Shown here: positions 1 to 64,000 of the stretch, piece after piece
Layout of the letters: every line of letters begins with the position of its first letter
Position numbering within the stretch: position 1 is the stretch's first letter
Sequence record: PZ049338.1
Length of the DNA stretch: 64,000 nt
Reading direction: 5' to 3' (one strand)
Source of the DNA: a phage
Made by a program: the position numbers and the translations under genes
Notes under the pieces: model-generated
Told to the model about the DNA's origin: nothing
Seen by the model: the letters and a program-made list of their open reading frames with translations, nothing else
Database searches by the model: none

Positions 1-791
1 ATTTGCGACTTGTCCAGTCGCCGGACTGATGCGCGCCTGATGGATACGGGGGCGAGTACCTTTTCACTTTACACATCAAATTTTACTCCCCGACTATCTG
101 CGAATTAAAGATTAATCAGTGTTAATTGACGCAGTGACACGCCTCAAACGAGATAATCAACCATTGAAATCAATCAAGGCCGATTAAATAAAACTTGTCG
201 TTGTTGTGCTACGTTGTCGCATTCTTTATATAATCTTTCGGTAGTCTTAGTTGTGAGTAGGTAGAATTTTCATTCATTCGCTATCACTATTCGATTACGC
301 GGCCTCTCGGCCTATCATCTTTTCAATCACTAGCCCACTTATTCTATTCAGTGAGATACCAAATTAACACTATACCGACGCTTAGATGTATAGATGATGT
401 TCTAGTCTGGTTAAATCAGTCTTTACTTTGATGGCAACATGACACGTTGTGTAAACCGCTGGCACTTAAGCCGTCACGCATTGCGTTTTACGCCACCTTT
501 TCAACCTTCCTTGCAAGCCTTGCGACTTTTAAGGTCGGGGCAAACTACTCCGGCTAAGTATTCAGTGTCTTATGTTTCCCACTGTTACCCGCTTTCGTCA
601 ATAAGCCGTAATTTAAAACCATCCGTTAATCAGGTATGATTGCCACATTGTCGGGGGGAAGTATCCGACTGATGTTTACCGTTGGTTATACGGCGGGCTA
701 TTGCCCCTTAAGGTGCGGCCTATGTGGTAGGCTGCCTTTGATGGGTAATGATTAACCTATCCCATCTATTTACTACTGGATAACTAATCTA

Positions 792-813
792 GTTAATCCA
801 CATATATTAAGAG
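792..813 (+). promoter_or_regulatory. Copy D of conserved 22-bp motif GTTAATCCACATATAT(A/T)AAGAG; candidate phage-specific promoter
   Basis: Near-identical 22-mer also found at 21677-21698, 44433-44454 and 63683-63704 (all on - strand); this copy faces rightward toward the late block. Confidence 0.3.
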
Positions 814-1418
814 ATAATCCCTTAATACGTCCTACTTAAAACATTCTAGGTTATCCCTTCCTACCTTGTCAACCTTACTTAGAAAATTCTTTCTTCTGGT
901 TGACTCACCTGATAGTTACTTGGCTATTCAGCTTCACTATCTGGTATGTGGTAGATTATAGGTTTAACCTTTCTACCTTGTCAATAAGATATTTTAATTT
1001 ATCTTGCTGACCTTTACTACCTATCAGGCTTTCGCGTTGTTGCTGCGTCGTCCTGATATGATTAACTATACGCAATCTTTTCAGATATGCAAACTAATAT
1101 TTTAATTATTTTCTAACTTTCTTTCATCTCACTGATTTATAACGGATTATTTCTTGATATTCTTTCTTGATTCAGTGGATAAGATACGGGATACGGCTTA
1201 TCTATCCCATCTATAGCGTCACCTTTCCACCTGGACAAATTGGAACATCAATCACCTTATCTATTCCCTACCTTTCCAGCTCATAGATTCATGCCTGATT
1301 GATGATCTTTCTTGTGAGCTGGAAGCTAAGAGATAACACCGCATGAATTAAAACTAGATAAAGGGCACTAGATAGAAACATGCGGAACGTTATCCCATAC
1401 GTCTTAATTGCTATTACA

Positions 1419-1447
1419 CGGAAGAAAGGAAAGGAAGAAAGGAAGAA
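1419..1447. repeat. Short tandem repeat (GGAAGAAA-like units, about 3 copies)
   Basis: Direct reading: aggaaaggaagaaaggaagaaaggaaga. Confidence 0.6.
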
Positions 1448-1560
1448 AGGAAGATACACCATACGGATTAATGCTTATCAAACTATCGTCGGGTAACGGT
1501 GCAATGATTAAGATTGATGCGACCAATGGTCGTGTTATGACCTGCGGTCATGCGTACCTA

Positions 1561-1722
1561 TTATCAAAGTCAACAATCAAACGATGATTATCAAAGACGA
1601 TTATCAAACGATAACTATCAAAGACGATTATCAAACGATAACCATCAAAGGATAACTATCAAAGGATAACTATCAAAGGATAACTATCAAAGGATAACTA
1701 TCAAAGGATAACTATCAAAGGC
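1561..1722. repeat. Tandem array of 14-bp units GATAACTATCAAAG (5 perfect copies preceded by degenerate copies); iteron-like
   Basis: Direct reading of perfect head-to-tail 14-mers at ~1651-1720 and variants (cgattatcaaa, gataaccatcaaag) upstream. Confidence 0.8.
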
Positions 1723-2843
1723 TGGCATTTTAAACACCGACGTTTTAGCCTCACAAAATAACGGGAAGAAATATAGCTCAGGATACTTACTATTAGTAAG
1801 AACATAACCATGCTGGTTATTATTACCATGCTATCTATGCGATGGCTTATCATTAGGTAGCTAACTATAACATCGTGCATCATATTCCATTGGTATCATT
1901 AGATGACTAATCATGTGCGTGCATAGTATATCACTTGAGATAATAACGCATGAATACTATATCACTTCCCATTATCAGCGGAGGTATATTAATCCCGTGA
2001 ACTAATAGCCAACTAATTACTTATGATATAGTTGCCAATGTTATTAATAGATGAGGTATGGTATCATTTGTATATTAATAATAAGCAAGCTATCTATTCA
2101 CTGGATGCAATTACAGTATTGTGCTTCATCCAATAGGCTGTATAATCGTTGTTACATTGTTAACGGTATATGTGCCGACCCACTTCCCCCTTTTTAAAAG
2201 TTGTGTGCGCAGCTAGCCCCCTATACCACCGCGTGAGAGTATGAGAATGAGGATACCCTAACCAATTAATGGGTGAGAGTGATTGCCCGTGGGTATGACC
2301 TCCCATCAGACAGTACTCATGACCTCCCATCTATCAGTGTCAGTAGAGGCCGAAGGCCTTGGTCTTACCAAAGGTAAGTGACTTCCCATCTATTTTCACT
2401 TTCTTTCAGTGTAAACAGTGTAAATCTGTAAGAAAATTGAAAATTTTGAACTAAAGTTCATGTACGAAGGAGATAGAGATTGATAAGAGATTCTTAAACA
2501 GTTTCTTATATATCTCCTTCTTATCCATTCTTATATATCCTCTCTTCTCTCCTCTATAAAAGCCCCTCTTATATTTAAAAATCCATAAACCAATTACGCT
2601 GAACAAGAAGAAAGTATAAAGGAGGTTATGACCTTCCATCTGATTGATAAGATGAGTACCCATCAACTATTTTAATCTTTTCAGTGTAAGTCTGTAATGT
2701 TTTCCATTTATCAGTGCTATATGTAACTGTAGCATCTATAAGGTTTATGTAATTAATAAATAGATAGATGGGTGGATGGTGGGAACTACATTCGCTGGAA
2801 GCGAAACTATTGCTTCTGGCAATTATTAATTGAAGGAGTGAAC

Positions 2844-3230
2844 ATGTCTGACAATAACGAATTACTTGATTCCATTGTTGAAGGTCGCTCCGTCAAGACT
2901 GGACAGTTTGTGAAGGGTAATACTCAAGGTAAGGGCCGTCCGAAAGGTAGCCGAAACAAAATGACTCAACGAATGTTGAATCGTGTTGCTGAACGAAGTG
3001 AAGATGGTTTGTCTATGGAAGAAATCATGATGGATATCGCCCAAGACCCTCAAATGCCAGCAGAGCTTCGCTTTAAAGCAGCAGCTAAAGTTTCTGACCT
3101 CGTTTATCCTAAAGCATCTTCTGTTGAAGTTAAGATGGACGATAAAGAAAGCATGACTAAAGAACAGATTGATGCTCGCCTTAAAGCTTTGCTTAGTGGT
3201 GGCCATACAACTGAAGACACTGAGGACTAA
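2844..3230 (+). CDS. Putative terminase small subunit
   Basis: ATG at 2844 preceded by GAAGGAG; basic N-terminal GKGRPKGSRNK-type motif; ~0.5 kb upstream of large terminase. ORF-track start at 2772 looks like an upstream extension. Confidence 0.4.
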   Translation: MSDNNELLDSIVEGRSVKTGQFVKGNTQGKGRPKGSRNKMTQRMLNRVAERSEDGLSMEEIMMDIAQDPQMPAELRFKAAAKVSDLVYPKASSVEVKMDDKESMTKEQIDARLKALLSGGHTTEDTED

Positions 3231-3232
3231 AT

Positions 3233-3469
3233 ATGATTGGACTGATATTTGATATTCTTATTCCACGCTTCCGTACTTCTGATTTTTGCCTTGAGGGTAA
3301 TGATGCTGAAGGTTATGACGCTGTGTGTGAATATACGTCACGAGATGTAGGAGAACGCTTCGATAAGATAGCAAGTATCAGTTACTTTCAACTCTTCGGG
3401 TTTGTTCTGTTTCCTAAAGTACATCTAGATTCGATTCGTACGTTTACAAGAGAAGACGTACTGAAATAA
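3233..3469 (+). CDS. Hypothetical protein (78 aa)
   Basis: ORF starting 3 nt after the previous stop; no recognisable domain. Confidence 0.25.
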   Translation: MIGLIFDILIPRFRTSDFCLEGNDAEGYDAVCEYTSRDVGERFDKIASISYFQLFGFVLFPKVHLDSIRTFTREDVLK

Positions 3470-3797
3470 ATTCCTTGCCAGCCAGCGAGGTTGACTTTCG
3501 TCGGGTAAGTCGTGAAAGAACCCGACCGCGAATTCAAAGTCTAGCTAGGGTGACAAGAGTATGACAGGCTGTCCTAGATAAGTGTCGGTACTCAACTAGA
3601 TGTTGTATTGGATGTTAGGTAAGTCAAGAGAGACAAGCCACGGTCGGGGTCGTCCACGTTAAACATTAAAACCCCGCCCCTCGAATACACGACTGAAGAT
3701 TTTCCAAATGACTAAAGGTTCAGAAAATTTTGCAGTTGCCGCTTTGCGGATTAGGGTGAGAGCCCTCGAAAGGTTTATAGTATACACGGAGGTAAGG

Positions 3798-5282
3798 ATG
3801 GATTTTAATGAAATCGACTTAGACTCCCTTCCGGAACATATCAAGTGGGAAATTATTGACTTACTAGAGGAAAGGGAAAGGGTCATTAAATATAATCGGA
3901 TTAACGAATTCGAACCCTACGAGTTCCAAAAGAATTTTTATTCTGCAAGTGCTAAATTCAAAAGACGCTTCCTTTGTGCGGCTAACCGAGTTGGTAAGTC
4001 TTACTCTGAAGCGGTAGAAGTGTTTTATCATTTGTCAGGTCTGTACCCTGAATGGTGGGACGGACACAGATTTAAGAAACCAATCCTCTTATGGGCTGTT
4101 GGTATCACCGGTGACTCAACTCGAAAGGTGTTGCAGAAGGAGTTGTTTGGTACACCGATGGGCAAAGACCAAGATGCATTGGGAACAGGCGCTATCCCTC
4201 GTGACCTGATTGACATTGAGAACATCGAGAAAGACGGTAACATCATCAAAATCGCAAAGGTTAAGCATCATGATAAAAATGGTGACTTTGATGGTTGGTC
4301 TACTATCGAATTCCGCTCAACTCAACAGGGTGAGCACGTACTGATGGGTGCGACTGTAGATTATATATGGTTAGATGAAGAAGACCCGTTCAAGTCTATG
4401 GAAATCTATGCACAGTGCGTTACTCGTACTGCTACTACTGGTGGTTTGATTACCATCACCGCTACTCCTGAGAACGGTTTGACGAAACTGGTAGACCTGT
4501 TCATGAAAGACACGTCAGGTTACTTATATTTTCAGAATGCGACATGGGATGATGCTCCCCACTTAGATGAAGAAACTAAAAAAGAGTTGTTAGCATCTAT
4601 TCCGACATGGCAGCACGAAATGCGAAGCAGGGGGATTCCAATGATGGGCGAAGGTTTGATTTACGATATTGCAGAGTCTTCTATTATTACAGAGCCGATT
4701 GAGATTCCATCTCACTGGCGTAGACTTGCAGCAGTTGATATTGGTATCAGTCACGATACTGCGGTTGTATGGACAGCTTACGATGCTGCTACTGACTGTA
4801 TCTATGTATATGACTGCTACTCAGCAGATGCGGGCGTTCCTGCTATGCACGCTACAGCTATTAATGCTCGTGGCAACTGGATTCCTGTTATTCTTCCACA
4901 CGATGCTGATAACACTGAACGTGGTTCAGGTCGTAGTGTCGCGTCTTATTATGCAGAGGCTGGTGTCAACGTGATGCCTGAGACGTTCTATAATCCACTG
5001 GATTGGACGGGTAAGAAGAATAACTTCGTAGAACCGGGCATTATGGAAATCCTTCAAAGGATGAAGACTGGTCGCTTTAAAGTGTTTAGCACTTGTGGCA
5101 AGTTCTTCGAAGAAATGCGTCGTTATCACCGTAAAGATGGCAAGATTGTCAAAGAATTCGATGATACAATGGACGCAGCACGATATTCAGCACTCTCAGT
5201 AATTGGACGTGGTGTAAGTGCAGGTGAAGCAAGTGCTGGCTACAATGCAGCATTCAATGATAACTGGAATTACAATTACTAA
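3798..5282 (+). CDS. Terminase large subunit
   Basis: ATG at 3798 with GGAGG SD; Walker-A-like CAANRVGKS, DEED-type ATPase region and C-terminal nuclease-like domain; position before portal. Confidence 0.85.
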   Translation: MDFNEIDLDSLPEHIKWEIIDLLEERERVIKYNRINEFEPYEFQKNFYSASAKFKRRFLCAANRVGKSYSEAVEVFYHLSGLYPEWWDGHRFKKPILLWAVGITGDSTRKVLQKELFGTPMGKDQDALGTGAIPRDLIDIENIEKDGNIIKIAKVKHHDKNGDFDGWSTIEFRSTQQGEHVLMGATVDYIWLDEEDPFKSMEIYAQCVTRTATTGGLITITATPENGLTKLVDLFMKDTSGYLYFQNATWDDAPHLDEETKKELLASIPTWQHEMRSRGIPMMGEGLIYDIAESSIITEPIEIPSHWRRLAAVDIGISHDTAVVWTAYDAATDCIYVYDCYSADAGVPAMHATAINARGNWIPVILPHDADNTERGSGRSVASYYAEAGVNVMPETFYNPLDWTGKKNNFVEPGIMEILQRMKTGRFKVFSTCGKFFEEMRRYHRKDGKIVKEFDDTMDAARYSALSVIGRGVSAGEASAGYNAAFNDNWNYNY

Positions 5283-5300
5283 CAATTATAGGAGTTTAGA

Positions 5301-7664
5301 ATGTCAGATAATAAAATTACTGGCAACATCACAATTGATGAAGACACTCTGAGCACTCTCCAATACCAAGTTGGTACTTATTATAACCACGCTATTGGTT
5401 ATCATGAAGGGGAACTGGGTGTTCGTGCTCGGATGGGTTGGGAATATTACTACGGTAACCTCCCAGAACCCGTCACAAAGGGCTCTTCTAAGTGGGTTGA
5501 CCGAAGTGTATGGGAAAGTGTGAATGGTACGCTACAGGAGCTTGTAAGCGTTTTTACAAGTGGTGAGGATGCAGTTAAGTTCGCCCCGATGCACTCTAAA
5601 GATGCAGATGCTGCTATTGCAGCGACTAAGATGGTTAACAAGGTTCTTCTCCGTGATAATCCGGGATTCAACGTACTGCATGACGCTTTTAAAGAGTGTC
5701 TGATTGCGCGTAACTCGTTTATCAAACGTTACTGGAAAGTTGAGAAGAAAGTATTCACTGAAGAATTCGATGGTTTAACCAAAGATGAATTAGATGTGTA
5801 CCTCTCTGGTATTAAGGGAGATATTATTGAGTTTTCCTCTGAGATTAAGGATATGTCAGAAGATGAAGACGGTGATAATATCATTGAGACCCATGCTGAA
5901 GAGCAAGAAGAAAATGAATTTGAACAAATCGAAGATGAACCACAGGCACAAGCTATTCCTGAAGACATGACCTCTGCTGGTGACTTGCAAGACGAGCCAG
6001 AACCAGAACCTGTCGAAGAAACCGAAGCTGACAACGAAATTGCTGACATTGCTCCGGGTGCTTTAGCTAAGCCTGAAGAAGATTCCGAAGAAGAGGAAGA
6101 ACAAAACGAAGAAGACCAACTCTTCTGCGGCATTGTTACCTATGAAGTTACAACCGAAGGTGTTTGCGTTGAATATGTTCCTTTCGAAGAAGTAATCATT
6201 GAACCTACGGCTCGTTCCTTGCATGATGCCAACTATATCGGCCATCGTGTTCGTAAATCCAAGGACGAACTGATTCTTATGGGCTTTGATGCTGATGTTA
6301 TTGAAGAATTGAACCCAGCTTCGTCTGATATTGAAGCTGGAGTCATCGCTAACTCTCGTGTTAACAACCTGAACCCACTTAACGTGAGTGATGTGTTGTC
6401 TGTAGGTGACGAGAAGGCAGATAAACTGTGGTTGCATGAAAACTACATTAAGACATCTCTCATCTCTGGTCGTTTGGAGATTTTGCAGGTGTTTACACTC
6501 AACGGTCAGATTCTGGAAGTGAACCGTGTCAACGAATTCCCATTCGAGACAATGACTCCGTTCCCAATTCCGGGTTCTGTGTGGGGTGAATCAGTATTTG
6601 ACATTACTAAAGATGTACAGGATTTATCTACGACGCTGATTCGTGGTATGATTGATAACATCATGAACGCTAACTTCCGTAGATATGAAGCCATCAAAGG
6701 TCAGTACGACCGAGAATCATTACTGAACAACCGTCCGGGTGCAGTCGTTGAGGTTCTATCTCAAGGTGCTGTTACTCCTTTCCCATATCACCAATTACCA
6801 CAAGGTATCGACAACCTGCTTACTTACATTAATAGCAAGAAGGAAGAACGTACTGGTGTTAGTAAGGTAGGGCAAGGTCTTGACCCAAACGTGTTTAAGA
6901 ACGATAACTCGACTGCCACTGTAAATATGGTCATGAGTGCTGCTCAAAACCGTTTGCGCATGGTTGCTCGTAACATCGCTCAACGCGGTATGATGAGTTT
7001 GATGCTGTCCATCTACAACTTGATTCGTGAGAATGGTAAGACACCTATCAACGTTGAAACAGCTAATGGTAATGTAACACTTGACCCACGTAAACTGCCA
7101 CATCGTACTCAAATGATTGTAGCGGTAGCGGTAGGTGATGGTGAGCGTCGTGAACGTGCAGCAGGTTTGCAGAGTTTGATGATGTCTATGACTCAGATTC
7201 CTCAATTGCAACAGTTCCTGCAACCGAACAACGCATACTACTTAGCAACTCAACTGTTTGAGACTATGGGTATCTATGATGTGGAAAACTATCTGACTCC
7301 AATTGATAAGTTACCTCCTCCGAAACCAGACCCGATTCAAGAACTGACTATCCAGCAGTTGCAGGAGACAGTTAAGCAGATTGGTGTTACAACACAGAAG
7401 ATTCTGTCCGACGTTAATAATGAAGACCGTAAATCAGAGTTTGAGCAGCAGAAAGCTGCGGATGAAATGAGTCTGAAGATTAACGAGTCCCGCTCTAAGG
7501 TAGACAAGGAAGCTGAGGAGGTGGAGATTAAGCGACTGGAATTGCAACTTAAACGTGAGGAGTTGGCTATCCAACGTGAGTTGGTTGAGCTTAAGAAACA
7601 AGAGATGCTTGTTGAGGCTCAATTGGAAGCACGACAGACTCGCCCGGTTTCACTTGGGAGGTAA
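5301..7664 (+). CDS. Portal protein (787 aa) with ~90-aa acidic low-complexity insertion
   Basis: Size and position directly after large terminase; good SD; C-terminal coiled coil. Confidence 0.65.
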   Translation: MSDNKITGNITIDEDTLSTLQYQVGTYYNHAIGYHEGELGVRARMGWEYYYGNLPEPVTKGSSKWVDRSVWESVNGTLQELVSVFTSGEDAVKFAPMHSKDADAAIAATKMVNKVLLRDNPGFNVLHDAFKECLIARNSFIKRYWKVEKKVFTEEFDGLTKDELDVYLSGIKGDIIEFSSEIKDMSEDEDGDNIIETHAEEQEENEFEQIEDEPQAQAIPEDMTSAGDLQDEPEPEPVEETEADNEIADIAPGALAKPEEDSEEEEEQNEEDQLFCGIVTYEVTTEGVCVEYVPFEEVIIEPTARSLHDANYIGHRVRKSKDELILMGFDADVIEELNPASSDIEAGVIANSRVNNLNPLNVSDVLSVGDEKADKLWLHENYIKTSLISGRLEILQVFTLNGQILEVNRVNEFPFETMTPFPIPGSVWGESVFDITKDVQDLSTTLIRGMIDNIMNANFRRYEAIKGQYDRESLLNNRPGAVVEVLSQGAVTPFPYHQLPQGIDNLLTYINSKKEERTGVSKVGQGLDPNVFKNDNSTATVNMVMSAAQNRLRMVARNIAQRGMMSLMLSIYNLIRENGKTPINVETANGNVTLDPRKLPHRTQMIVAVAVGDGERRERAAGLQSLMMSMTQIPQLQQFLQPNNAYYLATQLFETMGIYDVENYLTPIDKLPPPKPDPIQELTIQQLQETVKQIGVTTQKILSDVNNEDRKSEFEQQKAADEMSLKINESRSKVDKEAEEVEIKRLELQLKREELAIQRELVELKKQEMLVEAQLEARQTRPVSLGR

Positions 7665-7667
7665 TGA

Positions 7668-7892
7668 GTGAACCTAACTGCATTAAGTAAATTAAAAGGA
7701 TTAATGGAGGGGGATGACCTCTCCAACCTTTTACAAGAGTTAAAAAATGATATTGCCCTGAGTATAGTTCAGACTTCATTCGACCAAAAGGAAAAGAGGG
7801 AAGAGCTATACATGCTAACTAAAGCTATAGATGGTTTACAGGTTAAGCTTCAGGAGTATGTTAACGAATATGATAAGATTCAGGAGATTTAA
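7668..7892 (+). CDS. Small coiled-coil protein (74 aa), GTG start
   Basis: ORF between portal and scaffold; predicted helical. Confidence 0.35.
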   Translation: MNLTALSKLKGLMEGDDLSNLLQELKNDIALSIVQTSFDQKEKREELYMLTKAIDGLQVKLQEYVNEYDKIQEI

Positions 7893-7894
7893 TA

Positions 7895-8950
7895 ATGGCT
7901 AATGACGCAATCGAAGTACAAGAAGTAGTAACTAACCCAATGTTCATTGATACTGACAACTTTAACTTCTTTGACCTTGAAGATGTAGTTGCTGATGATG
8001 GTAACGAACTCGGCTATAATACTAAGCAGACTGGCAAAGACCTGATGCCTAAAGAAGAAGTAGCTGAAGCCGATGAAGACGAAGGTGATGAGGATACTGA
8101 TGCCCTCCCTCCGGAAGAAGGCGAAGAAGGTTACGAAGATGAAGACGAAGAAGGTAATGAAGGCGAAGCTGACGAATCCGAACAAGCTGAAGCAGGCGAA
8201 GACGGTGAAGAAGTTGACTTTGAGACTTACGAAGTAACTCTGCCTAATGGCGAAGTCATAGTTCTCAGTGATGCTATCGCTGGTTACAAAAACGCTCAGG
8301 CGCTGGCGGCAGAACGCGAAGAGTTCGAGAGCGTGCGTAATAAATTCACTGATGAATCTGAGAAAGTAGCTAAGTATCTTGATTTGGCTCGTCTGGAAGC
8401 TGACCGTGTAATCGAAGATTATGAAGACTTCGACTGGGCAGCATACAAGAAAGATGACCCGGTTGGTTATGTAGAGAACCGTGAGTTCTTAGACCGCTAT
8501 CGTGCGCGTCGTCAGGAGATTATTGAAGCTCAGGAATCCTTAGAAGCAGAACGTGCTGCCAAAGAAGCTGAAGACTTTAAAGAGAAAGCCCGTGAAGCAG
8601 GTGTTATTCTGGCTCGTGATATTCCGGGTTGGAACAACGATATGTACCAGAGCCTCATGCTGTACGCAGTAGAGAATGGTGCGAATGCTGAAGAAATTGC
8701 TAACTCTGTTGACCCAACTATTTTTAAGATTCTGCACAAAGCAATGCAGTATGATAAGGGTAAGCAGGTCGTAAAAGCTAAAGTTAAGCGTGTTGGTGGT
8801 TCCCCGACTAAAGTAGCTAAGCCGTCTGCGAAAGTGACGACTACTACCTCTCCGGAGACCGGAAAACGTAAAGCAATCCTTAAGAAAATGGAGAATGGTG
8901 GCCTGAACGAGAGCGAACTGCGTAATTCTTTCAGTTTCTTGGAAGATTAA
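7895..8950 (+). CDS. Putative scaffolding protein
   Basis: Highly acidic (E/D-rich N-terminal half), helical, located between portal and major capsid gene. Confidence 0.55.
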   Translation: MANDAIEVQEVVTNPMFIDTDNFNFFDLEDVVADDGNELGYNTKQTGKDLMPKEEVAEADEDEGDEDTDALPPEEGEEGYEDEDEEGNEGEADESEQAEAGEDGEEVDFETYEVTLPNGEVIVLSDAIAGYKNAQALAAEREEFESVRNKFTDESEKVAKYLDLARLEADRVIEDYEDFDWAAYKKDDPVGYVENREFLDRYRARRQEIIEAQESLEAERAAKEAEDFKEKAREAGVILARDIPGWNNDMYQSLMLYAVENGANAEEIANSVDPTIFKILHKAMQYDKGKQVVKAKVKRVGGSPTKVAKPSAKVTTTTSPETGKRKAILKKMENGGLNESELRNSFSFLED

Positions 8951-9101
8951 TGGTTAATCTGTAAGGGTTTTATGATAAACGTACTAGAATAGTATGTTAA
9001 CAACAAGGAAATGCCTTGTGTGTTCAACAAAGAGTAACGAACGTGTTCGTGCTCACTGAGCCGCAAGGCAAACAACAATATTATCAGAGGAGAATTCTCT
9101 A

Positions 9102-10067
9102 ATGGCAGATACTACTTTAGTTTCTTATGACCTGAATGGTAAGAAACTTTCCTTTGCAAACTGGATTTCTAACCTGTCTCCTACCGAGACCCCGTTCGTT
9201 TCCATGACTGGCAAAGAAGCAATTAATCAGACTCTGTTCCAATGGCAGACTGATACGCTGGAAACCGCTAACCCGAACAACGCAGTTGTTGAAGGTTCTG
9301 CTGCTGAAGCTCCAGTTCGTAGCTCTACCACTGTACTGAACAACGTTACTCAGATTCTGCGTAAAGTGGTTCGTGTTTCTGATACCGCAAACGCTCTGGC
9401 GAACTACGGTCGTGGTCAGGAACTCCAGTACCAGATGGAAAAAGCTGGTAAAGAAATCAAGCGTGACCTCGAAGTTGCTCTGCTGCGTAACGGCGCTAAA
9501 GTTGACGGTAACGGCACTACTGCTCGTAAGACCGCTGGCTTTACTGCTCTGGTTGCTGCTAAAGGTGTAGCTGACCCGGACACTGGTGCTGTTGTTCATA
9601 AAGAGACTGCTGTTAAGTCTAAGATTTCTGAAGCAGAACTGTTTGACCTGACGTACAACCTGTACCTGTCTGGTTCTAACGCGAACATCATCATGTTCCA
9701 CCCGAAACACGCAAGCTTCTTCGCTTCCCTGATGGACACTCCGGCTGCTGGTACTAACCGCATGAAGATGTTCGACGGTAGCGATACTAAGTTTAACCAG
9801 TATGTTTCTAGCGTAGTTGACCCGCTGGGTCAGTTGTACAAGCTGATTCCTAACCGTTGGATGGATGAGACTGAGATCTACTTCTTCACTCCTTCTGACT
9901 GGGATGCTGCTCGAATGGATTGGGGTAGTCGTGGTACTACCACTGTTGCTGGTGCTCACGAACACGCATTGCGTATTACTGGTGGTATCTTCTCTCAAGG
10001 TGATAACCAGAAGCACAACAACATTCAACCATTCATTACTGTATATATGTGGCGTCGCATTTCTTAA
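9102..10067 (+). CDS. Putative major capsid protein (321 aa)
   Basis: Strong SD (AGAGGAGAA), follows scaffold gene, structured leader, codon usage typical of a highly expressed gene. Confidence 0.6.
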   Translation: MADTTLVSYDLNGKKLSFANWISNLSPTETPFVSMTGKEAINQTLFQWQTDTLETANPNNAVVEGSAAEAPVRSSTTVLNNVTQILRKVVRVSDTANALANYGRGQELQYQMEKAGKEIKRDLEVALLRNGAKVDGNGTTARKTAGFTALVAAKGVADPDTGAVVHKETAVKSKISEAELFDLTYNLYLSGSNANIIMFHPKHASFFASLMDTPAAGTNRMKMFDGSDTKFNQYVSSVVDPLGQLYKLIPNRWMDETEIYFFTPSDWDAARMDWGSRGTTTVAGAHEHALRITGGIFSQGDNQKHNNIQPFITVYMWRRIS

Positions 10068-10080
10068 TAGGAGTTAGTCC

Positions 10081-11787
10081 ATGCCTTTAATGAGATTACG
10101 AAATGTAGGGAAGACTGGTGTAACAACAGATATCCCTTCATATGATTTAAAACCCTCGGATTGGTCTTGGGCTAACAACGTTCGATTCCAAGCAGATAGG
10201 GTTCAGAAAGTGGGTGGCTCTAAGGCCGCCCTAACTCGTCTTATGCCACAAGAACATCCACTTGGTGTCGTACAGTGGCCTCTTACTGAATCACTGTTAT
10301 ATGGTACTTGGAAGCCTGGGACATCTAAGGGTAGTTTATGGGTGGCTCGTGGTAACTCACATGAGAATATTTCAAAAAGAGCCTCCGGAAGTAGTACACC
10401 TTTTGAATATGAGTGTTCTCCAGAGTATTCATGGGACTATACAACACTCTCTAACACAGTTATTTTTAATACTCGTCTTTCAGACCCACAAGGTATTAAG
10501 AATGGTCAAGCTTACTTCTCAGACCTTCCGGGTTGGGGTAAGCCCACAGCATCTACTACTGCAAACTGGAAAGCTAACCGAATTCGTGCATTTAAGAACT
10601 ACTTACTTTGCATGGGTATGTGGGAGAATGGTGTAGAGTTTCCTCAGCGTGTACGATGGTCTGATGTTGCAATGGTCGGTTCACTTCCTTCTAATTGGTA
10701 TGAAAATGACCAGACTAAAGATGGTGGATTTAACGACCTGACAGACTCATTATCACACATCATTGATGGTCGTCCTTTGCGTGACTCCTTTGTTGTTTAT
10801 ACAAACCGAGACACATTCATCATGGACTACGTTGGTGGTACAATGGTGTTCAACTTCCGTAAAATCTTCTCAGATTCAGGGATGCTTGCACCAAACTGTT
10901 GTGTTGAGTTTGAAGGTCAGCACTTTGTTATTTCAGAGGATGACATTTTCGTTCACAACGGTTCCACTCGTAGGTCTGTTGCTACAGGTCGTGTGAAAGA
11001 TTACCTCATGGCTCAGATTGCCTCTAACAACCACGAAGCTACTCGTGTATATGCATATCCTGCTCGTAAAGAGATTTGGATTACATATGTTAGTGATGGT
11101 AACACTCCATCTAACGCTGACGATAAGGTTTGGTCTTGTGATAAGGCTGCAATCTGGTCTTGGCAGTACGATACTTGGTCTTTTACAGACTTACCTAATA
11201 TCTATGATATTGGTATCGGATTATCACCTGAGACTGACTCTCGTTTCTGGTATGATAGTGAGTTCGTACCAACACCTGGAGACCCGACACAATATGGTGA
11301 CTATCCGTGGGAAGATCCTAAGATTCCTGAAGATATTTGGAAGAACAAGGTTCAGGGGTTCACAAGACATGTAATGTTCGGTGCCTCATCTGATATGTGC
11401 TTCTACAACCTTGATAATGGTTACTATTGGGAGAAGTATGATGCGGTGTCTAAGACTATTTCCAAAGTTCCAGTTGTTTGTGAATTAGAGCGTTCTGCAC
11501 TGGATTTCGATGAACAAGAACCTGATATCTCTTACCATAAATGGTGGAGGGCAGTTTACCCACAGATGGGTGGTACTGGTACAGTTCGATTCTATGTTGG
11601 TGGCTCTAACTCCCCTAACGGTGAACCTGTTTGGGATTCTTGGCAGGACTTTGATATCGAACTTGATTCTAAAGTTGACTGCTTCTCAAACTACAGATAC
11701 CCAGCAATTAAACTGCTTGATTCTACGGAAGGTGAGTGGTCAATGGTTGGATATGATGTTGAATACTTCAAAGAAGGGAATAGATAA
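10081..11787 (+). CDS. Virion structural protein (568 aa), possible tail tube/adaptor component
   Basis: Position immediately after capsid gene; Trp-rich beta-type composition; function by synteny only. Confidence 0.4.
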   Translation: MPLMRLRNVGKTGVTTDIPSYDLKPSDWSWANNVRFQADRVQKVGGSKAALTRLMPQEHPLGVVQWPLTESLLYGTWKPGTSKGSLWVARGNSHENISKRASGSSTPFEYECSPEYSWDYTTLSNTVIFNTRLSDPQGIKNGQAYFSDLPGWGKPTASTTANWKANRIRAFKNYLLCMGMWENGVEFPQRVRWSDVAMVGSLPSNWYENDQTKDGGFNDLTDSLSHIIDGRPLRDSFVVYTNRDTFIMDYVGGTMVFNFRKIFSDSGMLAPNCCVEFEGQHFVISEDDIFVHNGSTRRSVATGRVKDYLMAQIASNNHEATRVYAYPARKEIWITYVSDGNTPSNADDKVWSCDKAAIWSWQYDTWSFTDLPNIYDIGIGLSPETDSRFWYDSEFVPTPGDPTQYGDYPWEDPKIPEDIWKNKVQGFTRHVMFGASSDMCFYNLDNGYYWEKYDAVSKTISKVPVVCELERSALDFDEQEPDISYHKWWRAVYPQMGGTGTVRFYVGGSNSPNGEPVWDSWQDFDIELDSKVDCFSNYRYPAIKLLDSTEGEWSMVGYDVEYFKEGNR

Positions 11788-12011
11788 TGGCTGCAATCGA
11801 CAGGACAAAACAACCCTATCGTATTTACAAACCACTCTTCCTAGATGAAGACCAGATTAAGATGGACTTAGACCGAGAGTTTGAGTCCATCTCTCAGGCA
11901 CTCATTTGGGTAACGAACAATATGCTTATAATTGTTGATGCGGTCAATCCTCTTCTGATTGCTGCTGGTAAAGCACCTATTGTTCTTGAATATCCTAAGA
12001 CGAATAGCTAA
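11787..12011 (+). CDS. Hypothetical virion-associated protein (74 aa)
   Basis: Start overlaps upstream stop (TAATG coupling). Confidence 0.35.
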   Translation: MAAIDRTKQPYRIYKPLFLDEDQIKMDLDREFESISQALIWVTNNMLIIVDAVNPLLIAAGKAPIVLEYPKTNS

Positions 12012-12023
12012 GGAGCTAATAAA

Positions 12024-13256
12024 ATGGGCAAGAAAAGTACACCGAAGCAGACCACTACTTCAAAAACTGAGAATAATCCGTGGGCTCCGGCCCAAGACCA
12101 ACTCAAAGATATACTCTCTGAGGCTCAGAAACAATATGAAGCAACCGGTGGTCTCGATGGTAACTGGATTGATAAGAATTTCCCAGACTTAACACCAGAG
12201 ATGAAAGCATCTCTTGGTAATCTGGCATCTTCTGGTCAGTTAAATCAAGTAGCGGATAATATTAATAAGATTACCTCTAGTGCATCTACAAACGTAAATA
12301 ATGCCTCTAGTGCATTATCTGGAATGACTTCTGGTGGCATTACTGGTCAGCAGATTAATGATTTGGCTAGCTCATTATATGATAATGAACTTGTTGACAG
12401 TCAAGTTACAAGTCTCACTGATGATGCAATGTTAAACTACGACAAACAAGTTAATGCACTTAACCAAGCTGCTGGTGCAACTGGTAACATGGGCTCTTCT
12501 CGTGCTGGTGTTGCTCAAGGTGTTATGGCAGGTGAAACCAACAAAGCAATCGCTAAAGGTACAGCGGACATTACTAATGCCGCTCGTTCCTCAGCGTACA
12601 ACCAAGCACTTGGTACACTGCAAGGTAATCAACAGACTAATCTGTCTGCTTCTGGCGCTCTTGGTAGTCTCGGTATGAACCAAGGTCAACTTCAAGCTAG
12701 TAACTCTGATATCTATCAGAAGGTTCTCCAGAACGAAGCTACTGCTGCTAACGTGTGGCAATCTCAAGCACAAGGTAAAGCTGATAACGATTGGTTCAAC
12801 GCAACTGGTGCTGCTAATGGTGGCTGGGATAACCTGTCTAAATACTTGCAAATGGTTGGTGCCATTGGTGGTATGGGAGGTACTTCCAACTCTACCGTTA
12901 CATCTAAGACCTCAGGAAGCAGTGGTGGTATGTTCAACTCCATCCTTGGTGGTGTTTCTACCGGTGCCGGTTTGATTGGTGCTGGTGCTCAAGCTGGTTG
13001 GTGGTCTGACGCTGCTATGAAGAAGAACGTCAAGAAGACTGGCAAGACTAAGAAAGGTACTAACAAATATGAGTGGGAGTGGAACAAGGCAGGTGAGGAG
13101 AAGGGTATGAAGGGTAAGGCGTCTGGTGTACTTGCACAAGATGTTGCCAAGAAGAACCCTGAAGCTGTTAAGAAAACTCCAAGTGGCAAGCTGATGGTCG
13201 ATTATGATAAGACTGATGTTAAGCCTAAAAACTCTAAAGCTAAGAAGAAGAAATAA
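12024..13256 (+). CDS. Virion structural protein (410 aa), S/N/G-rich with Lys-rich C-terminus
   Basis: Good SD; low-complexity composition; followed by a terminator hairpin. Confidence 0.4.
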   Translation: MGKKSTPKQTTTSKTENNPWAPAQDQLKDILSEAQKQYEATGGLDGNWIDKNFPDLTPEMKASLGNLASSGQLNQVADNINKITSSASTNVNNASSALSGMTSGGITGQQINDLASSLYDNELVDSQVTSLTDDAMLNYDKQVNALNQAAGATGNMGSSRAGVAQGVMAGETNKAIAKGTADITNAARSSAYNQALGTLQGNQQTNLSASGALGSLGMNQGQLQASNSDIYQKVLQNEATAANVWQSQAQGKADNDWFNATGAANGGWDNLSKYLQMVGAIGGMGGTSNSTVTSKTSGSSGGMFNSILGGVSTGAGLIGAGAQAGWWSDAAMKKNVKKTGKTKKGTNKYEWEWNKAGEEKGMKGKASGVLAQDVAKKNPEAVKKTPSGKLMVDYDKTDVKPKNSKAKKKK

Positions 13257-13276
13257 GAGCCTTCGGGCTCTTTTCT
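13255..13276 (+). terminator. Rho-independent terminator with UUCG tetraloop
   Basis: AGAGCC-TTCG-GGCTCT hairpin followed by TTTCTT. Confidence 0.5.
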
Positions 13277-13291
13277 TATAGGAGAATAGAA

Positions 13292-14152
13292 ATGGGTAAT
13301 ATCTTATCAGCAATCACAGATGGTGCTTTGGATTCTATCAAAAGCCCCCTTAAGGTTGTAAAAGACATTGGTAAAGGTGATTTCAGCGGGGCATTTAAAA
13401 ACCTCAAACACATTCCCGGTAACCAAGAACGTGCTAACAAAGAGATTCTTCAATCTGCTGGTGTCCGAGGTTGGGTTGGTGACTATCCCGGTGAAAGTGC
13501 TGCTGCAATAGTTGGTTCTATCTTTGGCGGTGCAGCCCTTATGGGTGGTGGAGCAGCCGCAGCCGGTGGTGCTGGGGCAGCAGGTGCTGGAGGTGCTGCG
13601 GGTGGTTCTGCTGCTCTTGGTGGTGCAGGTGCTGCCGGATATTTAGCACCTACTGCTGCTGGAGGTGTTGGTGCCACAGGTGCTGGCAGTAGCTTAGTAT
13701 CTACAGGTGCTCTCTCAGCTATCAGTTCCCAAGCCCCATCTACTGCTGCACTGTTACAGATGGGTAATGCTGGGGTTGGTGCATCTACAGCAACTGCTGG
13801 TGCTTCGTCCTTTACTCCTGCAATGTTAACAACTCAAGGTGCTGCTGCATCTGGCGGTACTTATGGTGCTGCTTCTGCTCCTGCAATTGCATTGCAAACA
13901 CCTGCTGCCGGTGGTGCTTCTGCTGGAAGCTCTACAATGTCAAACCCTGAAACTTGGAATCAAATCTCTAAACTTGTGAACAGTGTTAAAAAACCAGAGC
14001 AAGAGAACCAAACACTTGCACCTGTTCCAATGGGTTCGGGACATCGAGGTAACTTCAACTTCGACCGTAAGAATTTCCAAAATCAGGCACTAACTCAAAC
14101 GTATGGTGAACTTTATAATAAACCTACGAAAACACCGAATATTAAATTCTAA
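13292..14152 (+). CDS. Gly/Ala-rich low-complexity virion protein (286 aa)
   Basis: ~110-aa G/A tract (GGAAAAGGAGAAGAGG...); strong SD. Confidence 0.4.
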   Translation: MGNILSAITDGALDSIKSPLKVVKDIGKGDFSGAFKNLKHIPGNQERANKEILQSAGVRGWVGDYPGESAAAIVGSIFGGAALMGGGAAAAGGAGAAGAGGAAGGSAALGGAGAAGYLAPTAAGGVGATGAGSSLVSTGALSAISSQAPSTAALLQMGNAGVGASTATAGASSFTPAMLTTQGAAASGGTYGAASAPAIALQTPAAGGASAGSSTMSNPETWNQISKLVNSVKKPEQENQTLAPVPMGSGHRGNFNFDRKNFQNQALTQTYGELYNKPTKTPNIKF

Positions 14153-14163
14153 GGAGAGATTAG

Positions 14164-14718
14164 ATGGCTACTAACGCCTACTTAGAGCGCATGAATCAGC
14201 TCCGTTCAGAAAGACGTCAAGTTAAAACTAGACAGTTAGAAGAAATGGGTGTTCCGATTCGTCGCCCAGAACAACATAGTAATTATAATGGTGCTTCACC
14301 TTCAGGTGTTCCTACTGGAGAAGCTCCTATCCCTCAAGAAGATGAATCATACAAAGACTCCCACTTCTATAATGCGTTTGAAGGTTATAAACAGCGTGAT
14401 GAGAAGTTTGGTAGTGTCATTGATGAACTCACTGAGTTAGCTACAGGTCTTCGTGAGCAGGTTAAACTAGGGTATATGCCTGAGCAAGTTGCTCGTCAAC
14501 GATTGACACAATTCGTAGGTGATACTCAACAGCAATTTGTACGTGCTAAGCCTCAACTGGAAAAAGAAAAGCAGAATAAGCAAATGGAAGCAATGTTAGG
14601 TGTATTAACTGGTGTTACACAGCAACAGCAGATGCAACAGCAGCAAGCCAAAGCTAACGAGCCTATCCCAGCAGAGGGTATTTCAGCAGAAGAAGCACAA
14701 CAAAGGGGAGGTTGGTAA
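14164..14718 (+). CDS. Hypothetical virion protein (184 aa), Q-rich C-terminus
   Basis: SD AAGGAGAGA; in structural operon. Confidence 0.4.
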   Translation: MATNAYLERMNQLRSERRQVKTRQLEEMGVPIRRPEQHSNYNGASPSGVPTGEAPIPQEDESYKDSHFYNAFEGYKQRDEKFGSVIDELTELATGLREQVKLGYMPEQVARQRLTQFVGDTQQQFVRAKPQLEKEKQNKQMEAMLGVLTGVTQQQQMQQQQAKANEPIPAEGISAEEAQQRGGW

Positions 14719-16361
14719 TGGCTGATTCTAACAGCCTGTCATTTGGTGCTCTCGCACTGAATACTGGCATTAATAATTTAAAGAAGGTTGTTAATCCTGT
14801 TATTAACACCTCTCTCGCTGAAAATGATTTCAAAGAGCAGAATGGTCGGTATCCAAACTCTAAGGATGAGTTGAATACTTTTATCAAGCAGGGTGGTCAA
14901 TCTGAACGTGACCGTCGTAATCCTGCTCCAACTCCTGCTCCTGCACAAGCGGCTCCAGAACAAGCTCCGGGTGAACCATTTAACCCATCTAGTCTGTTAG
15001 TTCCAGTGCAGAAACATCTTCCTACTCAACAGACACCTGATAGTGCTCAGGATAAGGCCGCACAGCAACGTGGGGCTCTTAATCAGCAAGCACAAGGCAA
15101 AGCCCAAGCTGTTGCGAAAGCACGCTCACAGGGCTACCAGGACGTTCCTAATGCTGCTCAAGACCCAGCGGGTAACTTAGCTGCTCGTAACGCTAACAAA
15201 GCTGCTGGTGTGGGTGGTACTTCTGGTGAGATTAACTTTAATAAAGAAGGCGAAGTACCTTCTCCTCAACAAGCTCAGAACATGCAGCTTGACCAATTGG
15301 GTAAGAAGACAGCCTTCAATATGGATGATATGCCTGAGTGGTATGAGTCTAATTCGTTTAACTATGGACTCATTTCTTTTGGTCTCAATCTGTTATCTGG
15401 TAACGATTTGGCTACCTCTTTTGGTGCCGCTGGTGAAGCTTTCTCTTCTATGTATGGGCAAGAGCGTCGTCAGATGTGGGCGCAAGATTTGATTAGTCAG
15501 GGATATTCCCCTACAGAGGTTGAAGAGTACATCCGTACTGGTAAGTCTGACGTATTGACCGACCCGATGGAGAAACAGGCTAAGCAGATTCAAATGGCTA
15601 CTGGTTTGGCTAATCTGGAAGCTATTCAGTACGAGAACTCTGATGAAGAGCGTCAGTACAAGAAAGACCAAGATAAGTTTGAACGTGATATCAAGATTCA
15701 GCAACTCAATGATTCCCGTGCTGCTCGTGCTGAAAGTGCTGCCCTCCGTCGTGAACAGATGGCTATCAATCAGGAGGAAAGAGAGTTACGTCGTCAAGAG
15801 CGTGCTGAGAAAGCTGCTGCGAAGGGTCAGGAGTATAAAGAAAGCTTGGCTAAGGCTGAGAACTGGTATACCCGTGCTCGTCAAGGTTATAAGAACTACG
15901 AAGATACAGTTAAGAGTTATGGTGGTGTTAACAACATTTACTCCGATAGTGCTTTAGGTAAGATTACTCAGGCTGCACTGACTGATGCTGTGTTCTCTGG
16001 TACCTCTGTCAAAGAAGCTGTTTCGAAGGGTGTTGACGAGAAGTTCGTTACCACTGTTAACCGTGAACGTGAGTTCTTGGCTCCTCTGCTCCGTAAGGAC
16101 TCTGGTGCTGCAATCTCTCAATCTGAATGGAAAACTACGGGTGAGATTTACTTCCCACGTCCGGGTGATACCCAGCAAACGATTGACCAGAAAGCTCAAT
16201 CTCGTGTTGTAGCAATGTTGGCAACCAACCCTCATGCATCTGGTGAACTCCGTGGTGCAGTTGATGCTTACACTCGTGGTGAGATTTCCTCTCTCCGTGA
16301 GAAAGGTGGTCGAGTTTATGCTCAATTACCAGACGGAAGGTGGTTGGAAATCCAACAATAA
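14718..16361 (+). CDS. Putative internal virion protein (~547 aa) with coiled-coil segment
   Basis: ATG at 14718 overlaps upstream stop (TAATG) with GGGGAGG SD; ORF-track start 14712 is a TTG extension. Confidence 0.45.
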   Translation: MADSNSLSFGALALNTGINNLKKVVNPVINTSLAENDFKEQNGRYPNSKDELNTFIKQGGQSERDRRNPAPTPAPAQAAPEQAPGEPFNPSSLLVPVQKHLPTQQTPDSAQDKAAQQRGALNQQAQGKAQAVAKARSQGYQDVPNAAQDPAGNLAARNANKAAGVGGTSGEINFNKEGEVPSPQQAQNMQLDQLGKKTAFNMDDMPEWYESNSFNYGLISFGLNLLSGNDLATSFGAAGEAFSSMYGQERRQMWAQDLISQGYSPTEVEEYIRTGKSDVLTDPMEKQAKQIQMATGLANLEAIQYENSDEERQYKKDQDKFERDIKIQQLNDSRAARAESAALRREQMAINQEERELRRQERAEKAAAKGQEYKESLAKAENWYTRARQGYKNYEDTVKSYGGVNNIYSDSALGKITQAALTDAVFSGTSVKEAVSKGVDEKFVTTVNREREFLAPLLRKDSGAAISQSEWKTTGEIYFPRPGDTQQTIDQKAQSRVVAMLATNPHASGELRGAVDAYTRGEISSLREKGGRVYAQLPDGRWLEIQQ

Positions 16362-16376
16362 TATTGGAGATGATAA

Positions 16377-19300
16377 ATGAATTTTGTGACTGACCCTAAA
16401 TTGCTTGAGGAGTTAAACGCAGGATTCAATCCACAGGGGGCTTCGGCCCCTTCGGTTGATTCCCAAACTCAAACCGCTCCACAGGAAGCAGAAACTAACT
16501 GGGGTATTTACGCTAAAGAAGATGGTTCCATTATGGACACTATCGGTTCTGGTTTGACCAGGATGGGGCGTGCTACCGCAGCAGCTATGGTTCCTAGTGA
16601 TGATGAGGACATGTCGGATTACGCATTAGCTCGCGCTCGACGTGCTAACGCAGAGTACAAAGCTGATGCTGAAAAGCTTGGTGTTGCAGGTCAGGTAGTT
16701 GCAGGTGCTGCAACATATGCCCCTGTTATTGCCGCTGGTATTGCTAACCCTCTGGCAGGTGCTGCTATGATGGGTGGTGCTACTACTGCTGACTCTCTTG
16801 CTGCACAGATTGATAACAATCAAGATTTAGACCTTAACAGTGCAATTGCTGCCGGTGCTGCATCAGCAGGTGTCGACCTTGCTACAATGGGACTCGCCTC
16901 TCGTGGCATGAATGTTGCTAAGGAATTAACATCCCCTGTTAAGCGTGCAATTGCCGGTACTGGTATACAAGCAACTCAGGGTGCTACTTCTAACGCAGCA
17001 GCTCAAGCTGCTATTAACTTAGCATCTGGTCGTCCTTGGAATGAAGGTCTGATAGAAGCTGCTGCCATTGGTGGTGTTGCAGGTGGTGGTTTACATGCTA
17101 CCCTCTCTGGATTGAACCACTCTGCAGGCACTCCACCTAATAAGGGTGGTCAGAAGGCTACAGAAGACCAAGTTAAGTTCGAAACCAAAGATGGGATTAC
17201 TCCTACGGGTGATTATCGTAATCAAGTGTACGAATACGCAAACCAACGTCACCAGTATGATGAAGACATTAACAACATCGACATTGATGATACTAATGGT
17301 TTGGATGCCGCTGTAAATGCTAAAGTAGGCATGGCACTTAACAACGGTACTGCCTCTGCTATTCAGGGCACTGCTAAGCTGTTAGATAAGTTTAAAGTAC
17401 CTAAGACTATTAACTTCTGGGATATGGATGTTGGTAATGGTATCAGTAGCCAACCTGTTGGTAACATAGCTCGCGATTGGTTCAATTTCAGTGACAAAGA
17501 CCTGTTGAAAGCTGGTGAATCTATTGGCCGTGCCAAGCAGACATTGACTGGACGTACCAAAGCACTGGAACAGGGTGAGTTTGAGGAATCCTTCCTTCGT
17601 CAGATGAAAGACTCTTACGATAAGGCCCAAAACGACATCTTAGGGCGTGCAGAATCCAACTGGCGTACCGTCGATAACATTCGTTCACAAATGACCGGTG
17701 CAGAGCGTCCTATGCGTGATTCTCTGAATATCCTGTCTCGTAACCTTGAAGACTACTCTAAGATGGTACGTGATGCCAACTTAGGTAAAGCCCCTAACAC
17801 CGATACTCTCCGTGCTGTTGTAGAAAGCATTGAAGTTAATGCTAAGAAGACTGGACTTCGTGACAAGCTGAAATCTCTTGTAGATGACGCTGAGCAGTTT
17901 GATGGTATCACAAACTTAGAGTCTGCACTGTTGTTTGCAAAAGGTGCTCAGAAGGTTGCTCCTGGCATCCATCGTGCTAACCCTGACCCACTGAAAGCAT
18001 CAAGCCAGAAGGCTGATATGCTGGATGCTGCTGCTGTTGCAACAGGTCAGTTCTGGTTACCTGTGGCTCGTCGTGGTCTTCGTGAGATTGGCGGTAAACG
18101 TTCTCAAGCTCGTTTGCGTGGTGAGAAGGCTCAAGGTGAAGTTGTTTCTCAATCCTTGGCTCGTGACCCACGTCCTGATTTTGTTAACCAAGCTGCTCAG
18201 CGTGGTGATTTCAAAGGTGCTGCTGATGAAGCTGCTGCTGATTTGGAATCAATGGGTATTTCTACTGGTCAGAAAGATGTATGGGGTCGTGAAGCCGAGG
18301 CTGCACCTGTACAAGAGACTGCACCAATCCAAGAAGCCCCGGTTACTCCGGAACCTAAAGTCGATGTTTGGGGTCGTCCTCGTGAGTTCACAGACCTGAC
18401 TGGTCGTGGAGTACGTGAGGCAGAAGCAGCTAAGGCTGAAGCAGAGGCCGCTAACGCACCTGTGGTAGACCCAGAAGCAGAAGCCCAGATAAGGTTCAAC
18501 CTTGGTGAAAGACTCGCTCAGGATGCTCGTGTGGACGCTCAGAGACGTGCTCCTGCACCAGAACCTGAACCTGCATTCACGGATAAAGACTCTCGTCGTG
18601 TAGATGACTTGCAAACCAAACAGAACACCGATGGTTTAACATCCTCTGAAGCTCGTGAACTTGAGTCACTTATTCAGCGTAAGCCTACGCCTGAAGTTAA
18701 GGAAGCAGAACCTGAAGCCCCTAAGAAAGAAGGTGTTAAAGCTTCTGAACTGGCTCGTAAACCCATCTCTGATAAGATTAAAGAGTTCAAGGAGTTGTCT
18801 CCTGAAGCTAAGAAAGACCCTCAACTGATTAACGAGTTTACTCGTAACAGACGTCTTCTCTCTGATGCTGATAAAGCTGTATCCTCTAAGGCTACTGCTA
18901 TGTCTGTTCCTCAGGAAGATATTTGGAGAATCATTGAACGTCAAGGTGGCTTGGAGTCTGTATTTAAGGATGGTCACTCTGCTGAACGTGGTCTGAATAT
19001 TCTTATGCAGAAAGATAAGATTGACTTGCAACGTAAAGCTGATATCGAAGCTAAGAATGCCGAAGATGCCGCTGACAGTGTTAATACTAAATCAGGGAAA
19101 GGTGAGACAACCTCTACTGATGAAGTTGATACTGGAAAGGTAATCGAAGACATGAAGAAAGACTTCATCTCTAAAGGTGTTTCTGGTGAGACATTTGAAG
19201 CTGCACAAGTCCGCGCTGAACAGACCCTTGGCCCAGATTATACACCAACGCAGTTAGCTAACGTTGTTAAATTACTGGCAAAAGAGAAAGCGGCTAAGGC

Positions 19301-20387
19301 TCGTGAAGAAGCTAAGAAGACTAGTAAAGCAGCTAAAACCTCTACTCCGGCAGCAACCCCTACCGTTGGTAGAACAATGCAAGACTCTTGGAATGATATT
19401 CATGGTTATGCACAGACACTCGGTGTTGATGCTGAACCTGAAATCCGTAAGGCACTTAAATCAGCCATGAACTCTGGTAACAAGGACAGGGCTAAATTTA
19501 AGGCACTTAGCGAGGCCAAGGAGCGTGAGTTGTACAACAAGGTAGACGACTTCATTGCAGAACAGCAGAAGGCCTACGAGCGTGCTTTAGCGGCTCCTAA
19601 GACCGAACAACCTGCTGAGTTGGGTGAATGGCGTAAGAAGGTTGCAGACCTCAAGAAACGTCGTGCTCGTGTTTCTAACTTCAATGACTGGCAGACTAAG
19701 AAAGCTAATGACCGCAAGGTAGTAGCAGAGAAAGCTATCAAAGAAGAAGAAGCTCGTACTAAGCGTTTAGAGGCTGAAGCTAAGAAGGCTGATGATGAAG
19801 CTAAGGCTGCTGAGAAGGCTATCAAAGATGCTGAAGAAGCTAAGGCAGCAGAGCAGAAGAAAATGGAAGAAGCTGTAGAGAAGGCTTTCGAAGAGAAAGA
19901 TATGGATGCTGATGTTATCGTAGAAGCTGGTTCCCAGTTGTTTGAGAAACTTGCTGCTCGTGTTAACAGTACAGATTCACCTGACTACAATAAGTTGAAA
20001 GCCATTATGACTGTTGTTGAGCGTAACCTGCCAGTTACCAAACTGAAAACAGGTGAACGTAATCAGGCTAAAGCTTTACTGCTGTCCCAGAAGGCACTGT
20101 TCGATGGTCTGGCTCGTAAAGCAGAGTTCCCGAACAATCCTGAATACTGGTTGTCTACAACAGAACGTGACTTAATTGGTGAAGCATACACTGGTAAGCA
20201 AGGGACTAAGGAGTACGGTTCCATGTATCAGCGTCTGCGTGCTGGTCTGTTCGAAGACGAATCAACTCGTGAGTATGTTCGATTCCCTATCGAGGCTCTG
20301 AATCGTAAGATTAAGAATCTTCGTAAGCGTGCTGAGAATACTACTGAACTTGGAGAGGGTGCTATTAACGTTCAGGACATCAAGTAA
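16377..20387 (+). CDS. Large internal virion / DNA-ejection protein (1336 aa), tape-measure-like
   Basis: Size and position comparable to T7 gp16-class proteins; long Ala/Lys/Glu coiled-coil C-terminal region; no catalytic motif recognised. Confidence 0.45.
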   Translation: MNFVTDPKLLEELNAGFNPQGASAPSVDSQTQTAPQEAETNWGIYAKEDGSIMDTIGSGLTRMGRATAAAMVPSDDEDMSDYALARARRANAEYKADAEKLGVAGQVVAGAATYAPVIAAGIANPLAGAAMMGGATTADSLAAQIDNNQDLDLNSAIAAGAASAGVDLATMGLASRGMNVAKELTSPVKRAIAGTGIQATQGATSNAAAQAAINLASGRPWNEGLIEAAAIGGVAGGGLHATLSGLNHSAGTPPNKGGQKATEDQVKFETKDGITPTGDYRNQVYEYANQRHQYDEDINNIDIDDTNGLDAAVNAKVGMALNNGTASAIQGTAKLLDKFKVPKTINFWDMDVGNGISSQPVGNIARDWFNFSDKDLLKAGESIGRAKQTLTGRTKALEQGEFEESFLRQMKDSYDKAQNDILGRAESNWRTVDNIRSQMTGAERPMRDSLNILSRNLEDYSKMVRDANLGKAPNTDTLRAVVESIEVNAKKTGLRDKLKSLVDDAEQFDGITNLESALLFAKGAQKVAPGIHRANPDPLKASSQKADMLDAAAVATGQFWLPVARRGLREIGGKRSQARLRGEKAQGEVVSQSLARDPRPDFVNQAAQRGDFKGAADEAAADLESMGISTGQKDVWGREAEAAPVQETAPIQEAPVTPEPKVDVWGRPREFTDLTGRGVREAEAAKAEAEAANAPVVDPEAEAQIRFNLGERLAQDARVDAQRRAPAPEPEPAFTDKDSRRVDDLQTKQNTDGLTSSEARELESLIQRKPTPEVKEAEPEAPKKEGVKASELARKPISDKIKEFKELSPEAKKDPQLINEFTRNRRLLSDADKAVSSKATAMSVPQEDIWRIIERQGGLESVFKDGHSAERGLNILMQKDKIDLQRKADIEAKNAEDAADSVNTKSGKGETTSTDEVDTGKVIEDMKKDFISKGVSGETFEAAQVRAEQTLGPDYTPTQLANVVKLLAKEKAAKAREEAKKTSKAAKTSTPAATPTVGRTMQDSWNDIHGYAQTLGVDAEPEIRKALKSAMNSGNKDRAKFKALSEAKERELYNKVDDFIAEQQKAYERALAAPKTEQPAELGEWRKKVADLKKRRARVSNFNDWQTKKANDRKVVAEKAIKEEEARTKRLEAEAKKADDEAKAAEKAIKDAEEAKAAEQKKMEEAVEKAFEEKDMDADVIVEAGSQLFEKLAARVNSTDSPDYNKLKAIMTVVERNLPVTKLKTGERNQAKALLLSQKALFDGLARKAEFPNNPEYWLSTTERDLIGEAYTGKQGTKEYGSMYQRLRAGLFEDESTREYVRFPIEALNRKIKNLRKRAENTTELGEGAINVQDIK

Positions 20388-20466
20388 TTGTAAGGTGTTG
20401 CAAATTATGGCACTAATATAGTTTGTGACACACTTGCAGATTCACCGTACCTGAATAGGACTTGAT

Positions 20467-20598
20467 AATGAACGAATATAAACTTCCTTCGAACAAAGAT
20501 AAAGATTTCTGGGAACGTAATAACGAATCTCGGAAAGAAAGCAAAATCACCAAAAAGAAGGGAGATAAAAACCCTTGGACTCCATACCGGAGTTGGTA
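20467..20598 (+). CDS. Small basic ORF (43 aa)
   Basis: ATG ORF not in track (under 60 aa), immediately followed by terminator. Confidence 0.2.
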
Positions 20599-20608
20599 AC
20601 CTTTACAG

Positions 20609-20630
20609 GGCTCCTTCGGGAGCCTTTTTT
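20609..20630 (+). terminator. Rho-independent terminator with UUCG tetraloop
   Basis: GGCTCC-TTCG-GGAGCC followed by TTTTTT. Confidence 0.55.
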
Positions 20631-20649
20631 CGTTTATGGGGTATAAGAT

Positions 20650-21075
20650 TTGAAAAAGAGATATTACAAGAAGAAAGAAGGGTCGTTGAAAGGGACTGGA
20701 TACGACTCCTTTTTAGAGAAGCATGTTCATGAGAACATAATCCCGAATGCCAGATTCCATGATAAGGGAGATAAGGTGTCTTATACCGTTTCTCATACTT
20801 ACGAACCTGATTTCGTATTAGAGAAAGATGGTAAGACTTACTTAGTGGAAACTAAGGGTAGGTTCAGGGATTCAAATGAGGCTAGGAAGTACATCTTTAT
20901 TAGAGAATTCTTACCAGAGAATACTGAATTGGTATTTGTATGGGAGAAGTCCAACACCATATTCCCGTTCGCCAAAAAGAGGAAGGATGGGACTAAAGCA
21001 ACTCATGAGGAATGGGCCATTAAGAACGGCTTTCGGAACTGGGTTCAAACATCATTCACAGAGGAAGTGTTATGA
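20650..21075 (+). CDS. T7 endonuclease I-like Holliday-junction resolvase
   Basis: Matches recalled T7 gp3 motifs: HTYEPDFVL...LVETKG...IFIREF; TTG start in track, true start uncertain. Confidence 0.7.
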   Translation: MKKRYYKKKEGSLKGTGYDSFLEKHVHENIIPNARFHDKGDKVSYTVSHTYEPDFVLEKDGKTYLVETKGRFRDSNEARKYIFIREFLPENTELVFVWEKSNTIFPFAKKRKDGTKATHEEWAIKNGFRNWVQTSFTEEVL

Positions 21076-21491
21076 TTAAGCATATAGCTACATGGGTTAA
21101 ACAAGTTGTATTTGGGGCTGGTATTGTGGCAGTCCTTGGTCTATTCCCACTAGGTTACAAATATGGGGTAGATTCTGAACACATTGCTCAACGAGCAGAG
21201 TATACCAAAGAACTTGAAACCTTAGTCAAACGTTATGACCAGACTCAAGGTATCTTATCAGCATTGGCTCAGGGTCAGCAAGTTTCATTGACCCTTTTAC
21301 GCACTAAACAGGATGGAGTGAAAAGTGACGTTAATAAGTACAATCAAAGCAGTAATGCTCGTATTTCTTGTCTTGATGATGAGTGGTTGCGGGTCTACAA
21401 CAACTCCATTACCGGAGATAAGCATAAATCCGGAAGCAAGGTTGATGGAAAGACCACAGGAAAGGTTAACACTGGAGATGGGAGCAAATAA
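21072..21491 (+). CDS. i-spanin (Rz-like), N-terminal TM anchor
   Basis: N-terminal hydrophobic helix then coiled periplasmic domain; ATGA overlap with upstream stop; contains embedded o-spanin ORF. Confidence 0.6.
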   Translation: MIKHIATWVKQVVFGAGIVAVLGLFPLGYKYGVDSEHIAQRAEYTKELETLVKRYDQTQGILSALAQGQQVSLTLLRTKQDGVKSDVNKYNQSSNARISCLDDEWLRVYNNSITGDKHKSGSKVDGKTTGKVNTGDGSK

Positions 21492-21603
21492 TGGTAATGC
21501 TCTTTCTGTTATCACTGAGAATAACATGATATGTGAAAGAGAGATTAATAAACTCACTGATTTGCAAGATTGGGTGGGGTTATTGAAACATGTGCCTAAA
21601 TAA
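21355..21603 (+). CDS. o-spanin (Rz1-like lipoprotein), overlapping i-spanin in a different frame
   Basis: Signal peptide ending in lipobox-like LMMSGC, mature Cys; classic overlapped Rz/Rz1 arrangement. Confidence 0.6.
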   Translation: MLVFLVLMMSGCGSTTTPLPEISINPEARLMERPQERLTLEMGANNGNALSVITENNMICEREINKLTDLQDWVGLLKHVPK

Positions 21604-21609
21604 GATATA

Positions 21610-21634
21610 GGGGAATATTAATTTCCCCTTTTTT
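21610..21634 (+). terminator. Rho-independent terminator ending the late block
   Basis: GGGGAA-tattaat-TTCCCC followed by TTTTTT. Confidence 0.6.
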
Positions 21635-21676
21635 CTTAAAAGTTTGTAAGATAATTAGAAATGTTAAGTAGAATTA

Positions 21677-21698
21677 CTCTTTATATATGTGGATTAAC
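21677..21698 (-). promoter_or_regulatory. Copy A of conserved 22-bp promoter-like motif, pointing leftward into the 21610-21634 hairpin
   Basis: Reverse complement reads GTTAATCCACATATATAAAGAG. Confidence 0.3.
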
Positions 21699-21831
21699 TC
21701 CACCCTATATAATAATAAAGACTGAGGTTAATTATCAGTGAAATAATAACTAGAACCAGTGGAATCATCCAATTGTCAAGAAAATTAAGTATTGACAGTG
21801 CTATCTTGTTCATACTTTGTAATCCACTCCT

Positions 21832-22551
21832 CTATCGTTGGGGGGGTTTAACTTTCTCGATAGCTGCTCTAAAGATTGCAGCACGGTGGAGTTTATCAGA
21901 TATTTCCGGAGAACGTAACTTAGTCTTTGGAACAATAATTGAGACATAAGCACTATCAGCAGAATCGAAAGGATATTGACTAATTGCCCTAACATCTAAA
22001 GCCCTCAAACCATGAATCTTCACAGGATATTTCTTTGTGATGTAAATGTGCTTGAAAACCTCGTCCATTCGCTCTCTCCAAGCCGGGGAGCGTATAGAAC
22101 GGTGTCTACCAACACAACCTATGGCTACACGTTCAAACCTCTCACACAGCCTCTCAAGACGTTCTAGAGACCCTTCGGAGTGCCATACAGGTACTGCCTT
22201 GCTTAGTAGGTGTTCTGGTAACTTCGCTAGGAGCGCGTCGTTTTCTTCATCAGTGCCGCCAATAACGTCAGGTACAATAAACCACCCGATACGAGCATAA
22301 AGAGACTCAACCCACTTATAATACTTATTCCAATGTTTATCCCAGTCAACTATCTCACCTTTACGATTCGATTTCATCCAAACAGAGAAAGCACCATTAT
22401 CAAGAATCAAGTCACAATCTAATTGAACTATACGCTTAATCTGGTCAGGGCGATGGAAAGAAACAAGGGCTCCACCTCCACGGTAGAGTGCCTTGATTAG
22501 CTCATCACCTTCACCACCCCAAATAGGGCCACCATGAAAGTGTATTGTCAT
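21832..22551 (-). CDS. Hypothetical protein (239 aa)
   Basis: First gene of leftward block; no confident domain assignment. Confidence 0.4.
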   Translation of the reverse strand: MTIHFHGGPIWGGEGDELIKALYRGGGALVSFHRPDQIKRIVQLDCDLILDNGAFSVWMKSNRKGEIVDWDKHWNKYYKWVESLYARIGWFIVPDVIGGTDEENDALLAKLPEHLLSKAVPVWHSEGSLERLERLCERFERVAIGCVGRHRSIRSPAWRERMDEVFKHIYITKKYPVKIHGLRALDVRAISQYPFDSADSAYVSIIVPKTKLRSPEISDKLHRAAIFRAAIEKVKPPQR

Positions 22552-23024
22552 TTTCGTTCCTGTAATAGTTTACGGAGCCTATCAAACTCAGCAAGCATCC
22601 AACCATATTGAGGTTGGTTAATTACTGTAGCATTATTAGGTTGTCCATAATAATAGTAATGCTCAAATGGCAATGTAGATTCAGAAAGCAAGATGCGGAT
22701 ATCCCGATGCTGTCTCAGTTTACAACGAATAGCTGCAAGGATAACTTCCTGATGCTCAAGCTCCATATTACCTCTGGTGTCAATACGGAACTCTTTAACA
22801 GTTTTACCAATACGTTTGGAGCCATGACCAGATGCCAGTCTGAATTCATCAAACTGACAACCAGTTAAGTAGTAATGCCAGAAGCCTTCCATTGAACGGA
22901 ATGAACCATATCCATCAACAATGAAGTCTCTGTCGTACAAGTTAGAAAGCATTCTACCAAGTTCAGTGTGACCTCTTGAGTAGATATTGATGTGCTCAAC
23001 ACCATCCAATGTGGGGTTTATCAA
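22548..23024 (-). CDS. Hypothetical protein (158 aa)
   Basis: ORF coupled to neighbours; weak resemblance to NADAR/YbiA-type fold only. Confidence 0.35.
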   Translation of the reverse strand: MINPTLDGVEHINIYSRGHTELGRMLSNLYDRDFIVDGYGSFRSMEGFWHYYLTGCQFDEFRLASGHGSKRIGKTVKEFRIDTRGNMELEHQEVILAAIRCKLRQHRDIRILLSESTLPFEHYYYYGQPNNATVINQPQYGWMLAEFDRLRKLLQERK

Positions 23025-23269
23025 AACGGAATATCCTCTTCTAACTGTCTACGAACCTCAGCCTCTGACATTTCAACACAGACAGGGCAATACCACTGAT
23101 TGTTGAGAACCGTTCCCCAGCCGCTTGCTACGGCCCCTGTTGTGGTTCGTATGCCACATGGACAAGGGACTAAGCCCTCGTCGTCAAGAATAAGTTTAGA
23201 TTTAGTTTTAGCCACCAAATAACTCCTTCGCCTGCTGTTTAAACTTCGCAACTTCTTCCGGGTTGTCAC
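23021..23269 (-). CDS. Small basic zinc-ribbon protein ending in SSB-like tail EEDIPF
   Basis: CPC...CPVC motif; C-terminus LEEDIPF resembles E. coli SSB tip DDDIPF. Confidence 0.4.
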   Translation of the reverse strand: MTTRKKLRSLNSRRRSYLVAKTKSKLILDDEGLVPCPCGIRTTTGAVASGWGTVLNNQWYCPVCVEMSEAEVRRQLEEDIPF

Positions 23270-23777
23270 AGTAGTTTAAGTCAGCTTCAAGTAATGCGTA
23301 ATGGATAACTTTCAAAAGATCTTGAAGACCATTCTTATCTTTGTGCCGGTATGCATACTTAATCATATTGCACTGTTGAAAATTTAACTGAGGATTTGCG
23401 TTGTAGAATTCAATTGGCTGAATACGCCCACTACCTGCTTGATAGTGAGAACCACCAACCATAGTGCTTAATGAATTACCCTTAGATGCCATCGCTAATT
23501 GCTCCGTGTGGTCATGTGAATAGTCTACTGGGGCAGTTTTATGTCCAGTAAGCATTGGTACGCAAATGTGGACTTCATTACGCTTACCCACATCAATTGC
23601 CTTTCTTTCATTACTTAATTCATACCCTGTCATTTGGGCTAGGTTATGAAGTTGGTCAGACACTATCTCATACATCTTTCTAAAAGCTTTGGCAGATAAG
23701 GATGCTTCCTCGTATTTTCGGCTTAATACCTGAAGTTCCGCCTCAGTCTCGAAGTGATTAATCATCGTCTTCATCAT
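23208..23777 (-). CDS. Hypothetical protein (189 aa); weak DUF3310-like resemblance
   Basis: GGSHY...IQPIEF motif region; assignment from memory only. Confidence 0.35.
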   Translation of the reverse strand: MMKTMINHFETEAELQVLSRKYEEASLSAKAFRKMYEIVSDQLHNLAQMTGYELSNERKAIDVGKRNEVHICVPMLTGHKTAPVDYSHDHTEQLAMASKGNSLSTMVGGSHYQAGSGRIQPIEFYNANPQLNFQQCNMIKYAYRHKDKNGLQDLLKVIHYALLEADLNYCDNPEEVAKFKQQAKELFGG

Positions 23778-23863
23778 CCTCAGATTTCTTAATCATAATC
23801 ATCATGCCCATTAATAGTAACATGAAAGCCAATACAAACAAATCACTAACAAATAAAGACGGG

Positions 23864-24208
23864 TTAGTAAACATAACAAGGTTTTCCTAATCGTTTCATC
23901 TCTGAAATCATATGCTTAGTCCCTTTGGACTCACCATCCCACATAATAATCGCTTGGTCGGCGTAGAGAGCCATCTTTGCATTGCGCAAGTGACCAGCCT
24001 TTTTACCATGTATGTGCCATTCGGCTGGGAATCGTTTAACTGGAGCACGACAACGAGCAGCTATACGCTCGCCATGTTGGTCTGGCCCTCGGGCTGTACC
24101 TGATACTACTTCGGTAATAGTCCTGCGGATATCCTTAGGAATCTGATTCCATTGAACCACAAACTCCTCCCAAGTTATATCACGACTTCCGGCAATGATA
24201 GTCTTCAT
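23864..24208 (-). CDS. SLOG/DUF2493-like (YspA-type) small protein
   Basis: IIAGSRD...MWDGESKGT pattern of the DprA/LOG-like SLOG superfamily. Confidence 0.45.
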   Translation of the reverse strand: MKTIIAGSRDITWEEFVVQWNQIPKDIRRTITEVVSGTARGPDQHGERIAARCRAPVKRFPAEWHIHGKKAGHLRNAKMALYADQAIIMWDGESKGTKHMISEMKRLGKPCYVY

Positions 24209-24209
24209 G

Positions 24210-24419
24210 TCAGAGTCCTTCTACGGTCTTACCTATTACGAAAACCTCTTCATCTGGGAAACGAGCTAAGTAACGCTGACCTGCTTCTTCAGCAGCCTCA
24301 GTTGTTGAGTGAACACTCTCACAGAACCATTCCCACTGACAGTAAGGGCTATCACTATATGTAGTAGCCATCAAAATAAATACCATCATATTAAAACCTG
24401 CTAGATAAGTCAGCACCAT
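24210..24419 (-). CDS. Hypothetical protein (69 aa)
   Basis: ORF in operon context. Confidence 0.3.
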   Translation of the reverse strand: MVLTYLAGFNMMVFILMATTYSDSPYCQWEWFCESVHSTTEAAEEAGQRYLARFPDEEVFVIGKTVEGL

Positions 24420-24831
24420 GTGCCGATATACGCTTATACTTCAGCGTCATTTCATAAGTAGAGGTTGCTTTTGTATATGCAATCCACTCTACACCCAATT
24501 CCATTGCAACTTCACGCATCCAACGATAACCACCCACGAGAGCACGCCTGTTAGCGTCTGTGGAGAACGCAACTAGTACAGACATACAATCACCTACATG
24601 CATATCAACTTCTCGGTAGAAGGCCATTGAGGCCACTATATTGCCATCATCACCGAACACTACATACTCATACCGGTTCATACTTTCAATGAGTATTTTT
24701 GTATTATAGTAGAACTCGAATGACTCTCGATGCTGGAAAAGGGGCTGACCAGCCCACACAACACCAGCAAATCTTGGAGAGAATCCTGCTGTGGGGCTGT
24801 TTGGCCCCTTAATGTATTTATGTACAGGCAT
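24391..24831 (-). CDS. Hypothetical protein (146 aa)
   Basis: ORF in operon context. Confidence 0.35.
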   Translation of the reverse strand: MPVHKYIKGPNSPTAGFSPRFAGVVWAGQPLFQHRESFEFYYNTKILIESMNRYEYVVFGDDGNIVASMAFYREVDMHVGDCMSVLVAFSTDANRRALVGGYRWMREVAMELGVEWIAYTKATSTYEMTLKYKRISAHGADLSSRF

Positions 24832-24845
24832 GGTCAGTTCCTTAA

Positions 24846-25100
24846 TTAATCACAACTAGAGCTAGAGCCAGAGTCACAGCTAGAACTACCACTGTCGTAA
24901 TTATCACTAGATGTTGCGATTGTAGTGGAAGTGGAGATACCTGCATCATCAGAAGTTACAGTTGCACGCTTAGTTGTCTTCTTAGCTACAACCTTCTTAT
25001 CTTCAGGGGTAGGGATGGTGCCATAACGAATCTTCTCGTTACAACGCATCAGTTCAAACATATTGCTATGAGTTTCTTTACCACATGCTACACAAGTCAT
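24846..25100 (-). CDS. Hypothetical protein (84 aa), Ser-rich C-terminus
   Basis: ORF in operon context. Confidence 0.3.
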   Translation of the reverse strand: MTCVACGKETHSNMFELMRCNEKIRYGTIPTPEDKKVVAKKTTKRATVTSDDAGISTSTTIATSSDNYDSGSSSCDSGSSSSCD

Positions 25101-25369
25101 TAATGTGCTCCTATAAAAGATTTATTTGAGATACTAGTTGGGCCGGTACAGTAATGAGAACCTGTAAAGTAACCACCACAAATTTGACAAGTGTAATCCA
25201 TGCTGGAGAACGGTTGTCCTGTGTTATTTACTGGAATCACTTCGCCATTACGGCCACGATTTGCTCGTACAAACCGCTTTGCAGCGGCAAGTAGAACATC
25301 ATAACCCATCTCTGGGCTTAATCCTTCAGACACAGCGATTGCTCGCTCTAACTGGGATAGTGTGTACAT
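25100..25369 (-). CDS. Hypothetical Cys-containing protein; start uncertain (25369 to 25537)
   Basis: Longest ORF overlaps ligase 3' end by 158 nt; an internal Met at ~25369 avoids the overlap. Confidence 0.3.
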   Translation of the reverse strand: MYTLSQLERAIAVSEGLSPEMGYDVLLAAAKRFVRANRGRNGEVIPVNNTGQPFSSMDYTCQICGGYFTGSHYCTGPTSISNKSFIGAH

Positions 25370-25379
25370 TTCATATACT

Positions 25380-26471
25380 TTATTCAATTGGATTTCCTTC
25401 TGCATCACATTCGCGGACGTAGAGTCCGACAGGGAACTGTGGTAAGCCATCGTTAGTGAGGGCTTGGTATTTGTAGGTAATCCATTTACCAAGGAGTTTA
25501 ACTTGGCTATCATATTTCCGAAAATCATGTCCACCACGCATTTTACACTTGAAGTAATTCTTAGTACCCTTCATCTGGCAGACGAGTACACCCTCTTCAT
25601 TAAGGTCTTTCTCAACGTGTGTTACGAATGCCTCAGCATCCTGCATTAACTTCCACTTCTGTAAGTTATGAGAGCGATGATTGAACTCGTAAAGACCATT
25701 CACATTACGAAGCATCATACCTTCATATCCATCATTAATGAATCTGTTCAGTAGAATCTGAGCAGAGATTTCATTATTGACTAAGATGTTAGGTACAACC
25801 TTGATGAACTGAGTTCTTACTTTAGTAACATCAGCAAGCATGTCATGTCGTGTTTCCCAAGTCACATCTGACACTGGAATATCAAACACATGGAACTCAA
25901 GTCGTGATGTATCTTTGTTAGGCTTCTTAGCCGCACTGACGATGTTTTGAAGAGGTAGTCCGTGGATGTACAACTCACCATCCAGCTTAGTGAATCCTGT
26001 CCGTTCAGATACGTCAATGATTTCTTTCTTTAAATGCTCATGGCAGTCATATGTCTTACCGCCTCGGCTATGGAGGATAACCCCTTCATGAGTGATCTCA
26101 GCAATGCATCGAAGCCCGTCAAGCTTAGGAGAAACGTAGCAAGGCCAACTAATACGATGTCCCACTTTTGTATAATCGTGGGCCAACATGGGGAGGATTT
26201 CTCCGACACCCATCGCTTCCTCAACAGTGGGTCGGTAGCATTTATCGATTTGTTTGTTGTATTTTGATTCAGCTTCCAACAGAGCTTGTTCTTGTGCTGT
26301 CGTTTCATTTGCACGTCCTACATTCTTAGGCTTAGCAACAGTCTCCTTGATTTGCATCTTACCACCAAGACGACCATGTGTGACAATAACAGTATCATCA
26401 GAGACTCCGACAGTCCAAATCTTAATGTTACCCTTCTTGTCCTTAGCAAACAACTCTTTACAATAAACCAT
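25380..26471 (-). CDS. ATP-dependent DNA ligase
   Basis: Adenylation motif I KLDGLR; ATG at 26471 with AAGGA SD; track start 26477 is TTG. Confidence 0.8.
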   Translation of the reverse strand: MVYCKELFAKDKKGNIKIWTVGVSDDTVIVTHGRLGGKMQIKETVAKPKNVGRANETTAQEQALLEAESKYNKQIDKCYRPTVEEAMGVGEILPMLAHDYTKVGHRISWPCYVSPKLDGLRCIAEITHEGVILHSRGGKTYDCHEHLKKEIIDVSERTGFTKLDGELYIHGLPLQNIVSAAKKPNKDTSRLEFHVFDIPVSDVTWETRHDMLADVTKVRTQFIKVVPNILVNNEISAQILLNRFINDGYEGMMLRNVNGLYEFNHRSHNLQKWKLMQDAEAFVTHVEKDLNEEGVLVCQMKGTKNYFKCKMRGGHDFRKYDSQVKLLGKWITYKYQALTNDGLPQFPVGLYVRECDAEGNPIE

Positions 26472-26489
26472 TCTCAATCCTTAGAGACG

Positions 26490-26511
26490 AAAAAGGCACC
26501 CGAAGGTGCCC
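26490..26511 (-). terminator. Rho-independent terminator (UUCG tetraloop) upstream of ligase
   Basis: On - strand GGGCACC-TTCG-GGTGCC followed by TTTTT. Confidence 0.5.
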
Positions 26512-26518
26512 TCTTAAA

Positions 26519-26989
26519 TTACAGGTTTTTAGTTGCACGCATAACTGCTGCAATGTTGGCGATATCTGTAGCTGACACAGAATCAAGGCCAAGTTCCTGG
26601 ATAACTTTCACAACATCCTTTGGGTCAATGTCGTCAGCCTCATCCACTGCAATCGAGCCTTCCACTTGAGCATTTTCACGAGGCTCTTCAAGATTGCCTT
26701 CACGAACCAGAGTACCATCAGAAAGGTCAGTAACGTCTTCAACATCCGTGGTATCAAGTGCATCATAGTCATTCACCGTAGCTTCTTTACCCTTGAACTC
26801 AAATACATCAGAACCTGAAGCTACAAGAGCACTCTCATAGGATGCTCGGGTCGTCTCCAATGTCTGGCCGCTCGTCATCGTAATATACACTGTCGAGTTC
26901 TGTGCAAAGCTCACCGCTTCCACTTTCTCCATGTTCACAAATACTTCCCGATTCGCATTCGCTAACGTCACTTGATAAAACTTCGCCAT
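26519..26989 (-). CDS. Acidic protein (156 aa)
   Basis: Good SD (TAAGGA); start overlaps 3' end of exonuclease gene by ~155 nt; D/E-rich C-terminal half. Confidence 0.45.
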   Translation of the reverse strand: MAKFYQVTLANANREVFVNMEKVEAVSFAQNSTVYITMTSGQTLETTRASYESALVASGSDVFEFKGKEATVNDYDALDTTDVEDVTDLSDGTLVREGNLEEPRENAQVEGSIAVDEADDIDPKDVVKVIQELGLDSVSATDIANIAAVMRATKNL

Positions 26990-27806
26990 TATTTGTATCC
27001 TTACTTAGTTCATAATCTAACCAGTCCCAGCTAAACAGGTTGTCTGCTGTTTGACCGATGTATAGTAAACGTGCTTGTTCAAGCATAACTTCTTCGTAAT
27101 TCTCACCAAATACCTTTTTGTATTCAGCGGAAACCACATCAAACATTTCCCTCACAGTAGTAAGACCATCCAACAACTTGATAGCTGTTGCCTCACCAAC
27201 GCCTTTACGACGCAGTTGAAGTTTACCACCCCACATGACTTCTTTTCGAATACCACATCCGGGAATGTTATCGGTATTGTCTCCAGTCAGCATTTGCTGA
27301 AAGAAGAATAATTTAGATTCGAACTCTGGAACCCAATGTTTCAGAACTTCTGGTTGTCTATCACCACAAGCCCATCTATAATGCCAACCAAAACAAGTCC
27401 ACATGTCCTTGTCACGAGTAGCAATCAGTGTATTCTCAGGGTCATTACGCTGCTCTATTGCCATCCAGTCGTCAGCCTCAATACCATCCACAATGATGTG
27501 GTTATAATATTTGACTATATGCTTCTCAACTGTTTCGTAATGGAAAGGCCTCGCTGTGTTTGGGTCACGATTACCCTTGTACTCCTGCTGAACAGCAACC
27601 TCATTTCTGAAATTACCTTTACCAGACAATGCACAAATGTAACTGTCTCCCTTGTTAATCTTAATGACATGACGTATTAAATCATCTACAAGCTTAACAA
27701 TCTCTGTCTCGGGTGCCGGTATATACTCACCCTTAATGTAAGGATGAGCAGCTTTAATAGCACCAATCTGATACCGAAGAATGTCAGCGTCAATCAGTAT
27801 ACGCAT
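26835..27806 (-). CDS. 5'-3' exonuclease / flap endonuclease (T7 gp6-like)
   Basis: MRILIDADIL N-terminus, EADDWM and LTGDNTDNIPG motifs resembling T7 gene 6 exonuclease. Confidence 0.8.
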   Translation of the reverse strand: MRILIDADILRYQIGAIKAAHPYIKGEYIPAPETEIVKLVDDLIRHVIKINKGDSYICALSGKGNFRNEVAVQQEYKGNRDPNTARPFHYETVEKHIVKYYNHIIVDGIEADDWMAIEQRNDPENTLIATRDKDMWTCFGWHYRWACGDRQPEVLKHWVPEFESKLFFFQQMLTGDNTDNIPGCGIRKEVMWGGKLQLRRKGVGEATAIKLLDGLTTVREMFDVVSAEYKKVFGENYEEVMLEQARLLYIGQTADNLFSWDWLDYELSKDTNNGEVLSSDVSECESGSICEHGESGSGELCTELDSVYYDDERPDIGDDPSIL

Positions 27807-27994
27807 TAGTTCTTCTCGTCAAATTGCTTAAGGGCACCGACTAGAGCATCAGCTTTAAACTTAGCTGTTGGTAGAGAAGGTTCTTCAACCTCCCGAACAT
27901 TGGTAGTCTTGTTTGTGATGTTGTACCAGCGCAATCCTTCATCCACTGTTACAACATACTTGTCATTCTCATAAACAACATTATCCATCGTCAC
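27806..27994 (-). CDS. Hypothetical protein (62 aa)
   Basis: ORF between sigma factor and exonuclease genes. Confidence 0.3.
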   Translation of the reverse strand: MTMDNVVYENDKYVVTVDEGLRWYNITNKTTNVREVEEPSLPTAKFKADALVGALKQFDEKN

Positions 27995-27997
27995 TCC

Positions 27998-28567
27998 TTA
28001 ACTCTGGAAGTTTACTGATTCTCTGTCAATGTTAGCGACTAATTGACTTCGAATACGATGGAGACTGACGTAAATGTTATTTGAAGACATGCCATACTTA
28101 TTGGCAACATCTTTAGTCGTGAGGTTCTTCAGGTAAACATCGGTGAACAATTCACGTTCTGATTCCTTAAGAGTCTCAAAAGCTCTCTGAACAAACGAGG
28201 AAGCTTCATCGGCTAGTAACTCACGAACAGGGTCAGTTAACCCATTATCATGGCATTCAAATTCGAGGACATTATCGTACATCTCCGTATCAACTCTGTC
28301 GAACTCTCGGCGTACATAACCATAACGAACATTGTTCGCAATAGTACCTATAACACCGCCTAACTTATCCCACTGGATTCTGTCCCAATACTGCCAAATC
28401 CTTAGCAGAGTTTCTTGAGCCAAATCTTCAGCCAGATGGTAATCTTTTTCCATGTAGTAGAATTGTTTCTGGAGAGGTTTCCAGAACTCTTCGTACAACT
28501 CTTCAAAAGTATATGTTTCTCGTTTTGGAGTAGGGGCACTAATTCTCTTAGCCATCATACATTCCAT
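27998..28567 (-). CDS. Phage-encoded sigma-70 family (ECF-like) sigma factor
   Basis: Region-2-like DLAQETLLRIWQYW and region-4 HTH LTTKDVANKYGMSSNNIYVSLHRIRSQL. Confidence 0.7.
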   Translation of the reverse strand: MECMMAKRISAPTPKRETYTFEELYEEFWKPLQKQFYYMEKDYHLAEDLAQETLLRIWQYWDRIQWDKLGGVIGTIANNVRYGYVRREFDRVDTEMYDNVLEFECHDNGLTDPVRELLADEASSFVQRAFETLKESERELFTDVYLKNLTTKDVANKYGMSSNNIYVSLHRIRSQLVANIDRESVNFQS

Positions 28568-28575
28568 GTACTGAT

Positions 28576-28599
28576 GAAAGAAAACCCCTCCGAAGAGGG
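28576..28599 (-). terminator. UUCG-tetraloop hairpin plus U-tract immediately upstream of sigma gene (terminator/attenuator)
   Basis: On - strand CCCCTC-TTCG-GAGGGG followed by TTTTCTTTC, ends 9 nt before sigma ATG. Confidence 0.5.
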
Positions 28600-28796
28600 G
28601 CTAAGTTTCAAGCCGCACTTAAGGTAGCGAATCACCTTTACAAACAGCCTCTATCTGTTGCACACCGTTAGCATTAAGGTTCCGGGTTCTATATTATCGA
28701 GGATAAAGTATATGCTGATGGACATATAGGCCATAGGTTATCTCCCAATTAGCCATCACCTTGGGGTAACATGCCCTTGCCGCTGTTTGAATTTAA

Positions 28797-29570
28797 TTAG
28801 AACGGGCAATCGTCGTCAAAATCCAGACCTTCATCTGGTTTATTGGTCGGCTTATTGTTACCGTACTTCTGTTCTTCACGAGTAGTGGTATTCTTTGGCT
28901 TTTCACCATCACCACTGTCGGCAATTGGTTCTTTGCCTGCATACGGAATGTGTTGTGCATCTTTAGCTTCTGCAATCACATCACGCTGGAATTTGTAAAG
29001 CTTGGAGTATGCTTGCAGCATCTCAGGGGTATCAATGTAAGGGTTATATGCTACCAGTTCTGAACGTGCTTCACCAACTTTGGACTTGTTTCGAGAAGAA
29101 ACAGCACCAATGGAAGTCACTTTGTTACGCTTCACACCTTTCTTCGTGGTATAAGAACCAACACCGATTGAAACAACTTCATTCAGGCGTTCCATGAACC
29201 ACTCGAGATTACGAGGAACTTCGGTAATAGTTGGGTCAATTGCTTTACAGAGGTCGAATACACCACCACGTTTAGCACCGGGGAAGAGGTAGAAGTCTTT
29301 GAACTGACAGGAAGGGCGAGGGTCGATAGGCTTACCGACTTTATCTTCTTCACCTTCGTATGTGCGACCAGTTGCGTCAACGTCAATAAGTTCAAAAGCA
29401 ATGGTACACTTGAATGCGGGAGCTTTCGCTTCACCTTGCCAATCTGGTTGAGGCTGAACACCTAAGCCAACAAAGCGAACGATACGTGCGTCGAATACAT
29501 CATCTTCAATCGCGTCGTATACAGTGAAAGATTTTTTAGAAGTGGAAGTAGATGGAATAGCAGTAGTCAT
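28797..29570 (-). CDS. ssb: Single-stranded DNA-binding protein with acidic C-terminal tail
   Basis: C-terminus DFDDDCPF matches the SSB-Ct paradigm (E. coli DFDDDIPF); position in replication module. Confidence 0.65.
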   Translation of the reverse strand: MTTAIPSTSTSKKSFTVYDAIEDDVFDARIVRFVGLGVQPQPDWQGEAKAPAFKCTIAFELIDVDATGRTYEGEEDKVGKPIDPRPSCQFKDFYLFPGAKRGGVFDLCKAIDPTITEVPRNLEWFMERLNEVVSIGVGSYTTKKGVKRNKVTSIGAVSSRNKSKVGEARSELVAYNPYIDTPEMLQAYSKLYKFQRDVIAEAKDAQHIPYAGKEPIADSGDGEKPKNTTTREEQKYGNNKPTNKPDEGLDFDDDCPF

Positions 29571-29665
29571 TATTTAATATCCTTATTAATTAATCTCAAT
29601 GTTGAGAGAACTGTTTATATCTCTCGCTCAGTTGTATATAGATTAGTGTAAGATAACTGAAAATC

Positions 29666-30097
29666 TTACATACTTTCTTGCATTATTTGAGAGCGACTAA
29701 CACCATCAAAGTAACAAAAATCGCCCACAATATTGCTATTAATATGGTATACTTCATTGAGGTTCTCACCTGTACGCTTGTGATAGTGATGGCAGATAGC
29801 TTTGTGAGCACAAATCAACCGACTCATGAACGCATACACATGGCTCCTGCCGTATGTACGACCATCCACTGTAGATGATTTCGTATTCACAAACCTGTCA
29901 ACAGCGTCATACTCTATCACTGGTAACATTCTTAGTGCAACAAATAGTGCATTGGTTGATGAAGGGCGGGAATGTCCCGAGTTCGCCGCCCCGTATAACA
30001 CATCCTGCAACCAACCACTAAGTTCATGGAGTTCATCAAAGTTAGAAAACAGGGACTGAATACAATGATTATCTAAATGGACTGTAGGACGTGACAT
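29666..30097 (-). CDS. Hypothetical protein (143 aa), His/Cys-rich
   Basis: ORF in operon context. Confidence 0.35.
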   Translation of the reverse strand: MSRPTVHLDNHCIQSLFSNFDELHELSGWLQDVLYGAANSGHSRPSSTNALFVALRMLPVIEYDAVDRFVNTKSSTVDGRTYGRSHVYAFMSRLICAHKAICHHYHKRTGENLNEVYHINSNIVGDFCYFDGVSRSQIMQESM

Positions 30098-30105
30098 TCT
30101 AAACC

Positions 30106-30510
30106 TTAAATCTCGAAGTGAGGGCCATCAAAACGTTTGTTCTTGTTCCAACCGTCAGTGGTTGGTGCCCAAGTACCACCCCACACAACACGAACGCCAA
30201 GTTTATCAGCGGAAGCTAACATATGAGCAGCCATAACAACAAAGCTTTCCAGATTATTCCAATCAACAGGGTAAGGTACAATATCAATTGCATGACTATA
30301 CCCATCAGATTGACGAAGGTGTTTAGAGTTCATAGTCCAAGATGAACCCTTGGCTACATATTCACGCTGCTTCTCAATAGTACGCATACCTTCTGTGATT
30401 GTCACATCGAAAGGCATATTCTTGAAAGCTTCGACACAGACAGCACGTAAGTCTGGATGAACTTGGTCAAGACGTTCTTGAGAGCGAGCACTAAGTTTAA
30501 CATTACTCAT
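30106..30510 (-). CDS. Endolysin, L-alanyl-D-glutamate peptidase (peptidase M15, T5-Lys-like)
   Basis: Motifs SKHLRQSDGYSHAIDIVPY, DWNNLESF, DGPHFE resembling T5 endolysin family. Confidence 0.8.
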   Translation of the reverse strand: MSNVKLSARSQERLDQVHPDLRAVCVEAFKNMPFDVTITEGMRTIEKQREYVAKGSSWTMNSKHLRQSDGYSHAIDIVPYPVDWNNLESFVVMAAHMLASADKLGVRVVWGGTWAPTTDGWNKNKRFDGPHFEI

Positions 30511-30528
30511 TATTAACTCCTTAAAGCA

Positions 30529-31041
30529 TTAAACATTGTCTTCAATATACCCTTTTTTAGGTGCTTCGTTGTGCATAACCTTACGAAGTTCTTGAAGGGA
30601 GATTGGGGTGTAGTTTAATTGCTCACATGATGTGCAGAAGTATCGCTTATCAACAATCTTAGCACGATGCATGTGTCCATGAATGTTCATCTTACCACGT
30701 AACTCAGCGGGATGCACTGGAATGTGGGTAAGCCAGAACTCTTTGTACTTAATAGGGCCAGAGACCCAATTGAATGCCTTGTGGAAATCCACATGGAAAT
30801 CATCATGGTTGCCCAGAATAAGATGTTTATTAGGGCAATTAATCTGCCTGATTAAGTCCAAAGCTGTAACATCAAACACCCAATCACCCATAAAGAACAT
30901 CTTATCACGAGATGTGACTAAGTTGTTAATGTTTGTGATGATTGTCTGGTCATGATGCTCGATTGATTCAAACTCAGGGCGATACTTTAGGATGTTACGA
31001 TGGGCGAAGTGCCCATCTCCTAGGAAATATACTTCAGCCAC
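30529..31041 (-). CDS. Calcineurin-like metallophosphoesterase
   Basis: Motifs GDGHF, GDWVFD, GNHDD, GHMH. Confidence 0.7.
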   Translation of the reverse strand: MAEVYFLGDGHFAHRNILKYRPEFESIEHHDQTIITNINNLVTSRDKMFFMGDWVFDVTALDLIRQINCPNKHLILGNHDDFHVDFHKAFNWVSGPIKYKEFWLTHIPVHPAELRGKMNIHGHMHRAKIVDKRYFCTSCEQLNYTPISLQELRKVMHNEAPKKGYIEDNV

Positions 31042-31351
31042 GATTAATCCTCTTCTAAGGCTACAAGTTGCATTAATGCACCACCAAGCAGTTTGTGGTT
31101 CATCTTAGCTTCAGCTTCATCTTCGTAGACTTTCTGAACAACCTTCTGGTCTTTGCCAGAGGAAATAAGGAATGCGTGGTAATAGTAAATGCGCTTCTCA
31201 ACCATTAATCTCAACCTCGTCTACATATGAATAGGAATTATCGTAATCATAAGACTCACATACACGGTATGCTTCATCCTTGTCATGAGTTGCTAGGATA
31301 AGTCTCCAACCTTCTCCATCTACCCCATCAACCCATACGTGGTAATACTTG

Positions 31352-31555
31352 TTAGAGGTCACTATTCAGTAAGTCCACCGCATATTCATAACCTGACCAG
31401 TTATCAACACCTGCTGCACGAAGGGCTTCAAGAAACTCAAGTTCCTCGTCTGCTTCTTCTAAAGTATTAACGATGCCTTGTAACTCTTCAGTCATCTTAA
31501 CATCATTACCTTCGATGTACTTCTTTAAAATAGATGATAACATTAGATTGTGCAT
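31352..31555 (-). CDS. Hypothetical acidic protein (67 aa)
   Basis: ORF. Confidence 0.3.
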   Translation of the reverse strand: MHNLMLSSILKKYIEGNDVKMTEELQGIVNTLEEADEELEFLEALRAAGVDNWSGYEYAVDLLNSDL

Positions 31556-31758
31556 CCATCACAAGTTAAGTCACCCATAAGTGACAGGGAGAGTAGGCGA
31601 GATTGTTCGTCACTGTAAAGCTGGTCAATCTCTTCTTTGAGTTTAGCCAGTTCAGTGAAATTAATCAACTGACCGTGTTCGAGGCAGTCCGTCTTAAATA
31701 CAAAGAGTGCTTCAACTTCTGTTGAATCTTCATCTGTATATTTATCAATATATTCCAT
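31543..31758 (-). CDS. Hypothetical protein (71 aa)
   Basis: ORF. Confidence 0.3.
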   Translation of the reverse strand: MEYIDKYTDEDSTEVEALFVFKTDCLEHGQLINFTELAKLKEEIDQLYSDEQSRLLSLSLMGDLTCDGCTI

Positions 31759-31985
31759 TATCGTACCTTCTTGTAAACTAACATACCAACATCGTTGGTG
31801 AATGGTTCAAGTTCTTTTACCCGGAATAACTCAACACGGCAATCAACTGTCGAGTATTTCTCAATGTTCTTTTTGACAGCTCGAGCATTCTTACGAGTTT
31901 TACATGAGACTGTAGTGTATGACTGTGTTCCACCACTGTAGTTATAGGTCGTCTTTACAACCCATTTATCTCCACTGTAAATCAT
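31758..31985 (-). CDS. Hypothetical protein (75 aa)
   Basis: ORF. Confidence 0.3.
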   Translation of the reverse strand: MIYSGDKWVVKTTYNYSGGTQSYTTVSCKTRKNARAVKKNIEKYSTVDCRVELFRVKELEPFTNDVGMLVYKKVR

Positions 31986-32332
31986 ACTTTAACTCCAAAT
32001 TTATTTTTAAGAGTATCTTTAATCCACTCAAGACGGTGTAAATTCAAGTGATGCTTGCGATAATTCTGGTCATTGATATATTGTTTTGAGCCAAACGGGA
32101 AGTCTGGGTCAAGATTATCTTCTTTGAAGAGATTTATCAATTGACGCATGATTGCAGTATTACTCCTCAACCCGTAATAGCTTGAGTAAGAAATAGAGTT
32201 ACTGCACAGGCCATTATGGAAATCAACCCACTCTGGTGGCTTGAGTGAATCATGAATGTGATAATACTGATATAGGAAGTCTTGAAGATTTCGTTCCTTC
32301 TTACGGAACAGTTTTCGGAGGAAATTAATCAT
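31982..32332 (-). CDS. Hypothetical protein (116 aa)
   Basis: ORF. Confidence 0.35.
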   Translation of the reverse strand: MINFLRKLFRKKERNLQDFLYQYYHIHDSLKPPEWVDFHNGLCSNSISYSSYYGLRSNTAIMRQLINLFKEDNLDPDFPFGSKQYINDQNYRKHHLNLHRLEWIKDTLKNKFGVKV

Positions 32333-32523
32333 TGTTGTGGAATCTCAAATGTTAATGGTTTAACCCTGAAGGTTATGTGTGGGTAATCTTTAATAAGACT
32401 TGCAGCTTTGACTATAGCATCTTGCTCTGTCGTGAAGATTAACAATTGACCACCGAGGCTTGCTACAGAGCCTAACTCGGTAACAATGGCCCATGTGACG
32501 TGTACGTGAATCTCTCTTCCCAT
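32329..32523 (-). CDS. Hypothetical protein (64 aa)
   Basis: ORF. Confidence 0.3.
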   Translation of the reverse strand: MGREIHVHVTWAIVTELGSVASLGGQLLIFTTEQDAIVKAASLIKDYPHITFRVKPLTFEIPQQ

Positions 32524-32583
32524 TATTCCACACCTGCAATTAATGTTACTGTATATTTACGACCACCTCTAACATCTTCAACC

Positions 32584-32988
32584 TTAGTTACAATACCTTC
32601 CATTATGATTCCTTAATCGGTAATAAATTGCGGATTCAGTTCTGCCCAATCGTGCAGCTATAGTTTTAACAGGAACACCTGCTCTCCACATCTCAAAGCA
32701 ATCGTCATGACTTTCTCTGTAACGATTTACGTTTGTTTCAGTAGCATGTTCAGAGCCTTCAAGAATTTCAAGGTGTTCTGGGTTACAGCAAGCCCTGTTC
32801 CTGCATTTGTGATTAATCTCACAACCTTCAGGGATTGAGCCGTTAAGTTCTTCCCACACTAACCTGTGGTACATCACCCAAGTATTTTTACCAATATTCT
32901 TGCGGAAGTACCCATCACTGTTAAGTTTATGAGAAACGGGGATTTTACACCCCGTATTAGTAATATCAAATACAAGTTTCTTTGGCAT
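32584..32988 (-). CDS. HNH homing endonuclease directly downstream of DNA polymerase gene
   Basis: HRLVWEE...EINHKCRNRACCNPEHLE motif plus C-terminal HTH; ATG 3 nt after polymerase stop. Confidence 0.6.
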   Translation of the reverse strand: MPKKLVFDITNTGCKIPVSHKLNSDGYFRKNIGKNTWVMYHRLVWEELNGSIPEGCEINHKCRNRACCNPEHLEILEGSEHATETNVNRYRESHDDCFEMWRAGVPVKTIAARLGRTESAIYYRLRNHNGRYCN

Positions 32989-32990
32989 AT

Positions 32991-34835
32991 TCAATGGGTA
33001 TGGAACCAGCTTGCACCAAGCATTGAGTCTGAAGCTAATGGACATTCCATATTCAACGACTCTCCAGCTTTTTTAACACACTGGTCAATCAACTCTCTTA
33101 ATTTAACTACATCTTTGGTGGCGCAAGTGAACTGCATCTCATCGTGCATCATAATGACCTGATTTGCAAACAGCTTATCACGTTTAACCCAAGAAATCAG
33201 GTAGCAGTCAGCAATCTTCATAACAATAGAACCAGCAGACTGGAGCATTGTATTCAGTGCTTTATGGGTCATCACCTCACCGGAGTTAGGGTCACGACGC
33301 ATAATCAACTTACGACCATCAATAGCTGGAACCCAACCATGTTTCGCTGCGAATGTTTGTACCCACTCCATAAGAACTGGAATACAAGGACATTCTTTCA
33401 GGAACTTATCACGAGCTTCCTGACCTTCGGCAACACCACCACCTAACTGAGCACCTAAGTTCGCATTACCAGCGCCATAGAGGAAAGCATAGATAAACGT
33501 CTTAGCCTGCTTACGAGTTGCTAGACCTGCAAGCTTCTGGTTGTGCGAGTGGATATCACCATTCAGAAGAACTTCACGATACTCTAGAGCGGAGTCGAGT
33601 GCTTTCTGATAATACTCAGCCTCTCGTGTCTTACCAGCTTCGAGAGCTTCCTCAAGCAGCATACGAGATACAGCAATGAGGTAGTGAGTAAGCATACGAA
33701 GTTCAAGACCTGCACCATCCCCACCTACGAAAGCCTGTTGGCCCTCTGGGATAAGGTATGTACAGTGTCCTACATCTTCCCACTTCTTACCATTGAACTC
33801 CTGCATGATGTTAGTCAGTGGCTTACGACGAAACTTGCCAGACTCAATCATTTTCTTGGTGAGCTTAGGAACCAGAATGCCACGACGACCCATCTCAGAG
33901 TCACAGTAGTCACCCTTAAATAAGTGACGACATTCTTCACCCAGCAACGCACCAGCAGCAGGAATGTTAACAATTGTCTTGTGACGCATACGAGCAGTTG
34001 GTGTAGCGCATGGGTTGGCTTCACCAGACAGCTTACCATCAGCACGTACTTGAGCAATCAAACCTTCTAAGAGGGAACGACGATGCGCAAGCTGCATACG
34101 ATGCTTCAAGAGCGTCAATGCCTGACTCTCATCCTCACCAACTGAATCAAAAGAATCATCAGTGATTTGTGGAGAAGTCGGCCAGAACTGTTTCAGTAGA
34201 AGTTTCTTCTTAATGGCATCGAAGTTAGGAACCTTTCTGCTCAGGTCGAAACCTAAAGCAACCAGAATTGCCTTCATGTAACCCTTCGTCTGGTCACGGA
34301 AGTGTGTATCAATAAACCCGTTAACAGCGTTGGTGAATGCAAGTCTGTCCTCAGAATCACACTGTTCATTGATGAACTTAGCGTATGAGGTTTTCTCCAA
34401 ACGTTTGCGATACTGCCAAACTTGGAAAGGTGTCTTCTTCTCGTTCCACTCAGTAGGAACCCAACCCATATCCATCATGACTTTCTTCAGTCGAGATGTT
34501 TTACCAGGGTCGAATGGTGTATACCATACAGCGGAGAATGGCCCACTAACATCTTCAGAAGAGAGTCCATGAATGTCCATGTACTTCTGAACGAATGCTT
34601 TAGGTTGACCGTTCAACTTAAACGGAGCTTTATACTCTGAACCCTTGTGCATCATAGGAGGAAGCAAAGGGATTAATTCGAGGTCAATCTTGAGGATACG
34701 CTCATTCAATGAGTGAACCAACCAAGAAGCACCACGCTTATCAAAGTTACAGCCATGTTTCCACTGATTCGAAATCAAATCAGCGACTTTCTGTTCTAAC
34801 AGGAATGGTTTAGTCCAATCCGGCTTGATATCCAT
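32991..34835 (-). CDS. DNA polymerase, family A (T7 gp5-like) polymerase domain only
   Basis: Motif B RKQAKTFIYAFLYGAG, motif C MMHDEMQF, GAGLELRMLTHY; lacks the 3'-5' exonuclease domain. Confidence 0.85.
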   Translation of the reverse strand: MDIKPDWTKPFLLEQKVADLISNQWKHGCNFDKRGASWLVHSLNERILKIDLELIPLLPPMMHKGSEYKAPFKLNGQPKAFVQKYMDIHGLSSEDVSGPFSAVWYTPFDPGKTSRLKKVMMDMGWVPTEWNEKKTPFQVWQYRKRLEKTSYAKFINEQCDSEDRLAFTNAVNGFIDTHFRDQTKGYMKAILVALGFDLSRKVPNFDAIKKKLLLKQFWPTSPQITDDSFDSVGEDESQALTLLKHRMQLAHRRSLLEGLIAQVRADGKLSGEANPCATPTARMRHKTIVNIPAAGALLGEECRHLFKGDYCDSEMGRRGILVPKLTKKMIESGKFRRKPLTNIMQEFNGKKWEDVGHCTYLIPEGQQAFVGGDGAGLELRMLTHYLIAVSRMLLEEALEAGKTREAEYYQKALDSALEYREVLLNGDIHSHNQKLAGLATRKQAKTFIYAFLYGAGNANLGAQLGGGVAEGQEARDKFLKECPCIPVLMEWVQTFAAKHGWVPAIDGRKLIMRRDPNSGEVMTHKALNTMLQSAGSIVMKIADCYLISWVKRDKLFANQVIMMHDEMQFTCATKDVVKLRELIDQCVKKAGESLNMECPLASDSMLGASWFHTH

Positions 34836-34938
34836 ATCTACCTCAACATTACTAGCCGTACACCTGACGAATCAGTTGGGAGTTAAGTCGGCATTCGTAG
34901 TTATCCTTGCCGCCTCCGAAGAGGCAGCGATGTAGGTC

Positions 34939-35205
34939 TTAGTTAGCCCACTTAGTAAATCGACCGGTATTCAAATCACGTACAACGACGTTGGTTCGGA
35001 ACAACTCTTTGAGTTCTTCTTTAGCCTTCATCAGTTTTTGTTGTTTGTAAATCTTACCAACCTGAATACGTGTAGGTTCGTCATTCGTTTCAAACAGAAT
35101 CTTAATGTCCTTGCTGACAAGCTCAGGAAGAGTCCTATAAACTGCTGAAGATATGAAACGACCTTTGGTAGTGTATTCACGGTACTCGATAACTAATTTA
35201 CTCAT
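34939..35205 (-). CDS. Hypothetical protein (88 aa)
   Basis: ORF. Confidence 0.35.
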   Translation of the reverse strand: MSKLVIEYREYTTKGRFISSAVYRTLPELVSKDIKILFETNDEPTRIQVGKIYKQQKLMKAKEELKELFRTNVVVRDLNTGRFTKWAN

Positions 35206-35429
35206 TTTGCTGCTCCATTAGCATTAGGGAAATAACGTTCATAATTTCTTGCGTGGTTAGTTTCCAACTTAGCCACACATTGACGACAGAATGGATACAA
35301 TCCACTGTCAGAGTTCGCAGATTCATCGAAGTGATAAACCCCACGAAGTTGTTTACAGCACTTGCAAGTGATGCACTGGCCGTAAGTTGTTCTTGCGTAA
35401 TTGTTAATTAAACGCTTAACCATGTCCAT
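35202..35429 (-). CDS. Cys-rich zinc-finger protein (~75 aa)
   Basis: CITCKCCKQ...CRQC; ATG at 35429 with GGAG SD; track start 35456 is GTG inside the terminator hairpin. Confidence 0.4.
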   Translation of the reverse strand: MDMVKRLINNYARTTYGQCITCKCCKQLRGVYHFDESANSDSGLYPFCRQCVAKLETNHARNYERYFPNANGAAK

Positions 35430-35444
35430 TAGGACTCCAGAGAC

Positions 35445-35468
35445 AAAAAAGGCCACCCGTAGGCAGCC
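35445..35468 (-). terminator. Rho-independent terminator
   Basis: On - strand GGCTGCC-TACG-GGTGGCC hairpin followed by TTTTTT. Confidence 0.45.
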
Positions 35469-35565
35469 TTGTGTTAACCTTCACCCCAGCCCGTATTAGA
35501 ATCCATCGAATTCATCATACGTCCCAGTTCTCTTCACCAGCAGTGTAACCAATTGCATTCATTCG

Positions 35566-35922
35566 TTAATCCTTCTTCTTCTTGCTCTTAGGCTTGCTCA
35601 CAGGTAAACGGGACTTAGCGCCCTTACGTCCACCTGCGGCCTTACCTTTTGAGCTACCAGACTTACCACCAGCAGACATATTCTCGCTGGCATCACGTAA
35701 ACGCAAATTACTGCGGTCATTGGAGCCACCATCTTTAACTGTCTTCTTGTGGTCAACGTGTACAGATGTTGGCAATTTTCTACCGATGCTCTTTTCCATC
35801 TCTCGACGGGCACGGTGTCGCATTGCATCCTTAGACTTCTTACCAACGCCGGTATCACCACGCTTTATAGCAGTGATACGTTCTTGTGCGTAGTTTCGTA
35901 CATAACCCGGTGAACTAGGCAT
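35566..35922 (-). CDS. Small basic HNH-family nuclease
   Basis: VHVDHKKTVKDGGSNDRSNLRL HNH signature; GGAGG SD. Confidence 0.5.
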   Translation of the reverse strand: MPSSPGYVRNYAQERITAIKRGDTGVGKKSKDAMRHRARREMEKSIGRKLPTSVHVDHKKTVKDGGSNDRSNLRLRDASENMSAGGKSGSSKGKAAGGRKGAKSRLPVSKPKSKKKKD

Positions 35923-35934
35923 TCAACCTCCATG

Positions 35935-36150
35935 TTAATCAGAGCATGAACGGGTGACCCCTCGCTCTCCAACTGGTGCGCGTTCTTTTGCTTGCCAGTC
36001 TTGTGCGAGTTTTTGATAATTCTCAGCTTCTTCCACATTGCCATTTGCATATGCTTCATCACGCATTGAAAAACACCAGTCAACCGTTGATGCGTTACTC
36101 TTGTCCATTATAATCACCCCATTCGTATTCATATTCGTCGAAACGTTCAC
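35935..36150 (-). CDS. Hypothetical acidic protein (71 aa)
   Basis: ORF; preferred over overlapping 35865-36083 ORF. Confidence 0.3.
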   Translation of the reverse strand: MNVSTNMNTNGVIIMDKSNASTVDWCFSMRDEAYANGNVEEAENYQKLAQDWQAKERAPVGERGVTRSCSD

Positions 36151-36265
36151 CCGGCATTGTTTCTTTACAACACGGGCATATGTAATAGTGTGAATAGTCC
36201 TCAGTGCTTACGCGTTTCATGGGAACAAAACACCAATCACATTCAATACTTTTCACACCGTACAT
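36095..36265 (-). CDS. Small zinc-ribbon protein (~56 aa)
   Basis: CDWC...CPCC; internal ATG at 36265 with AAGGTA SD avoids overlap with upstream gene. Confidence 0.3.
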   Translation of the reverse strand: MYGVKSIECDWCFVPMKRVSTEDYSHYYICPCCKETMPGERFDEYEYEWGDYNGQE

Positions 36266-36275
36266 AATGAATACC

Positions 36276-36545
36276 TTATTTAAGACTCTTCTCAACTCTA
36301 CGAGTAATATACTCACGAGCTACTTTAGGATTACATTCCATTAAGAGGTCTTCAACATCTTCGTTGATTTCACTCTTCGTTACAGTTAACTGATGAAGAT
36401 ACTTACCCTGAATAATCATTGCAATCTGCAGAGCTTCATCAAAACTTGATTGATTGACAGCCTCTTGTGAGGCCATAACTGATTGGATGATTTGGTTTAC
36501 ATCAAATTCAACCAAGGAGCCATCATCTTTCTGATATTTTACCAT
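36276..36545 (-). CDS. Hypothetical protein (89 aa)
   Basis: ORF. Confidence 0.35.
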   Translation of the reverse strand: MVKYQKDDGSLVEFDVNQIIQSVMASQEAVNQSSFDEALQIAMIIQGKYLHQLTVTKSEINEDVEDLLMECNPKVAREYITRRVEKSLK

Positions 36546-36553
36546 TCACTACC

Positions 36554-37003
36554 TCAGCGACCAGAGCGTACAAAGTATGCCAGCTTGTCGATGGCAGCTA
36601 CTAATTCTTGCAAGATGCTAACAGTCACATCATCCTCTGTATCAAACAGACGAGCCACATGACCAGTTATTGTTTCCAGAGTTTCGACCATATCAGACAA
36701 CATCTCTGAACTGTCGTAGCTGTCAACACCTTCACTGAACCAGCGAACTTCATGATAATACCCTGCCGTTGATTTGACAGGATGCTGTAGGCCACGTAGC
36801 CGCTCAGCAACAATATCAGACCATTCATCAGCAACAGTATCAATATCTTCGAACAGTTTATGGAGACTTCCAAAGTTGGCTCCGGTTACGTTCCAATGAT
36901 AATTCTCTGCCTTGATGGACAGTAATTTGAGGTTGGCAACCACTGGATTCAATGGGTGCAGATTATCTTCACCACTTTGACGTGACGGTCTTGGAGATAA
37001 CAT
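36554..37003 (-). CDS. Dps/ferritin-like protein
   Basis: HWNVTGANFGSLHKLFEDI...DIVAERLRGL resembles Dps family ferroxidase/DNA-binding signature. Confidence 0.5.
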   Translation of the reverse strand: MLSPRPSRQSGEDNLHPLNPVVANLKLLSIKAENYHWNVTGANFGSLHKLFEDIDTVADEWSDIVAERLRGLQHPVKSTAGYYHEVRWFSEGVDSYDSSEMLSDMVETLETITGHVARLFDTEDDVTVSILQELVAAIDKLAYFVRSGR

Positions 37004-37659
37004 TACTCAGTTTCCTTAATAGTTGCTTTCAAGGCCGACCAAGCGACCGGATAAAGGTCAGTCATGATTGCATCAAGTTGCTGTGCAAACAAACGAACCT
37101 CGTATTGAGCATGAGTGCTCGAACGTTGACGGTATACTTCAAACCAACCATACAGTGAACCAGTCCATACCCATTCTGTAACCATCCCTTGCGGGAGTAC
37201 AAAGCGAGCCTGCTCTGGTGCAATGAACTTAATCAGCTTATCGTAGGCAAGTAATGCTGCTTCATATGCGTAATTATACAACACAAGAGCTTCATATTTC
37301 TTAACACCTTCAAGAAGTACACCACCGCCATCATGCAAGTTATCAGGTCGTGCAAAGATTTCCTTAGGAATGAACACTTCGACATTACCATCTTTATATC
37401 GACGGCTCATTTCGTTCCAAGAAAATCCAACCTGATGCTTACCTAGCTGGCGAGCGATTGCGATTGGGGCTTTACAGCGAAGGGTCACTGTTGCGTGCCG
37501 GAATGGGGTTACATGACGTTCACGAGCTAAGAACTTGACCAAGCGAACATCTCGCTCATTCAACTCACCTTCTCGTGTTACACCATAAGATACTCGTGCT
37601 GCGTTAACAACTGAAGTATCATCACCCATTAAATCTACTAATTGCGCTTCAATAGTCAT
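37003..37659 (-). CDS. ThyX-like flavin-dependent thymidylate synthase homolog (non-canonical motif)
   Basis: AARVSYG N-terminal and QLGKHQ...S...SRRY region resembling the ThyX RHR-x-S motif with RHR replaced by KHQ. Confidence 0.45.
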   Translation of the reverse strand: MTIEAQLVDLMGDDTSVVNAARVSYGVTREGELNERDVRLVKFLARERHVTPFRHATVTLRCKAPIAIARQLGKHQVGFSWNEMSRRYKDGNVEVFIPKEIFARPDNLHDGGGVLLEGVKKYEALVLYNYAYEAALLAYDKLIKFIAPEQARFVLPQGMVTEWVWTGSLYGWFEVYRQRSSTHAQYEVRLFAQQLDAIMTDLYPVAWSALKATIKETE

Positions 37660-37673
37660 CCTTGACCCTTATA

Positions 37674-37883
37674 TTAATATTCGATTTTACTTAAAATGAA
37701 AATAGCACCATCAGGTGTTATATTAGCCTTATGCATTGACACTTTAATGTTATGCTTACGGGCAGGTATGAGGTTTTTCAACCCTGCACGGGCTTCTTTT
37801 CTTGTTTTATAAGTCATTAACAATGGTAAGTCGTCTGACTTATCTTTATTAAGAAGCTTGAGTACCCAAATCCATTGAGACAT
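37674..37883 (-). CDS. Hypothetical protein (69 aa)
   Basis: ORF. Confidence 0.3.
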   Translation of the reverse strand: MSQWIWVLKLLNKDKSDDLPLLMTYKTRKEARAGLKNLIPARKHNIKVSMHKANITPDGAIFILSKIEY

Positions 37884-37892
37884 GATTGTACC

Positions 37893-38078
37893 TTAAATAT
37901 GTTCGAAATCTTTACGAGTGGCTTCACGAATATAGAAGCCTTTATAGCCATGACTTGTTGCTAAATCATGTGCTATCTTCTTTGTAGCACAGATAGCCAT
38001 AAGGCAACCCTGCACGACAATAACATGGGCACGTAGTTCACGTTCCATTAACTGTATTCCATTTCTGTTGATTGACAT
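37893..38078 (-). CDS. Hypothetical protein (61 aa)
   Basis: ORF. Confidence 0.3.
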   Translation of the reverse strand: MSINRNGIQLMERELRAHVIVVQGCLMAICATKKIAHDLATSHGYKGFYIREATRKDFEHI

Positions 38079-38223
38079 TCATTACATCGGGTTTTCTTTA
38101 CAGTAATCTCGACATATTGTTTGTTCTTCCCACGAGAAGGAGAGCCTTTCTTAAGCTCTCGAATCTTCGTATAGGAAATGTTAAGCTCTATTCCAGAGCA
38201 GGTTGGACATCTCACTATTCACC

Positions 38224-38466
38224 TCAGTAATTGTAAGGGTCGTAGTCCAAAGAATCAAACCCGTAATCTGAACTATCAAGATAGCGACCCGGAAAACCCA
38301 TTCGCTGATAAGTTGGTTCGCTAGGGATGGTGTTACCACGAGTGATTTTCTTAACTTGGTCAGAGGAGAACAAAGCTAATCCTTCAGAGGTTCGGGCCGA
38401 AGCCCGTTCCCCTTTCTTGACAACCTTACCCTTCTTTAACCAATCTTCGAAGGAGCGGTATTGCAT
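38224..38466 (-). CDS. Hypothetical protein (80 aa)
   Basis: ORF. Confidence 0.3.
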   Translation of the reverse strand: MQYRSFEDWLKKGKVVKKGERASARTSEGLALFSSDQVKKITRGNTIPSEPTYQRMGFPGRYLDSSDYGFDSLDYDPYNY

Positions 38467-38468
38467 GG

Positions 38469-38684
38469 TTATTTACCCCAATGTTCAACAAACTGTTGAA
38501 ACACTTTACGGTCGAATGTGAAATTACGAGCAATATTACATTCAACAAAAGTAGAGCCCATATAGTCTATAGACAATTCATCAGTGTGACCGTGAACTTG
38601 GATAAGGCGTTTAATCTTATCCTTCTCCTTCCGAGGTAACATACGGAATGCTTCCTGTATGTCTGTAATATGCTTAATTTTCAT
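38469..38684 (-). CDS. Hypothetical protein (71 aa)
   Basis: ORF. Confidence 0.3.
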   Translation of the reverse strand: MKIKHITDIQEAFRMLPRKEKDKIKRLIQVHGHTDELSIDYMGSTFVECNIARNFTFDRKVFQQFVEHWGK

Positions 38685-38950
38685 CAGCGAGTCTCTTCTA
38701 AGTCTCGGTTAACACCCACATTACCATCAAGGTTAGCCTGCACTTGAGCAGAAATAACAATCAGGTTCTTAGGGTAGGAGAGGGTTGTTTTACCAGAGCT
38801 AAGCACATGGATTCGAACTTTCAGAGGAGTAACATCCACAACTCGGGCTATTTCTAGCCCTTGGTTGTATTTACCATTACCCCAGACAACAATATCGTCC
38901 AGTCGAATCACCCGGTGCAGCTTATCACGGTGATTGTGTGACAGTAACAT
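38684..38950 (-). CDS. Hypothetical protein (88 aa)
   Basis: ORF. Confidence 0.3.
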   Translation of the reverse strand: MLLSHNHRDKLHRVIRLDDIVVWGNGKYNQGLEIARVVDVTPLKVRIHVLSSGKTTLSYPKNLIVISAQVQANLDGNVGVNRDLEETR

Positions 38951-39240
38951 TAATCAAGACCTCGCACTGTAGAGAGGATGAAATTACGCAGCATGTCTTC
39001 AGTCTGCATCCCTGTTTTGAAACCTACTGGCTTCTTGTTTTCATCAAACACGATGATGGTTGGGACACCACGGATGCCAAAGGTACGAGCTTCTTCGCGT
39101 ACTCCGTCGTCTTCGATGCTACGGGATTCAAAAGTAAATCCCTCTTCTTCCAGTTCATCTTGAACTTTCTTGAAGATAGGCTCGATTGCTTTGCAAGGAG
39201 CACAGGAAGTACCAAAGTATTTAATTACAGAGTAAGCCAT
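38950..39240 (-). CDS. Thioredoxin-like protein (CAPC active site)
   Basis: GTSCAPCK active-site motif and GVPTIIVF cis-Pro loop region. Confidence 0.65.
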   Translation of the reverse strand: MAYSVIKYFGTSCAPCKAIEPIFKKVQDELEEEGFTFESRSIEDDGVREEARTFGIRGVPTIIVFDENKKPVGFKTGMQTEDMLRNFILSTVRGLD

Positions 39241-39998
39241 TATTCACCACCTTCGTTGTCTAATTCCATTGCTTTAACCACTGCCTTACAGAAGCCGCTT
39301 CGAACGATATCGTCAGAAGTACCTTCAACAACAGCAGCATAGTCGCCCAGAGCGTGACGGTTGATAAAATCAATCGCCCAATCCAGACCATTTTCACCAC
39401 CCATATCATTCTGCTCGGAATCCCCGATACAGAACAGCTTAGAGTTCTCACCCAAGCGAGTCATGATTGAGTACATTTCATCAGGTTTGGTATTCTGAGA
39501 TTCATCCACAATGACCACAGCGTTCTCGAAAGAACGACCACGAACATATTCCAGTGGTACGAATTCAATGTTACCAAGACCCATCTGGCACTCATAGAAG
39601 CCATGACCGTAACGACCTTTGATTACATCTACCATAGGCATCAGATACGGTTCAAACTTCTCTTTCAGAGTGCCGGGCAGGAGACCAAGAGATTTACCCA
39701 TACCAACCGAAGGTCGGCTCAGTACAATCTTCTGAATCTTGTTCTGCTTAAGCCAATCTGCGGCTTGACTCATGAGTACAAAAGTCTTACCGCAACCAGC
39801 AGGAGCGTCAACAAACACAACCTGAGCTTCCATCATGCTAGTATGAAGTTCACGTTGGAACTCATTCTTAGGGATGATAGGCTTGATAATGTTTGCTGTC
39901 TCAAACTCACGACGAGCGTGTTGGCTATTACGACGAACAGTTTCTTCGCGCAGTGCTTCACGACGTAATTCACGACGACTAGGCTTAAGTTTCTTCAT
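39240..39998 (-). CDS. phoH: PhoH-like ATPase
   Basis: Walker A DAPAGCGKTF and PhoH-like downstream motifs. Confidence 0.75.
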   Translation of the reverse strand: MKKLKPSRRELRREALREETVRRNSQHARREFETANIIKPIIPKNEFQRELHTSMMEAQVVFVDAPAGCGKTFVLMSQAADWLKQNKIQKIVLSRPSVGMGKSLGLLPGTLKEKFEPYLMPMVDVIKGRYGHGFYECQMGLGNIEFVPLEYVRGRSFENAVVIVDESQNTKPDEMYSIMTRLGENSKLFCIGDSEQNDMGGENGLDWAIDFINRHALGDYAAVVEGTSDDIVRSGFCKAVVKAMELDNEGGE

Positions 39999-40602
39999 TA
40001 TTCAACTCCTCAGTGTGACCAGAGCCAGCATATGCTTGAGTAGCACCCTGCTGACCGTTGTAGTTACCTTTAACAGCGTAAGAGTCGTTACCAACGTCTT
40101 CGTGTTCAAAGAATACCATCTGACCAATGCGCATACCGGGTTTGATAAGGAGTCGGTGATACTTGTTCATATTCTTGAACTCCATAGTAAGCTGTGCGCC
40201 ATGCCAACCGGCATCTGCCCAACCTGCCATCATGTGTTCAAGGAAGCAACGAGCCACTGTAGAACGTAATACAAACTGACTGGAGATAGTATTTGGTAAG
40301 TTAAATGTCTCAACAGAGTGAGCCAAGAAACACTGACCCGGTTCGATAATCAAACCAGTCTCAGGGATAATCTGTTTGATGAACTTAGGAGATTGCTTTG
40401 CAGCAATATCAATCGGTTCAGAATGAACACCCGGAACAGCTTCAGCCATACCAGAAAGGTCTTGGTATTGCCATGCAGGGGCTTCGACCAGAATCTCGTT
40501 ACCAATACGGATATCAATACTCGCTGAGTTTACGTTCTCATGCAGAGCGTCAATAACATTTTCATCAATCAGTTGGTGCAATCGTGTAGAAGAGAGTAAC
40601 AT
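39985..40602 (-). CDS. dCTP deaminase / dUTPase-superfamily enzyme
   Basis: AGWADAGWHGAQLTMEF motif typical of dCTP deaminase family. Confidence 0.55.
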   Translation of the reverse strand: MLLSSTRLHQLIDENVIDALHENVNSASIDIRIGNEILVEAPAWQYQDLSGMAEAVPGVHSEPIDIAAKQSPKFIKQIIPETGLIIEPGQCFLAHSVETFNLPNTISSQFVLRSTVARCFLEHMMAGWADAGWHGAQLTMEFKNMNKYHRLLIKPGMRIGQMVFFEHEDVGNDSYAVKGNYNGQQGATQAYAGSGHTEELNNEET

Positions 40603-40785
40603 TAACTATCCTTAGTCTTCGTCGTTGTCGTTAAAGCGGAATGGGTCGGAGCATTCAATTACCCCAGCGTCTTCGTCTAAGCGAAAGGTCATTCCTGCAA
40701 TTTCAAAATCGGAGTCCATCATGTGTTATTCCTTAACAAGAGGCCACACTTATTATAGTGACCTCTAGAGAGTATCCTTACACCG

Positions 40786-41283
40786 TTATTTGTAAAAGAT
40801 TCTGCTATGTGGAGGATTCAACCAATCAAATCCAGCCAGATTGCAAAGATGCTCATACAAAGCAACGGTAACATTTACGTCCTGCTCACAGTAAGTGAAC
40901 ATGTCTTCAGTGAACACATCCCAAGCATTCTCTGTCTTGCCATAATCGCCTTTATAGATACCAAGCTCACGACCCCATGAATCCAGTGAATGACCACCGG
41001 GGCGGTCAGGCTGGAGCATACGGCTGAGAACTAAGGTATCAAAGGTGTTCATGTGGAATTCAAGACCACTGAGTTTAGCCAGAGTCGGGAGGTCATAATC
41101 AATGATGTTATGGCCAACCGTTAAATCGAAGGACATTAAATCCTTCATATACTTGTCTAAATCTTGTGGTCTATAACCCTGTCGCTCTTTCGGTTGACTA
41201 GGGTCAATAATCCAGGCACAGTGAAATTTGGAGACATCAATATAGAGATTGTTAGTCTCTATATCTGTACAAGCAATCTTCAT
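40786..41283 (-). CDS. DNA polymerase 3'-5' exonuclease domain (T7 gp5 N-terminal homolog), separately encoded
   Basis: Exo I DIETNNL, Exo II VGHNIIDYDLPTL, Exo III YCEQD; N-terminus closely parallels T7 DNA polymerase. Confidence 0.8.
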   Translation of the reverse strand: MKIACTDIETNNLYIDVSKFHCAWIIDPSQPKERQGYRPQDLDKYMKDLMSFDLTVGHNIIDYDLPTLAKLSGLEFHMNTFDTLVLSRMLQPDRPGGHSLDSWGRELGIYKGDYGKTENAWDVFTEDMFTYCEQDVNVTVALYEHLCNLAGFDWLNPPHSRIFYK

Positions 41284-41292
41284 TAATACACC

Positions 41293-43089
41293 TTAGAATG
41301 GTCGACTATCATCACGACTGACTTCATCAGAGTCAGGCTCCTCTCCCGGGATAGAGAAAGGATTCTTAGGGTCATACTCATCAGCAGTACGCTGTCTCAA
41401 TCGACCTGTAACTGGGTTATAGGAAGTTGGGACAATACCTGTCTGACCGAAGTTACGGTCTTTCAGGAGACGAATCTGAGACAAGTTACGAGCATCACCA
41501 TCTGCCTGCTTGTTACGCTCAAAGCCCAGAATTAACTGGGAGAATCGCATAAGAGCACGCGAACCTGTGAACTGCACTTCCTGAACCTGACCACCTTCCT
41601 CGTGCGGAGCACCAGTTTTAGGTGGGTTCAAGTGACTGAATACGAAACATGTGAACTCCAGTTCGTTACACAGTCCAGCCAGTTCTACAGCAATACGAGC
41701 AACTTCGGTGTTAATCTCAGTCGCTGATAAGTGTGATACCAGTGCGGTGATGTTATCTAAGAAGATGAACTTCACACCATGCTCCACAACCCAGAAACGC
41801 ATACAGCGTTTGATATCTTCCCAATCATTCTGACCAAAGTTCCGGTAAAGGAACAGATGGCCATCATACTTCAGAGCTTCACTCTTAAGCAGTTCAGGGT
41901 CGAACTCAACATCTGGGCGATGGAAAGGTATATTAGCAGATTTACCTGCGATGTTTTTGATTGTGTTACCTACAGTCTCTTCCAACATGAAAGCGCCCAC
42001 TTTCTCTTTGTGGACGTTAATGAGGTGAGCACTAAGTTCGTGAGCAAGCAGTGTTTTACCACCACCCACACCACCACCAATTGCAATCACTTCACCATAT
42101 CGGAGACCGAAGGTTAACTCTGTAAGACCTTCCCAAGGGAATGATAAACCCCACTCAGGCTTCTTCAGCGCATCTTCCAGACACTCAGCTACAGTCGTTG
42201 AGCCAGCCGGAGATTCTTTTGCAGCATTGAAGCGTAAGCAGTTATTAAGTTCGAGGTCACGACCGTCCATGAGGAGGTCATTAGCGTCCTTAATTGGAGC
42301 ACCATCTTTACGGAACCCTTTAGGGATTCGGGCAATCTTAATGTTCGGATACATCGCTCGAATCTTGTTCACAGCATCATCACCAGCTTCATCGTTATCC
42401 ATGCAGACAACAACTTCAGCGAATGATTCTACGAATGCACGGTCACGAGAGAACGCAGCCGCTGCTGATTTCGAGCCATCCGGTAAAGAAACACATGCTG
42501 GTTTGTATGTACTCTTAGAGTTCTCTGTCAATACCTGAAAACCAGACATTGCACTGAGTTCGTCTTCAAATACAAACAACTTACCTGTGTACACATCACC
42601 AAGACGTGCTTGGGACATACCGAAGAAACTACAACCTGATGCTGCACCTACAGCATAAAAACCTTTAGGTTCTAAGGTGCGAACTTTGTAAGCACGGATT
42701 GCTCCGTCCTTTTCCTTCGGGTAAAACTGAGAGATAGGTTCCCGGTTAGTGGATGAAAGACCAATACGAACACCAAAACGTTCGGCAACTTCTTTCTTCA
42801 CACCACGAATGGTGCAGTTCTGAATAGGAAGCTCTTGGACTTCCGCTAAACGTTCTTGTACTTCTTCCTCGGTCAGTTCACGGAATTCATGACGAACTCC
42901 TTCCCACTTCTCGCGGTTACCTTCTTCAACCTGTTCGTAAAAACCATCACGACTACAGTAAACCCACTGCTCGCCGGTCTCAACATTTTCCCAATGCTGA
43001 AGATGGTTGCCAGTTCGGTCATGGCCTGCTGCCGTACAGGTTGGACATGCAGAATCACCAAGGATTCTTTTGTTTCCATAAACTTTCAT
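41293..43089 (-). CDS. Primase-helicase (T7 gp4-like)
   Basis: N-terminal zinc finger CPTC...C, TOPRIM region, DnaB-type Walker A GGGVGGGKT; acidic C-terminus ending RPF. Confidence 0.85.
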   Translation of the reverse strand: MKVYGNKRILGDSACPTCTAAGHDRTGNHLQHWENVETGEQWVYCSRDGFYEQVEEGNREKWEGVRHEFRELTEEEVQERLAEVQELPIQNCTIRGVKKEVAERFGVRIGLSSTNREPISQFYPKEKDGAIRAYKVRTLEPKGFYAVGAASGCSFFGMSQARLGDVYTGKLFVFEDELSAMSGFQVLTENSKSTYKPACVSLPDGSKSAAAAFSRDRAFVESFAEVVVCMDNDEAGDDAVNKIRAMYPNIKIARIPKGFRKDGAPIKDANDLLMDGRDLELNNCLRFNAAKESPAGSTTVAECLEDALKKPEWGLSFPWEGLTELTFGLRYGEVIAIGGGVGGGKTLLAHELSAHLINVHKEKVGAFMLEETVGNTIKNIAGKSANIPFHRPDVEFDPELLKSEALKYDGHLFLYRNFGQNDWEDIKRCMRFWVVEHGVKFIFLDNITALVSHLSATEINTEVARIAVELAGLCNELEFTCFVFSHLNPPKTGAPHEEGGQVQEVQFTGSRALMRFSQLILGFERNKQADGDARNLSQIRLLKDRNFGQTGIVPTSYNPVTGRLRQRTADEYDPKNPFSIPGEEPDSDEVSRDDSRPF

Positions 43090-43156
43090 GACTTAATCCT
43101 TTTCCATGTCATTAAGCTTGCTGCGGGTATTACTTAGTGCCTTAGGTTAGATAACA

Positions 43157-43831
43157 TTACAGAGTGTCATAGTAGTCTGCGCGATTATGCAGACACCAGT
43201 CACCCGACTCAACACGGTTACTGTCGCCTTGGTCTTCATCAATGTGATAAATCCAAGCCTTTGCGAAGGAACCATCATCCAGTTGGATTTCAACCTGCGT
43301 ACGGTTATAGAAACCATTCTCAGGGTCACAGGCACTGTACCCTTCCAGCATGTCGTATGCACCAGTCAGACCTTCCAGAGGTGCTTCAAATACATCAACA
43401 ACAACCTGCTTGCCAGACTTGTTAGCCTTAAGGTTCACGGAAGGGAAGTAGGAGCCACCGTAGCGATATAAATCGAACTGGTCTACAGTCACACCCTTAC
43501 TTACAAATTCACCGCCGCCACGAGCGTTTACGTGGAAATTCTGCATGTTGCGACGCAGAGAGCCATAAGTTGCGATGAATACTTTACCGTCTGAAGGAAT
43601 TACTAAGTTCTTTGACATTACTTGTCCTGTTTTAGGTTGTAGATAATATTTAACTTCGACAAATCGCCATGTGTTCTGGAGGTTCTCTGCCATTTCTTTT
43701 GCTTCTGGGTAAGTTAAGCCACAGCCAAGCTGATAACCTTCCTCACCCTTACTCATGCGACCAATCAGTAAATAACGAACTTCATGGTCACCTGTTAGTG
43801 GTTCTTTAATTGAGAGCTTCATCTTATACAC
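43157..43831 (-). CDS. GGCT/AIG2-like (gamma-glutamyl cyclotransferase fold) protein
   Basis: YGSLRR motif characteristic of AIG2/GGCT family. Confidence 0.45.
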   Translation of the reverse strand: MYKMKLSIKEPLTGDHEVRYLLIGRMSKGEEGYQLGCGLTYPEAKEMAENLQNTWRFVEVKYYLQPKTGQVMSKNLVIPSDGKVFIATYGSLRRNMQNFHVNARGGGEFVSKGVTVDQFDLYRYGGSYFPSVNLKANKSGKQVVVDVFEAPLEGLTGAYDMLEGYSACDPENGFYNRTQVEIQLDDGSFAKAWIYHIDEDQGDSNRVESGDWCLHNRADYYDTL

Positions 43832-43887
43832 TTCTCACCCCTTGTTATGTTCGACAAAGGCCACTCCGAAGAATGACCTTTAGCAAA

Positions 43888-44424
43888 TTACCAGAGCTTA
43901 TTAAGAGCCAGATTATTAGTAATCACTGGTGTGCTTTCGTAATCATCCAGAGATGTTGGGCCCATACTAATAGCACCATATCCAGTTACGTGAACACTTA
44001 CACGGGTCATCTGGTCGAAGAATTCCTTCATCTGAGACGGTTCTGTGATGTTCTTTCCAGCAACACCAAGAACCTGTACACGCTGACCAGAGGAGCGCAG
44101 ACCCTTCTTAGTGACCACTGCCGTAACTGTCTGACCAACAACAGTGGGCTTAGTTAATACCTCAAAGAACACACCGGATATGTCAGTTACACCCTGTTCC
44201 ATATGCATTGTTGCATAGTTAACTTTGTAGGTGTTTGGAACTTCATATACACGGGTAGATTTGAAAGTAGTACCAATGTAGTTATCTGCATTGAAGTCAC
44301 GGGAACGGCTACGACGTTCAGCCTCAATGAGAAGTGATTGGTAATAACCTTCCAGTATTTCACCAACACCTTTACGAGTTGTACTTAACCCGATTACTCG
44401 GGAATATCCAATAATTAAGAACAT
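43888..44424 (-). CDS. Hypothetical protein (178 aa)
   Basis: ATG 8 nt downstream of conserved 22-bp promoter-like motif. Confidence 0.45.
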   Translation of the reverse strand: MFLIIGYSRVIGLSTTRKGVGEILEGYYQSLLIEAERRSRSRDFNADNYIGTTFKSTRVYEVPNTYKVNYATMHMEQGVTDISGVFFEVLTKPTVVGQTVTAVVTKKGLRSSGQRVQVLGVAGKNITEPSQMKEFFDQMTRVSVHVTGYGAISMGPTSLDDYESTPVITNNLALNKLW

Positions 44425-44432
44425 TAAGAATC

Positions 44433-44454
44433 TCTCTTTATATATGTGGATTAA
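44433..44454 (-). promoter_or_regulatory. Copy B of conserved 22-bp promoter-like motif
   Basis: Reverse complement GTTAATCCACATATATAAAGAG followed by AGATTCTTAATG (start codon). Confidence 0.35.
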
Positions 44455-44457
44455 CTA

Positions 44458-44997
44458 TTACAATTTCTGAGTCACTGTTTCGTAGGTGGTTACTACCTTT
44501 TTCTTCTTCTCAGTGATACCGGAAAGAAGTGCCCAATAGAAACGACCGCCATGACGTTCAGCCATCTCAGCAGCAATCTGCTCTGCCTTCTCAGCAGTTT
44601 CCACCACTACGCGAGGTGGACGAGATGATTCAGGACACCACAAGATATACTTACCGAGGTTCTTATCTTTAGGAGAAGCCTTGGCTTCCGCTTTAGCTGT
44701 CTCTTGGGTAGCAGTAGAACTTTCACCCAAATCGTTGAGACGCCATGTATACAAGGCAGTACCTGATAGTAGGGTCAGTCGGCTACGAATGATGAAGCTG
44801 GTTGGTCGCTGATTCAACTGTATAGAATACAATTGACGACCATGCTTGTCAATTAAGCACACTTCCCAACGACCCGGATATAACAAGTAGATTCCAATAG
44901 TGTACATGAACCTATTACCAATACGAGCCTCTGCACGGTCATGGTCATGGAAGTTGAAGTTAACAGAAGAGGGGATGTGGATTAACTTCTTAGACAT
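44458..44997 (-). CDS. Hypothetical protein (179 aa)
   Basis: ORF. Confidence 0.4.
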   Translation of the reverse strand: MSKKLIHIPSSVNFNFHDHDRAEARIGNRFMYTIGIYLLYPGRWEVCLIDKHGRQLYSIQLNQRPTSFIIRSRLTLLSGTALYTWRLNDLGESSTATQETAKAEAKASPKDKNLGKYILWCPESSRPPRVVVETAEKAEQIAAEMAERHGGRFYWALLSGITEKKKKVVTTYETVTQKL

Positions 44998-45203
44998 TAT
45001 TTACCAACCTTAGTTACGCTTTCAACAAGAGCATAAGGGAATGCGGCTTGCAATTCCATGTGACCTGCCTTACCACCAATAGTCTTGTTCTCAATGAAGA
45101 TGTAGAACTTGTAGTGGTGAGGGTCAATCTGAACCATTGTTGCAGGAATGATTTTATCCGCAGAGTCAAGAAGTTTTACACGATATTTAATAATCTCAGC
45201 CAT
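44997..45203 (-). CDS. Hypothetical protein (68 aa)
   Basis: ORF. Confidence 0.3.
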   Translation of the reverse strand: MAEIIKYRVKLLDSADKIIPATMVQIDPHHYKFYIFIENKTIGGKAGHMELQAAFPYALVESVTKVGK

Positions 45204-45207
45204 TTCT

Positions 45208-45477
45208 TTAATCCCAGTTAGGTTGGAGGTCTTTCATTGCGAAGTCACGTACTTCACCACGTTCACGGCAAACAGCTTTTACGAACCACTGTTCACCTTC
45301 ATGGTACTCAGAGATACCATACCAAATATTGATTGGTACAATAGTGCGCTCTGCTGTTTCACCGCGCCAGTTAGTGTAGGTCACACGGTGTGGTACTTGT
45401 AGAACTAATAACTTTGGTCGTGCTGTTTCAGAAGGGACTTTCGTCGTCATAATCTTCACCGTAGACAATAGAATCAA
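45208..45477 (-). CDS. Hypothetical protein (89 aa)
   Basis: ORF. Confidence 0.3.
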   Translation of the reverse strand: MILLSTVKIMTTKVPSETARPKLLVLQVPHRVTYTNWRGETAERTIVPINIWYGISEYHEGEQWFVKAVCRERGEVRDFAMKDLQPNWD

Positions 45478-45703
45478 TGAACGCTTGATGTTTTGCCAAC
45501 TTCTTTTTCATGAGTTTGTTGTGGACTTGAAGAATATTAGAGACCTCTTTGGTGACAGTCACATGAGGTACAGCAACACCTTCAGCGAATTTTAGTCGCT
45601 TAAAGGGAGCGACAAGGTAAATGAACTTAGCAACTTCAGTGTTGTTTCGTAAATTTACCTCTTCCCCATTAGTTAACTTATAATACACCCAGAGATTCCA
45701 CAA
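45428..45703 (-). CDS. Small protein ending in SSB-like acidic tail DYDDESPF
   Basis: C-terminal motif resembling the SSB C-terminal tip. Confidence 0.35.
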   Translation of the reverse strand: MWNLWVYYKLTNGEEVNLRNNTEVAKFIYLVAPFKRLKFAEGVAVPHVTVTKEVSNILQVHNKLMKKKLAKHQAFIDSIVYGEDYDDESPF

Positions 45704-46865
45704 TAATTACATCGTTAGTTGTAACCATGATTTCCCAGCCAGCCAGTTCGAACATACCACCGGTGAATACACCTACGTTACGAACATCATCGTTACGCAT
45801 CTGAACGATGTAGATGCCGTTTTCAACCAAGCGAATTGGTTCCTGACGCGTCACAGTAGCTGTTACCTCTGCTTCGATAGCGAAGTTTTCATCTTCAGCA
45901 GCTTCTACTGCATTGTCTGTGGCAGTCTGGTTCTGAGTTACAATGTCAACCAGTTCCTGAGCGGCAGCGTTACCACGAACGATTGCTGCTTGCAATTCAC
46001 TGTTGGTGTTCACTTCATTTTGCAATTCAGCCAGAGCTTCATTAATATCTTCGACAGCATAAACTTCCTGACCATTGAAGATTGCCATTACGTTGGCTGC
46101 AAAACGTTCTGCGTTAGAACCGGTCATACCCGGAGCAGTGTTAACTTCCAGTACCCACGCTTCATCACGACGAGTAATGAGGTCAACTGCACCGTAGTCC
46201 AGACCCAGAGCAGCGATTGCTTTCAGGGCTTCACGCTTAGCTTCTTCATTAGGCTCAGCCTGCTGAGTTGCATAAATCCAACCAGTGTGGTGATTTCGGA
46301 TAATATCACTGTATTCTGGCAGGTCAGCGTAACCGTTCACACGCTTCTTCTGCTGAATGTTAGTGATAACACCATTCATCACATGGATGCGGTATTCACG
46401 ACGCTGAGCATTAACACCCTTGGTGTAAAGCTGTGCATTAGCCAGAGTACCTTGAACACCATCACCGAAAAGCTCTTCGTTGTTGGTTGCAATCACAATG
46501 CCTTCACCAGAGTGTCCAGAAAGGCGTGTACGGCAATAAACCAGATGACCTGCATCAAGCCATGACTGAGCTTCTTCACGGTCTGTAGTGTACTCTACAG
46601 TCTTCACATCATTGCGACGGAATACTTCGAAAGAGATACGTTTGTTGGTCGCATTACCAACGTTGTACGGGTTGTTCAGGATGCGGGCATTGCCGATGAT
46701 TTCGGCAGATAGGGAGGATGAACCGTAGTTGACAATTAAGTCACCACTGCGACCACGGAAGCGAGAGCCATCAGTCAGGAGACGAAGTGCTCCCGGCATT
46801 AAAGGCATGAGTTCGTTCAGGGTGTCAGAAGGGCCATTTGAATATACACGTAAGCGAGGTGCCAT
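45678..46865 (-). CDS. ATP-grasp ligase (RimK/glutathione-synthetase-like)
   Basis: Flexible loop RTRLSGHSGEGIVIA, EYRIHVMNG, DYGAVDLITRRDEAWVLEVNTAPGM matching ATP-grasp motifs. Confidence 0.75.
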   Translation of the reverse strand: MAPRLRVYSNGPSDTLNELMPLMPGALRLLTDGSRFRGRSGDLIVNYGSSSLSAEIIGNARILNNPYNVGNATNKRISFEVFRRNDVKTVEYTTDREEAQSWLDAGHLVYCRTRLSGHSGEGIVIATNNEELFGDGVQGTLANAQLYTKGVNAQRREYRIHVMNGVITNIQQKKRVNGYADLPEYSDIIRNHHTGWIYATQQAEPNEEAKREALKAIAALGLDYGAVDLITRRDEAWVLEVNTAPGMTGSNAERFAANVMAIFNGQEVYAVEDINEALAELQNEVNTNSELQAAIVRGNAAAQELVDIVTQNQTATDNAVEAAEDENFAIEAEVTATVTRQEPIRLVENGIYIVQMRNDDVRNVGVFTGGMFELAGWEIMVTTNDVIIVESLGVL

Positions 46866-46907
46866 TGTTGTTACCTTTTCAGTGGGTTGTTGGAAATCAA
46901 TATTATA

Positions 46908-46927
46908 AGAGGCTCCGAAGAACCTCT
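46908..46927 (-). terminator. Intergenic UUCG-tetraloop hairpin (weak terminator or processing site)
   Basis: On - strand AGAGGTTC-TTCG-GAGCCTCT; downstream tract only moderately U-rich. Confidence 0.3.
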
Positions 46928-46938
46928 GAAATATGGAC

Positions 46939-47178
46939 TTAAGCGGCCATCAATGCGATGAGTTTGCGGTTTTCATTCCTGAGAGCACCAATCTCATCAT
47001 CAATAAGACTGTAGTGGTACGATAACATTTGGAGGGACATTTCACCTACATCTGAGGCAGTCATCTGCTCGACGTAAGTTGCCTTCTCCTCAATCAGCCG
47101 TCCAATGTCTTTGTTGTTTTGTGCTATTAAATCCATCGCCTCTTTACGAGCAGCTCTTGCGACTTCATTATCAGCCAT
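46939..47178 (-). CDS. Hypothetical protein (79 aa)
   Basis: ORF. Confidence 0.3.
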   Translation of the reverse strand: MADNEVARAARKEAMDLIAQNNKDIGRLIEEKATYVEQMTASDVGEMSLQMLSYHYSLIDDEIGALRNENRKLIALMAA

Positions 47179-47402
47179 TAGACTTCAATCCCCTTCAGAC
47201 GGCAGTAGTCAGCCAGCATCATGTGGATTGATACCGGATAAGGGATAGCCACTTTAACACCTTTTTGCTCTTCGTAAAGACCAATCTGGTAGGCACGAAC
47301 TGCACGGAGCATATCAGAACCTAAATCAGTCATTGGAACTTTACGAATCACAACCGGGTTCTCCAGACGAAGAACCTTAACTTCTTTCATTGAATCATCC
47401 AT
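47178..47402 (-). CDS. Hypothetical protein (74 aa)
   Basis: ORF. Confidence 0.3.
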   Translation of the reverse strand: MDDSMKEVKVLRLENPVVIRKVPMTDLGSDMLRAVRAYQIGLYEEQKGVKVAIPYPVSIHMMLADYCRLKGIEV

Positions 47403-47417
47403 ATTCTCATTTACCTA

Positions 47418-49409
47418 TCATTTCTTGTTTGAAACTTTACCCGGAACCTTTCCAGTTTCCAGAACTTTTGAACAGCGTTCACAGCAAGGTGTACTGCCGA
47501 TAAACTCTGTAACCGCTGCTTTGTTGAAAGGAATCTTGTAGTTGCAGAAAGAGCAAGTGTTCATCTCTTCCCACTGAACCAGAGTCACTTTCATACCGTT
47601 TTGCAGAGACTTGCGATAAGTCAGGATTGGTCGGACATTACTGCCGCTATTCTTCCGCGCTTCCACAATCTCATTCTGGAGAGCTTTCAGTTCACTCTTC
47701 AGATGCTTGTTACTGTGGCACTGTAAGCAGAGGCTCTCAACCTCTGATTCAGCATCAACAGGTAACTCTTCTTGACAGTTGATACATTCAAAACGAAGCG
47801 AGTCGTCAGAGGACGTCTTTACACCATCAACTAACCCCGCATCTACACAACCACCACAATAGGCGTAATCATGATAGATTGTTGAGTCTGCCACGAAATC
47901 GAACGGTATTGGAGAGCCACAGTTTCCGCAGCAATTGTAAGACCCGTTTCCCTCCCATTCCTTTTTTGTGACTACAGTTCCGTCACGAGTTGTGTCCATT
48001 GTGTAACCATCATCTTCCTCTTCTTCGAGTTCAGAGAAGTCACCAATTGAAACACCGGGAGTGGTAAGAGTTAGAGCCGGCGGGGTACGATTGTTCTTGA
48101 CAGTGTTGAACTCTGTCAGAATATCATTGATATCTTCATCTAACGAACCTTCATCATCCAAATCCAATGTTGAAGGAATTAGGGTCTCACCTTGTGGTGA
48201 AACATCAGATACGATGATAGTCAGGATGTAGTTTGATTCGTAACAAGAGATAATCTTGCCTTCGAACATACCACCATCGGTGTACATTTCCAGAGGAACG
48301 CCATGACCCTGAACCTCAATGTAAGCGCCTTCACCTATCCAACCGGTAAGTTGACCTTTCTGAGGATTCTTAGGATACGGTTCGTACTGATACGCTTCGA
48401 ACACCATACGTTCATGCATCTTGTATGGAACCTGATGCACTTCCAGAAGTTCGTTAAGCTGCTTGTACTTGTTGCTCACTGAATCAGGGACACCAATGTG
48501 AGAAGGCTCAACGTTGCTTCGATTAACGCTGCTGCGAGAAGGATTGTTATAAACACGCGACGAGCCGTAGGTGTCATAACGGTCTGAAAAGTAGTCATCA
48601 TACGACTGGTAGGAATTGCCCCAGTAGCGCGATTGGTATACCGTTTGAAACACAGGCAGCTCGTGCTTGATTTCCTCCTTAAATACCAGACCATCAGTTG
48701 CATCAAATACATACTGAGTTCCGACTTCGAGTTCAAACTCTTTGTCGAAAGTTGGGTTCCACTTCTTACGGGACATAATCCACTTGAGCATGTCCTTCTC
48801 AGAAGCACCATACCAGTCACCACCAGTGGTCTTCATCATGTAGAATGGACGCTCGTCGTTACGCAGGAAGTTCAGCGTATTCAGCTTAGCGTCATGCCAC
48901 ACCAGAACGAATGCACCATGCAATTTCTTGATGGTTTCTTCGATACCGATAGTTGCGATTGAATGGCAAACGTTCTCACTGTCCACTTCAAACTGCTCAT
49001 GGTCAGGGAGTAGGCTTTGGTTTACTAATGAGCCGTTGTGAACCAGAGTGATATGTCCACATTGGAATGGGTGGGCGTTCTTGTCAACCACAGCTCCAGC
49101 AGTTGCATAGCGGTTGTGACCAACAATGAATCGAGGGTACGACACTGATGTTGTTTTAACACCGAGGTTGTTAACATTCTCAGAACGATGCTGAGCAATA
49201 TCTTTCCACAGAGTTGAACGAAGGAAAATGTCACTTGGTACAGCTTTCTTAGCCGTCTTCAAGAAGGCATCCTGCTGATACGGCTTGTAATAAGCCATCA
49301 CCCCAGTTGAATGGTCGCCTCGGAACACATCGGCATACAACATCTGCTCGAAACGCTCGAGGTTAGTTGAAGATAAGGCGGTTCCACCTACAAATACAAT
49401 TCCACACAT
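47418..49409 (-). CDS. Class-II (Ntn) glutamine amidotransferase-like protein with C-terminal triple zinc-ribbon region
   Basis: N-terminal MCGIV nucleophile; C-terminal CxxC pairs (CGNC...CGGC, CINC...CLQC, CSFC...CERC). Confidence 0.55.
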   Translation of the reverse strand: MCGIVFVGGTALSSTNLERFEQMLYADVFRGDHSTGVMAYYKPYQQDAFLKTAKKAVPSDIFLRSTLWKDIAQHRSENVNNLGVKTTSVSYPRFIVGHNRYATAGAVVDKNAHPFQCGHITLVHNGSLVNQSLLPDHEQFEVDSENVCHSIATIGIEETIKKLHGAFVLVWHDAKLNTLNFLRNDERPFYMMKTTGGDWYGASEKDMLKWIMSRKKWNPTFDKEFELEVGTQYVFDATDGLVFKEEIKHELPVFQTVYQSRYWGNSYQSYDDYFSDRYDTYGSSRVYNNPSRSSVNRSNVEPSHIGVPDSVSNKYKQLNELLEVHQVPYKMHERMVFEAYQYEPYPKNPQKGQLTGWIGEGAYIEVQGHGVPLEMYTDGGMFEGKIISCYESNYILTIIVSDVSPQGETLIPSTLDLDDEGSLDEDINDILTEFNTVKNNRTPPALTLTTPGVSIGDFSELEEEEDDGYTMDTTRDGTVVTKKEWEGNGSYNCCGNCGSPIPFDFVADSTIYHDYAYCGGCVDAGLVDGVKTSSDDSLRFECINCQEELPVDAESEVESLCLQCHSNKHLKSELKALQNEIVEARKNSGSNVRPILTYRKSLQNGMKVTLVQWEEMNTCSFCNYKIPFNKAAVTEFIGSTPCCERCSKVLETGKVPGKVSNKK

Positions 49410-49465
49410 GGATAATAATCCTCTAAGTTCATTTAAATGGGGCCGAAGCCCCTGTTTGTTAATAC

Positions 49466-51133
49466 TTAAGCGATATGGTCGTTATCTGGCTCATAATCAT
49501 CGTCTTCTTCAATATCGTCATCTTCAGATGATTCATACATATCGTAATCACCACCACGACGAGGTACAGGGACTTCATTACGAGCTTCACGGTTCTCTTC
49601 ATTACGCATGTCTACGAACTGACGGTAGAAGTTTCCGAACAGACGAGAACGTTGAGCCTGATTGGTTTCGTAGATGAACCAATCAATGTCAAAAGTGATG
49701 CCAAGCATATCGCACTTCCAACGCAACTCAGCTAACCAACGGAATGTCAGCATTGGAGGGCGGGTGTTCTCCAACAACCAAGTGCCATTACTGCGGGTTT
49801 CCAGATTGATTCGCAGGTGTTCCCAATAGCGAGGTTCCAGATAGAAATTTGTACGATGACTTGAATCATCCTCGGCAGATTTCACAGTGTGAACGTAAGC
49901 ACTGAGTTTGCGTAGGGTTGACATTGAAATCACTTCATATGCCAGTTTGTAGCCAATGTCCAAATCTTCTTCGAAGTTCTGAACAACCTTCGGCAGACCC
50001 TTACGAATTGCGCTGTGAATCGGCAATGTTGATAGGTACTCAATGAAGTCACTATCAGTACCTTCGAAGTTCACCGCCAGTTCCTTCAGTGATAAGAAGC
50101 GGTTAGTCAGGCGAATAATGCTGCCCTTACGCCACTTGGCCTCACTAATACGGAATTCAACTGAACCAAAACTACTCATCGGTAACAAGTTCAGTGAAGT
50201 GTACTTATCCCATTCACGGGTTACACGATTAGTGAAATCGTGGTTGTCCAGATGCCAGTTGTTAGCCAGAGTAGCTAACTGCTCCTGTGCAAAACCAAGA
50301 GCAACACAGAAGTTGTTCTTGTAACGATGCCAACCAGAGCAGCGGAACAGTACACGCTCATAAACAATATACGCAAGAATCATGCGCTTCAGTTGAGCGA
50401 CACTCAAATCACGTACATCAATGTGAACGTGGGTGGAGCAACGCCAAGATGTATCTGGCGTATGACGGAACAGGAAGGAGTCGATTTCCAGGGATGCTGC
50501 ATAGAGGTCACGACCACCCCAAGGGGATGAACATACAAACTCCATACCTGAGTTACGAAGTGAACCATCTAGCTTTGCTTCCCAATACTGGAAAGTTGGC
50601 TCATCACTGAGGTGAATCTCTTCGAGTTCAATCTCAATACCTGCCAGATGTGTTCCAACAATTAAAGGATGACCCTGAATAGTTGGGTAGGTTGCACGTT
50701 GCCCGTAAATCTGTGCAATATTCATGTTATTCGATACCTCTACGTTTCCGGAGATGAAGCCGTTGCGGCTTGGATTATTAACGCTTCCGTGTCTCTGGTT
50801 ACCAATCTCTTCCCGTAGATTGTCTCGTGTGTATGCGTGTTGACCTCTTTGAAGTCCAGTGAAGAGGCTAGGTCTCTGGCTTTCGCGCTCCATTCTCCGC
50901 TGTCTTGCTTGTTCATCAGCACGGTTATTCAACCACGTCATGAAGGCACTATCTTCTGACTGAGCTACCCCCTGATTCACTATTGGCACAGGTGGCTCTT
51001 CGAAAGCTTGAGATACAACACTTTCTGTTACATTCGGAGGTTGATAATTAGCCCATCTGTCCATGTGTACAGTGGCTTCAACGTCGAAGAAACCCCCAGT
51101 TAATCCTGGGGAGTTGTTACTGTTATTTGGCAC
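49466..51133 (-). CDS. Amidoligase-like protein (GCS2/glutamine-synthetase-like fold candidate) with acidic C-terminus
   Basis: THVHID H-x-H motif; operon context with ATP-grasp and amidotransferase. Confidence 0.35.
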   Translation of the reverse strand: MPNNSNNSPGLTGGFFDVEATVHMDRWANYQPPNVTESVVSQAFEEPPVPIVNQGVAQSEDSAFMTWLNNRADEQARQRRMERESQRPSLFTGLQRGQHAYTRDNLREEIGNQRHGSVNNPSRNGFISGNVEVSNNMNIAQIYGQRATYPTIQGHPLIVGTHLAGIEIELEEIHLSDEPTFQYWEAKLDGSLRNSGMEFVCSSPWGGRDLYAASLEIDSFLFRHTPDTSWRCSTHVHIDVRDLSVAQLKRMILAYIVYERVLFRCSGWHRYKNNFCVALGFAQEQLATLANNWHLDNHDFTNRVTREWDKYTSLNLLPMSSFGSVEFRISEAKWRKGSIIRLTNRFLSLKELAVNFEGTDSDFIEYLSTLPIHSAIRKGLPKVVQNFEEDLDIGYKLAYEVISMSTLRKLSAYVHTVKSAEDDSSHRTNFYLEPRYWEHLRINLETRSNGTWLLENTRPPMLTFRWLAELRWKCDMLGITFDIDWFIYETNQAQRSRLFGNFYRQFVDMRNEENREARNEVPVPRRGGDYDMYESSEDDDIEEDDDYEPDNDHIA

Positions 51134-51717
51134 TGTGGTAATTCCTTGGCTAAAAAGCGAACCAAGTGACGTGCTTCAGCAGCCACTTCGATAGCATCGT
51201 CAGAGAGGAACTTACCGATGCTCACATCCTTGTAGCGTAAGTCTGAATTGACACGCAGGAATACCCCTCCAATAACTTCAGGATACTCATTTTTGTTGAA
51301 GAACGCTTTGATGTTCTCCCAACTAAAGCGGAAGTTGTTACAGATACGGCTGTGGGTTAACCCCTTCTTAGTTGAGCGATTTGCACGATAACTGACCCAT
51401 ACGAAGTTGTTTCCAATCTTCACGAATGCAGGCTCAGGTAATTCTAGAACCAGATTCGGGTCAGTATGAGAGATGGATACGTTACGGTAATTACCATCGT
51501 CACCCATCGTCGTTCCGTGGAATACCAGAGCATCTTCAGCTTCCTGAGAATACGCTGCACGGTCACGCTGTGCTCGCGTCATTTCACTGAAATCCAGAAC
51601 AGTATTGTCATGGGTCACTGCGTCAATCTGGAAGGGCTGGACTTTACCAGCCTCATCCTTCAGACCAACGTAAGTCCCAGAGTAATACATTGAGAAATCG
51701 TCGGTAAGCATTAGCAA
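51100..51717 (-). CDS. Hypothetical protein (205 aa), translationally coupled in amidoligase operon
   Basis: Overlaps both neighbours by short coupling overlaps. Confidence 0.4.
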   Translation of the reverse strand: MLMLTDDFSMYYSGTYVGLKDEAGKVQPFQIDAVTHDNTVLDFSEMTRAQRDRAAYSQEAEDALVFHGTTMGDDGNYRNVSISHTDPNLVLELPEPAFVKIGNNFVWVSYRANRSTKKGLTHSRICNNFRFSWENIKAFFNKNEYPEVIGGVFLRVNSDLRYKDVSIGKFLSDDAIEVAAEARHLVRFLAKELPQCQITVTTPQD

Positions 51718-52514
51718 ATCTCCATCACACGTACATATTCTTTAGCCAGAGCTTTGTCATTGTTGTTAATGACACGCTGTACTTCTTCCGGGTTGATGAT
51801 TGATGCGATGCCACGGAAATCACCACGCATCATAGCGAATGCTTTCTGAGCTTGTTCCCAAGCCCATTTGCGATTCTCTTTGTTCATAATCCAGAAGTTG
51901 GACATTACACGATATTCGATACCGTATGGCTTGAAGCGGCAAGCACCAGCTTTACCATACAGTTCTTTTCGACGGTCATCACCGTCCAGCAGGAGGGCGG
52001 GCAGTCCCAGGAAGTAGTCACACATCACGCCGAGAACTTTCTGACTTTCGGACGTCACAGTAGTAACTGTATCGTAGCCAACGTGGATGTGACCACCTGC
52101 TGTACGAAGACCGGGGTCAGCAGCTTGAGGTTTAGGATTACGCATACCAGTCAGTGCGTTGTAATCAGGCTCACAGCCGAATACGAATGCATCTTTGTGG
52201 AAGCGTTCCAGTTCAGCAGCGGTGTAGATATGAGAACTGACATTCATTGCCAGTTCATGACCTACATAACCAACTGCTTCTTCACAGTATTTGATACCAT
52301 CAACAATGTTCTTGTCGAAGGATTCAAAATCACTATGCGGGTTGGTGTCGAACTCAACCAGCACGTTATCTTCCTGAATACGAACGTCTTCCGTGACTGC
52401 TTTCTTGTTGTACTTGTCCGCTCCAAGCAGACCTGAAACAGAACTGATAGCCCCTGTGCTCGAATCACGAGTGAACAACTCAGGGTCGGTAGCCAACAAA
52501 ATAACATTAGACAT
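51711..52514 (-). CDS. Amidoligase-like protein (second copy, 267 aa)
   Basis: GGHIHVGY H-x-H motif. Confidence 0.4.
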   Translation of the reverse strand: MSNVILLATDPELFTRDSSTGAISSVSGLLGADKYNKKAVTEDVRIQEDNVLVEFDTNPHSDFESFDKNIVDGIKYCEEAVGYVGHELAMNVSSHIYTAAELERFHKDAFVFGCEPDYNALTGMRNPKPQAADPGLRTAGGHIHVGYDTVTTVTSESQKVLGVMCDYFLGLPALLLDGDDRRKELYGKAGACRFKPYGIEYRVMSNFWIMNKENRKWAWEQAQKAFAMMRGDFRGIASIINPEEVQRVINNNDKALAKEYVRVMEIC

Positions 52515-52534
52515 TTCGTTTTCCTTAAAGAGGG

Positions 52535-53671
52535 TTAATATTTAGGGTTGTAACCGTTTGCTTCTGCGAAAGCAGCCAAAGCAGCAATTGCAGCTTCAGC
52601 ATCTCTCTTGTTCATGTCACTATGAACCGGACTGTATGGGTGGTCTTGCGAACCAGATGTTGGGCCTGCAATGTAGAAACCAACAACACTGTTCCATTCT
52701 TGCACGCCTGGGATTACTTCATCACCAGCGATACTGAAAGCATCAACCATCTTACGGTAGCGAATTGCGTTAGAATGGTCAGTATCAATATCACCAAATG
52801 TATCACGCTCACGCGCTACATCACGGGAATTGGTTCTCCAGTTCCAGTAAATACCCTTGTAGCGGTCATCAAACACCACTTCAAGACTTTTAAAGTGCGA
52901 GTCACGATAGTAACCACGCTGATTCTTCCACGTATCCTGCACGTAGTCGAACTTGTCAACACGCTGATGGAGGAGGTTAATCAGGCCTTGAGAACCAATG
53001 GTGTCCGGAGAGAACCAGTTATACTCACCAGTACGAATTGGTTGATAATACTTATCGACCTTGCCCGAGAATGCACTCTTGTTAACAGTGATGTTAAAGA
53101 AGTGCGCGATGATGGCAGAAAAACGTCGCGTGTATCCACAATGCAACGCCTCTTTATAAGCGGTGACGAATCCACCATAGTTACAGAGGTTGCGGAACAA
53201 TGACATTGCCAACATAACTTCGTCAGCTTTGCGCTTGCCAATGTGGAAACGAATTACGCCAAGCTTTGGATGAACCTTCACCCAAGACTTATACATTGGC
53301 AACTCTTCCAGCAATAACTTCATTTCACTGAAATAGTTTGGGCCACAAGTTTTAAGCATGTACTTGACGCGTGATTGTTGATTTTCGATTTGGTAGAATT
53401 CCTCAGGATATTCACCATCGCCATGAGTATCCATTGGGGCAGACCACATGTGACTAATGCCATACTCAACTTCAAAATCGATGTGCTTCTGTTGGTGACC
53501 ATCACGCTCACGGATATTACTGGCTTCTACCGGAGTGAAATGTTGTGTCGGGCTGTCAGGGTTAATTAGGCGCTGCTCATGCCAACGATTAACACCCATT
53601 TTACCGAAACAAATACCTTGGGCACGGAAGGATTTTCCGTCCTTAAACATTACGCGATATTGAACTGACAT
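52535..53671 (-). CDS. Hypothetical protein (378 aa), paralog of the downstream-coordinate neighbour
   Basis: N-terminus CFGKMGVNRWHEQ aligns with CFGFMAYINQWNEH of 53672-54628. Confidence 0.45.
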   Translation of the reverse strand: MSVQYRVMFKDGKSFRAQGICFGKMGVNRWHEQRLINPDSPTQHFTPVEASNIRERDGHQQKHIDFEVEYGISHMWSAPMDTHGDGEYPEEFYQIENQQSRVKYMLKTCGPNYFSEMKLLLEELPMYKSWVKVHPKLGVIRFHIGKRKADEVMLAMSLFRNLCNYGGFVTAYKEALHCGYTRRFSAIIAHFFNITVNKSAFSGKVDKYYQPIRTGEYNWFSPDTIGSQGLINLLHQRVDKFDYVQDTWKNQRGYYRDSHFKSLEVVFDDRYKGIYWNWRTNSRDVARERDTFGDIDTDHSNAIRYRKMVDAFSIAGDEVIPGVQEWNSVVGFYIAGPTSGSQDHPYSPVHSDMNKRDAEAAIAALAAFAEANGYNPKY

Positions 53672-54628
53672 TTAGTTACCTTTTACATGTTCGTTAATGA
53701 GAGCAATGCAATTGAGGAGTTCTTCTTCATCAAGCTGATGGTAGCTTGAGGAATTATTACGAATCAGGCTCTCCAGTGTCTGACTGGTTGGTGAATCTGA
53801 TGGAGCACCTTGTACATCCATGAGAATATCCTTTAGGTCTGCTTCATGACCTATACGCTCGAAGATAGGTGCTGGTTCACCTTCCCCATCGTAGGTGGTC
53901 TCCATCGTACCATCACGGCCATAGCCGCTTGCAGTGGAACCCCACTCACCTTGCCATGCGTGTCCCAGACGACCTTCCATAATCATAATAATGTCATGGA
54001 TTTCAGTATCATCTTGGAACAGTTCAGAGTCATCACTGCATTGATACCAGTAACGAACCTCACCTTTCCAATTCGCATTGCCATTAAACATCATGGAGTA
54101 GATGAAGGCTTCTTTAGGTGAGTAACCTTTGTTACGAAGGAGTTCGTACAGTCGGTTACATGCTGTGTATTCAATCAAGTTACGGAGCATCATTGCACCG
54201 ACGATTGTTACCTGCATTTGCTGACCGCATAGAGGCCATGTAATACGAACGTTGGCATTACCCCAATTGCCACTATATTCAGATACCTTATCAAGGTTCT
54301 CTACAGTCACATTGCTGTAGAATTGTGGGAATGCTTCCATGATTGCAACTAAATCAGCTTCAATCATCCCCTTAACCGCGTCAGAATTACAACGAGGCAC
54401 TGGTAACCAAATTAAGAAGTGAATGTTATCTGATTCGAAGTCGGGGTTTGCGCAGTAAACACTTTCTGCATCCTCCCAATCAAAATCTTCATCATCTTCA
54501 TTTACAACATGCCCTAATCCATTAACGTAATGCTCGTTCCATTGATTGATGTAGGCCATGAAGCCAAAGCATGGGCGAGAGTGACGGAGTTCCTTCCCTT
54601 GTCCGTTAACAGTGATAGCTTGTACCAT
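53672..54628 (-). CDS. Hypothetical protein (318 aa), paralog of 52535-53671
   Basis: Shared N-terminal and mid-protein LRNL...Y motifs. Confidence 0.45.
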   Translation of the reverse strand: MVQAITVNGQGKELRHSRPCFGFMAYINQWNEHYVNGLGHVVNEDDEDFDWEDAESVYCANPDFESDNIHFLIWLPVPRCNSDAVKGMIEADLVAIMEAFPQFYSNVTVENLDKVSEYSGNWGNANVRITWPLCGQQMQVTIVGAMMLRNLIEYTACNRLYELLRNKGYSPKEAFIYSMMFNGNANWKGEVRYWYQCSDDSELFQDDTEIHDIIMIMEGRLGHAWQGEWGSTASGYGRDGTMETTYDGEGEPAPIFERIGHEADLKDILMDVQGAPSDSPTSQTLESLIRNNSSSYHQLDEEELLNCIALINEHVKGN

Positions 54629-54690
54629 TTGTTTGTTACCTTAGAGAGTTAAAGCTTAGAGCCCTCAATTAAGAGGGCGACCTTGAATTA

Positions 54691-55062
54691 TTATTCAGTT
54701 ACTTGCAGCTTGGAAGATTCCCAAAGCTGGTCTACCAGATGAACGCGCTTAACTGCGTCGTCAATGAATTGGTTGAGTTGAATACGCTGGAACTTCTCAG
54801 CCTGACGAGAAAGCAGGAGCTCTTGGTACTGAGCTTTCAGGAAGTTGCGAGTTACCACCAGAGTTTTCTGACGATGCCCAGCTTTGCCCAGACGGATTTC
54901 AGCATTAATAACACTGAGTTGGTCGCTGATTGATTTGCGTAGGACTTTCGCCGCAGACACTTCCAGATTAAAACGCTTAAGGTCTTTACGAGCGTTAGTC
55001 AGTGCTGAGCCTTCAGATTTCAGGATTGCTTCGATAGTTGCGATATTACCAATCTTATTCAT
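54691..55062 (-). CDS. Hypothetical coiled-coil protein (123 aa)
   Basis: ORF. Confidence 0.35.
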   Translation of the reverse strand: MNKIGNIATIEAILKSEGSALTNARKDLKRFNLEVSAAKVLRKSISDQLSVINAEIRLGKAGHRQKTLVVTRNFLKAQYQELLLSRQAEKFQRIQLNQFIDDAVKRVHLVDQLWESSKLQVTE

Positions 55063-55507
55063 TGCTTTTACCCTTAGGTTTGTGGAGTTTTAGGAAATAA
55101 TGGTTACGATATTTAAACGCTTTCTTACCTTTAGCCCAATAAGGTCTATCAGTACCACTGTAGAAGTGGGTGTAGCGATACTTGGGTTTATAACCGGGCT
55201 TCATCACCTTGCTGGCTAAGAACATTGCCTGTGCATAAGCTGCCTTCTCTTGACTCGTTTGTGGGTGAGTCTTGAAGACCTTCTTTTGCATAGTCAGCAA
55301 ACCGTTGAAGTCTTTGTGTTTAAGGCGTTTTGTCCAATCGAACTGACTCTTTTGCAGAACAACTTTACAAGCAGTATCTGGGTAACGTTCATCAGTGACA
55401 CGAGTCGCTATAACATCAGCAACTAATTCCATGCCCTTGTCACCCTCGCCTCCGGCCTCCGTATATATTGTTAATGTAAGTGCTAATAAGCACGCTGCAA
55501 AGCTCAT
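55055..55507 (-). CDS. SleB-like cell-wall hydrolase with N-terminal signal/SAR-like segment
   Basis: Hydrophobic N-terminus then EAGGEG...VADVIATRV...YPDT motif resembling SleB/Hydrolase_2 family. Confidence 0.5.
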   Translation of the reverse strand: MSFAACLLALTLTIYTEAGGEGDKGMELVADVIATRVTDERYPDTACKVVLQKSQFDWTKRLKHKDFNGLLTMQKKVFKTHPQTSQEKAAYAQAMFLASKVMKPGYKPKYRYTHFYSGTDRPYWAKGKKAFKYRNHYFLKLHKPKGKSNE

Positions 55508-55568
55508 TGGGGATTGCTCTCCTAGTGAGGTTAGTTAATGGCTCTCGTAAGAACCCTTAGTAACTTCG

Positions 55569-55832
55569 CTACGAAGCAGTTATTTCAACTGATTTAAATA
55601 CCTTCTCAACAGGTAGGTTGTGGGCCATATTTCGGGCTTCACCTGTTTCGAGATTAACAACTTTCATGTACTCTTTACCACGGCAAACACCACCGAGTAG
55701 CATATATACACGGTGCAATGGGCACCCTTCGAGGGCAAATACAGAGCCCATATGTAACTCACCAACAGTGATAGTTGTTGGATTAAGGTTAGTGGTAATT
55801 TTAACCTTTGTCATTTTCGACAATCTCCACAC
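55569..55832 (-). CDS. Small protein, member of 6-copy paralog family
   Basis: Shares G-x-x-F...VNLETG core motif. Confidence 0.4.
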   Translation of the reverse strand: MWRLSKMTKVKITTNLNPTTITVGELHMGSVFALEGCPLHRVYMLLGGVCRGKEYMKVVNLETGEARNMAHNLPVEKVFKSVEITAS

Positions 55833-56280
55833 GAGGACAGTATTTATCTTTATTGCTGCGATACATCACAACAATCCAGTTTGAATCACGACGCTCTTTC
55901 TTACGTCGTTTCTTTTCAGCACGAGTTTCATATGTGCCAGTTCGGTAGTCACGGTATATTCCACGAAGGTAGTAGAATAACCAACCAACACCAAATGATA
56001 CACCAGCCAAAGCAGCAAAAGATAAGGCACCAAGAGCAGGGGCAGCGAACCATGTCCACCAATTGAATGACAAAATATTCTCATGTCCAAGGAGAGAGCC
56101 ACCAACCATTGACAGTGCAGCGTACAATACTGCAATGAGACCTGATAGCATCACAAAATGAAATACTGTCCGCCAGAAGTATTCGCAGAAGTTGCTCATG
56201 TTATCCCAATGATAACTGGAAAGGCTTGACATTTTTTTGTTAAACTTGTGCAGCCAACCGTTCTTATTAACCTTAATCAT
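55801..56280 (-). CDS. Membrane protein with 2-3 TM helices (holin candidate)
   Basis: Hydrophobic segments FHFVMLSGLIAVLYAALSMVGG and WTWFAAPALGALSFAALAGVSFGVGWLFYY; basic C-terminus. Confidence 0.4.
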   Translation of the reverse strand: MIKVNKNGWLHKFNKKMSSLSSYHWDNMSNFCEYFWRTVFHFVMLSGLIAVLYAALSMVGGSLLGHENILSFNWWTWFAAPALGALSFAALAGVSFGVGWLFYYLRGIYRDYRTGTYETRAEKKRRKKERRDSNWIVVMYRSNKDKYCPRVEIVENDKG

Positions 56281-56546
56281 TACGCATCCCCGATATGTTT
56301 ACATTCAACTTTAACACGGACAACCTGAGTATCAGCCAGTGGTGCGCTGACATTACCAGTCTCGATGTTAGTCAGGTGTACGCGGTGGTATCCCGGAAGA
56401 GCATTAATACTAACATTTGAGGAGTTGGCTACATCACCAACTAGGTAAAGAGTGTCGCCATTAACAAAACGAACAACTTCACCGGGTTTTGCTTGACAAA
56501 GACCAATAACTTTTGGCATTGGTACTTTTGATTTTGTCACTTTCAT
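56280..56546 (-). CDS. Small protein, member of 6-copy paralog family
   Basis: VRFVNGDTLYLVGD...INALPG motif. Confidence 0.4.
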   Translation of the reverse strand: MKVTKSKVPMPKVIGLCQAKPGEVVRFVNGDTLYLVGDVANSSNVSINALPGYHRVHLTNIETGNVSAPLADTQVVRVKVECKHIGDA

Positions 56547-56848
56547 TTATGTAACCTCAGGAATACATGTAACACAGTGGATGCACGGTTAGTAACTGAA
56601 TTAACCGAACGGTTTAGCTTCTTTGCAATCCAATCGCGAGGACGAATACCAGCCCACTTGCGAATGAAGTCATCATCCTTGTCAGTGTAAGGTTGACGCT
56701 GTTTTGCACGGGAGATTTTGAATCGTGAGCAGGCACCAATGATAACCGTCACAGTAGTACCCATCTTTTCAGCCACTTCTTCAACTGAATACTTCTTAAT
56801 CAAACGTTCTAAACGCTTGATGTTCTTATTTGTCCAAGTAAATTGCAT
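56543..56848 (-). CDS. HTH DNA-binding protein (101 aa)
   Basis: YSVEEVAEKMGTTVTVI helix-turn-helix-like segment. Confidence 0.35.
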   Translation of the reverse strand: MQFTWTNKNIKRLERLIKKYSVEEVAEKMGTTVTVIIGACSRFKISRAKQRQPYTDKDDDFIRKWAGIRPRDWIAKKLNRSVNSVTNRASTVLHVFLRLHK

Positions 56849-57118
56849 ATGAACCTCCTAAGTATTTAATAAAGGGCTCCGTAGAACCCTTGATAATTAC
56901 TCAGCATCAACAGTGAGTGAAATGCCGAATGCGATTAGGGCAAGAACTACAGCCGCTATTGCATACCAATCCATAATCACTCCTTATTCCATTTAACATT
57001 AAATGAGATAAGGCACGCCGCTGCCAGTGCAGTTTCAACAACAGCGATCACATGATTACCAACAGTCACATCGTATATCGCAAATCCCAACCAGAATGCT
57101 GTAAGGTACAGATATAGT

Positions 57119-57871
57119 TTACGACTGGATAATGCTTTCTTGAGCCAGTTCATCTTTCACCTGTTTAAGTGTAAATGTATTGTCGTCACAATCAATACCA
57201 ATAGGGCCGATAATACGGTATTTAGTATTGCGAGTTTCAACAAAGAAAGTACCAACCTTCTCAGAGATATTTACTACACGGGAGGTACTGATTGACAACC
57301 CATCACGGAAAGGGTGATTTCCGTGAGTGTGGGTATCGCTCCAGATTCGACCAGTCATGTACCAGTTGCTATCATTGGACTTGTAAATGATAGCAGATGA
57401 CAGTTTGGCGTCGAATTGTGGAATTGGTAATGGGACATAACCTTCACGCAGTATCGGATTTTGTTCATCCGGCATTTGAGTGAAAGGCTTCATCTCAAAC
57501 ATTATTTCAAAGTCACGAGCCCATTGGCGAATCCGTTTTGGATTTAAACCATTGACACGTTTGAAGTAACCCTGCTGATGTTCAGCACTGATTAATTCAT
57601 ATGACAAATCCAAATCCGTACGATGAACAGTGGAACACATCATCATAAGGTATTCATGACGACCACACCACACGTAAAGAAGATGTCCAATCTCCTCTTT
57701 AGTGAAATCTGTCGCTTCCGCCAGACGGTCAGTGATACCAAGCGCCAGTGGTTCAGGGAAACGCTTGTAGAAAAGGATTGGGAACTTCTCAATAAGTTCC
57801 GGCATACGACGCTTATAGAAATCGTACTGAACAGGGGTAACAGGGCGAAGTTTTACGCGTTGAGTTGTCAT
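57119..57871 (-). CDS. Protein with ProQ/FinO-like N-terminal RNA-binding domain
   Basis: LIEKFPILFY...PLALGITDRL...LLYVWCGRHEYL parallels E. coli ProQ N-terminal domain pattern. Confidence 0.4.
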   Translation of the reverse strand: MTTQRVKLRPVTPVQYDFYKRRMPELIEKFPILFYKRFPEPLALGITDRLAEATDFTKEEIGHLLYVWCGRHEYLMMMCSTVHRTDLDLSYELISAEHQQGYFKRVNGLNPKRIRQWARDFEIMFEMKPFTQMPDEQNPILREGYVPLPIPQFDAKLSSAIIYKSNDSNWYMTGRIWSDTHTHGNHPFRDGLSISTSRVVNISEKVGTFFVETRNTKYRIIGPIGIDCDDNTFTLKQVKDELAQESIIQS

Positions 57872-58134
57872 CTATTTGCCTCACATTTAATTACTTCGTT
57901 TATTTCTTCAGCCACACTCTTTGCCTCTTTATACGAGGTTAGTAAAGAGTTCCAGTAATCGTCACGGTATTCGTGAACAGTTAATGAACTAAGGCGCTCT
58001 TTGTAATACTTAGCGCGCTTTATTGCATCACGTCCAGTTTCTATCATGTGACGTGTGTTTTTAAGTCTTTTATTTCTGACGAGATTCTTCGTCATCCATA
58101 AATTTACGCTTCTTGTGTTCATAATGAACCTCAA
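57868..58134 (-). CDS. Hypothetical basic protein (88 aa)
   Basis: ORF. Confidence 0.3.
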   Translation of the reverse strand: MRFIMNTRSVNLWMTKNLVRNKRLKNTRHMIETGRDAIKRAKYYKERLSSLTVHEYRDDYWNSLLTSYKEAKSVAEEINEVIKCEANR

Positions 58135-58466
58135 TTGCGATGATTGTCACAACTGCAACAGCAGCGAGAGCGTATTCAATCCACCAGATATCAGCTAGGC
58201 TTGACATAGATGAAACCCTCATAGGCGGTGTAGATGAACTTACGACCGAGCAGTGTGCCTACAAGCACGTACTTTTGTTTAGTGGAGTTGGACACTACGG
58301 CCCCCCTGATATGGTGAGGAGTTAGGATACCAGAACATGTTCTTACTGTTTGCAATCATACCGAATCCGGTAAGACCCATCAGTTGGTCACACAATGCTT
58401 GAGCGATTGATTGAGGCTTGGTGGTAGATTCACTAACCTTGAAACTGACTTTAGGCTCTTTGTACA

Positions 58467-58757
58467 TTACAAACCCCCATGTCTACATTTAACAAGAATG
58501 CCGTCAATGATGATGTAGTGTGAATGGTAAACCATTTCACGAGGTATATCACCATGTTCGCTGTTCCACTGGATAAAGTTCATCCGTTCCCAATCAATAT
58601 ATTGGGACTTCGCTTGAGCAATTACTTCTTCCAGAGTGACTTCACCATAAGGACTCATTGACTTCATCATTTCACAAACTGACATATCAACTCCTGTCAA
58701 AGTCGAGAACAACACTACCGTTCTTCTCAATCTCAGCCATAACTTTATTGTACTCAT
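58467..58757 (-). CDS. Hypothetical protein (96 aa)
   Basis: ORF. Confidence 0.3.
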   Translation of the reverse strand: MSTIKLWLRLRRTVVLFSTLTGVDMSVCEMMKSMSPYGEVTLEEVIAQAKSQYIDWERMNFIQWNSEHGDIPREMVYHSHYIIIDGILVKCRHGGL

Positions 58758-58998
58758 TCACTGTTCGAACGAGTGCAGCCTTCGGGTTGGCTTGCATGGC
58801 AATACCCATGACAACGCCTTGAACTTGAGGGTCAGTCACCCAAGTATTAACGATTGCTGATGCACAACCAACAATCTTAGGAATCACGCGTGGTTTACGC
58901 TTTTCAGTGCGAGCACTATCACACTCGATAAGGTAAGTCATTATCAGTGCTTCAAGGGCTTCCTCATACTGAAAGAGTTTTTCATCTTGAACAATCAT
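58687..58998 (-). CDS. Hypothetical protein (103 aa)
   Basis: ORF; start region preceded by hairpin. Confidence 0.3.
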   Translation of the reverse strand: MIVQDEKLFQYEEALEALIMTYLIECDSARTEKRKPRVIPKIVGCASAIVNTWVTDPQVQGVVMGIAMQANPKAALVRTVNEYNKVMAEIEKNGSVVLDFDRS

Positions 58999-59249
58999 TA
59001 GAAGTCCTTAAAATAGGAGGCGGGGACGAGCCGCCTTTACCCTATGAGTTAAGTTTGCATGTAAGACCTAACAATCGGATGCCTTCAGCGGAATAAGCGT
59101 TATGCGTATCCTGCACTAAACTCCCGCCCCCTTAGTGGGCTGGGTGTATAAAGGGTAACGCCCTTATGGGCTAGTTACATGAATGTTAGTTTGATAGGAG
59201 ATCTGACGTCCTATCTCAAAGGGCTCTCAGAAGAACCCTTTACGATAGT

Positions 59250-59498
59250 TTACAGATGCAGCATGTACGTGTGCAGTGCATCGTGAGCCATCTCACGAGT
59301 TGGATAAGGCATAGACCAAAGTCCAGCTTCATCACTGTACACATAAGCACACTCATTACTTACCGGGTCACGCAGTTTGGTAATCAGTGGGTCAACATGC
59401 TCAACCACTATTGCACCGTGTGATGCTGCTTCTTGGAGGAGGTTTGCAGTATTACTTGTAACCCTCACACCTCCGAAGTATTGAAGATGTCTTGCCAT
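59250..59498 (-). CDS. Hypothetical protein (82 aa)
   Basis: ORF. Confidence 0.3.
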   Translation of the reverse strand: MARHLQYFGGVRVTSNTANLLQEAASHGAIVVEHVDPLITKLRDPVSNECAYVYSDEAGLWSMPYPTREMAHDALHTYMLHL

Positions 59499-59836
59499 TA
59501 TGAGAATAAACCTCCTCGACTGAATTTAGGTTTTGGTGGTTCAACCGACTTCTTCATTGTTACGAGTGAGTTCAACCCCTTCTTAATAGCTTCAGATATT
59601 TCAGCGTATATCTTTGCATCAAGTAGGATGAAATCCCCAACAGGCTTGCCACCAGATAGTACACTCTGGATGGTTTCCTCACCAAAGGTAAACTTTGGCC
59701 CGAACCCTCCGAAGAAGTGGACTGTACCAGCCAATTCGTCACGAGAAACAATGCTCATTTCGATGTGAGTAACACCCGGCACTGAATCAAACTGACAGCG
59801 AATCTTAACAGATGGAAAACTCAGTACACTAATCAT
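59498..59836 (-). CDS. Hypothetical protein (112 aa)
   Basis: ORF. Confidence 0.35.
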   Translation of the reverse strand: MISVLSFPSVKIRCQFDSVPGVTHIEMSIVSRDELAGTVHFFGGFGPKFTFGEETIQSVLSGGKPVGDFILLDAKIYAEISEAIKKGLNSLVTMKKSVEPPKPKFSRGGLFS

Positions 59837-60108
59837 TGTTTCTTACCCGGAAGAAGTTTGTAGAGGAAATCCACCCAAAGTTTACCGAAGCAAATTCCAG
59901 TGAACACACCCAAAACAGCGACAAGGCCTAGGGGCCATAAGAAAATCATCACAGTAGTAAACGTTACATCTGGATGACCTTTCTTCTCACGACTTCTGAA
60001 CATATCAGAGCCTAGTTGGTCAGCCAGACGTACCGCACCGATTGTGGCTACAATTCCTATTAGGTAAATGGCAACTATAAGGATGAGGTAATCAGAAAAG
60101 CTGTTCAT
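59833..60108 (-). CDS. Small membrane protein with two TM helices (holin-like)
   Basis: LILIVAIYLIGIVATIGAV and VMIFLWPLGLVAVLGVFTGICF hydrophobic helices. Confidence 0.4.
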   Translation of the reverse strand: MNSFSDYLILIVAIYLIGIVATIGAVRLADQLGSDMFRSREKKGHPDVTFTTVMIFLWPLGLVAVLGVFTGICFGKLWVDFLYKLLPGKKQ

Positions 60109-60290
60109 TACAACATCTTCAGAGTTATTGATGAATCTTCACCTTCTGTAAACACGTTTGCATCCTTAACAGGATACTCATTACCTGAGGCATCTTCTAT
60201 ATAGACAATAGCTTCCGGCCCAGATTTAACAGAGAGGTTTTCAAGAACTCTGATTAATTCATCAACTGTCATAACAACCTCAATAATTAA

Positions 60291-60485
60291 TCAGCAGGAT
60301 TGGTCACAAGGCTGGTCGCCACAGGTTGTGCAGATTACCGGAGAGTAACTACACGCTGGGTATACTGACACACCATCCCACGTTTCACACCCACAAGCAG
60401 GGCATGTACCGTTAGATTCCATGTCATCGCCATCTTCAACTTCACCACCACCGTAACAAGTCATCGGTAATACCCCAAGTAACAT
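60291..60485 (-). CDS. Cys-rich small protein (64 aa)
   Basis: CPACGC...C...CTTCGDQPCDQSC. Confidence 0.3.
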   Translation of the reverse strand: MLLGVLPMTCYGGGEVEDGDDMESNGTCPACGCETWDGVSVYPACSYSPVICTTCGDQPCDQSC

Positions 60486-60606
60486 AATAAGGTTTCAAGA
60501 CAGTTAAGATGGAATTCTTCTTTTAAAGACAAAGAACCCACCTGCTCTTTCGCTTCTTTAAGGCGAGCGATTTCAGCCTCCACTGTTTCGTATGTTACTT
60601 CCATAC

Positions 60607-60873
60607 TTACTCCAGAATCTGGATTCTCACGTTAACTACGCGACATGGGTCGCCCGTGAAGTTTGATGTACCGATGATTGGCTCAGAACCCTGAGGAATC
60701 TCGACCGATTCAGTCAGATTAATTTTCAGGTAGAGTTTACCATCGACCATGAAGAAATCACCAGCGCGAATCAGTTCGAAAGCAACCAGCTTACCCATTG
60801 AAGGGAAAGCCAGTTCATTCTTACCGTGCCGCTTGGTGTCACCCCAACTTTTCGTACCAGATGTACCAAACAT
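60607..60873 (-). CDS. Small protein, member of 6-copy paralog family
   Basis: FFMVDGKLYLKINL core. Confidence 0.35.
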   Translation of the reverse strand: MFGTSGTKSWGDTKRHGKNELAFPSMGKLVAFELIRAGDFFMVDGKLYLKINLTESVEIPQGSEPIIGTSNFTGDPCRVVNVRIQILE

Positions 60874-60881
60874 TATTCACC

Positions 60882-61103
60882 TTAGTAGGTTAAGCCTATG
60901 ATTTTAGCATTAGGCTGTGGGTTGACTTCGGCATTTGGACGGAAACCATCAACTGAACCTGTGTGAAGGTTGACGCAAGTGATATAACCAGCGGTTACAG
61001 TGTCAGATTTAATCCAAAAACCATTAGAGTGTTGGAAAGCACTGCCATTTGCAAGGGCTGACAGTTCAACTGTTGGTGCTGATGCTTTAGCTTCAAATTG
61101 CAT
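60882..61103 (-). CDS. Small protein, member of 6-copy paralog family
   Basis: FQHSNGFWIKSD...CVNLHTG core. Confidence 0.35.
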   Translation of the reverse strand: MQFEAKASAPTVELSALANGSAFQHSNGFWIKSDTVTAGYITCVNLHTGSVDGFRPNAEVNPQPNAKIIGLTY

Positions 61104-61308
61104 TGTCGAGTGACTCCGTTACGAAAGTTGCCTTGCGACCTTGTGCATCAGTTACTTCATACACATCTTCGCTGTAATTAGGGATGAACCAGTCATGCCC
61201 GTCATGGAGCACCACACGGATGTGGGTTGGAGTGTGTTCAACGAGGATATAATCCTCAAGGAACTCAAACTCAGGGATGTTTGAACCAACACAGGTTGCT
61301 GTTGCCAT
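61093..61308 (-). CDS. Hypothetical protein (71 aa)
   Basis: ORF. Confidence 0.3.
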   Translation of the reverse strand: MATATCVGSNIPEFEFLEDYILVEHTPTHIRVVLHDGHDWFIPNYSEDVYEVTDAQGRKATFVTESLDNAI

Positions 61309-61444
61309 TTCTTATCCTTTGTTTGTTGTTGATTTACATAAGCTCACACCTAAGACAATGCACTCATTCAAGTGGAATGCAGAGGGGCGACAATACAAAG
61401 TGTATGAGCTTATGTAAAGCCCGCCAAATGGCGAGCAATACTCT

Positions 61445-61600
61445 TACTTGGTCAGATACAGATCTTCATAAGACCAGTTACCCTGACGTTTTACTGTCAG
61501 AGCGCGACCACGCAGCCAGAAGGATTCAACTTTCAGAGCGCCATTTGCTACGGCATCCATACGCTCAGGACGGTTCATTGCTTTAGTTGCTTTAGACATG
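61445..61600 (-). CDS. Small ORF (51 aa), not in track
   Basis: ATG ORF MSKATKAMNRPERMDAV... read on - strand. Confidence 0.2.
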
Positions 61601-61661
61601 ATTTACTCTCTTAGTGAGTGGGTTGATTTTACAATGTATAAGGAAACGTCACAGTAGTGAT

Positions 61662-61898
61662 TTACTTAATTCTTGAGCGGTGTGCCAGAACCATATCGTA
61701 CATTGGTACGACTTTGGTAGTAGGTACAATATATACAGGATAGCCGGTGTCAAGATTTACAGCATTGATACGTGAATTAGCATCAGTAACTATTGATGTG
61801 ATTCTGACATAAATCTCACCAGTCTCTCGTGCAAAGCAAGCACCAACTGACACTGTATCAAATGGAATCAGCTCTTTGGCTTCTTTTACAATTTCCAT
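61662..61898 (-). CDS. Small protein, member of 6-copy paralog family
   Basis: FARETGEIYVRIT...NAVNLDTG core. Confidence 0.4.
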   Translation of the reverse strand: MEIVKEAKELIPFDTVSVGACFARETGEIYVRITSIVTDANSRINAVNLDTGYPVYIVPTTKVVPMYDMVLAHRSRIK

Positions 61899-61900
61899 TG

Positions 61901-62143
61901 CTACCCCTTAACCTTTGAACGGTCAGTGATAACTAATTCAGGTCTTTTAATAACTTGGTCAGCAATCTTGAAAGGTTCAATAGTACCTGTCTCAAGACAC
62001 ACTGAGTTATATAGTGTTTTTGATGCACCGACAACACCATCAGTCTTGAGGTAGATGTCACCATCATACTCAAAACACTCACCGATGATTAAAGAGCCAA
62101 ATGGTGTTGTATTTTGTTTAGGTTTTAAGAACTCCATCACCAA
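61901..62143 (-). CDS. Small protein, member of 6-copy paralog family
   Basis: FEYDGDIYLKTD...NSVCLETG core. Confidence 0.4.
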   Translation of the reverse strand: MVMEFLKPKQNTTPFGSLIIGECFEYDGDIYLKTDGVVGASKTLYNSVCLETGTIEPFKIADQVIKRPELVITDRSKVKG

Positions 62144-62883
62144 CCCTCCATAGGGAATTCGAGATAGACCTGAGCATTAACACGAATTTCGTTCGTGATT
62201 CGGCTTGTACGGTCAGTGTTACGAGATACACGACCGAACCAACGCCACCCATTTGAGACGGCCTTAGTGCCCGTGTGCCACGTTTGCCAATCAAACTGAT
62301 ACAATGTACGGTCTTGGGCAACAACACGCTCCAGAGCGCCTACAGACAGCTTCTGTAGCACTTCTTTATGCCACTGGCGGTAGATTAATTCTCCGTCAGG
62401 TATTTGGCTGAAGTAGCTAGAGCCAATAGCAAAATCAGTAGGACATACATCAGCGTTGACCAGACCGAGGATGTGCTCCGAATGGTAAGCAGGATTGTCA
62501 TAATCAGGCTGACCAGCAGTGATAAAGTGCTGACCAGTAGGAATGGGAGGACGTGGTACGTCGTCATGATGGAATCCTGGAATTGCTGGATACCAACCCG
62601 GCATCAACATATGGACGCGGGAATCAAATACGCATTCATCAGCCAACCAATCATCTGGAAGGTTGTTGATAAAGCTGCGAGTGATAGGGCCACCGTTCTC
62701 CCATGCGAAATTTAAATCACAATTGAAGAACATTTGCTCGTTCTTGATTTCATCATTACTAATGCCTGATGCAAAAGAACCGAGCGGGTTTACTTTCGAG
62801 TGGAATATCTTTTCGGAGTTCATTTTAGGAACCTTTAACAGCGAAAGAGACAGCCTCATTAAGTGAGCGGAATCGTCCAACAT
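62137..62883 (-). CDS. Hypothetical protein (248 aa); possible Fe/2OG-oxygenase-like HxD...H pattern (weak)
   Basis: PGFHHDD...H segment; start uncertain (internal Met ~62823). Confidence 0.3.
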   Translation of the reverse strand: MLDDSAHLMRLSLSLLKVPKMNSEKIFHSKVNPLGSFASGISNDEIKNEQMFFNCDLNFAWENGGPITRSFINNLPDDWLADECVFDSRVHMLMPGWYPAIPGFHHDDVPRPPIPTGQHFITAGQPDYDNPAYHSEHILGLVNADVCPTDFAIGSSYFSQIPDGELIYRQWHKEVLQKLSVGALERVVAQDRTLYQFDWQTWHTGTKAVSNGWRWFGRVSRNTDRTSRITNEIRVNAQVYLEFPMEGW

Positions 62884-62997
62884 ACATACCTGCGGCAGAT
62901 GTTACAACGAACCACTGACCAATGTGAGAGATACCAGCGATGCGGCGATTATCATCATCAGCCACACGCCAGTAATCAGTGTGTATTTGCTTTACCT

Positions 62998-63279
62998 TCA
63001 TAAATCAAATCGCATACCAGCGTACTTGTACAGAGCGCGTTCTTCAGGCTCCATTGCGAATATTTTAAGTGTATTTGGCTCTTCATTTAGGTAATGCTTA
63101 GCAACACGTTCGATTTGGTCACGGCAGCTTTTAATATCAGCGTGCTCACTATAGCCAACAAATGAACTATACAGCACACCATTTAATTTGAAACCGATAC
63201 GCTGGATACGTGTTGGTGCTTTAATCCAAGGCATATTCGCGTTGGTGTACTCTTTAACGTAGATGGTAACAGTCGTCAC
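62998..63279 (-). CDS. Hypothetical protein (93 aa)
   Basis: ORF. Confidence 0.35.
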   Translation of the reverse strand: MTTVTIYVKEYTNANMPWIKAPTRIQRIGFKLNGVLYSSFVGYSEHADIKSCRDQIERVAKHYLNEEPNTLKIFAMEPEERALYKYAGMRFDL

Positions 63280-63290
63280 AGTAGTAACTC

Positions 63291-63674
63291 CTATCTGATA
63301 TGAGGGAGGGCATGGATGATTTCTCTTTGCTTCTCACTTTCAAAGTCAAACGAATCATCATCAAGCGGTAATAAAAACTTGGTTGCAATAAGTGCGTAAC
63401 CTATATCTAATATTTCACCTTGACCGGTTACAAAACCTTCACTGTAAATAATTGCAAGTTCATCCATATCTTCACCACAATTAAAGTAACCAATGCGGCC
63501 ATTGTGATTGATATGGGATACGAATACATAACCATCTTGCTCTGGATTGTATACAGCATCAGCACCATTAAGGATTTGATTAACAATAACTGATTTACCA
63601 ACCAGTTGAGCACGACCTTCGGGAGAGCGAGCACCGATTACCAGTGCCAGTTTACCTTCTTGAATACCACTCAT
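63291..63674 (-). CDS. Hypothetical protein (127 aa), first gene after promoter-like motif copy C
   Basis: ATG 8 nt downstream of the 22-bp motif. Confidence 0.45.
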   Translation of the reverse strand: MSGIQEGKLALVIGARSPEGRAQLVGKSVIVNQILNGADAVYNPEQDGYVFVSHINHNGRIGYFNCGEDMDELAIIYSEGFVTGQGEILDIGYALIATKFLLPLDDDSFDFESEKQREIIHALPHIR

Positions 63675-63682
63675 AAGAATAC

Positions 63683-63704
63683 CTCTTATTATATGTGGAT
63701 TAAC
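63683..63704 (-). promoter_or_regulatory. Copy C of conserved 22-bp promoter-like motif
   Basis: Reverse complement GTTAATCCACATATAATAAGAG followed by GTATTCTTATG (start codon). Confidence 0.35.
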
Positions 63705-64000
63705 TGAACACTAATTAATCACACTGAATCAGTGAAATTAAGTAGGGTGTCTGTCTCTTCCAGACTGTCACACTTAATCGGCCCAGCAGTGAACTGGCTA
63801 TGAGGTCATCAACACGTAATCAGGGAGAAAGGAGGGAAAACCCTGAGAACCAAACAATACCCGCCTAACTTATTAACCGAACTCAATCCACCTTACCCAA
63901 AGGAGGTAGGGCTATGTGGCCTAAGCCACGCGGTAGGATTGCGGTAATTTATAGTGGAGATAAGCTCACTCCACTGGCCTCTTGGATGGAGAGGTATTCT

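Follow-up and report, generated by a model that had tools for sequence, protein, structure and literature searches.

The gene analyzed here lies on the minus strand of a 64,000-nucleotide stretch of phage DNA (sequence record PZ049338.1, hereafter the window), where the list of open reading frames (ORFs) confirms a frame of 250 codons that starts with ATG and encodes 250 amino acids (Table 1). The original prediction had placed a gene at this position, and its coordinates proved exact. The ATG is preceded at a distance of 7 nt by a GAGG Shine-Dalgarno sequence and overlaps the TGA of the upstream ORF (ATGA), and all genes from approximately 64 kb down to approximately 22 kb of the window point leftward, an arrangement consistent with an operon whose genes are closely packed and translationally coupled. 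Judged by gene content, the source phage is phiEco32-like: large rightward ORFs occupy approximately 2.7 to 20.4 kb on the strand opposite to the leftward genes, the leftward genes include those for a family A DNA polymerase and a primase-helicase, and the window further contains a phiEco32-type peptide-ligase cluster and a cell-wall hydrolase. Salmonella phage PKM.Hi.22.6, a member of the Grimontviridae in which the neighboring genes are all annotated as hypothetical, shares 95% identity with this region, and its hypothetical protein WKV17153.1 is 97% identical to the protein encoded here. The phage protein family phrog_35316 matches the protein over its full length (E 2e-69), and a search against NCBIfam gave no match. 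In the AF2 model of the 250-amino-acid protein (pLDDT 87.9, pTM 0.80) an N-terminal FinO/ProQ domain is joined to a C-terminal beta domain by a linker that is mostly non-regular, and the beta domain is followed by an amphipathic helix confined to the closest homologues (P0001 to P0003 and partly P0007 in alignment A1).

Table 1. Positions of the two-domain gene, its protein segments, neighboring genes and hairpins (window coordinates unless a locus is named).
Feature	Position	Strand	Source
Whole gene, two-domain protein (FinO/ProQ + DUF6957-like)	57119..57871	-	ORF list
Shine-Dalgarno GAGG	57879..57882	-	read from sequence
ATGA overlap with upstream ORF	57871..57868	-	read from sequence
FinO/ProQ domain, aa 13-125	57497..57835	-	
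Pfam PF04352 match, aa 24-101	57569..57802	-	
Linker, aa 126-152; conserved F130, N138, P139	57416..57496	-	alignment A1
C-terminal beta domain, aa 153-230, DUF6957-like	57182..57415	-	
C-terminal amphipathic helix, aa 235-249, lineage-specific	57125..57169	-	AF2 secondary structure
58-aa hydrophobic ORF	56977-57153	-	
101-aa protein, phrog_323	56543-56848	-	
88- and 87-aa proteins, phrog_7832	56280-56546, 55569-55832	-	
159-aa membrane protein, phrog_944	55801-56280		
150-aa endolysin candidate, phrog_938	55055-55507	-	
123-aa ORF	54691-55062	-	
Peptide-ligase cluster	45678-52514	-	
Tetraloop stem-loops	56859-56903, 59211-59248	-	
Further tetraloop stem-loops	26490-26515, 28575-28610, 34909-34928, 43851-43886, 46896-46938	-	
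Srd-like/C-domain gene pair (GAP52 gp013-gp014)	L006 2001-2740		
Srd-like/C-domain gene pair	L004 3517-4237		
Srd-like/C-domain gene pair	L007 1523-2243		

The last 35 nt of the gene are overlapped by an ORF for a hydrophobic protein of 58 amino acids, which is a CDS in PKM.Hi.22.6 and has no family match. Past this ORF and a gap of 128 nt, the second gene downstream from the FinO gene encodes a 101-amino-acid protein that matches phrog_323 ('transcriptional regulator, D5-like', E 1.7e-17) and has no Pfam match. Farther along are 2 proteins of 87 and 88 amino acids that both belong to phrog_7832 and look like diverged paralogues, with a membrane protein of phrog_944 ('host takeover') between them. 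An endolysin candidate separates this block of small genes from the replication and ligase genes and is overlapped on its downstream side by a 123-amino-acid ORF without a family match. The peptide-ligase cluster comprises a COOH-NH2 ligase (PF14395), an amidoligase, a glutamine amidotransferase and an ATP-grasp enzyme. Matches to the sigma70-promoter and terminator consensus around the gene were no commoner than in shuffled sequences, Rfam and tRNA scans of the whole window came back empty, and the PADLOC defense models gave no match for the FinO-fusion protein.

The position of the gene points to its time of expression. In phiEco32-like phages the early host-takeover class is formed by small genes of low conservation that are clustered in leftward orientation, and the gene analyzed here is located in such a leftward small-gene block, upstream of the replication genes. 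In phage 7-11, early sigma70 promoters are located upstream of gene 151 and give rise to long leftward polycistronic RNAs, and the first late promoter is found at gene 69 (PMC8948821). The homologous gene of 7-11, gp122, falls between the gene 151 early promoters and the gene 69 late promoter. Because the block in the window is equivalent to the early stretch of 7-11, synteny suggests that our gene is also expressed early.

[quoted passage not shown] A search with the Pfam profile of this family (PF04352) gave 37 bits, above the curated gathering score of 27 (E 3.6e-9), with amino acids 24 to 101 aligned to profile positions 9 to 91 of 109. Searching the PDB with the single sequence returned only noise, and a family profile was needed: an HMMER profile of the N-domain built from 13 phage homologues matched all 5 FinO-domain proteins of solved structure and nothing else significantly, namely ProQ (5nb9, E 1.2e-6), RocC (3e-3), NMB1681 (6e-3), FinO (0.02) and Lpp1663 (0.04). 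The predicted structure has the mostly alpha-helical FinO fold, and its 4 best fold matches in the PDB are all FinO-domain RNA chaperones. By sequence signature and predicted fold, the N-terminal part is thus a genuine FinO/ProQ domain. Neither a missed profile nor an unrelated fold was found, and with the profile match present and the fold FinO-like, the original interpretation stands; its description of the protein as a fusion to an unknown C-terminal domain also agrees with our results, the C-terminal part being distinct and lacking functional annotation. The same prediction proposed, as a hypothesis, that the protein could manipulate the small-RNA networks of the host or the stability of phage transcripts.

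To map RNA-binding residues, we combined HMMER alignments to ProQ, RocC and NMB1681 with the published analysis of the RocC-RocR crystal structure (PMC9674577). RocC binds RNA ending in a hairpin and a short pyrimidine tail, of which the 3'-terminal nucleotide is clamped in a pocket involving Gly52, Tyr87 and Arg97 (PMC9674577). A helical N-cap motif formed by Ser70-Lys71 ... Arg75 binds the hairpin; most family members have Arg or Lys at its last position, and the R75D mutation reduces RNA binding by more than 100-fold (PMC9674577). The pocket is kept in the phage protein: RocC Gly52, Tyr87 and Arg97, equivalent to ProQ G37, Y70 and R80, correspond to G45, Y74 and R84, of which G45 is nearly invariant and the other 2 are invariant among the 13 phage homologues. 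The N-cap motif is kept in part. Ser70 (ProQ S53) is represented by T57, nearly invariant in the phage family, and Lys71 (ProQ K54) by K58, a variable position, and the place of Arg75 (ProQ R58) is taken by G62, which is Gly, Ser or Ala in the phage proteins. This missing arginine is the main caveat to canonical RNA binding by the protein. The phage proteins share a strongly conserved N-terminal motif, RPVxPxQYDFYKRRMPE, with a basic KRR (K20-R21-R22) on the first helix, and this motif may make up for the absent arginine. Predicted pI values are 8.6 for the N-domain, which is thus only mildly basic, and 7.1 for the approximately neutral whole protein.

The C-terminal domain (amino acids approximately 153 to 230) is predicted by AF2 to consist of 7 beta strands followed by a helix. 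It has no Pfam (E <= 1) or NCBIfam match of its own, and it does not itself reach the gathering score of DUF6957 (PF22275). We also considered whether it is the Tudor-like C-terminal domain of ProQ (ProQ_C, PF17516) and rejected this, the domain not qualifying as ProQ_C. When 1.84 billion cluster representatives were searched exhaustively with a profile of the domain, 95 clusters were recovered at E <= 1e-3. Nearly all are stand-alone proteins of 65 to 95 amino acids; a few carry the domain in tandem or joined to other segments without annotation, and only approximately 5 are FinO fusions. Among 88 proteins from this search, 33 matched PF22275 at E <= 1, and one of them (P0071; E 1.8e-5 with the C-domain profile) scored 29.6 bits, above the gathering score of 27. 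All these matches are restricted to profile positions approximately 57 to 99 of 112, a core of approximately 45 residues, and because the intermediates share this same core, we place the C-domain, transitively, in a superfamily of DUF6957-like proteins, whose core motif is G.I..D...F.DG..I.TS.V...T.NT.Y. In P0060 (186 amino acids) the domain is duplicated in tandem, and in P0033 (251 amino acids) and P0091 (226 amino acids) it is fused to other phage segments without annotation (phrog_6870 and phrog_9469 N-terminal parts), which shows that it is a mobile module. Homologues differ widely in the predicted pI of the domain (4.6 to 9.6), a spread that argues against conserved electrostatic binding of RNA or other nucleic acids and for binding of a protein or ligand.

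A Foldseek comparison with predicted viral structures and a tblastn search of 50,697 phage genomes showed that the C-domain occurs in many lytic phages, including LIMElight, Proteus phage P59, phiCbK, the JD18-like T4 relatives of Klebsiella and VR7 ("cd.1"). Its matches are all unnamed, uncharacterized or hypothetical save the 7-11 fusion, which carries a ProQ/FinO label, and one evidently misannotated Klebsiella-phage record; the 6 PHROG families that cover it have function-less labels, a literature search returned nothing on DUF6957, and PF04352 is the only known domain co-occurring with the C-domain family. The fusion itself is much rarer. Whole-protein homologues number 9 among 5.8 billion proteins, and among sequenced phages the fusion was found only in PKM.Hi.22.6, PKM.Lu.22.1 and the 7-11 group (7-11, SE131, SeKF_80 and pSal-SNUABM-01). 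This uncommon architecture is already annotated automatically, since UniProt and one GenBank record label homologues "ProQ/FinO". Several phage groups encode a FinO-domain protein, and the N-domain is found alone in 2 of them, the Erwinia phiEa21-4-like phages, where some copies are annotated as "proQ: RNA chaperone" or "sRNA-binding protein", and the Kuravirus-like coliphages (e.g., SU7_91). The C-domain is found alone in Crifsvirus phages (e.g., Cronobacter phage GAP52 gp014), where its gene and the 3' end of an Srd-like one (phrog_4592/1400, 'decoy of host sigma70') overlap and genes for a PRPP synthetase and NAMPT follow directly downstream (Table 1). In 7-11 the same PRPP synthetase/NAMPT pair is found two genes downstream of the fusion gene. 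A Rosetta-stone origin, by fission or fusion with an adjacent FinO gene, was rejected because no neighboring FinO and C-domain genes were found: the gene ahead of the stand-alone C-domain encodes an apparent membrane protein without FinO resemblance in Proteus phage P59 and is the Srd-like gene in GAP52-like phages, and the stand-alone FinO domain of SU7 is followed by a gene that, judged by eye, is unlike the C-domain.

Stable stem-loops with UUCG/UACG-type tetraloops, several of them with U-rich tails, fill many of the leftward intergenic gaps of the window (Table 1). The block from 56977 to 58998 that holds the FinO gene is bordered on each side by a AAGGGUUCU...GAGCCCUU hairpin. The 2 hairpins are near-identical (0 expected by chance) and both are conserved in PKM.Hi.22.6, and one lies approximately 75 nt downstream of the 58-amino-acid ORF that overlaps the FinO gene. 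These stem-loops could be terminators, processing sites or mRNA stabilizers. They are also candidate ligands of the FinO domain, the link to the protein being purely positional.

We consider it likely that the gene encodes an early phage RNA-binding protein of the FinO/ProQ family that acts on hairpin-bearing 3' ends, chiefly those of phage transcripts. The FinO domain would grip such ends, recognizing a terminator-like hairpin with a 3' tail, and its preferred targets would be the long leftward polycistronic transcripts of the phage itself with their UUCG-type hairpins, although host sRNAs of the ProQ type are alternative targets. Binding could shield phage transcripts from decay or aid RNA-RNA pairing, and the C-domain would most likely add a further surface for interactions, probably with a protein partner. 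This reading draws on the PF04352 score, the profile matches to PDB structures, the conserved pocket and the T57-K58 remnant of the N-cap, and on the early-block position together with the tetraloop hairpins. Against it stand G62 at the position of the critical arginine, the near-neutral charge of the protein with an only mildly basic N-domain, and the hairpin link, which is positional only, with no Rfam family or partner RNA in the window. The same pocket and the same early, host-takeover-type block would also suit a host-directed ProQ mimic that competes with or replaces host ProQ on host sRNAs and 3'UTRs, possibly including antitoxin RNAs from type I toxin-antitoxin loci, and so rewires host post-transcriptional control or prevents abortive infection. 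The hosts Salmonella and E. coli encode ProQ, whose regulon takes in toxin-antitoxin and prophage RNAs (PMC9977716); even so, we regard this mimicry as unlikely.

A repurposed FinO fold would also account for the family-wide replacement of the N-cap arginine by Gly or Ser and for the near-neutral protein. Canonical hairpin binding would then have been lost, the N-domain would serve as a protein- or DNA-binding scaffold, and the DUF6957-like domain would be the real effector, acting on a host factor as its autonomous relatives presumably do, for which its wide occurrence as an autonomous small early phage protein and its placement beside an Srd-like host-takeover gene in Crifsvirus could be cited. 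However, conservation of G45, Y74, R84 and T57 and of the basic YKRR on helix 1 is hard to explain without RNA-end binding, and phage FinO domains also occur without the C-domain, so that we judge such repurposing very improbable. A further reading, which we put forward as a speculation with a small chance of being right, joins both halves in an RNA-guided adaptor: the FinO domain would recognize 3' ends, and the DUF6957-like effector would bring a host factor, for example an RNA-decay or processing enzyme, to particular transcripts or shield them from it, possible targets being the 3' ends of phage mRNAs or antitoxin or defense RNAs of the host. If true, this would give a large uncharacterized phage domain family its first function, and it would be the first lytic phage shown to use a FinO-type chaperone.

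FinO/ProQ proteins are one of the 3 main classes of bacterial sRNA chaperones, and to our knowledge all experimental work on them concerns chromosomal and plasmid versions; a literature search returned no experimental study of any lytic-phage FinO-domain protein. The protein therefore offers a test case for whether virulent phages stabilize their own long transcripts or disturb host RNA regulation via 3'-end chaperones, for how a FinO domain binds RNA without the canonical N-cap arginine, and for the role of the widespread DUF6957-like domain. In practice the gain is modest: genes annotated "hypothetical protein" would receive a better label, and CLIP or gel-shift experiments a concrete target.

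Among annotated proteins, 7-11 gp122 (UniProt G0X555, 'ProQ/FinO domain-containing protein') has the same two-domain architecture, with approximately 50% identity over 93% of the length, as does the pSal-SNUABM-01 homologue ('putative ProQ/FINO family protein'). Like the window gene, gp122 is located in a leftward early cluster of a member of the Grimontviridae. It differs in its linker and in lacking the C-terminal helix, and its neighbors, with PRPP synthetase and NAMPT nearby, are unlike those in the window; a literature search returned nothing joining 7-11 with ProQ. The N-domain is 40% to 43% identical to the group of Erwinia phage phiEa21-4 gp115 and approximately 30% identical to the coliphage (SU7_91) group; these stand-alone proteins (phrog_18901) are 125 to 140 amino acids long and have no DUF6957-like domain. 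The C-domain is homologous to the small DUF6957-like proteins GAP52 gp014, Proteus phage P59 gp115, LIMElight and VR7 cd.1 and shares their core; these relatives are autonomous proteins of 65 to 95 amino acids, whereas the window copy adds a THGNHP loop common to its close relatives. Plasmid FinO/FopA-type systems have a dedicated antisense RNA partner encoded in cis beside the gene; in the window, intergenic hairpins are present and the Rfam scan gave no family. The chromosomal NMB1681 (the minimal ProQ of N. meningitidis) and RocC FinO domain (L. pneumophila) are 17% to 22% identical to the phage-encoded protein, which lacks the R75 equivalent and adds both RPVxPxQYDFYKRRMPE and the C-terminal beta domain. 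E. coli/Salmonella ProQ, the best PDB profile match, has the same order of FinO domain, linker and small C-terminal beta domain, with the position of its Tudor-like domain taken in the phage protein by the unrelated DUF6957-like domain.

What the first reader, a model, noticed from the sequence alone, without database searches (positions are those of the whole stretch)
61334..61417. 13-bp perfect inverted repeat with 58-bp spacer in an intergenic gap
TTACATAAGCTCA (61334-61346) and its reverse complement TGAGCTTATGTAA (61405-61417) flank an AT-rich spacer between early ORFs. This could be an operator for a dimeric regulator or a long-range RNA stem. It is not seen elsewhere in the window.
Basis: seen in the sequence. 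Interest (0 to 1): 0.35.

Follow-up and report, generated by a model that had tools for sequence, protein, structure and literature searches.

The report
Conserved phage RNA hairpin, not operator
The inverted repeat is real and forms the base of an 86-nt RNA hairpin in the early mRNA of a phiEco32-related phage. The same invariant hairpin tip sits on equally long stems of unrelated sequence in a few other phages, so this is an undescribed RNA element and not a DNA operator.

Summary
The repeat exists. It is 14 bp perfect and 17 bp with one mismatch that is G·U on the gene-sense (minus) strand (61333-61349 / 61402-61418). It is the only perfect inverted repeat of 11 bp or more with a 3-150 nt spacer in the window.

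The window is a relative of the plasmid-dependent phages Lu221 and Hi226 (Grimontviridae, kin of phiEco32). The repeat lies between two minus-strand early genes, directly after a terminator-like hairpin.

In 11 close relatives only 5 of 105 element positions vary, and none of the 34 arm positions, against 195 of 601 third-codon positions in flanking genes.

The 23-nt tip (UGCAUUC-CACUUGAAU-GAGUGCA) recurs in some Kuraviruses (ES17 group), in Serratia phage Eta and in prophage-like contigs. Each time it sits on a 20-22 bp lower helix of unrelated sequence that still pairs, and in two groups this helix folds far better on the sense strand.

A covariance model built only from the prophage copies finds the window element (33 bits) and nothing else in the window. 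Rfam has no match.

It therefore acts as RNA. The most likely role is an RNase III-type processing or stability site that also presents a factor-binding hairpin. This mechanism is inferred, not shown. The operator reading is not supported.

The parts
61444..61599 (-). Upstream early gene of 51 aa, a homologue of phiEco32 gp112 (phrog_13305, function unknown). The element always follows this gene in the window group and in the ES17 group.
61419..61436 (-). Short GC-rich hairpin GCUCGCC-AUUU-GGCGGGC, 7 nt after the stop codon, followed by UUUACAU. It looks like a terminator but has a weak U-tract. It abuts the long stem with no spacer.
   Evidence: Among 11 relatives only loop positions 61426-61427 vary. 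It fails the terminator scan's U-tract rule.
61402..61418 (-). 5' arm of the long stem in the sense RNA (UUUACAUAAGCUCAUAC).
   Evidence: No variable positions among the 34 arm positions (both arms together) in 11 relatives.
61382..61401 (-). 5' interior strand. It has a few extra pairs that extend the lower helix to about 22 bp, then an 11-nt pyrimidine-rich internal-loop strand UGUCGCCCCUC (61382-61392).
   Evidence: The C/U polymorphism at 61393 sits opposite a G (C-G in 7 sequences, U·G in 4).
61359..61381 (-). Apical hairpin UGCAUUC-CACUUGAAU-GAGUGCA (7 bp including a fixed U·G, 9-nt loop). This is the invariant core shared with the ES17-group Kuraviruses, Serratia phage Eta and the prophage-like contigs.
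   Evidence: Polymorphic sites 61366 and 61374 are the first and last loop bases.
61350..61358 (-). 3' interior strand (UUGUCUUAG). Two of its bases are unpaired opposite the 11-nt loop strand, which makes the internal loop asymmetric.
61333..61349 (-). 3' arm of the long stem in the sense RNA (GUGUGAGCUUAUGUAAA).
61306..61332 (-). Unstructured CA-rich leader (AUCAACAACAAACAAAGGAUAAGAA) with the Shine-Dalgarno AAGGA (61315-61319) and the start codon (61306-61308). Gene content changes immediately after this point in some relatives.
   Evidence: Relatives L016 and L023 have a 31-34 aa peptide gene inserted here.
61390..61418 (-). Sigma-70-like hexamers TTTACA (61413-61418), 17-nt spacer, TATTGT (61390-61395), matching 9 of 12 positions. 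They overlap the 5' arm and may be coincidental.
   Evidence: 12 such sites in 8 kb against 17.1 expected. Not conserved in ES17 or Eta.
61093..61308 (-). Downstream early gene of 71 aa (phrog_3249, function unknown).

Best explanation
The inverted repeat is the lower helix of an ~86-nt structured RNA. This RNA is made when early transcription on the minus strand reads through the weak terminator-like hairpin that follows the gp112-like gene.

The RNA has four parts:
- a lower helix of about 22 bp, whose two arms are the inverted repeat;
- an asymmetric internal loop with a pyrimidine-rich 5' strand;
- an invariant 7-bp apical stem containing a fixed U·G pair;
- a 9-nt loop.

Shown: the structure is selected for, it is read on the sense strand, and it belongs to a small family of hairpins found in unrelated phages. 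In that family the tip sequence is fixed and the lower helix only has to pair and be 20-22 bp long.

Inferred: a two-turn double-stranded helix next to an asymmetric loop in a polycistronic phage mRNA is the form of an RNase III-type processing signal. I propose that host RNase III cuts the lower helix in read-through transcripts. That would uncouple the fate of the upstream cistrons, which keep the short hairpin as a 3' cap, from the downstream cistrons, whose ribosome-binding site lies in the unstructured leader 10 nt beyond the stem. Cutting would also free or present the apical hairpin, whose invariant sequence points to recognition by a specific protein or RNA partner.

Confidence that it works as RNA and not as a DNA site is about 0.85. 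Confidence in the RNase III mechanism is about 0.4.
For: Constraint: in 11 relatives, 5 of 105 positions vary (0 of 34 in the arms), against 195 of 601 third-codon positions in the six flanking genes. The neighbouring 62-bp gap is much more variable. The five variable sites are two bases in the loop of the short hairpin, the two end bases of the apical loop, and one C/U opposite G.

Homologues:
- The same core lies downstream of the gp112 homologue and its terminator in ES17, KM01, PH444 and others. Their outer stem is different (AGGUAAAUCACC / GGUGGUUUACCU).
- Serratia phage Eta has a 20-bp stem of yet another sequence.
- 11 IMG/VR prophage-like contigs carry it with two further stem types.

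Strand: sense versus antisense folding energy is -32.2 vs -19.9 kcal/mol for ES17, -33.6 vs -21.3 for Eta, -39.0 vs -26.5 for L048 and -28.7 vs -25.0 for the window. All wobble pairs are G·U on the sense strand.

Lower-helix length: 22, 21, 20 and 20 bp in the four contexts.

Covariance model: model R1 was built from the prophage copies only. It finds window 61333-61418(-) at 33.2 bits, E 6e-7, with no other window hit.

Covariation on the model alignment:
- 95.6% of lower-helix cells are paired, against 37-50% with slid partners and 69% (maximum 74%) in column shuffles.
- Between groups, 9-13 pairs are changed on both sides and almost all remain paired.
- The 7 apical pairs never vary.
Against: - There are no transcript or cleavage data. 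RNase III cutting is inferred from shape alone.
- The phage has only one such hairpin, whereas T7 has many RNase III sites.
- RNase III does not need a specific tip, so the invariant apical hairpin calls for an extra, unknown partner.
- The element is absent from most Kuraviruses (whole in 7 of 90 records). It is therefore accessory, not part of a core expression scheme.
- In ES17 the preceding terminator looks strong, so little read-through RNA may be made there.
- The covariation counts come from an alignment fitted to the model, and they rest on only 4-5 independent lineages.
Confidence: 0.45

Rival explanations
1. The hairpin is the precursor or carrier of a small trans-acting RNA or decoy. 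In this reading it is an accessory, moron-like module whose invariant tip binds or titrates a host or defence factor, and the long stem is only a stable scaffold.
For: - Distribution is patchy and accessory: it is whole in 7 of 90 Kuravirus records and occurs in unrelated phages.
- In the prophage-like contigs it sits in gene-poor islands next to STnc100-like and DicF-like sequences.
- In Eta it is followed about 45 nt later by a hairpin and a T7 run, as in a small-RNA gene.
- The tip sequence is invariant while the stem is free to change.
Against: - In the window and in ES17 there is no promoter or terminator of its own. It lies inside an operon, 20-25 nt from the next start codon.
- Targets complementary to the loop are not enriched in the window.
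- The core has no match in E. coli genomes or GTDB genomes, so it does not mimic a known host RNA.
- No shared neighbouring protein was found.
Confidence: 0.25
2. The gap is a terminator-promoter junction. The short hairpin stops upstream transcripts, and TTTACA-17-TATTGT restarts transcription for the downstream genes. The inverted repeat would then be secondary, for example a site that modulates this promoter.
For: - The hexamers match 9 of 12 positions at 17-bp spacing, directly after a terminator-like hairpin.
- The only polymorphism in the -10-like hexamer is at its third position, which I recall (not tested here) to be the least conserved position of the -10 consensus.
- IMEP8 keeps only the 5' arm plus 12 nt in front of a different gene.
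Against: - Matches of this quality are no more frequent than in shuffles (12 found, 17.1 expected).
- No promoter-like site is found at the homologous place in ES17.
- In Eta the A of the -10-like hexamer is missing.
- A transcript started there would lack the 5' arm, yet the arms are the most constrained part (0 of 34 variable) and they covary between groups.
Confidence: 0.15
3. It is a DNA operator. The two arms would bind a phage or host regulator, as a dimer or through looping, to control early transcription.
For: A perfect 14-bp inverted repeat in an intergenic gap. One arm overlaps the sigma-70-like -35 hexamer.
Against: - The arm centres are 71 bp apart (about 6.8 helical turns), and neither arm is palindromic on its own.
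- Arm sequences are unrelated in the homologous elements, while pairing is preserved.
- Mismatches are G·U on one strand only, which means nothing for duplex DNA.
- There is no second copy of the arm anywhere in the genome.
Confidence: 0.05
4. It is a miniature mobile or recombination module, either MITE-like with terminal inverted repeats or a PeSL-like cassette. It would mark a hotspot of gene shuffling and have no RNA function of its own.
For: - Presence/absence polymorphism at one precise junction in Kuraviruses: phiEco32 has 22 nt where ES17 has about 77 nt.
- A truncated copy sits at a recombination junction in IMEP8.
- Gene content changes right after the element in L016 and L023.
Against: - There is one copy per genome.
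- The terminal repeats differ between lineages instead of being conserved.
- There is no target-site duplication.
- The arm pair is absent from IMG/VR and GTDB, and the five metagenome matches are unrelated palindromes.
- Strand-specific G·U pairs and strong purifying selection on every part point to function.
Confidence: 0.07

Closest known systems
RNase III processing signals of the phage T7 early region (R0.3, R0.5, R1, R1.1, R1.3)
   Same: Both are intergenic hairpins inside a polycistronic early mRNA of a lytic podophage of enterobacteria. Both have about two turns of helix interrupted by an asymmetric internal loop, and both sit just upstream of the next ribosome-binding site. The T7 features are from my own knowledge of the T7 literature.
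   Different: T7 has a series of sites that resemble each other, whereas this phage has one. Here the tip is invariant across unrelated phages while the helix sequence is free. Cleavage has not been shown here.
Lambda sib / tI retroregulator of int
   Same: In both, a terminator hairpin is followed by sequence that forms an RNase III substrate only in read-through transcripts. Terminated and read-through RNAs therefore have different fates. The lambda features are established knowledge and were not tested here.
   Different: In sib the terminator stem itself is extended. Here the short hairpin and the long stem are separate, abutting helices. The regulated gene is unknown.
Correia/NEMIS elements of Neisseria and ERIC elements of enterobacteria
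   Same: All are inverted-repeat elements of about 100 nt in intergenic spacers of operons. They are present or absent at the same locus in relatives and are co-transcribed into long hairpins. For NEMIS the hairpins are cut by RNase III (own knowledge).
   Different: Those are multi-copy families with conserved terminal repeats and, for Correia, a TA target duplication. This element is single-copy, its arms are not conserved, and it has an invariant tip.
PeSL (promoter-early stem-loop) cassettes of T4-type phages
   Same: Both combine a stem-loop with a promoter-like sequence at the boundaries of variable early-gene cassettes.
   Different: PeSLs are repeated many times per genome and are defined by a conserved early promoter. 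Here there is one copy and the promoter-like hexamers are not conserved.
STnc100 (RF02076) / PasD prophage small RNAs
   Same: In the prophage-like contigs the hairpin lies immediately upstream of STnc100-like units (sub-threshold Rfam hit of 37 bits in L035). STnc100 and PasD are described as prophage-encoded sRNAs in bioRxiv 10.64898/2026.05.13.724894.
   Different: The window element has no STnc100-like part and gave no Rfam hit. The relation is one of neighbourhood, not homology.

Membership tests
Operator of a dimeric DNA-binding regulator | Two half-sites in inverted orientation close enough for one dimer (centres about 1-2 helical turns apart) | tested here: not met
   The arm centres (61340 and 61411) are 71 bp apart. 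Each arm is non-palindromic.
Operator of a dimeric DNA-binding regulator | Half-site sequence conserved among homologous sites, and symmetric on both strands | tested here: not met
   Lower-stem letters are 22-39% identical between the four independent groups (67% between the two prophage stem types), while 9-13 doubly changed pairs per comparison stay paired. Mismatches are G·U on the sense strand only.
Intrinsic (Rho-independent) terminator (short hairpin 61419-61436) | GC-rich stem-loop followed directly by a U-rich tract | tested here: inconclusive
   The 7-bp stem and 4-nt loop are present, and the stem is invariant with a variable loop. The tail UUUACAUA has only 4 U in 8, so the scan does not list it. 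The ES17 counterpart passes the scan.
Sigma-70 promoter | -35 and -10 hexamers at 16-18 bp spacing, better than chance | tested here: inconclusive
   TTTACA-17-TATTGT matches 9 of 12 positions. Such sites are not enriched over shuffles (12 found vs 17.1 expected).
Sigma-70 promoter | Hexamers kept in homologous elements | tested here: not met
   No promoter-like site in ES17. The -10-like hexamer is disrupted in Eta.
phiEco32 gp36-type middle/late promoter | AATGTA / tAATGTAtA element about 6-8 nt upstream of the start site (PMC12276001, PMC4281155) | tested here: not met
   The arm has TATGTA (5 of 6). The motif is not enriched and not placed before genes in this window. This phage has a different recurring 19-bp motif.
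RNase III processing signal | Double-stranded RNA helix of about two turns (about 20 bp or more) in a transcript | tested here: met
   The lower helix is 22 bp in the window, 21 in ES17, 20 in Eta and 20 in the prophage copies. It lies on the gene-sense strand.
RNase III processing signal | Cleavage by RNase III in vivo or in vitro; absence of antideterminant base pairs at the proximal and distal boxes | not testable with these tools
   No transcript-end data are available, and the cleavage site is unknown, so box positions cannot be assigned.
MITE / terminal-inverted-repeat mobile element | Multiple dispersed copies sharing the same terminal repeats, with target-site duplication | tested here: not met
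   Single copy in the window and in the rest of the relative's genome. The arm pair is absent from IMG/VR and GTDB, and only unrelated palindromes matched in metagenomes. No duplication flanks the element.
Any Rfam 15 family | Covariance-model match | tested here: not met
   Nothing at gathering score in the whole window. Only noise at E up to 10 around the element. Homologues give only weak miRNA-precursor-like noise.
New hairpin family defined here (invariant tip on a covarying 20-22 bp helix) | Core UGCAUUC-N9-GAGUGCA with a fixed U·G, an asymmetric internal loop with a pyrimidine-rich 5' strand, and a lower helix of 20-22 bp, all on one strand | tested here: met
   Window 61333-61418(-) scores 33.2 bits (E 6e-7) with a model built without it. 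All features are present.

The most novel reading that the evidence does not exclude
The hairpin is a previously undescribed, horizontally shared phage RNA module. It consists of a sequence-invariant 23-nt tip displayed on a covarying two-turn stem. It occurs in lytic C3 podophages, a temperate Serratia phage and prophage small-RNA islands. Its real role would be to bind or decoy a specific host or defence factor, or to be released as a small RNA, and not merely to process the local mRNA. In the prophage copies it occupies the 'variable insert' position of a much more widespread conserved RNA scaffold, present in about 147 phage records and about 10% of E. coli genomes. That scaffold may itself be an unrecognised RNA family carrying exchangeable hairpin cargo.
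Probability: 0.3. Interest if true: 0.75.

Novelty: new variant of a known kind. Interest (0 to 1): 0.55.

Why it matters
Phages related to phiEco32 are a model for takeover of host RNA polymerase, but nothing is known about the RNA-level control of their long early operons. This element is a clean candidate for study:
- It is single-copy and strongly constrained.
- It has natural presence/absence variants (ES17 versus phiEco32).
- It has natural compensatory stem variants.

Its processing and partner could therefore be tested directly.

The shared invariant tip in unrelated phages suggests a common factor that recognises it. The Lu221/Hi226 group is also being considered for removing resistance plasmids (PMC10782986), so its early gene regulation has practical interest.

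Tried and rejected
- **Other copies of the arms.** Searches with mismatches found none in the window or in the rest of the relative's genome.
- **Exact two-arm pattern in public collections.** No hits in IMG/VR or GTDB genomes. The 5 metagenome hits are unrelated longer palindromes.
- **Similarity to plasmids.** Checked because the phage is plasmid-dependent; no match.
- **Host mimicry.** The core has no match in 5,426 E. coli genomes or in GTDB representatives.
- **Known RNA genes.** Rfam and tRNA scans found nothing.
- **phiEco32-type sigma promoter (AATGTA) in the arms.** Rejected; the motif is not used in this window.
- **Positional homologue in phiEco32, EP335, 7-11 and pSal-SNUABM-01.** Absent.
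- **Invertible switch.** All 11 relatives have the spacer in the same orientation.
- **Small ORF inside the element.** None is conserved; the ATG is lost in one haplotype.
- **CRP, IHF and boxA/boxB resemblances.** Checked by eye only; weak, and dropped.
- **Loop-complementary targets in the window.** At chance level.
- **A protein partner encoded next to every copy.** No gp112 homologue lies near the Eta or prophage copies. The flanking proteins have no known function.
- **Protein-based retrieval of more distant relatives.** Largely failed for these very short proteins.

Full report
**1. The observation**

The repeat is in fact 14 bp perfect (61333-61346 / 61405-61418). It extends to 17 nt with one mismatch, with 52 nt between the arms.

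It is the only perfect inverted repeat of 11 bp or more with a 3-150 nt spacer in the window. In 200 dinucleotide-preserving shuffles a 14-mer repeat appeared in 1% of cases, and 13-mer repeats averaged 0.13 per shuffle.

The arm sequence does not recur in the window beyond chance. It does not recur in the remaining 13 kb of the closest complete genome either. The spacer is not AT-rich: 44.8% GC against 43.5% for the window.

**2. Setting**

All genes from about 21.7 kb to the end of the window run on the minus strand. The window is 97% identical over this region to phage PKM.Lu.22.1 and 89% identical to Salmonella phage PKM.Hi.22.6. These are the plasmid-dependent C3 podophages Lu221 and Hi226 (PMC10782986), family Grimontviridae, kin of phiEco32.

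Read on the sense (minus) strand, the 135-nt gap contains, in order:
- the stop codon of a 51-aa gene, a homologue of phiEco32 gp112;
- 7 nt of spacer;
- a short hairpin GCUCGCC-AUUU-GGCGGGC (61436-61419);
- with no spacer, the 5' arm UUUACAUAAGCUCAUAC;
- 52 interior nt;
- the 3' arm;
- a CA-rich unstructured leader with AAGGA, and the AUG at 61308.

The strong consensus sigma-70 promoters of the early region lie elsewhere, at window 984-955 and 872-843 on the minus strand. The element therefore sits several kb into a long early operon.

**3. Constraint in close relatives**

Ten further contigs encode the identical 51-aa protein, and all of them carry the element.

Across the 11 sequences, 5 of 105 positions of the short hairpin plus long hairpin vary. 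None of the 34 arm positions varies. By comparison, 195 of 601 third-codon positions vary in the six flanking genes. The other nearby gap (61600-61661) is far more variable.

The five variable sites are:
- two bases in the loop of the short hairpin;
- the first and last base of the apical loop, perfectly linked as C..U or A..C;
- one C/U opposite a G.

All are neutral for the predicted sense-strand fold. Immediately after the element, gene content changes in two relatives, where a 31-34-aa hydrophobic peptide gene is inserted.

**4. Distant homologues settle the level of action**

A BLAST search with the gap found a 29-nt interior match in a minority of Kuraviruses: ES17, KM01, PH444, SR02, myPSH1131 and myPSH2311. 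The match lies at the same place, downstream of the gp112 homologue and its terminator.

In these phages the outer inverted repeat has a different sequence (AGGUAAAUCACC / GGUGGUUUACCU, with a U·G pair). The interior keeps the hairpin CUGCAUUC-CACAUGAAU-GAGUGCAG.

phiEco32 itself has the same terminator and the same downstream leader but only 22 nt in between. Only 7 of 90 Kuravirus-type records have the whole element. IMEP8 keeps only the 5' arm and 12 further nt at a recombination junction.

The exact 23-nt core also occurs elsewhere:
- in Serratia phage Eta, upstream of the holin gene, on a 20-bp stem of yet another sequence;
- in 11 IMG/VR prophage-like contigs with two further stem types.

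The core is absent from 185,579 GTDB representative genomes and from 5,426 E. coli genomes.

**5. Common anatomy**

In every context there are four shared features:
- a lower helix of 20-22 bp: 22 in the window, 21 in ES17, 20 in Eta and 20 in the prophage copies;
- an asymmetric internal loop whose 5' strand is pyrimidine-rich (CGCCCCUC, UUUUCCCAUC, CACCACCUUA, GUCGAACCU);
- an invariant 7-bp apical stem with a fixed U·G pair;
- a 9-nt loop in which GAA is conserved.

Folding is strand-specific:

| Source | Sense (kcal/mol) | Antisense (kcal/mol) |
|---|---|---|
| ES17 | -32.2 | -19.9 |
| Eta | -33.6 | -21.3 |
| L048 | -39.0 | -26.5 |
| Window | -28.7 | -25.0 |

**6. Covariance model and covariation**

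I built a covariance model from the prophage copies alone. It finds window 61333-61418 on the minus strand at 33.2 bits (E about 6e-7), with no other hit in the window. It also finds the ES17-group and Eta copies at 28-36 bits. It finds nothing in phiEco32, EP335, 7-11 or pSal-SNUABM-01.

On the model alignment of 18 distinct sequences:
- 95.6% of lower-helix cells are standard pairs, against 37-50% when partners are slid and 69% (maximum 74%) in column shuffles.
- Between the four independent groups, 22-39% of stem letters are identical; the two prophage stem types share 67% (24 of 36).
- Between those four groups, 9-13 pairs are changed on both sides, and nearly all stay paired.

Two caveats apply. 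The alignment is fitted to the model, and there are only four or five independent lineages.

Rfam 15 has no match for the window element. The homologues draw only weak hits that look like miRNA precursors.

**7. What this means for the readings**

*DNA operator for a dimeric regulator.* This is not supported. The arms are 71 bp apart centre to centre, neither is palindromic, their sequence is not conserved while pairing is, and the wobble positions make sense only in RNA of one strand.

*Sigma-70-like hexamers.* TTTACA-17-TATTGT overlaps the 5' arm and matches 9 of 12 positions. Such matches are no more common than in shuffles. They are not conserved in ES17 or in Eta, where the A of the -10-like hexamer is missing. 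A transcript started there would lack the very arm that is most constrained. A weak internal promoter may still coexist.

*MITE-like reading.* This fits the presence/absence pattern. It fails on copy number, on conservation of the ends and on target duplication.

**8. Mechanism (inferred)**

The element is transcribed only when RNA polymerase reads through the short hairpin, whose U-tract is weak in the window. A two-turn helix next to an asymmetric loop in a polycistronic phage mRNA is the form of RNase III signals in T7, and of the read-through-specific sib site of lambda (established knowledge, not tested here).

I therefore propose RNase III cleavage of the lower helix. This would leave the upstream RNA capped by the short hairpin and the downstream cistrons with a short unstructured leader.

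RNase III does not explain why the tip is invariant across unrelated phages. That points to a second, sequence-specific partner. Together with the accessory distribution, it keeps open a trans-acting or decoy role. No protein partner is encoded next to all copies, and the neighbouring proteins have no known function.

**9. Side finding**

In the prophage-like contigs the whole hairpin occupies the variable position of a conserved scaffold: ACAACAGGTAAGAGCATT [insert] AATGCTCTTTCCGTTGTGGTGAATGCGCAGGCTGATGCGC ... ACCGGCCACCACAAC.

This scaffold occurs with quite different inserts in about 147 phage records of many families and in 536 of 5,426 E. coli genomes. It is unannotated, and in one case it occurs in tandem. 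Its 3' part resembles the prophage sRNA STnc100 below the Rfam threshold. I could not identify it.

**10. Verdict**

- The RNA-stem alternative is right, and the operator reading is wrong.
- The element belongs to a small, undescribed family of phage RNA hairpins.
- The specific function is inferred and needs the experiments listed under next steps.

Noticed in passing
window 795-813 (+), 21677-21695 (-), 44434-44452 (-), 63683-63701 (-): A 19-bp motif AATCCACATATATAAAGAG occurs four times (0-2 mismatches; 0.02 expected by chance). Two copies end 9-10 nt before a start codon. One lies about 60 nt upstream of the bidirectional terminator between the convergent gene blocks. It is a candidate phage-specific promoter/RBS cassette. 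phiEco32's AATGTA promoter motif is not enriched in this phage.
   Followed up: partly
L036 7695-7815; L040 238-340; L041 231-340; L042 210-345 and 444-529: A conserved RNA-like scaffold carries a hypervariable 40-75-nt insert inside its stem: ACAACAGGTAAGAGCATT ... AATGCTCTTTCCGTTGTGGTGAATGCGCAGGCTGATGCGC ... ACCGGCCACCACAAC. It is found in about 147 phage records of many families and in 536 of 5,426 E. coli genomes, unannotated, and sometimes in tandem. Its 3' part is STnc100-like below the Rfam threshold.
   Followed up: partly
window 1572-1721: A tandem array of about 11 copies of the 14-bp unit AACTATCAAAGGAT lies in the gene-poor region next to the early promoters. It resembles iterons and could be an origin or a regulator-binding array.
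   Followed up: no
window 984-955 (-) and 872-843 (-): Two near-consensus sigma-70 promoters (TTGACA-18-TATAAT and TTGACA-18-TAGAAT) point leftwards out of the window. They are the likely start of the early operon in the circular map. The same pair is present in OQ829281 at 4571-4430.
   Followed up: no
window gaps 46866-46938, 49410-49465, 55508-55568, 56849-56976, 58999-59249 (minus strand): Many intergenic gaps of the minus-strand block carry related short hairpins with UUCG-type loops (GGGTTCTTCGGAGCCC and variants), usually followed by only a short T run. They could be leaky terminators or RNA end-protecting hairpins.
   Followed up: no
window 58999-59249: A 251-nt gene-free gap is packed with hairpins. 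It may hold a non-coding RNA, but there is no Rfam hit.
   Followed up: no
L031 48-130 and 383-463 (Serratia phage Eta, NC_021563 about 24896-25311): Eta has the same core hairpin upstream of its holin gene, followed about 45 nt later by a hairpin and a T7 run, as in a small-RNA gene. There is also a second model hit 250 nt upstream. A short hairpin with loop GAAGCAGA precedes the long hairpin, as in the prophage copies, where the loop is GAAGAGA.
   Followed up: partly
L003 2167-2244 (phiEco32) vs L028 568-655 (ES17): The 22 nt that replace the element in phiEco32 (AATTAAGGGACAGCTCTTACTT) can form a mini-hairpin UAAGGG-ACAG-CUCUUA. This resembles the base of the prophage-type stem (UAAGAGC...GCUCUUU). 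It may be a deletion remnant of a long hairpin.
   Followed up: no
L025 1645-2355 (phage 7-11) and L003 2585-2942 (phiEco32): Large gene-free gaps lie next to the gp112 homologue: 711 nt downstream of it in 7-11, with tRNA-like T-arm and acceptor pieces around 2190-2320, and 358 nt upstream of it in phiEco32. These may be unannotated RNA genes.
   Followed up: no
window 60882-61103, 61662-61898, 61901-62143 (minus strand): Three small early genes (73, 78 and 80 aa) around the element hit the same PHROG families (6570, 7431, 7832, 16423). They form a local paralogous family of unknown function.
   Followed up: no
L016 2793-3040; L023 2582-2677: In two relatives a gene for a 31-34-aa hydrophobic peptide (IKFVGKIVIGFFVVCTLFVGCVSLANLGIS-like) is inserted directly between the element and the 71-aa gene. 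L016 additionally has a small CxxC...CxxC ORF there.
   Followed up: no
window 61330-61341, 61599-61610, 61658-61669: The octamer GTAAATCA (minus strand) occurs three times within 340 nt: at the end of the 3' arm, in the RBS of the 51-aa gene, and at the stop codon of the 78-aa gene. It also starts the 5' arm of the ES17-type element (AGGTAAATCACC). Significance unknown.
   Followed up: no
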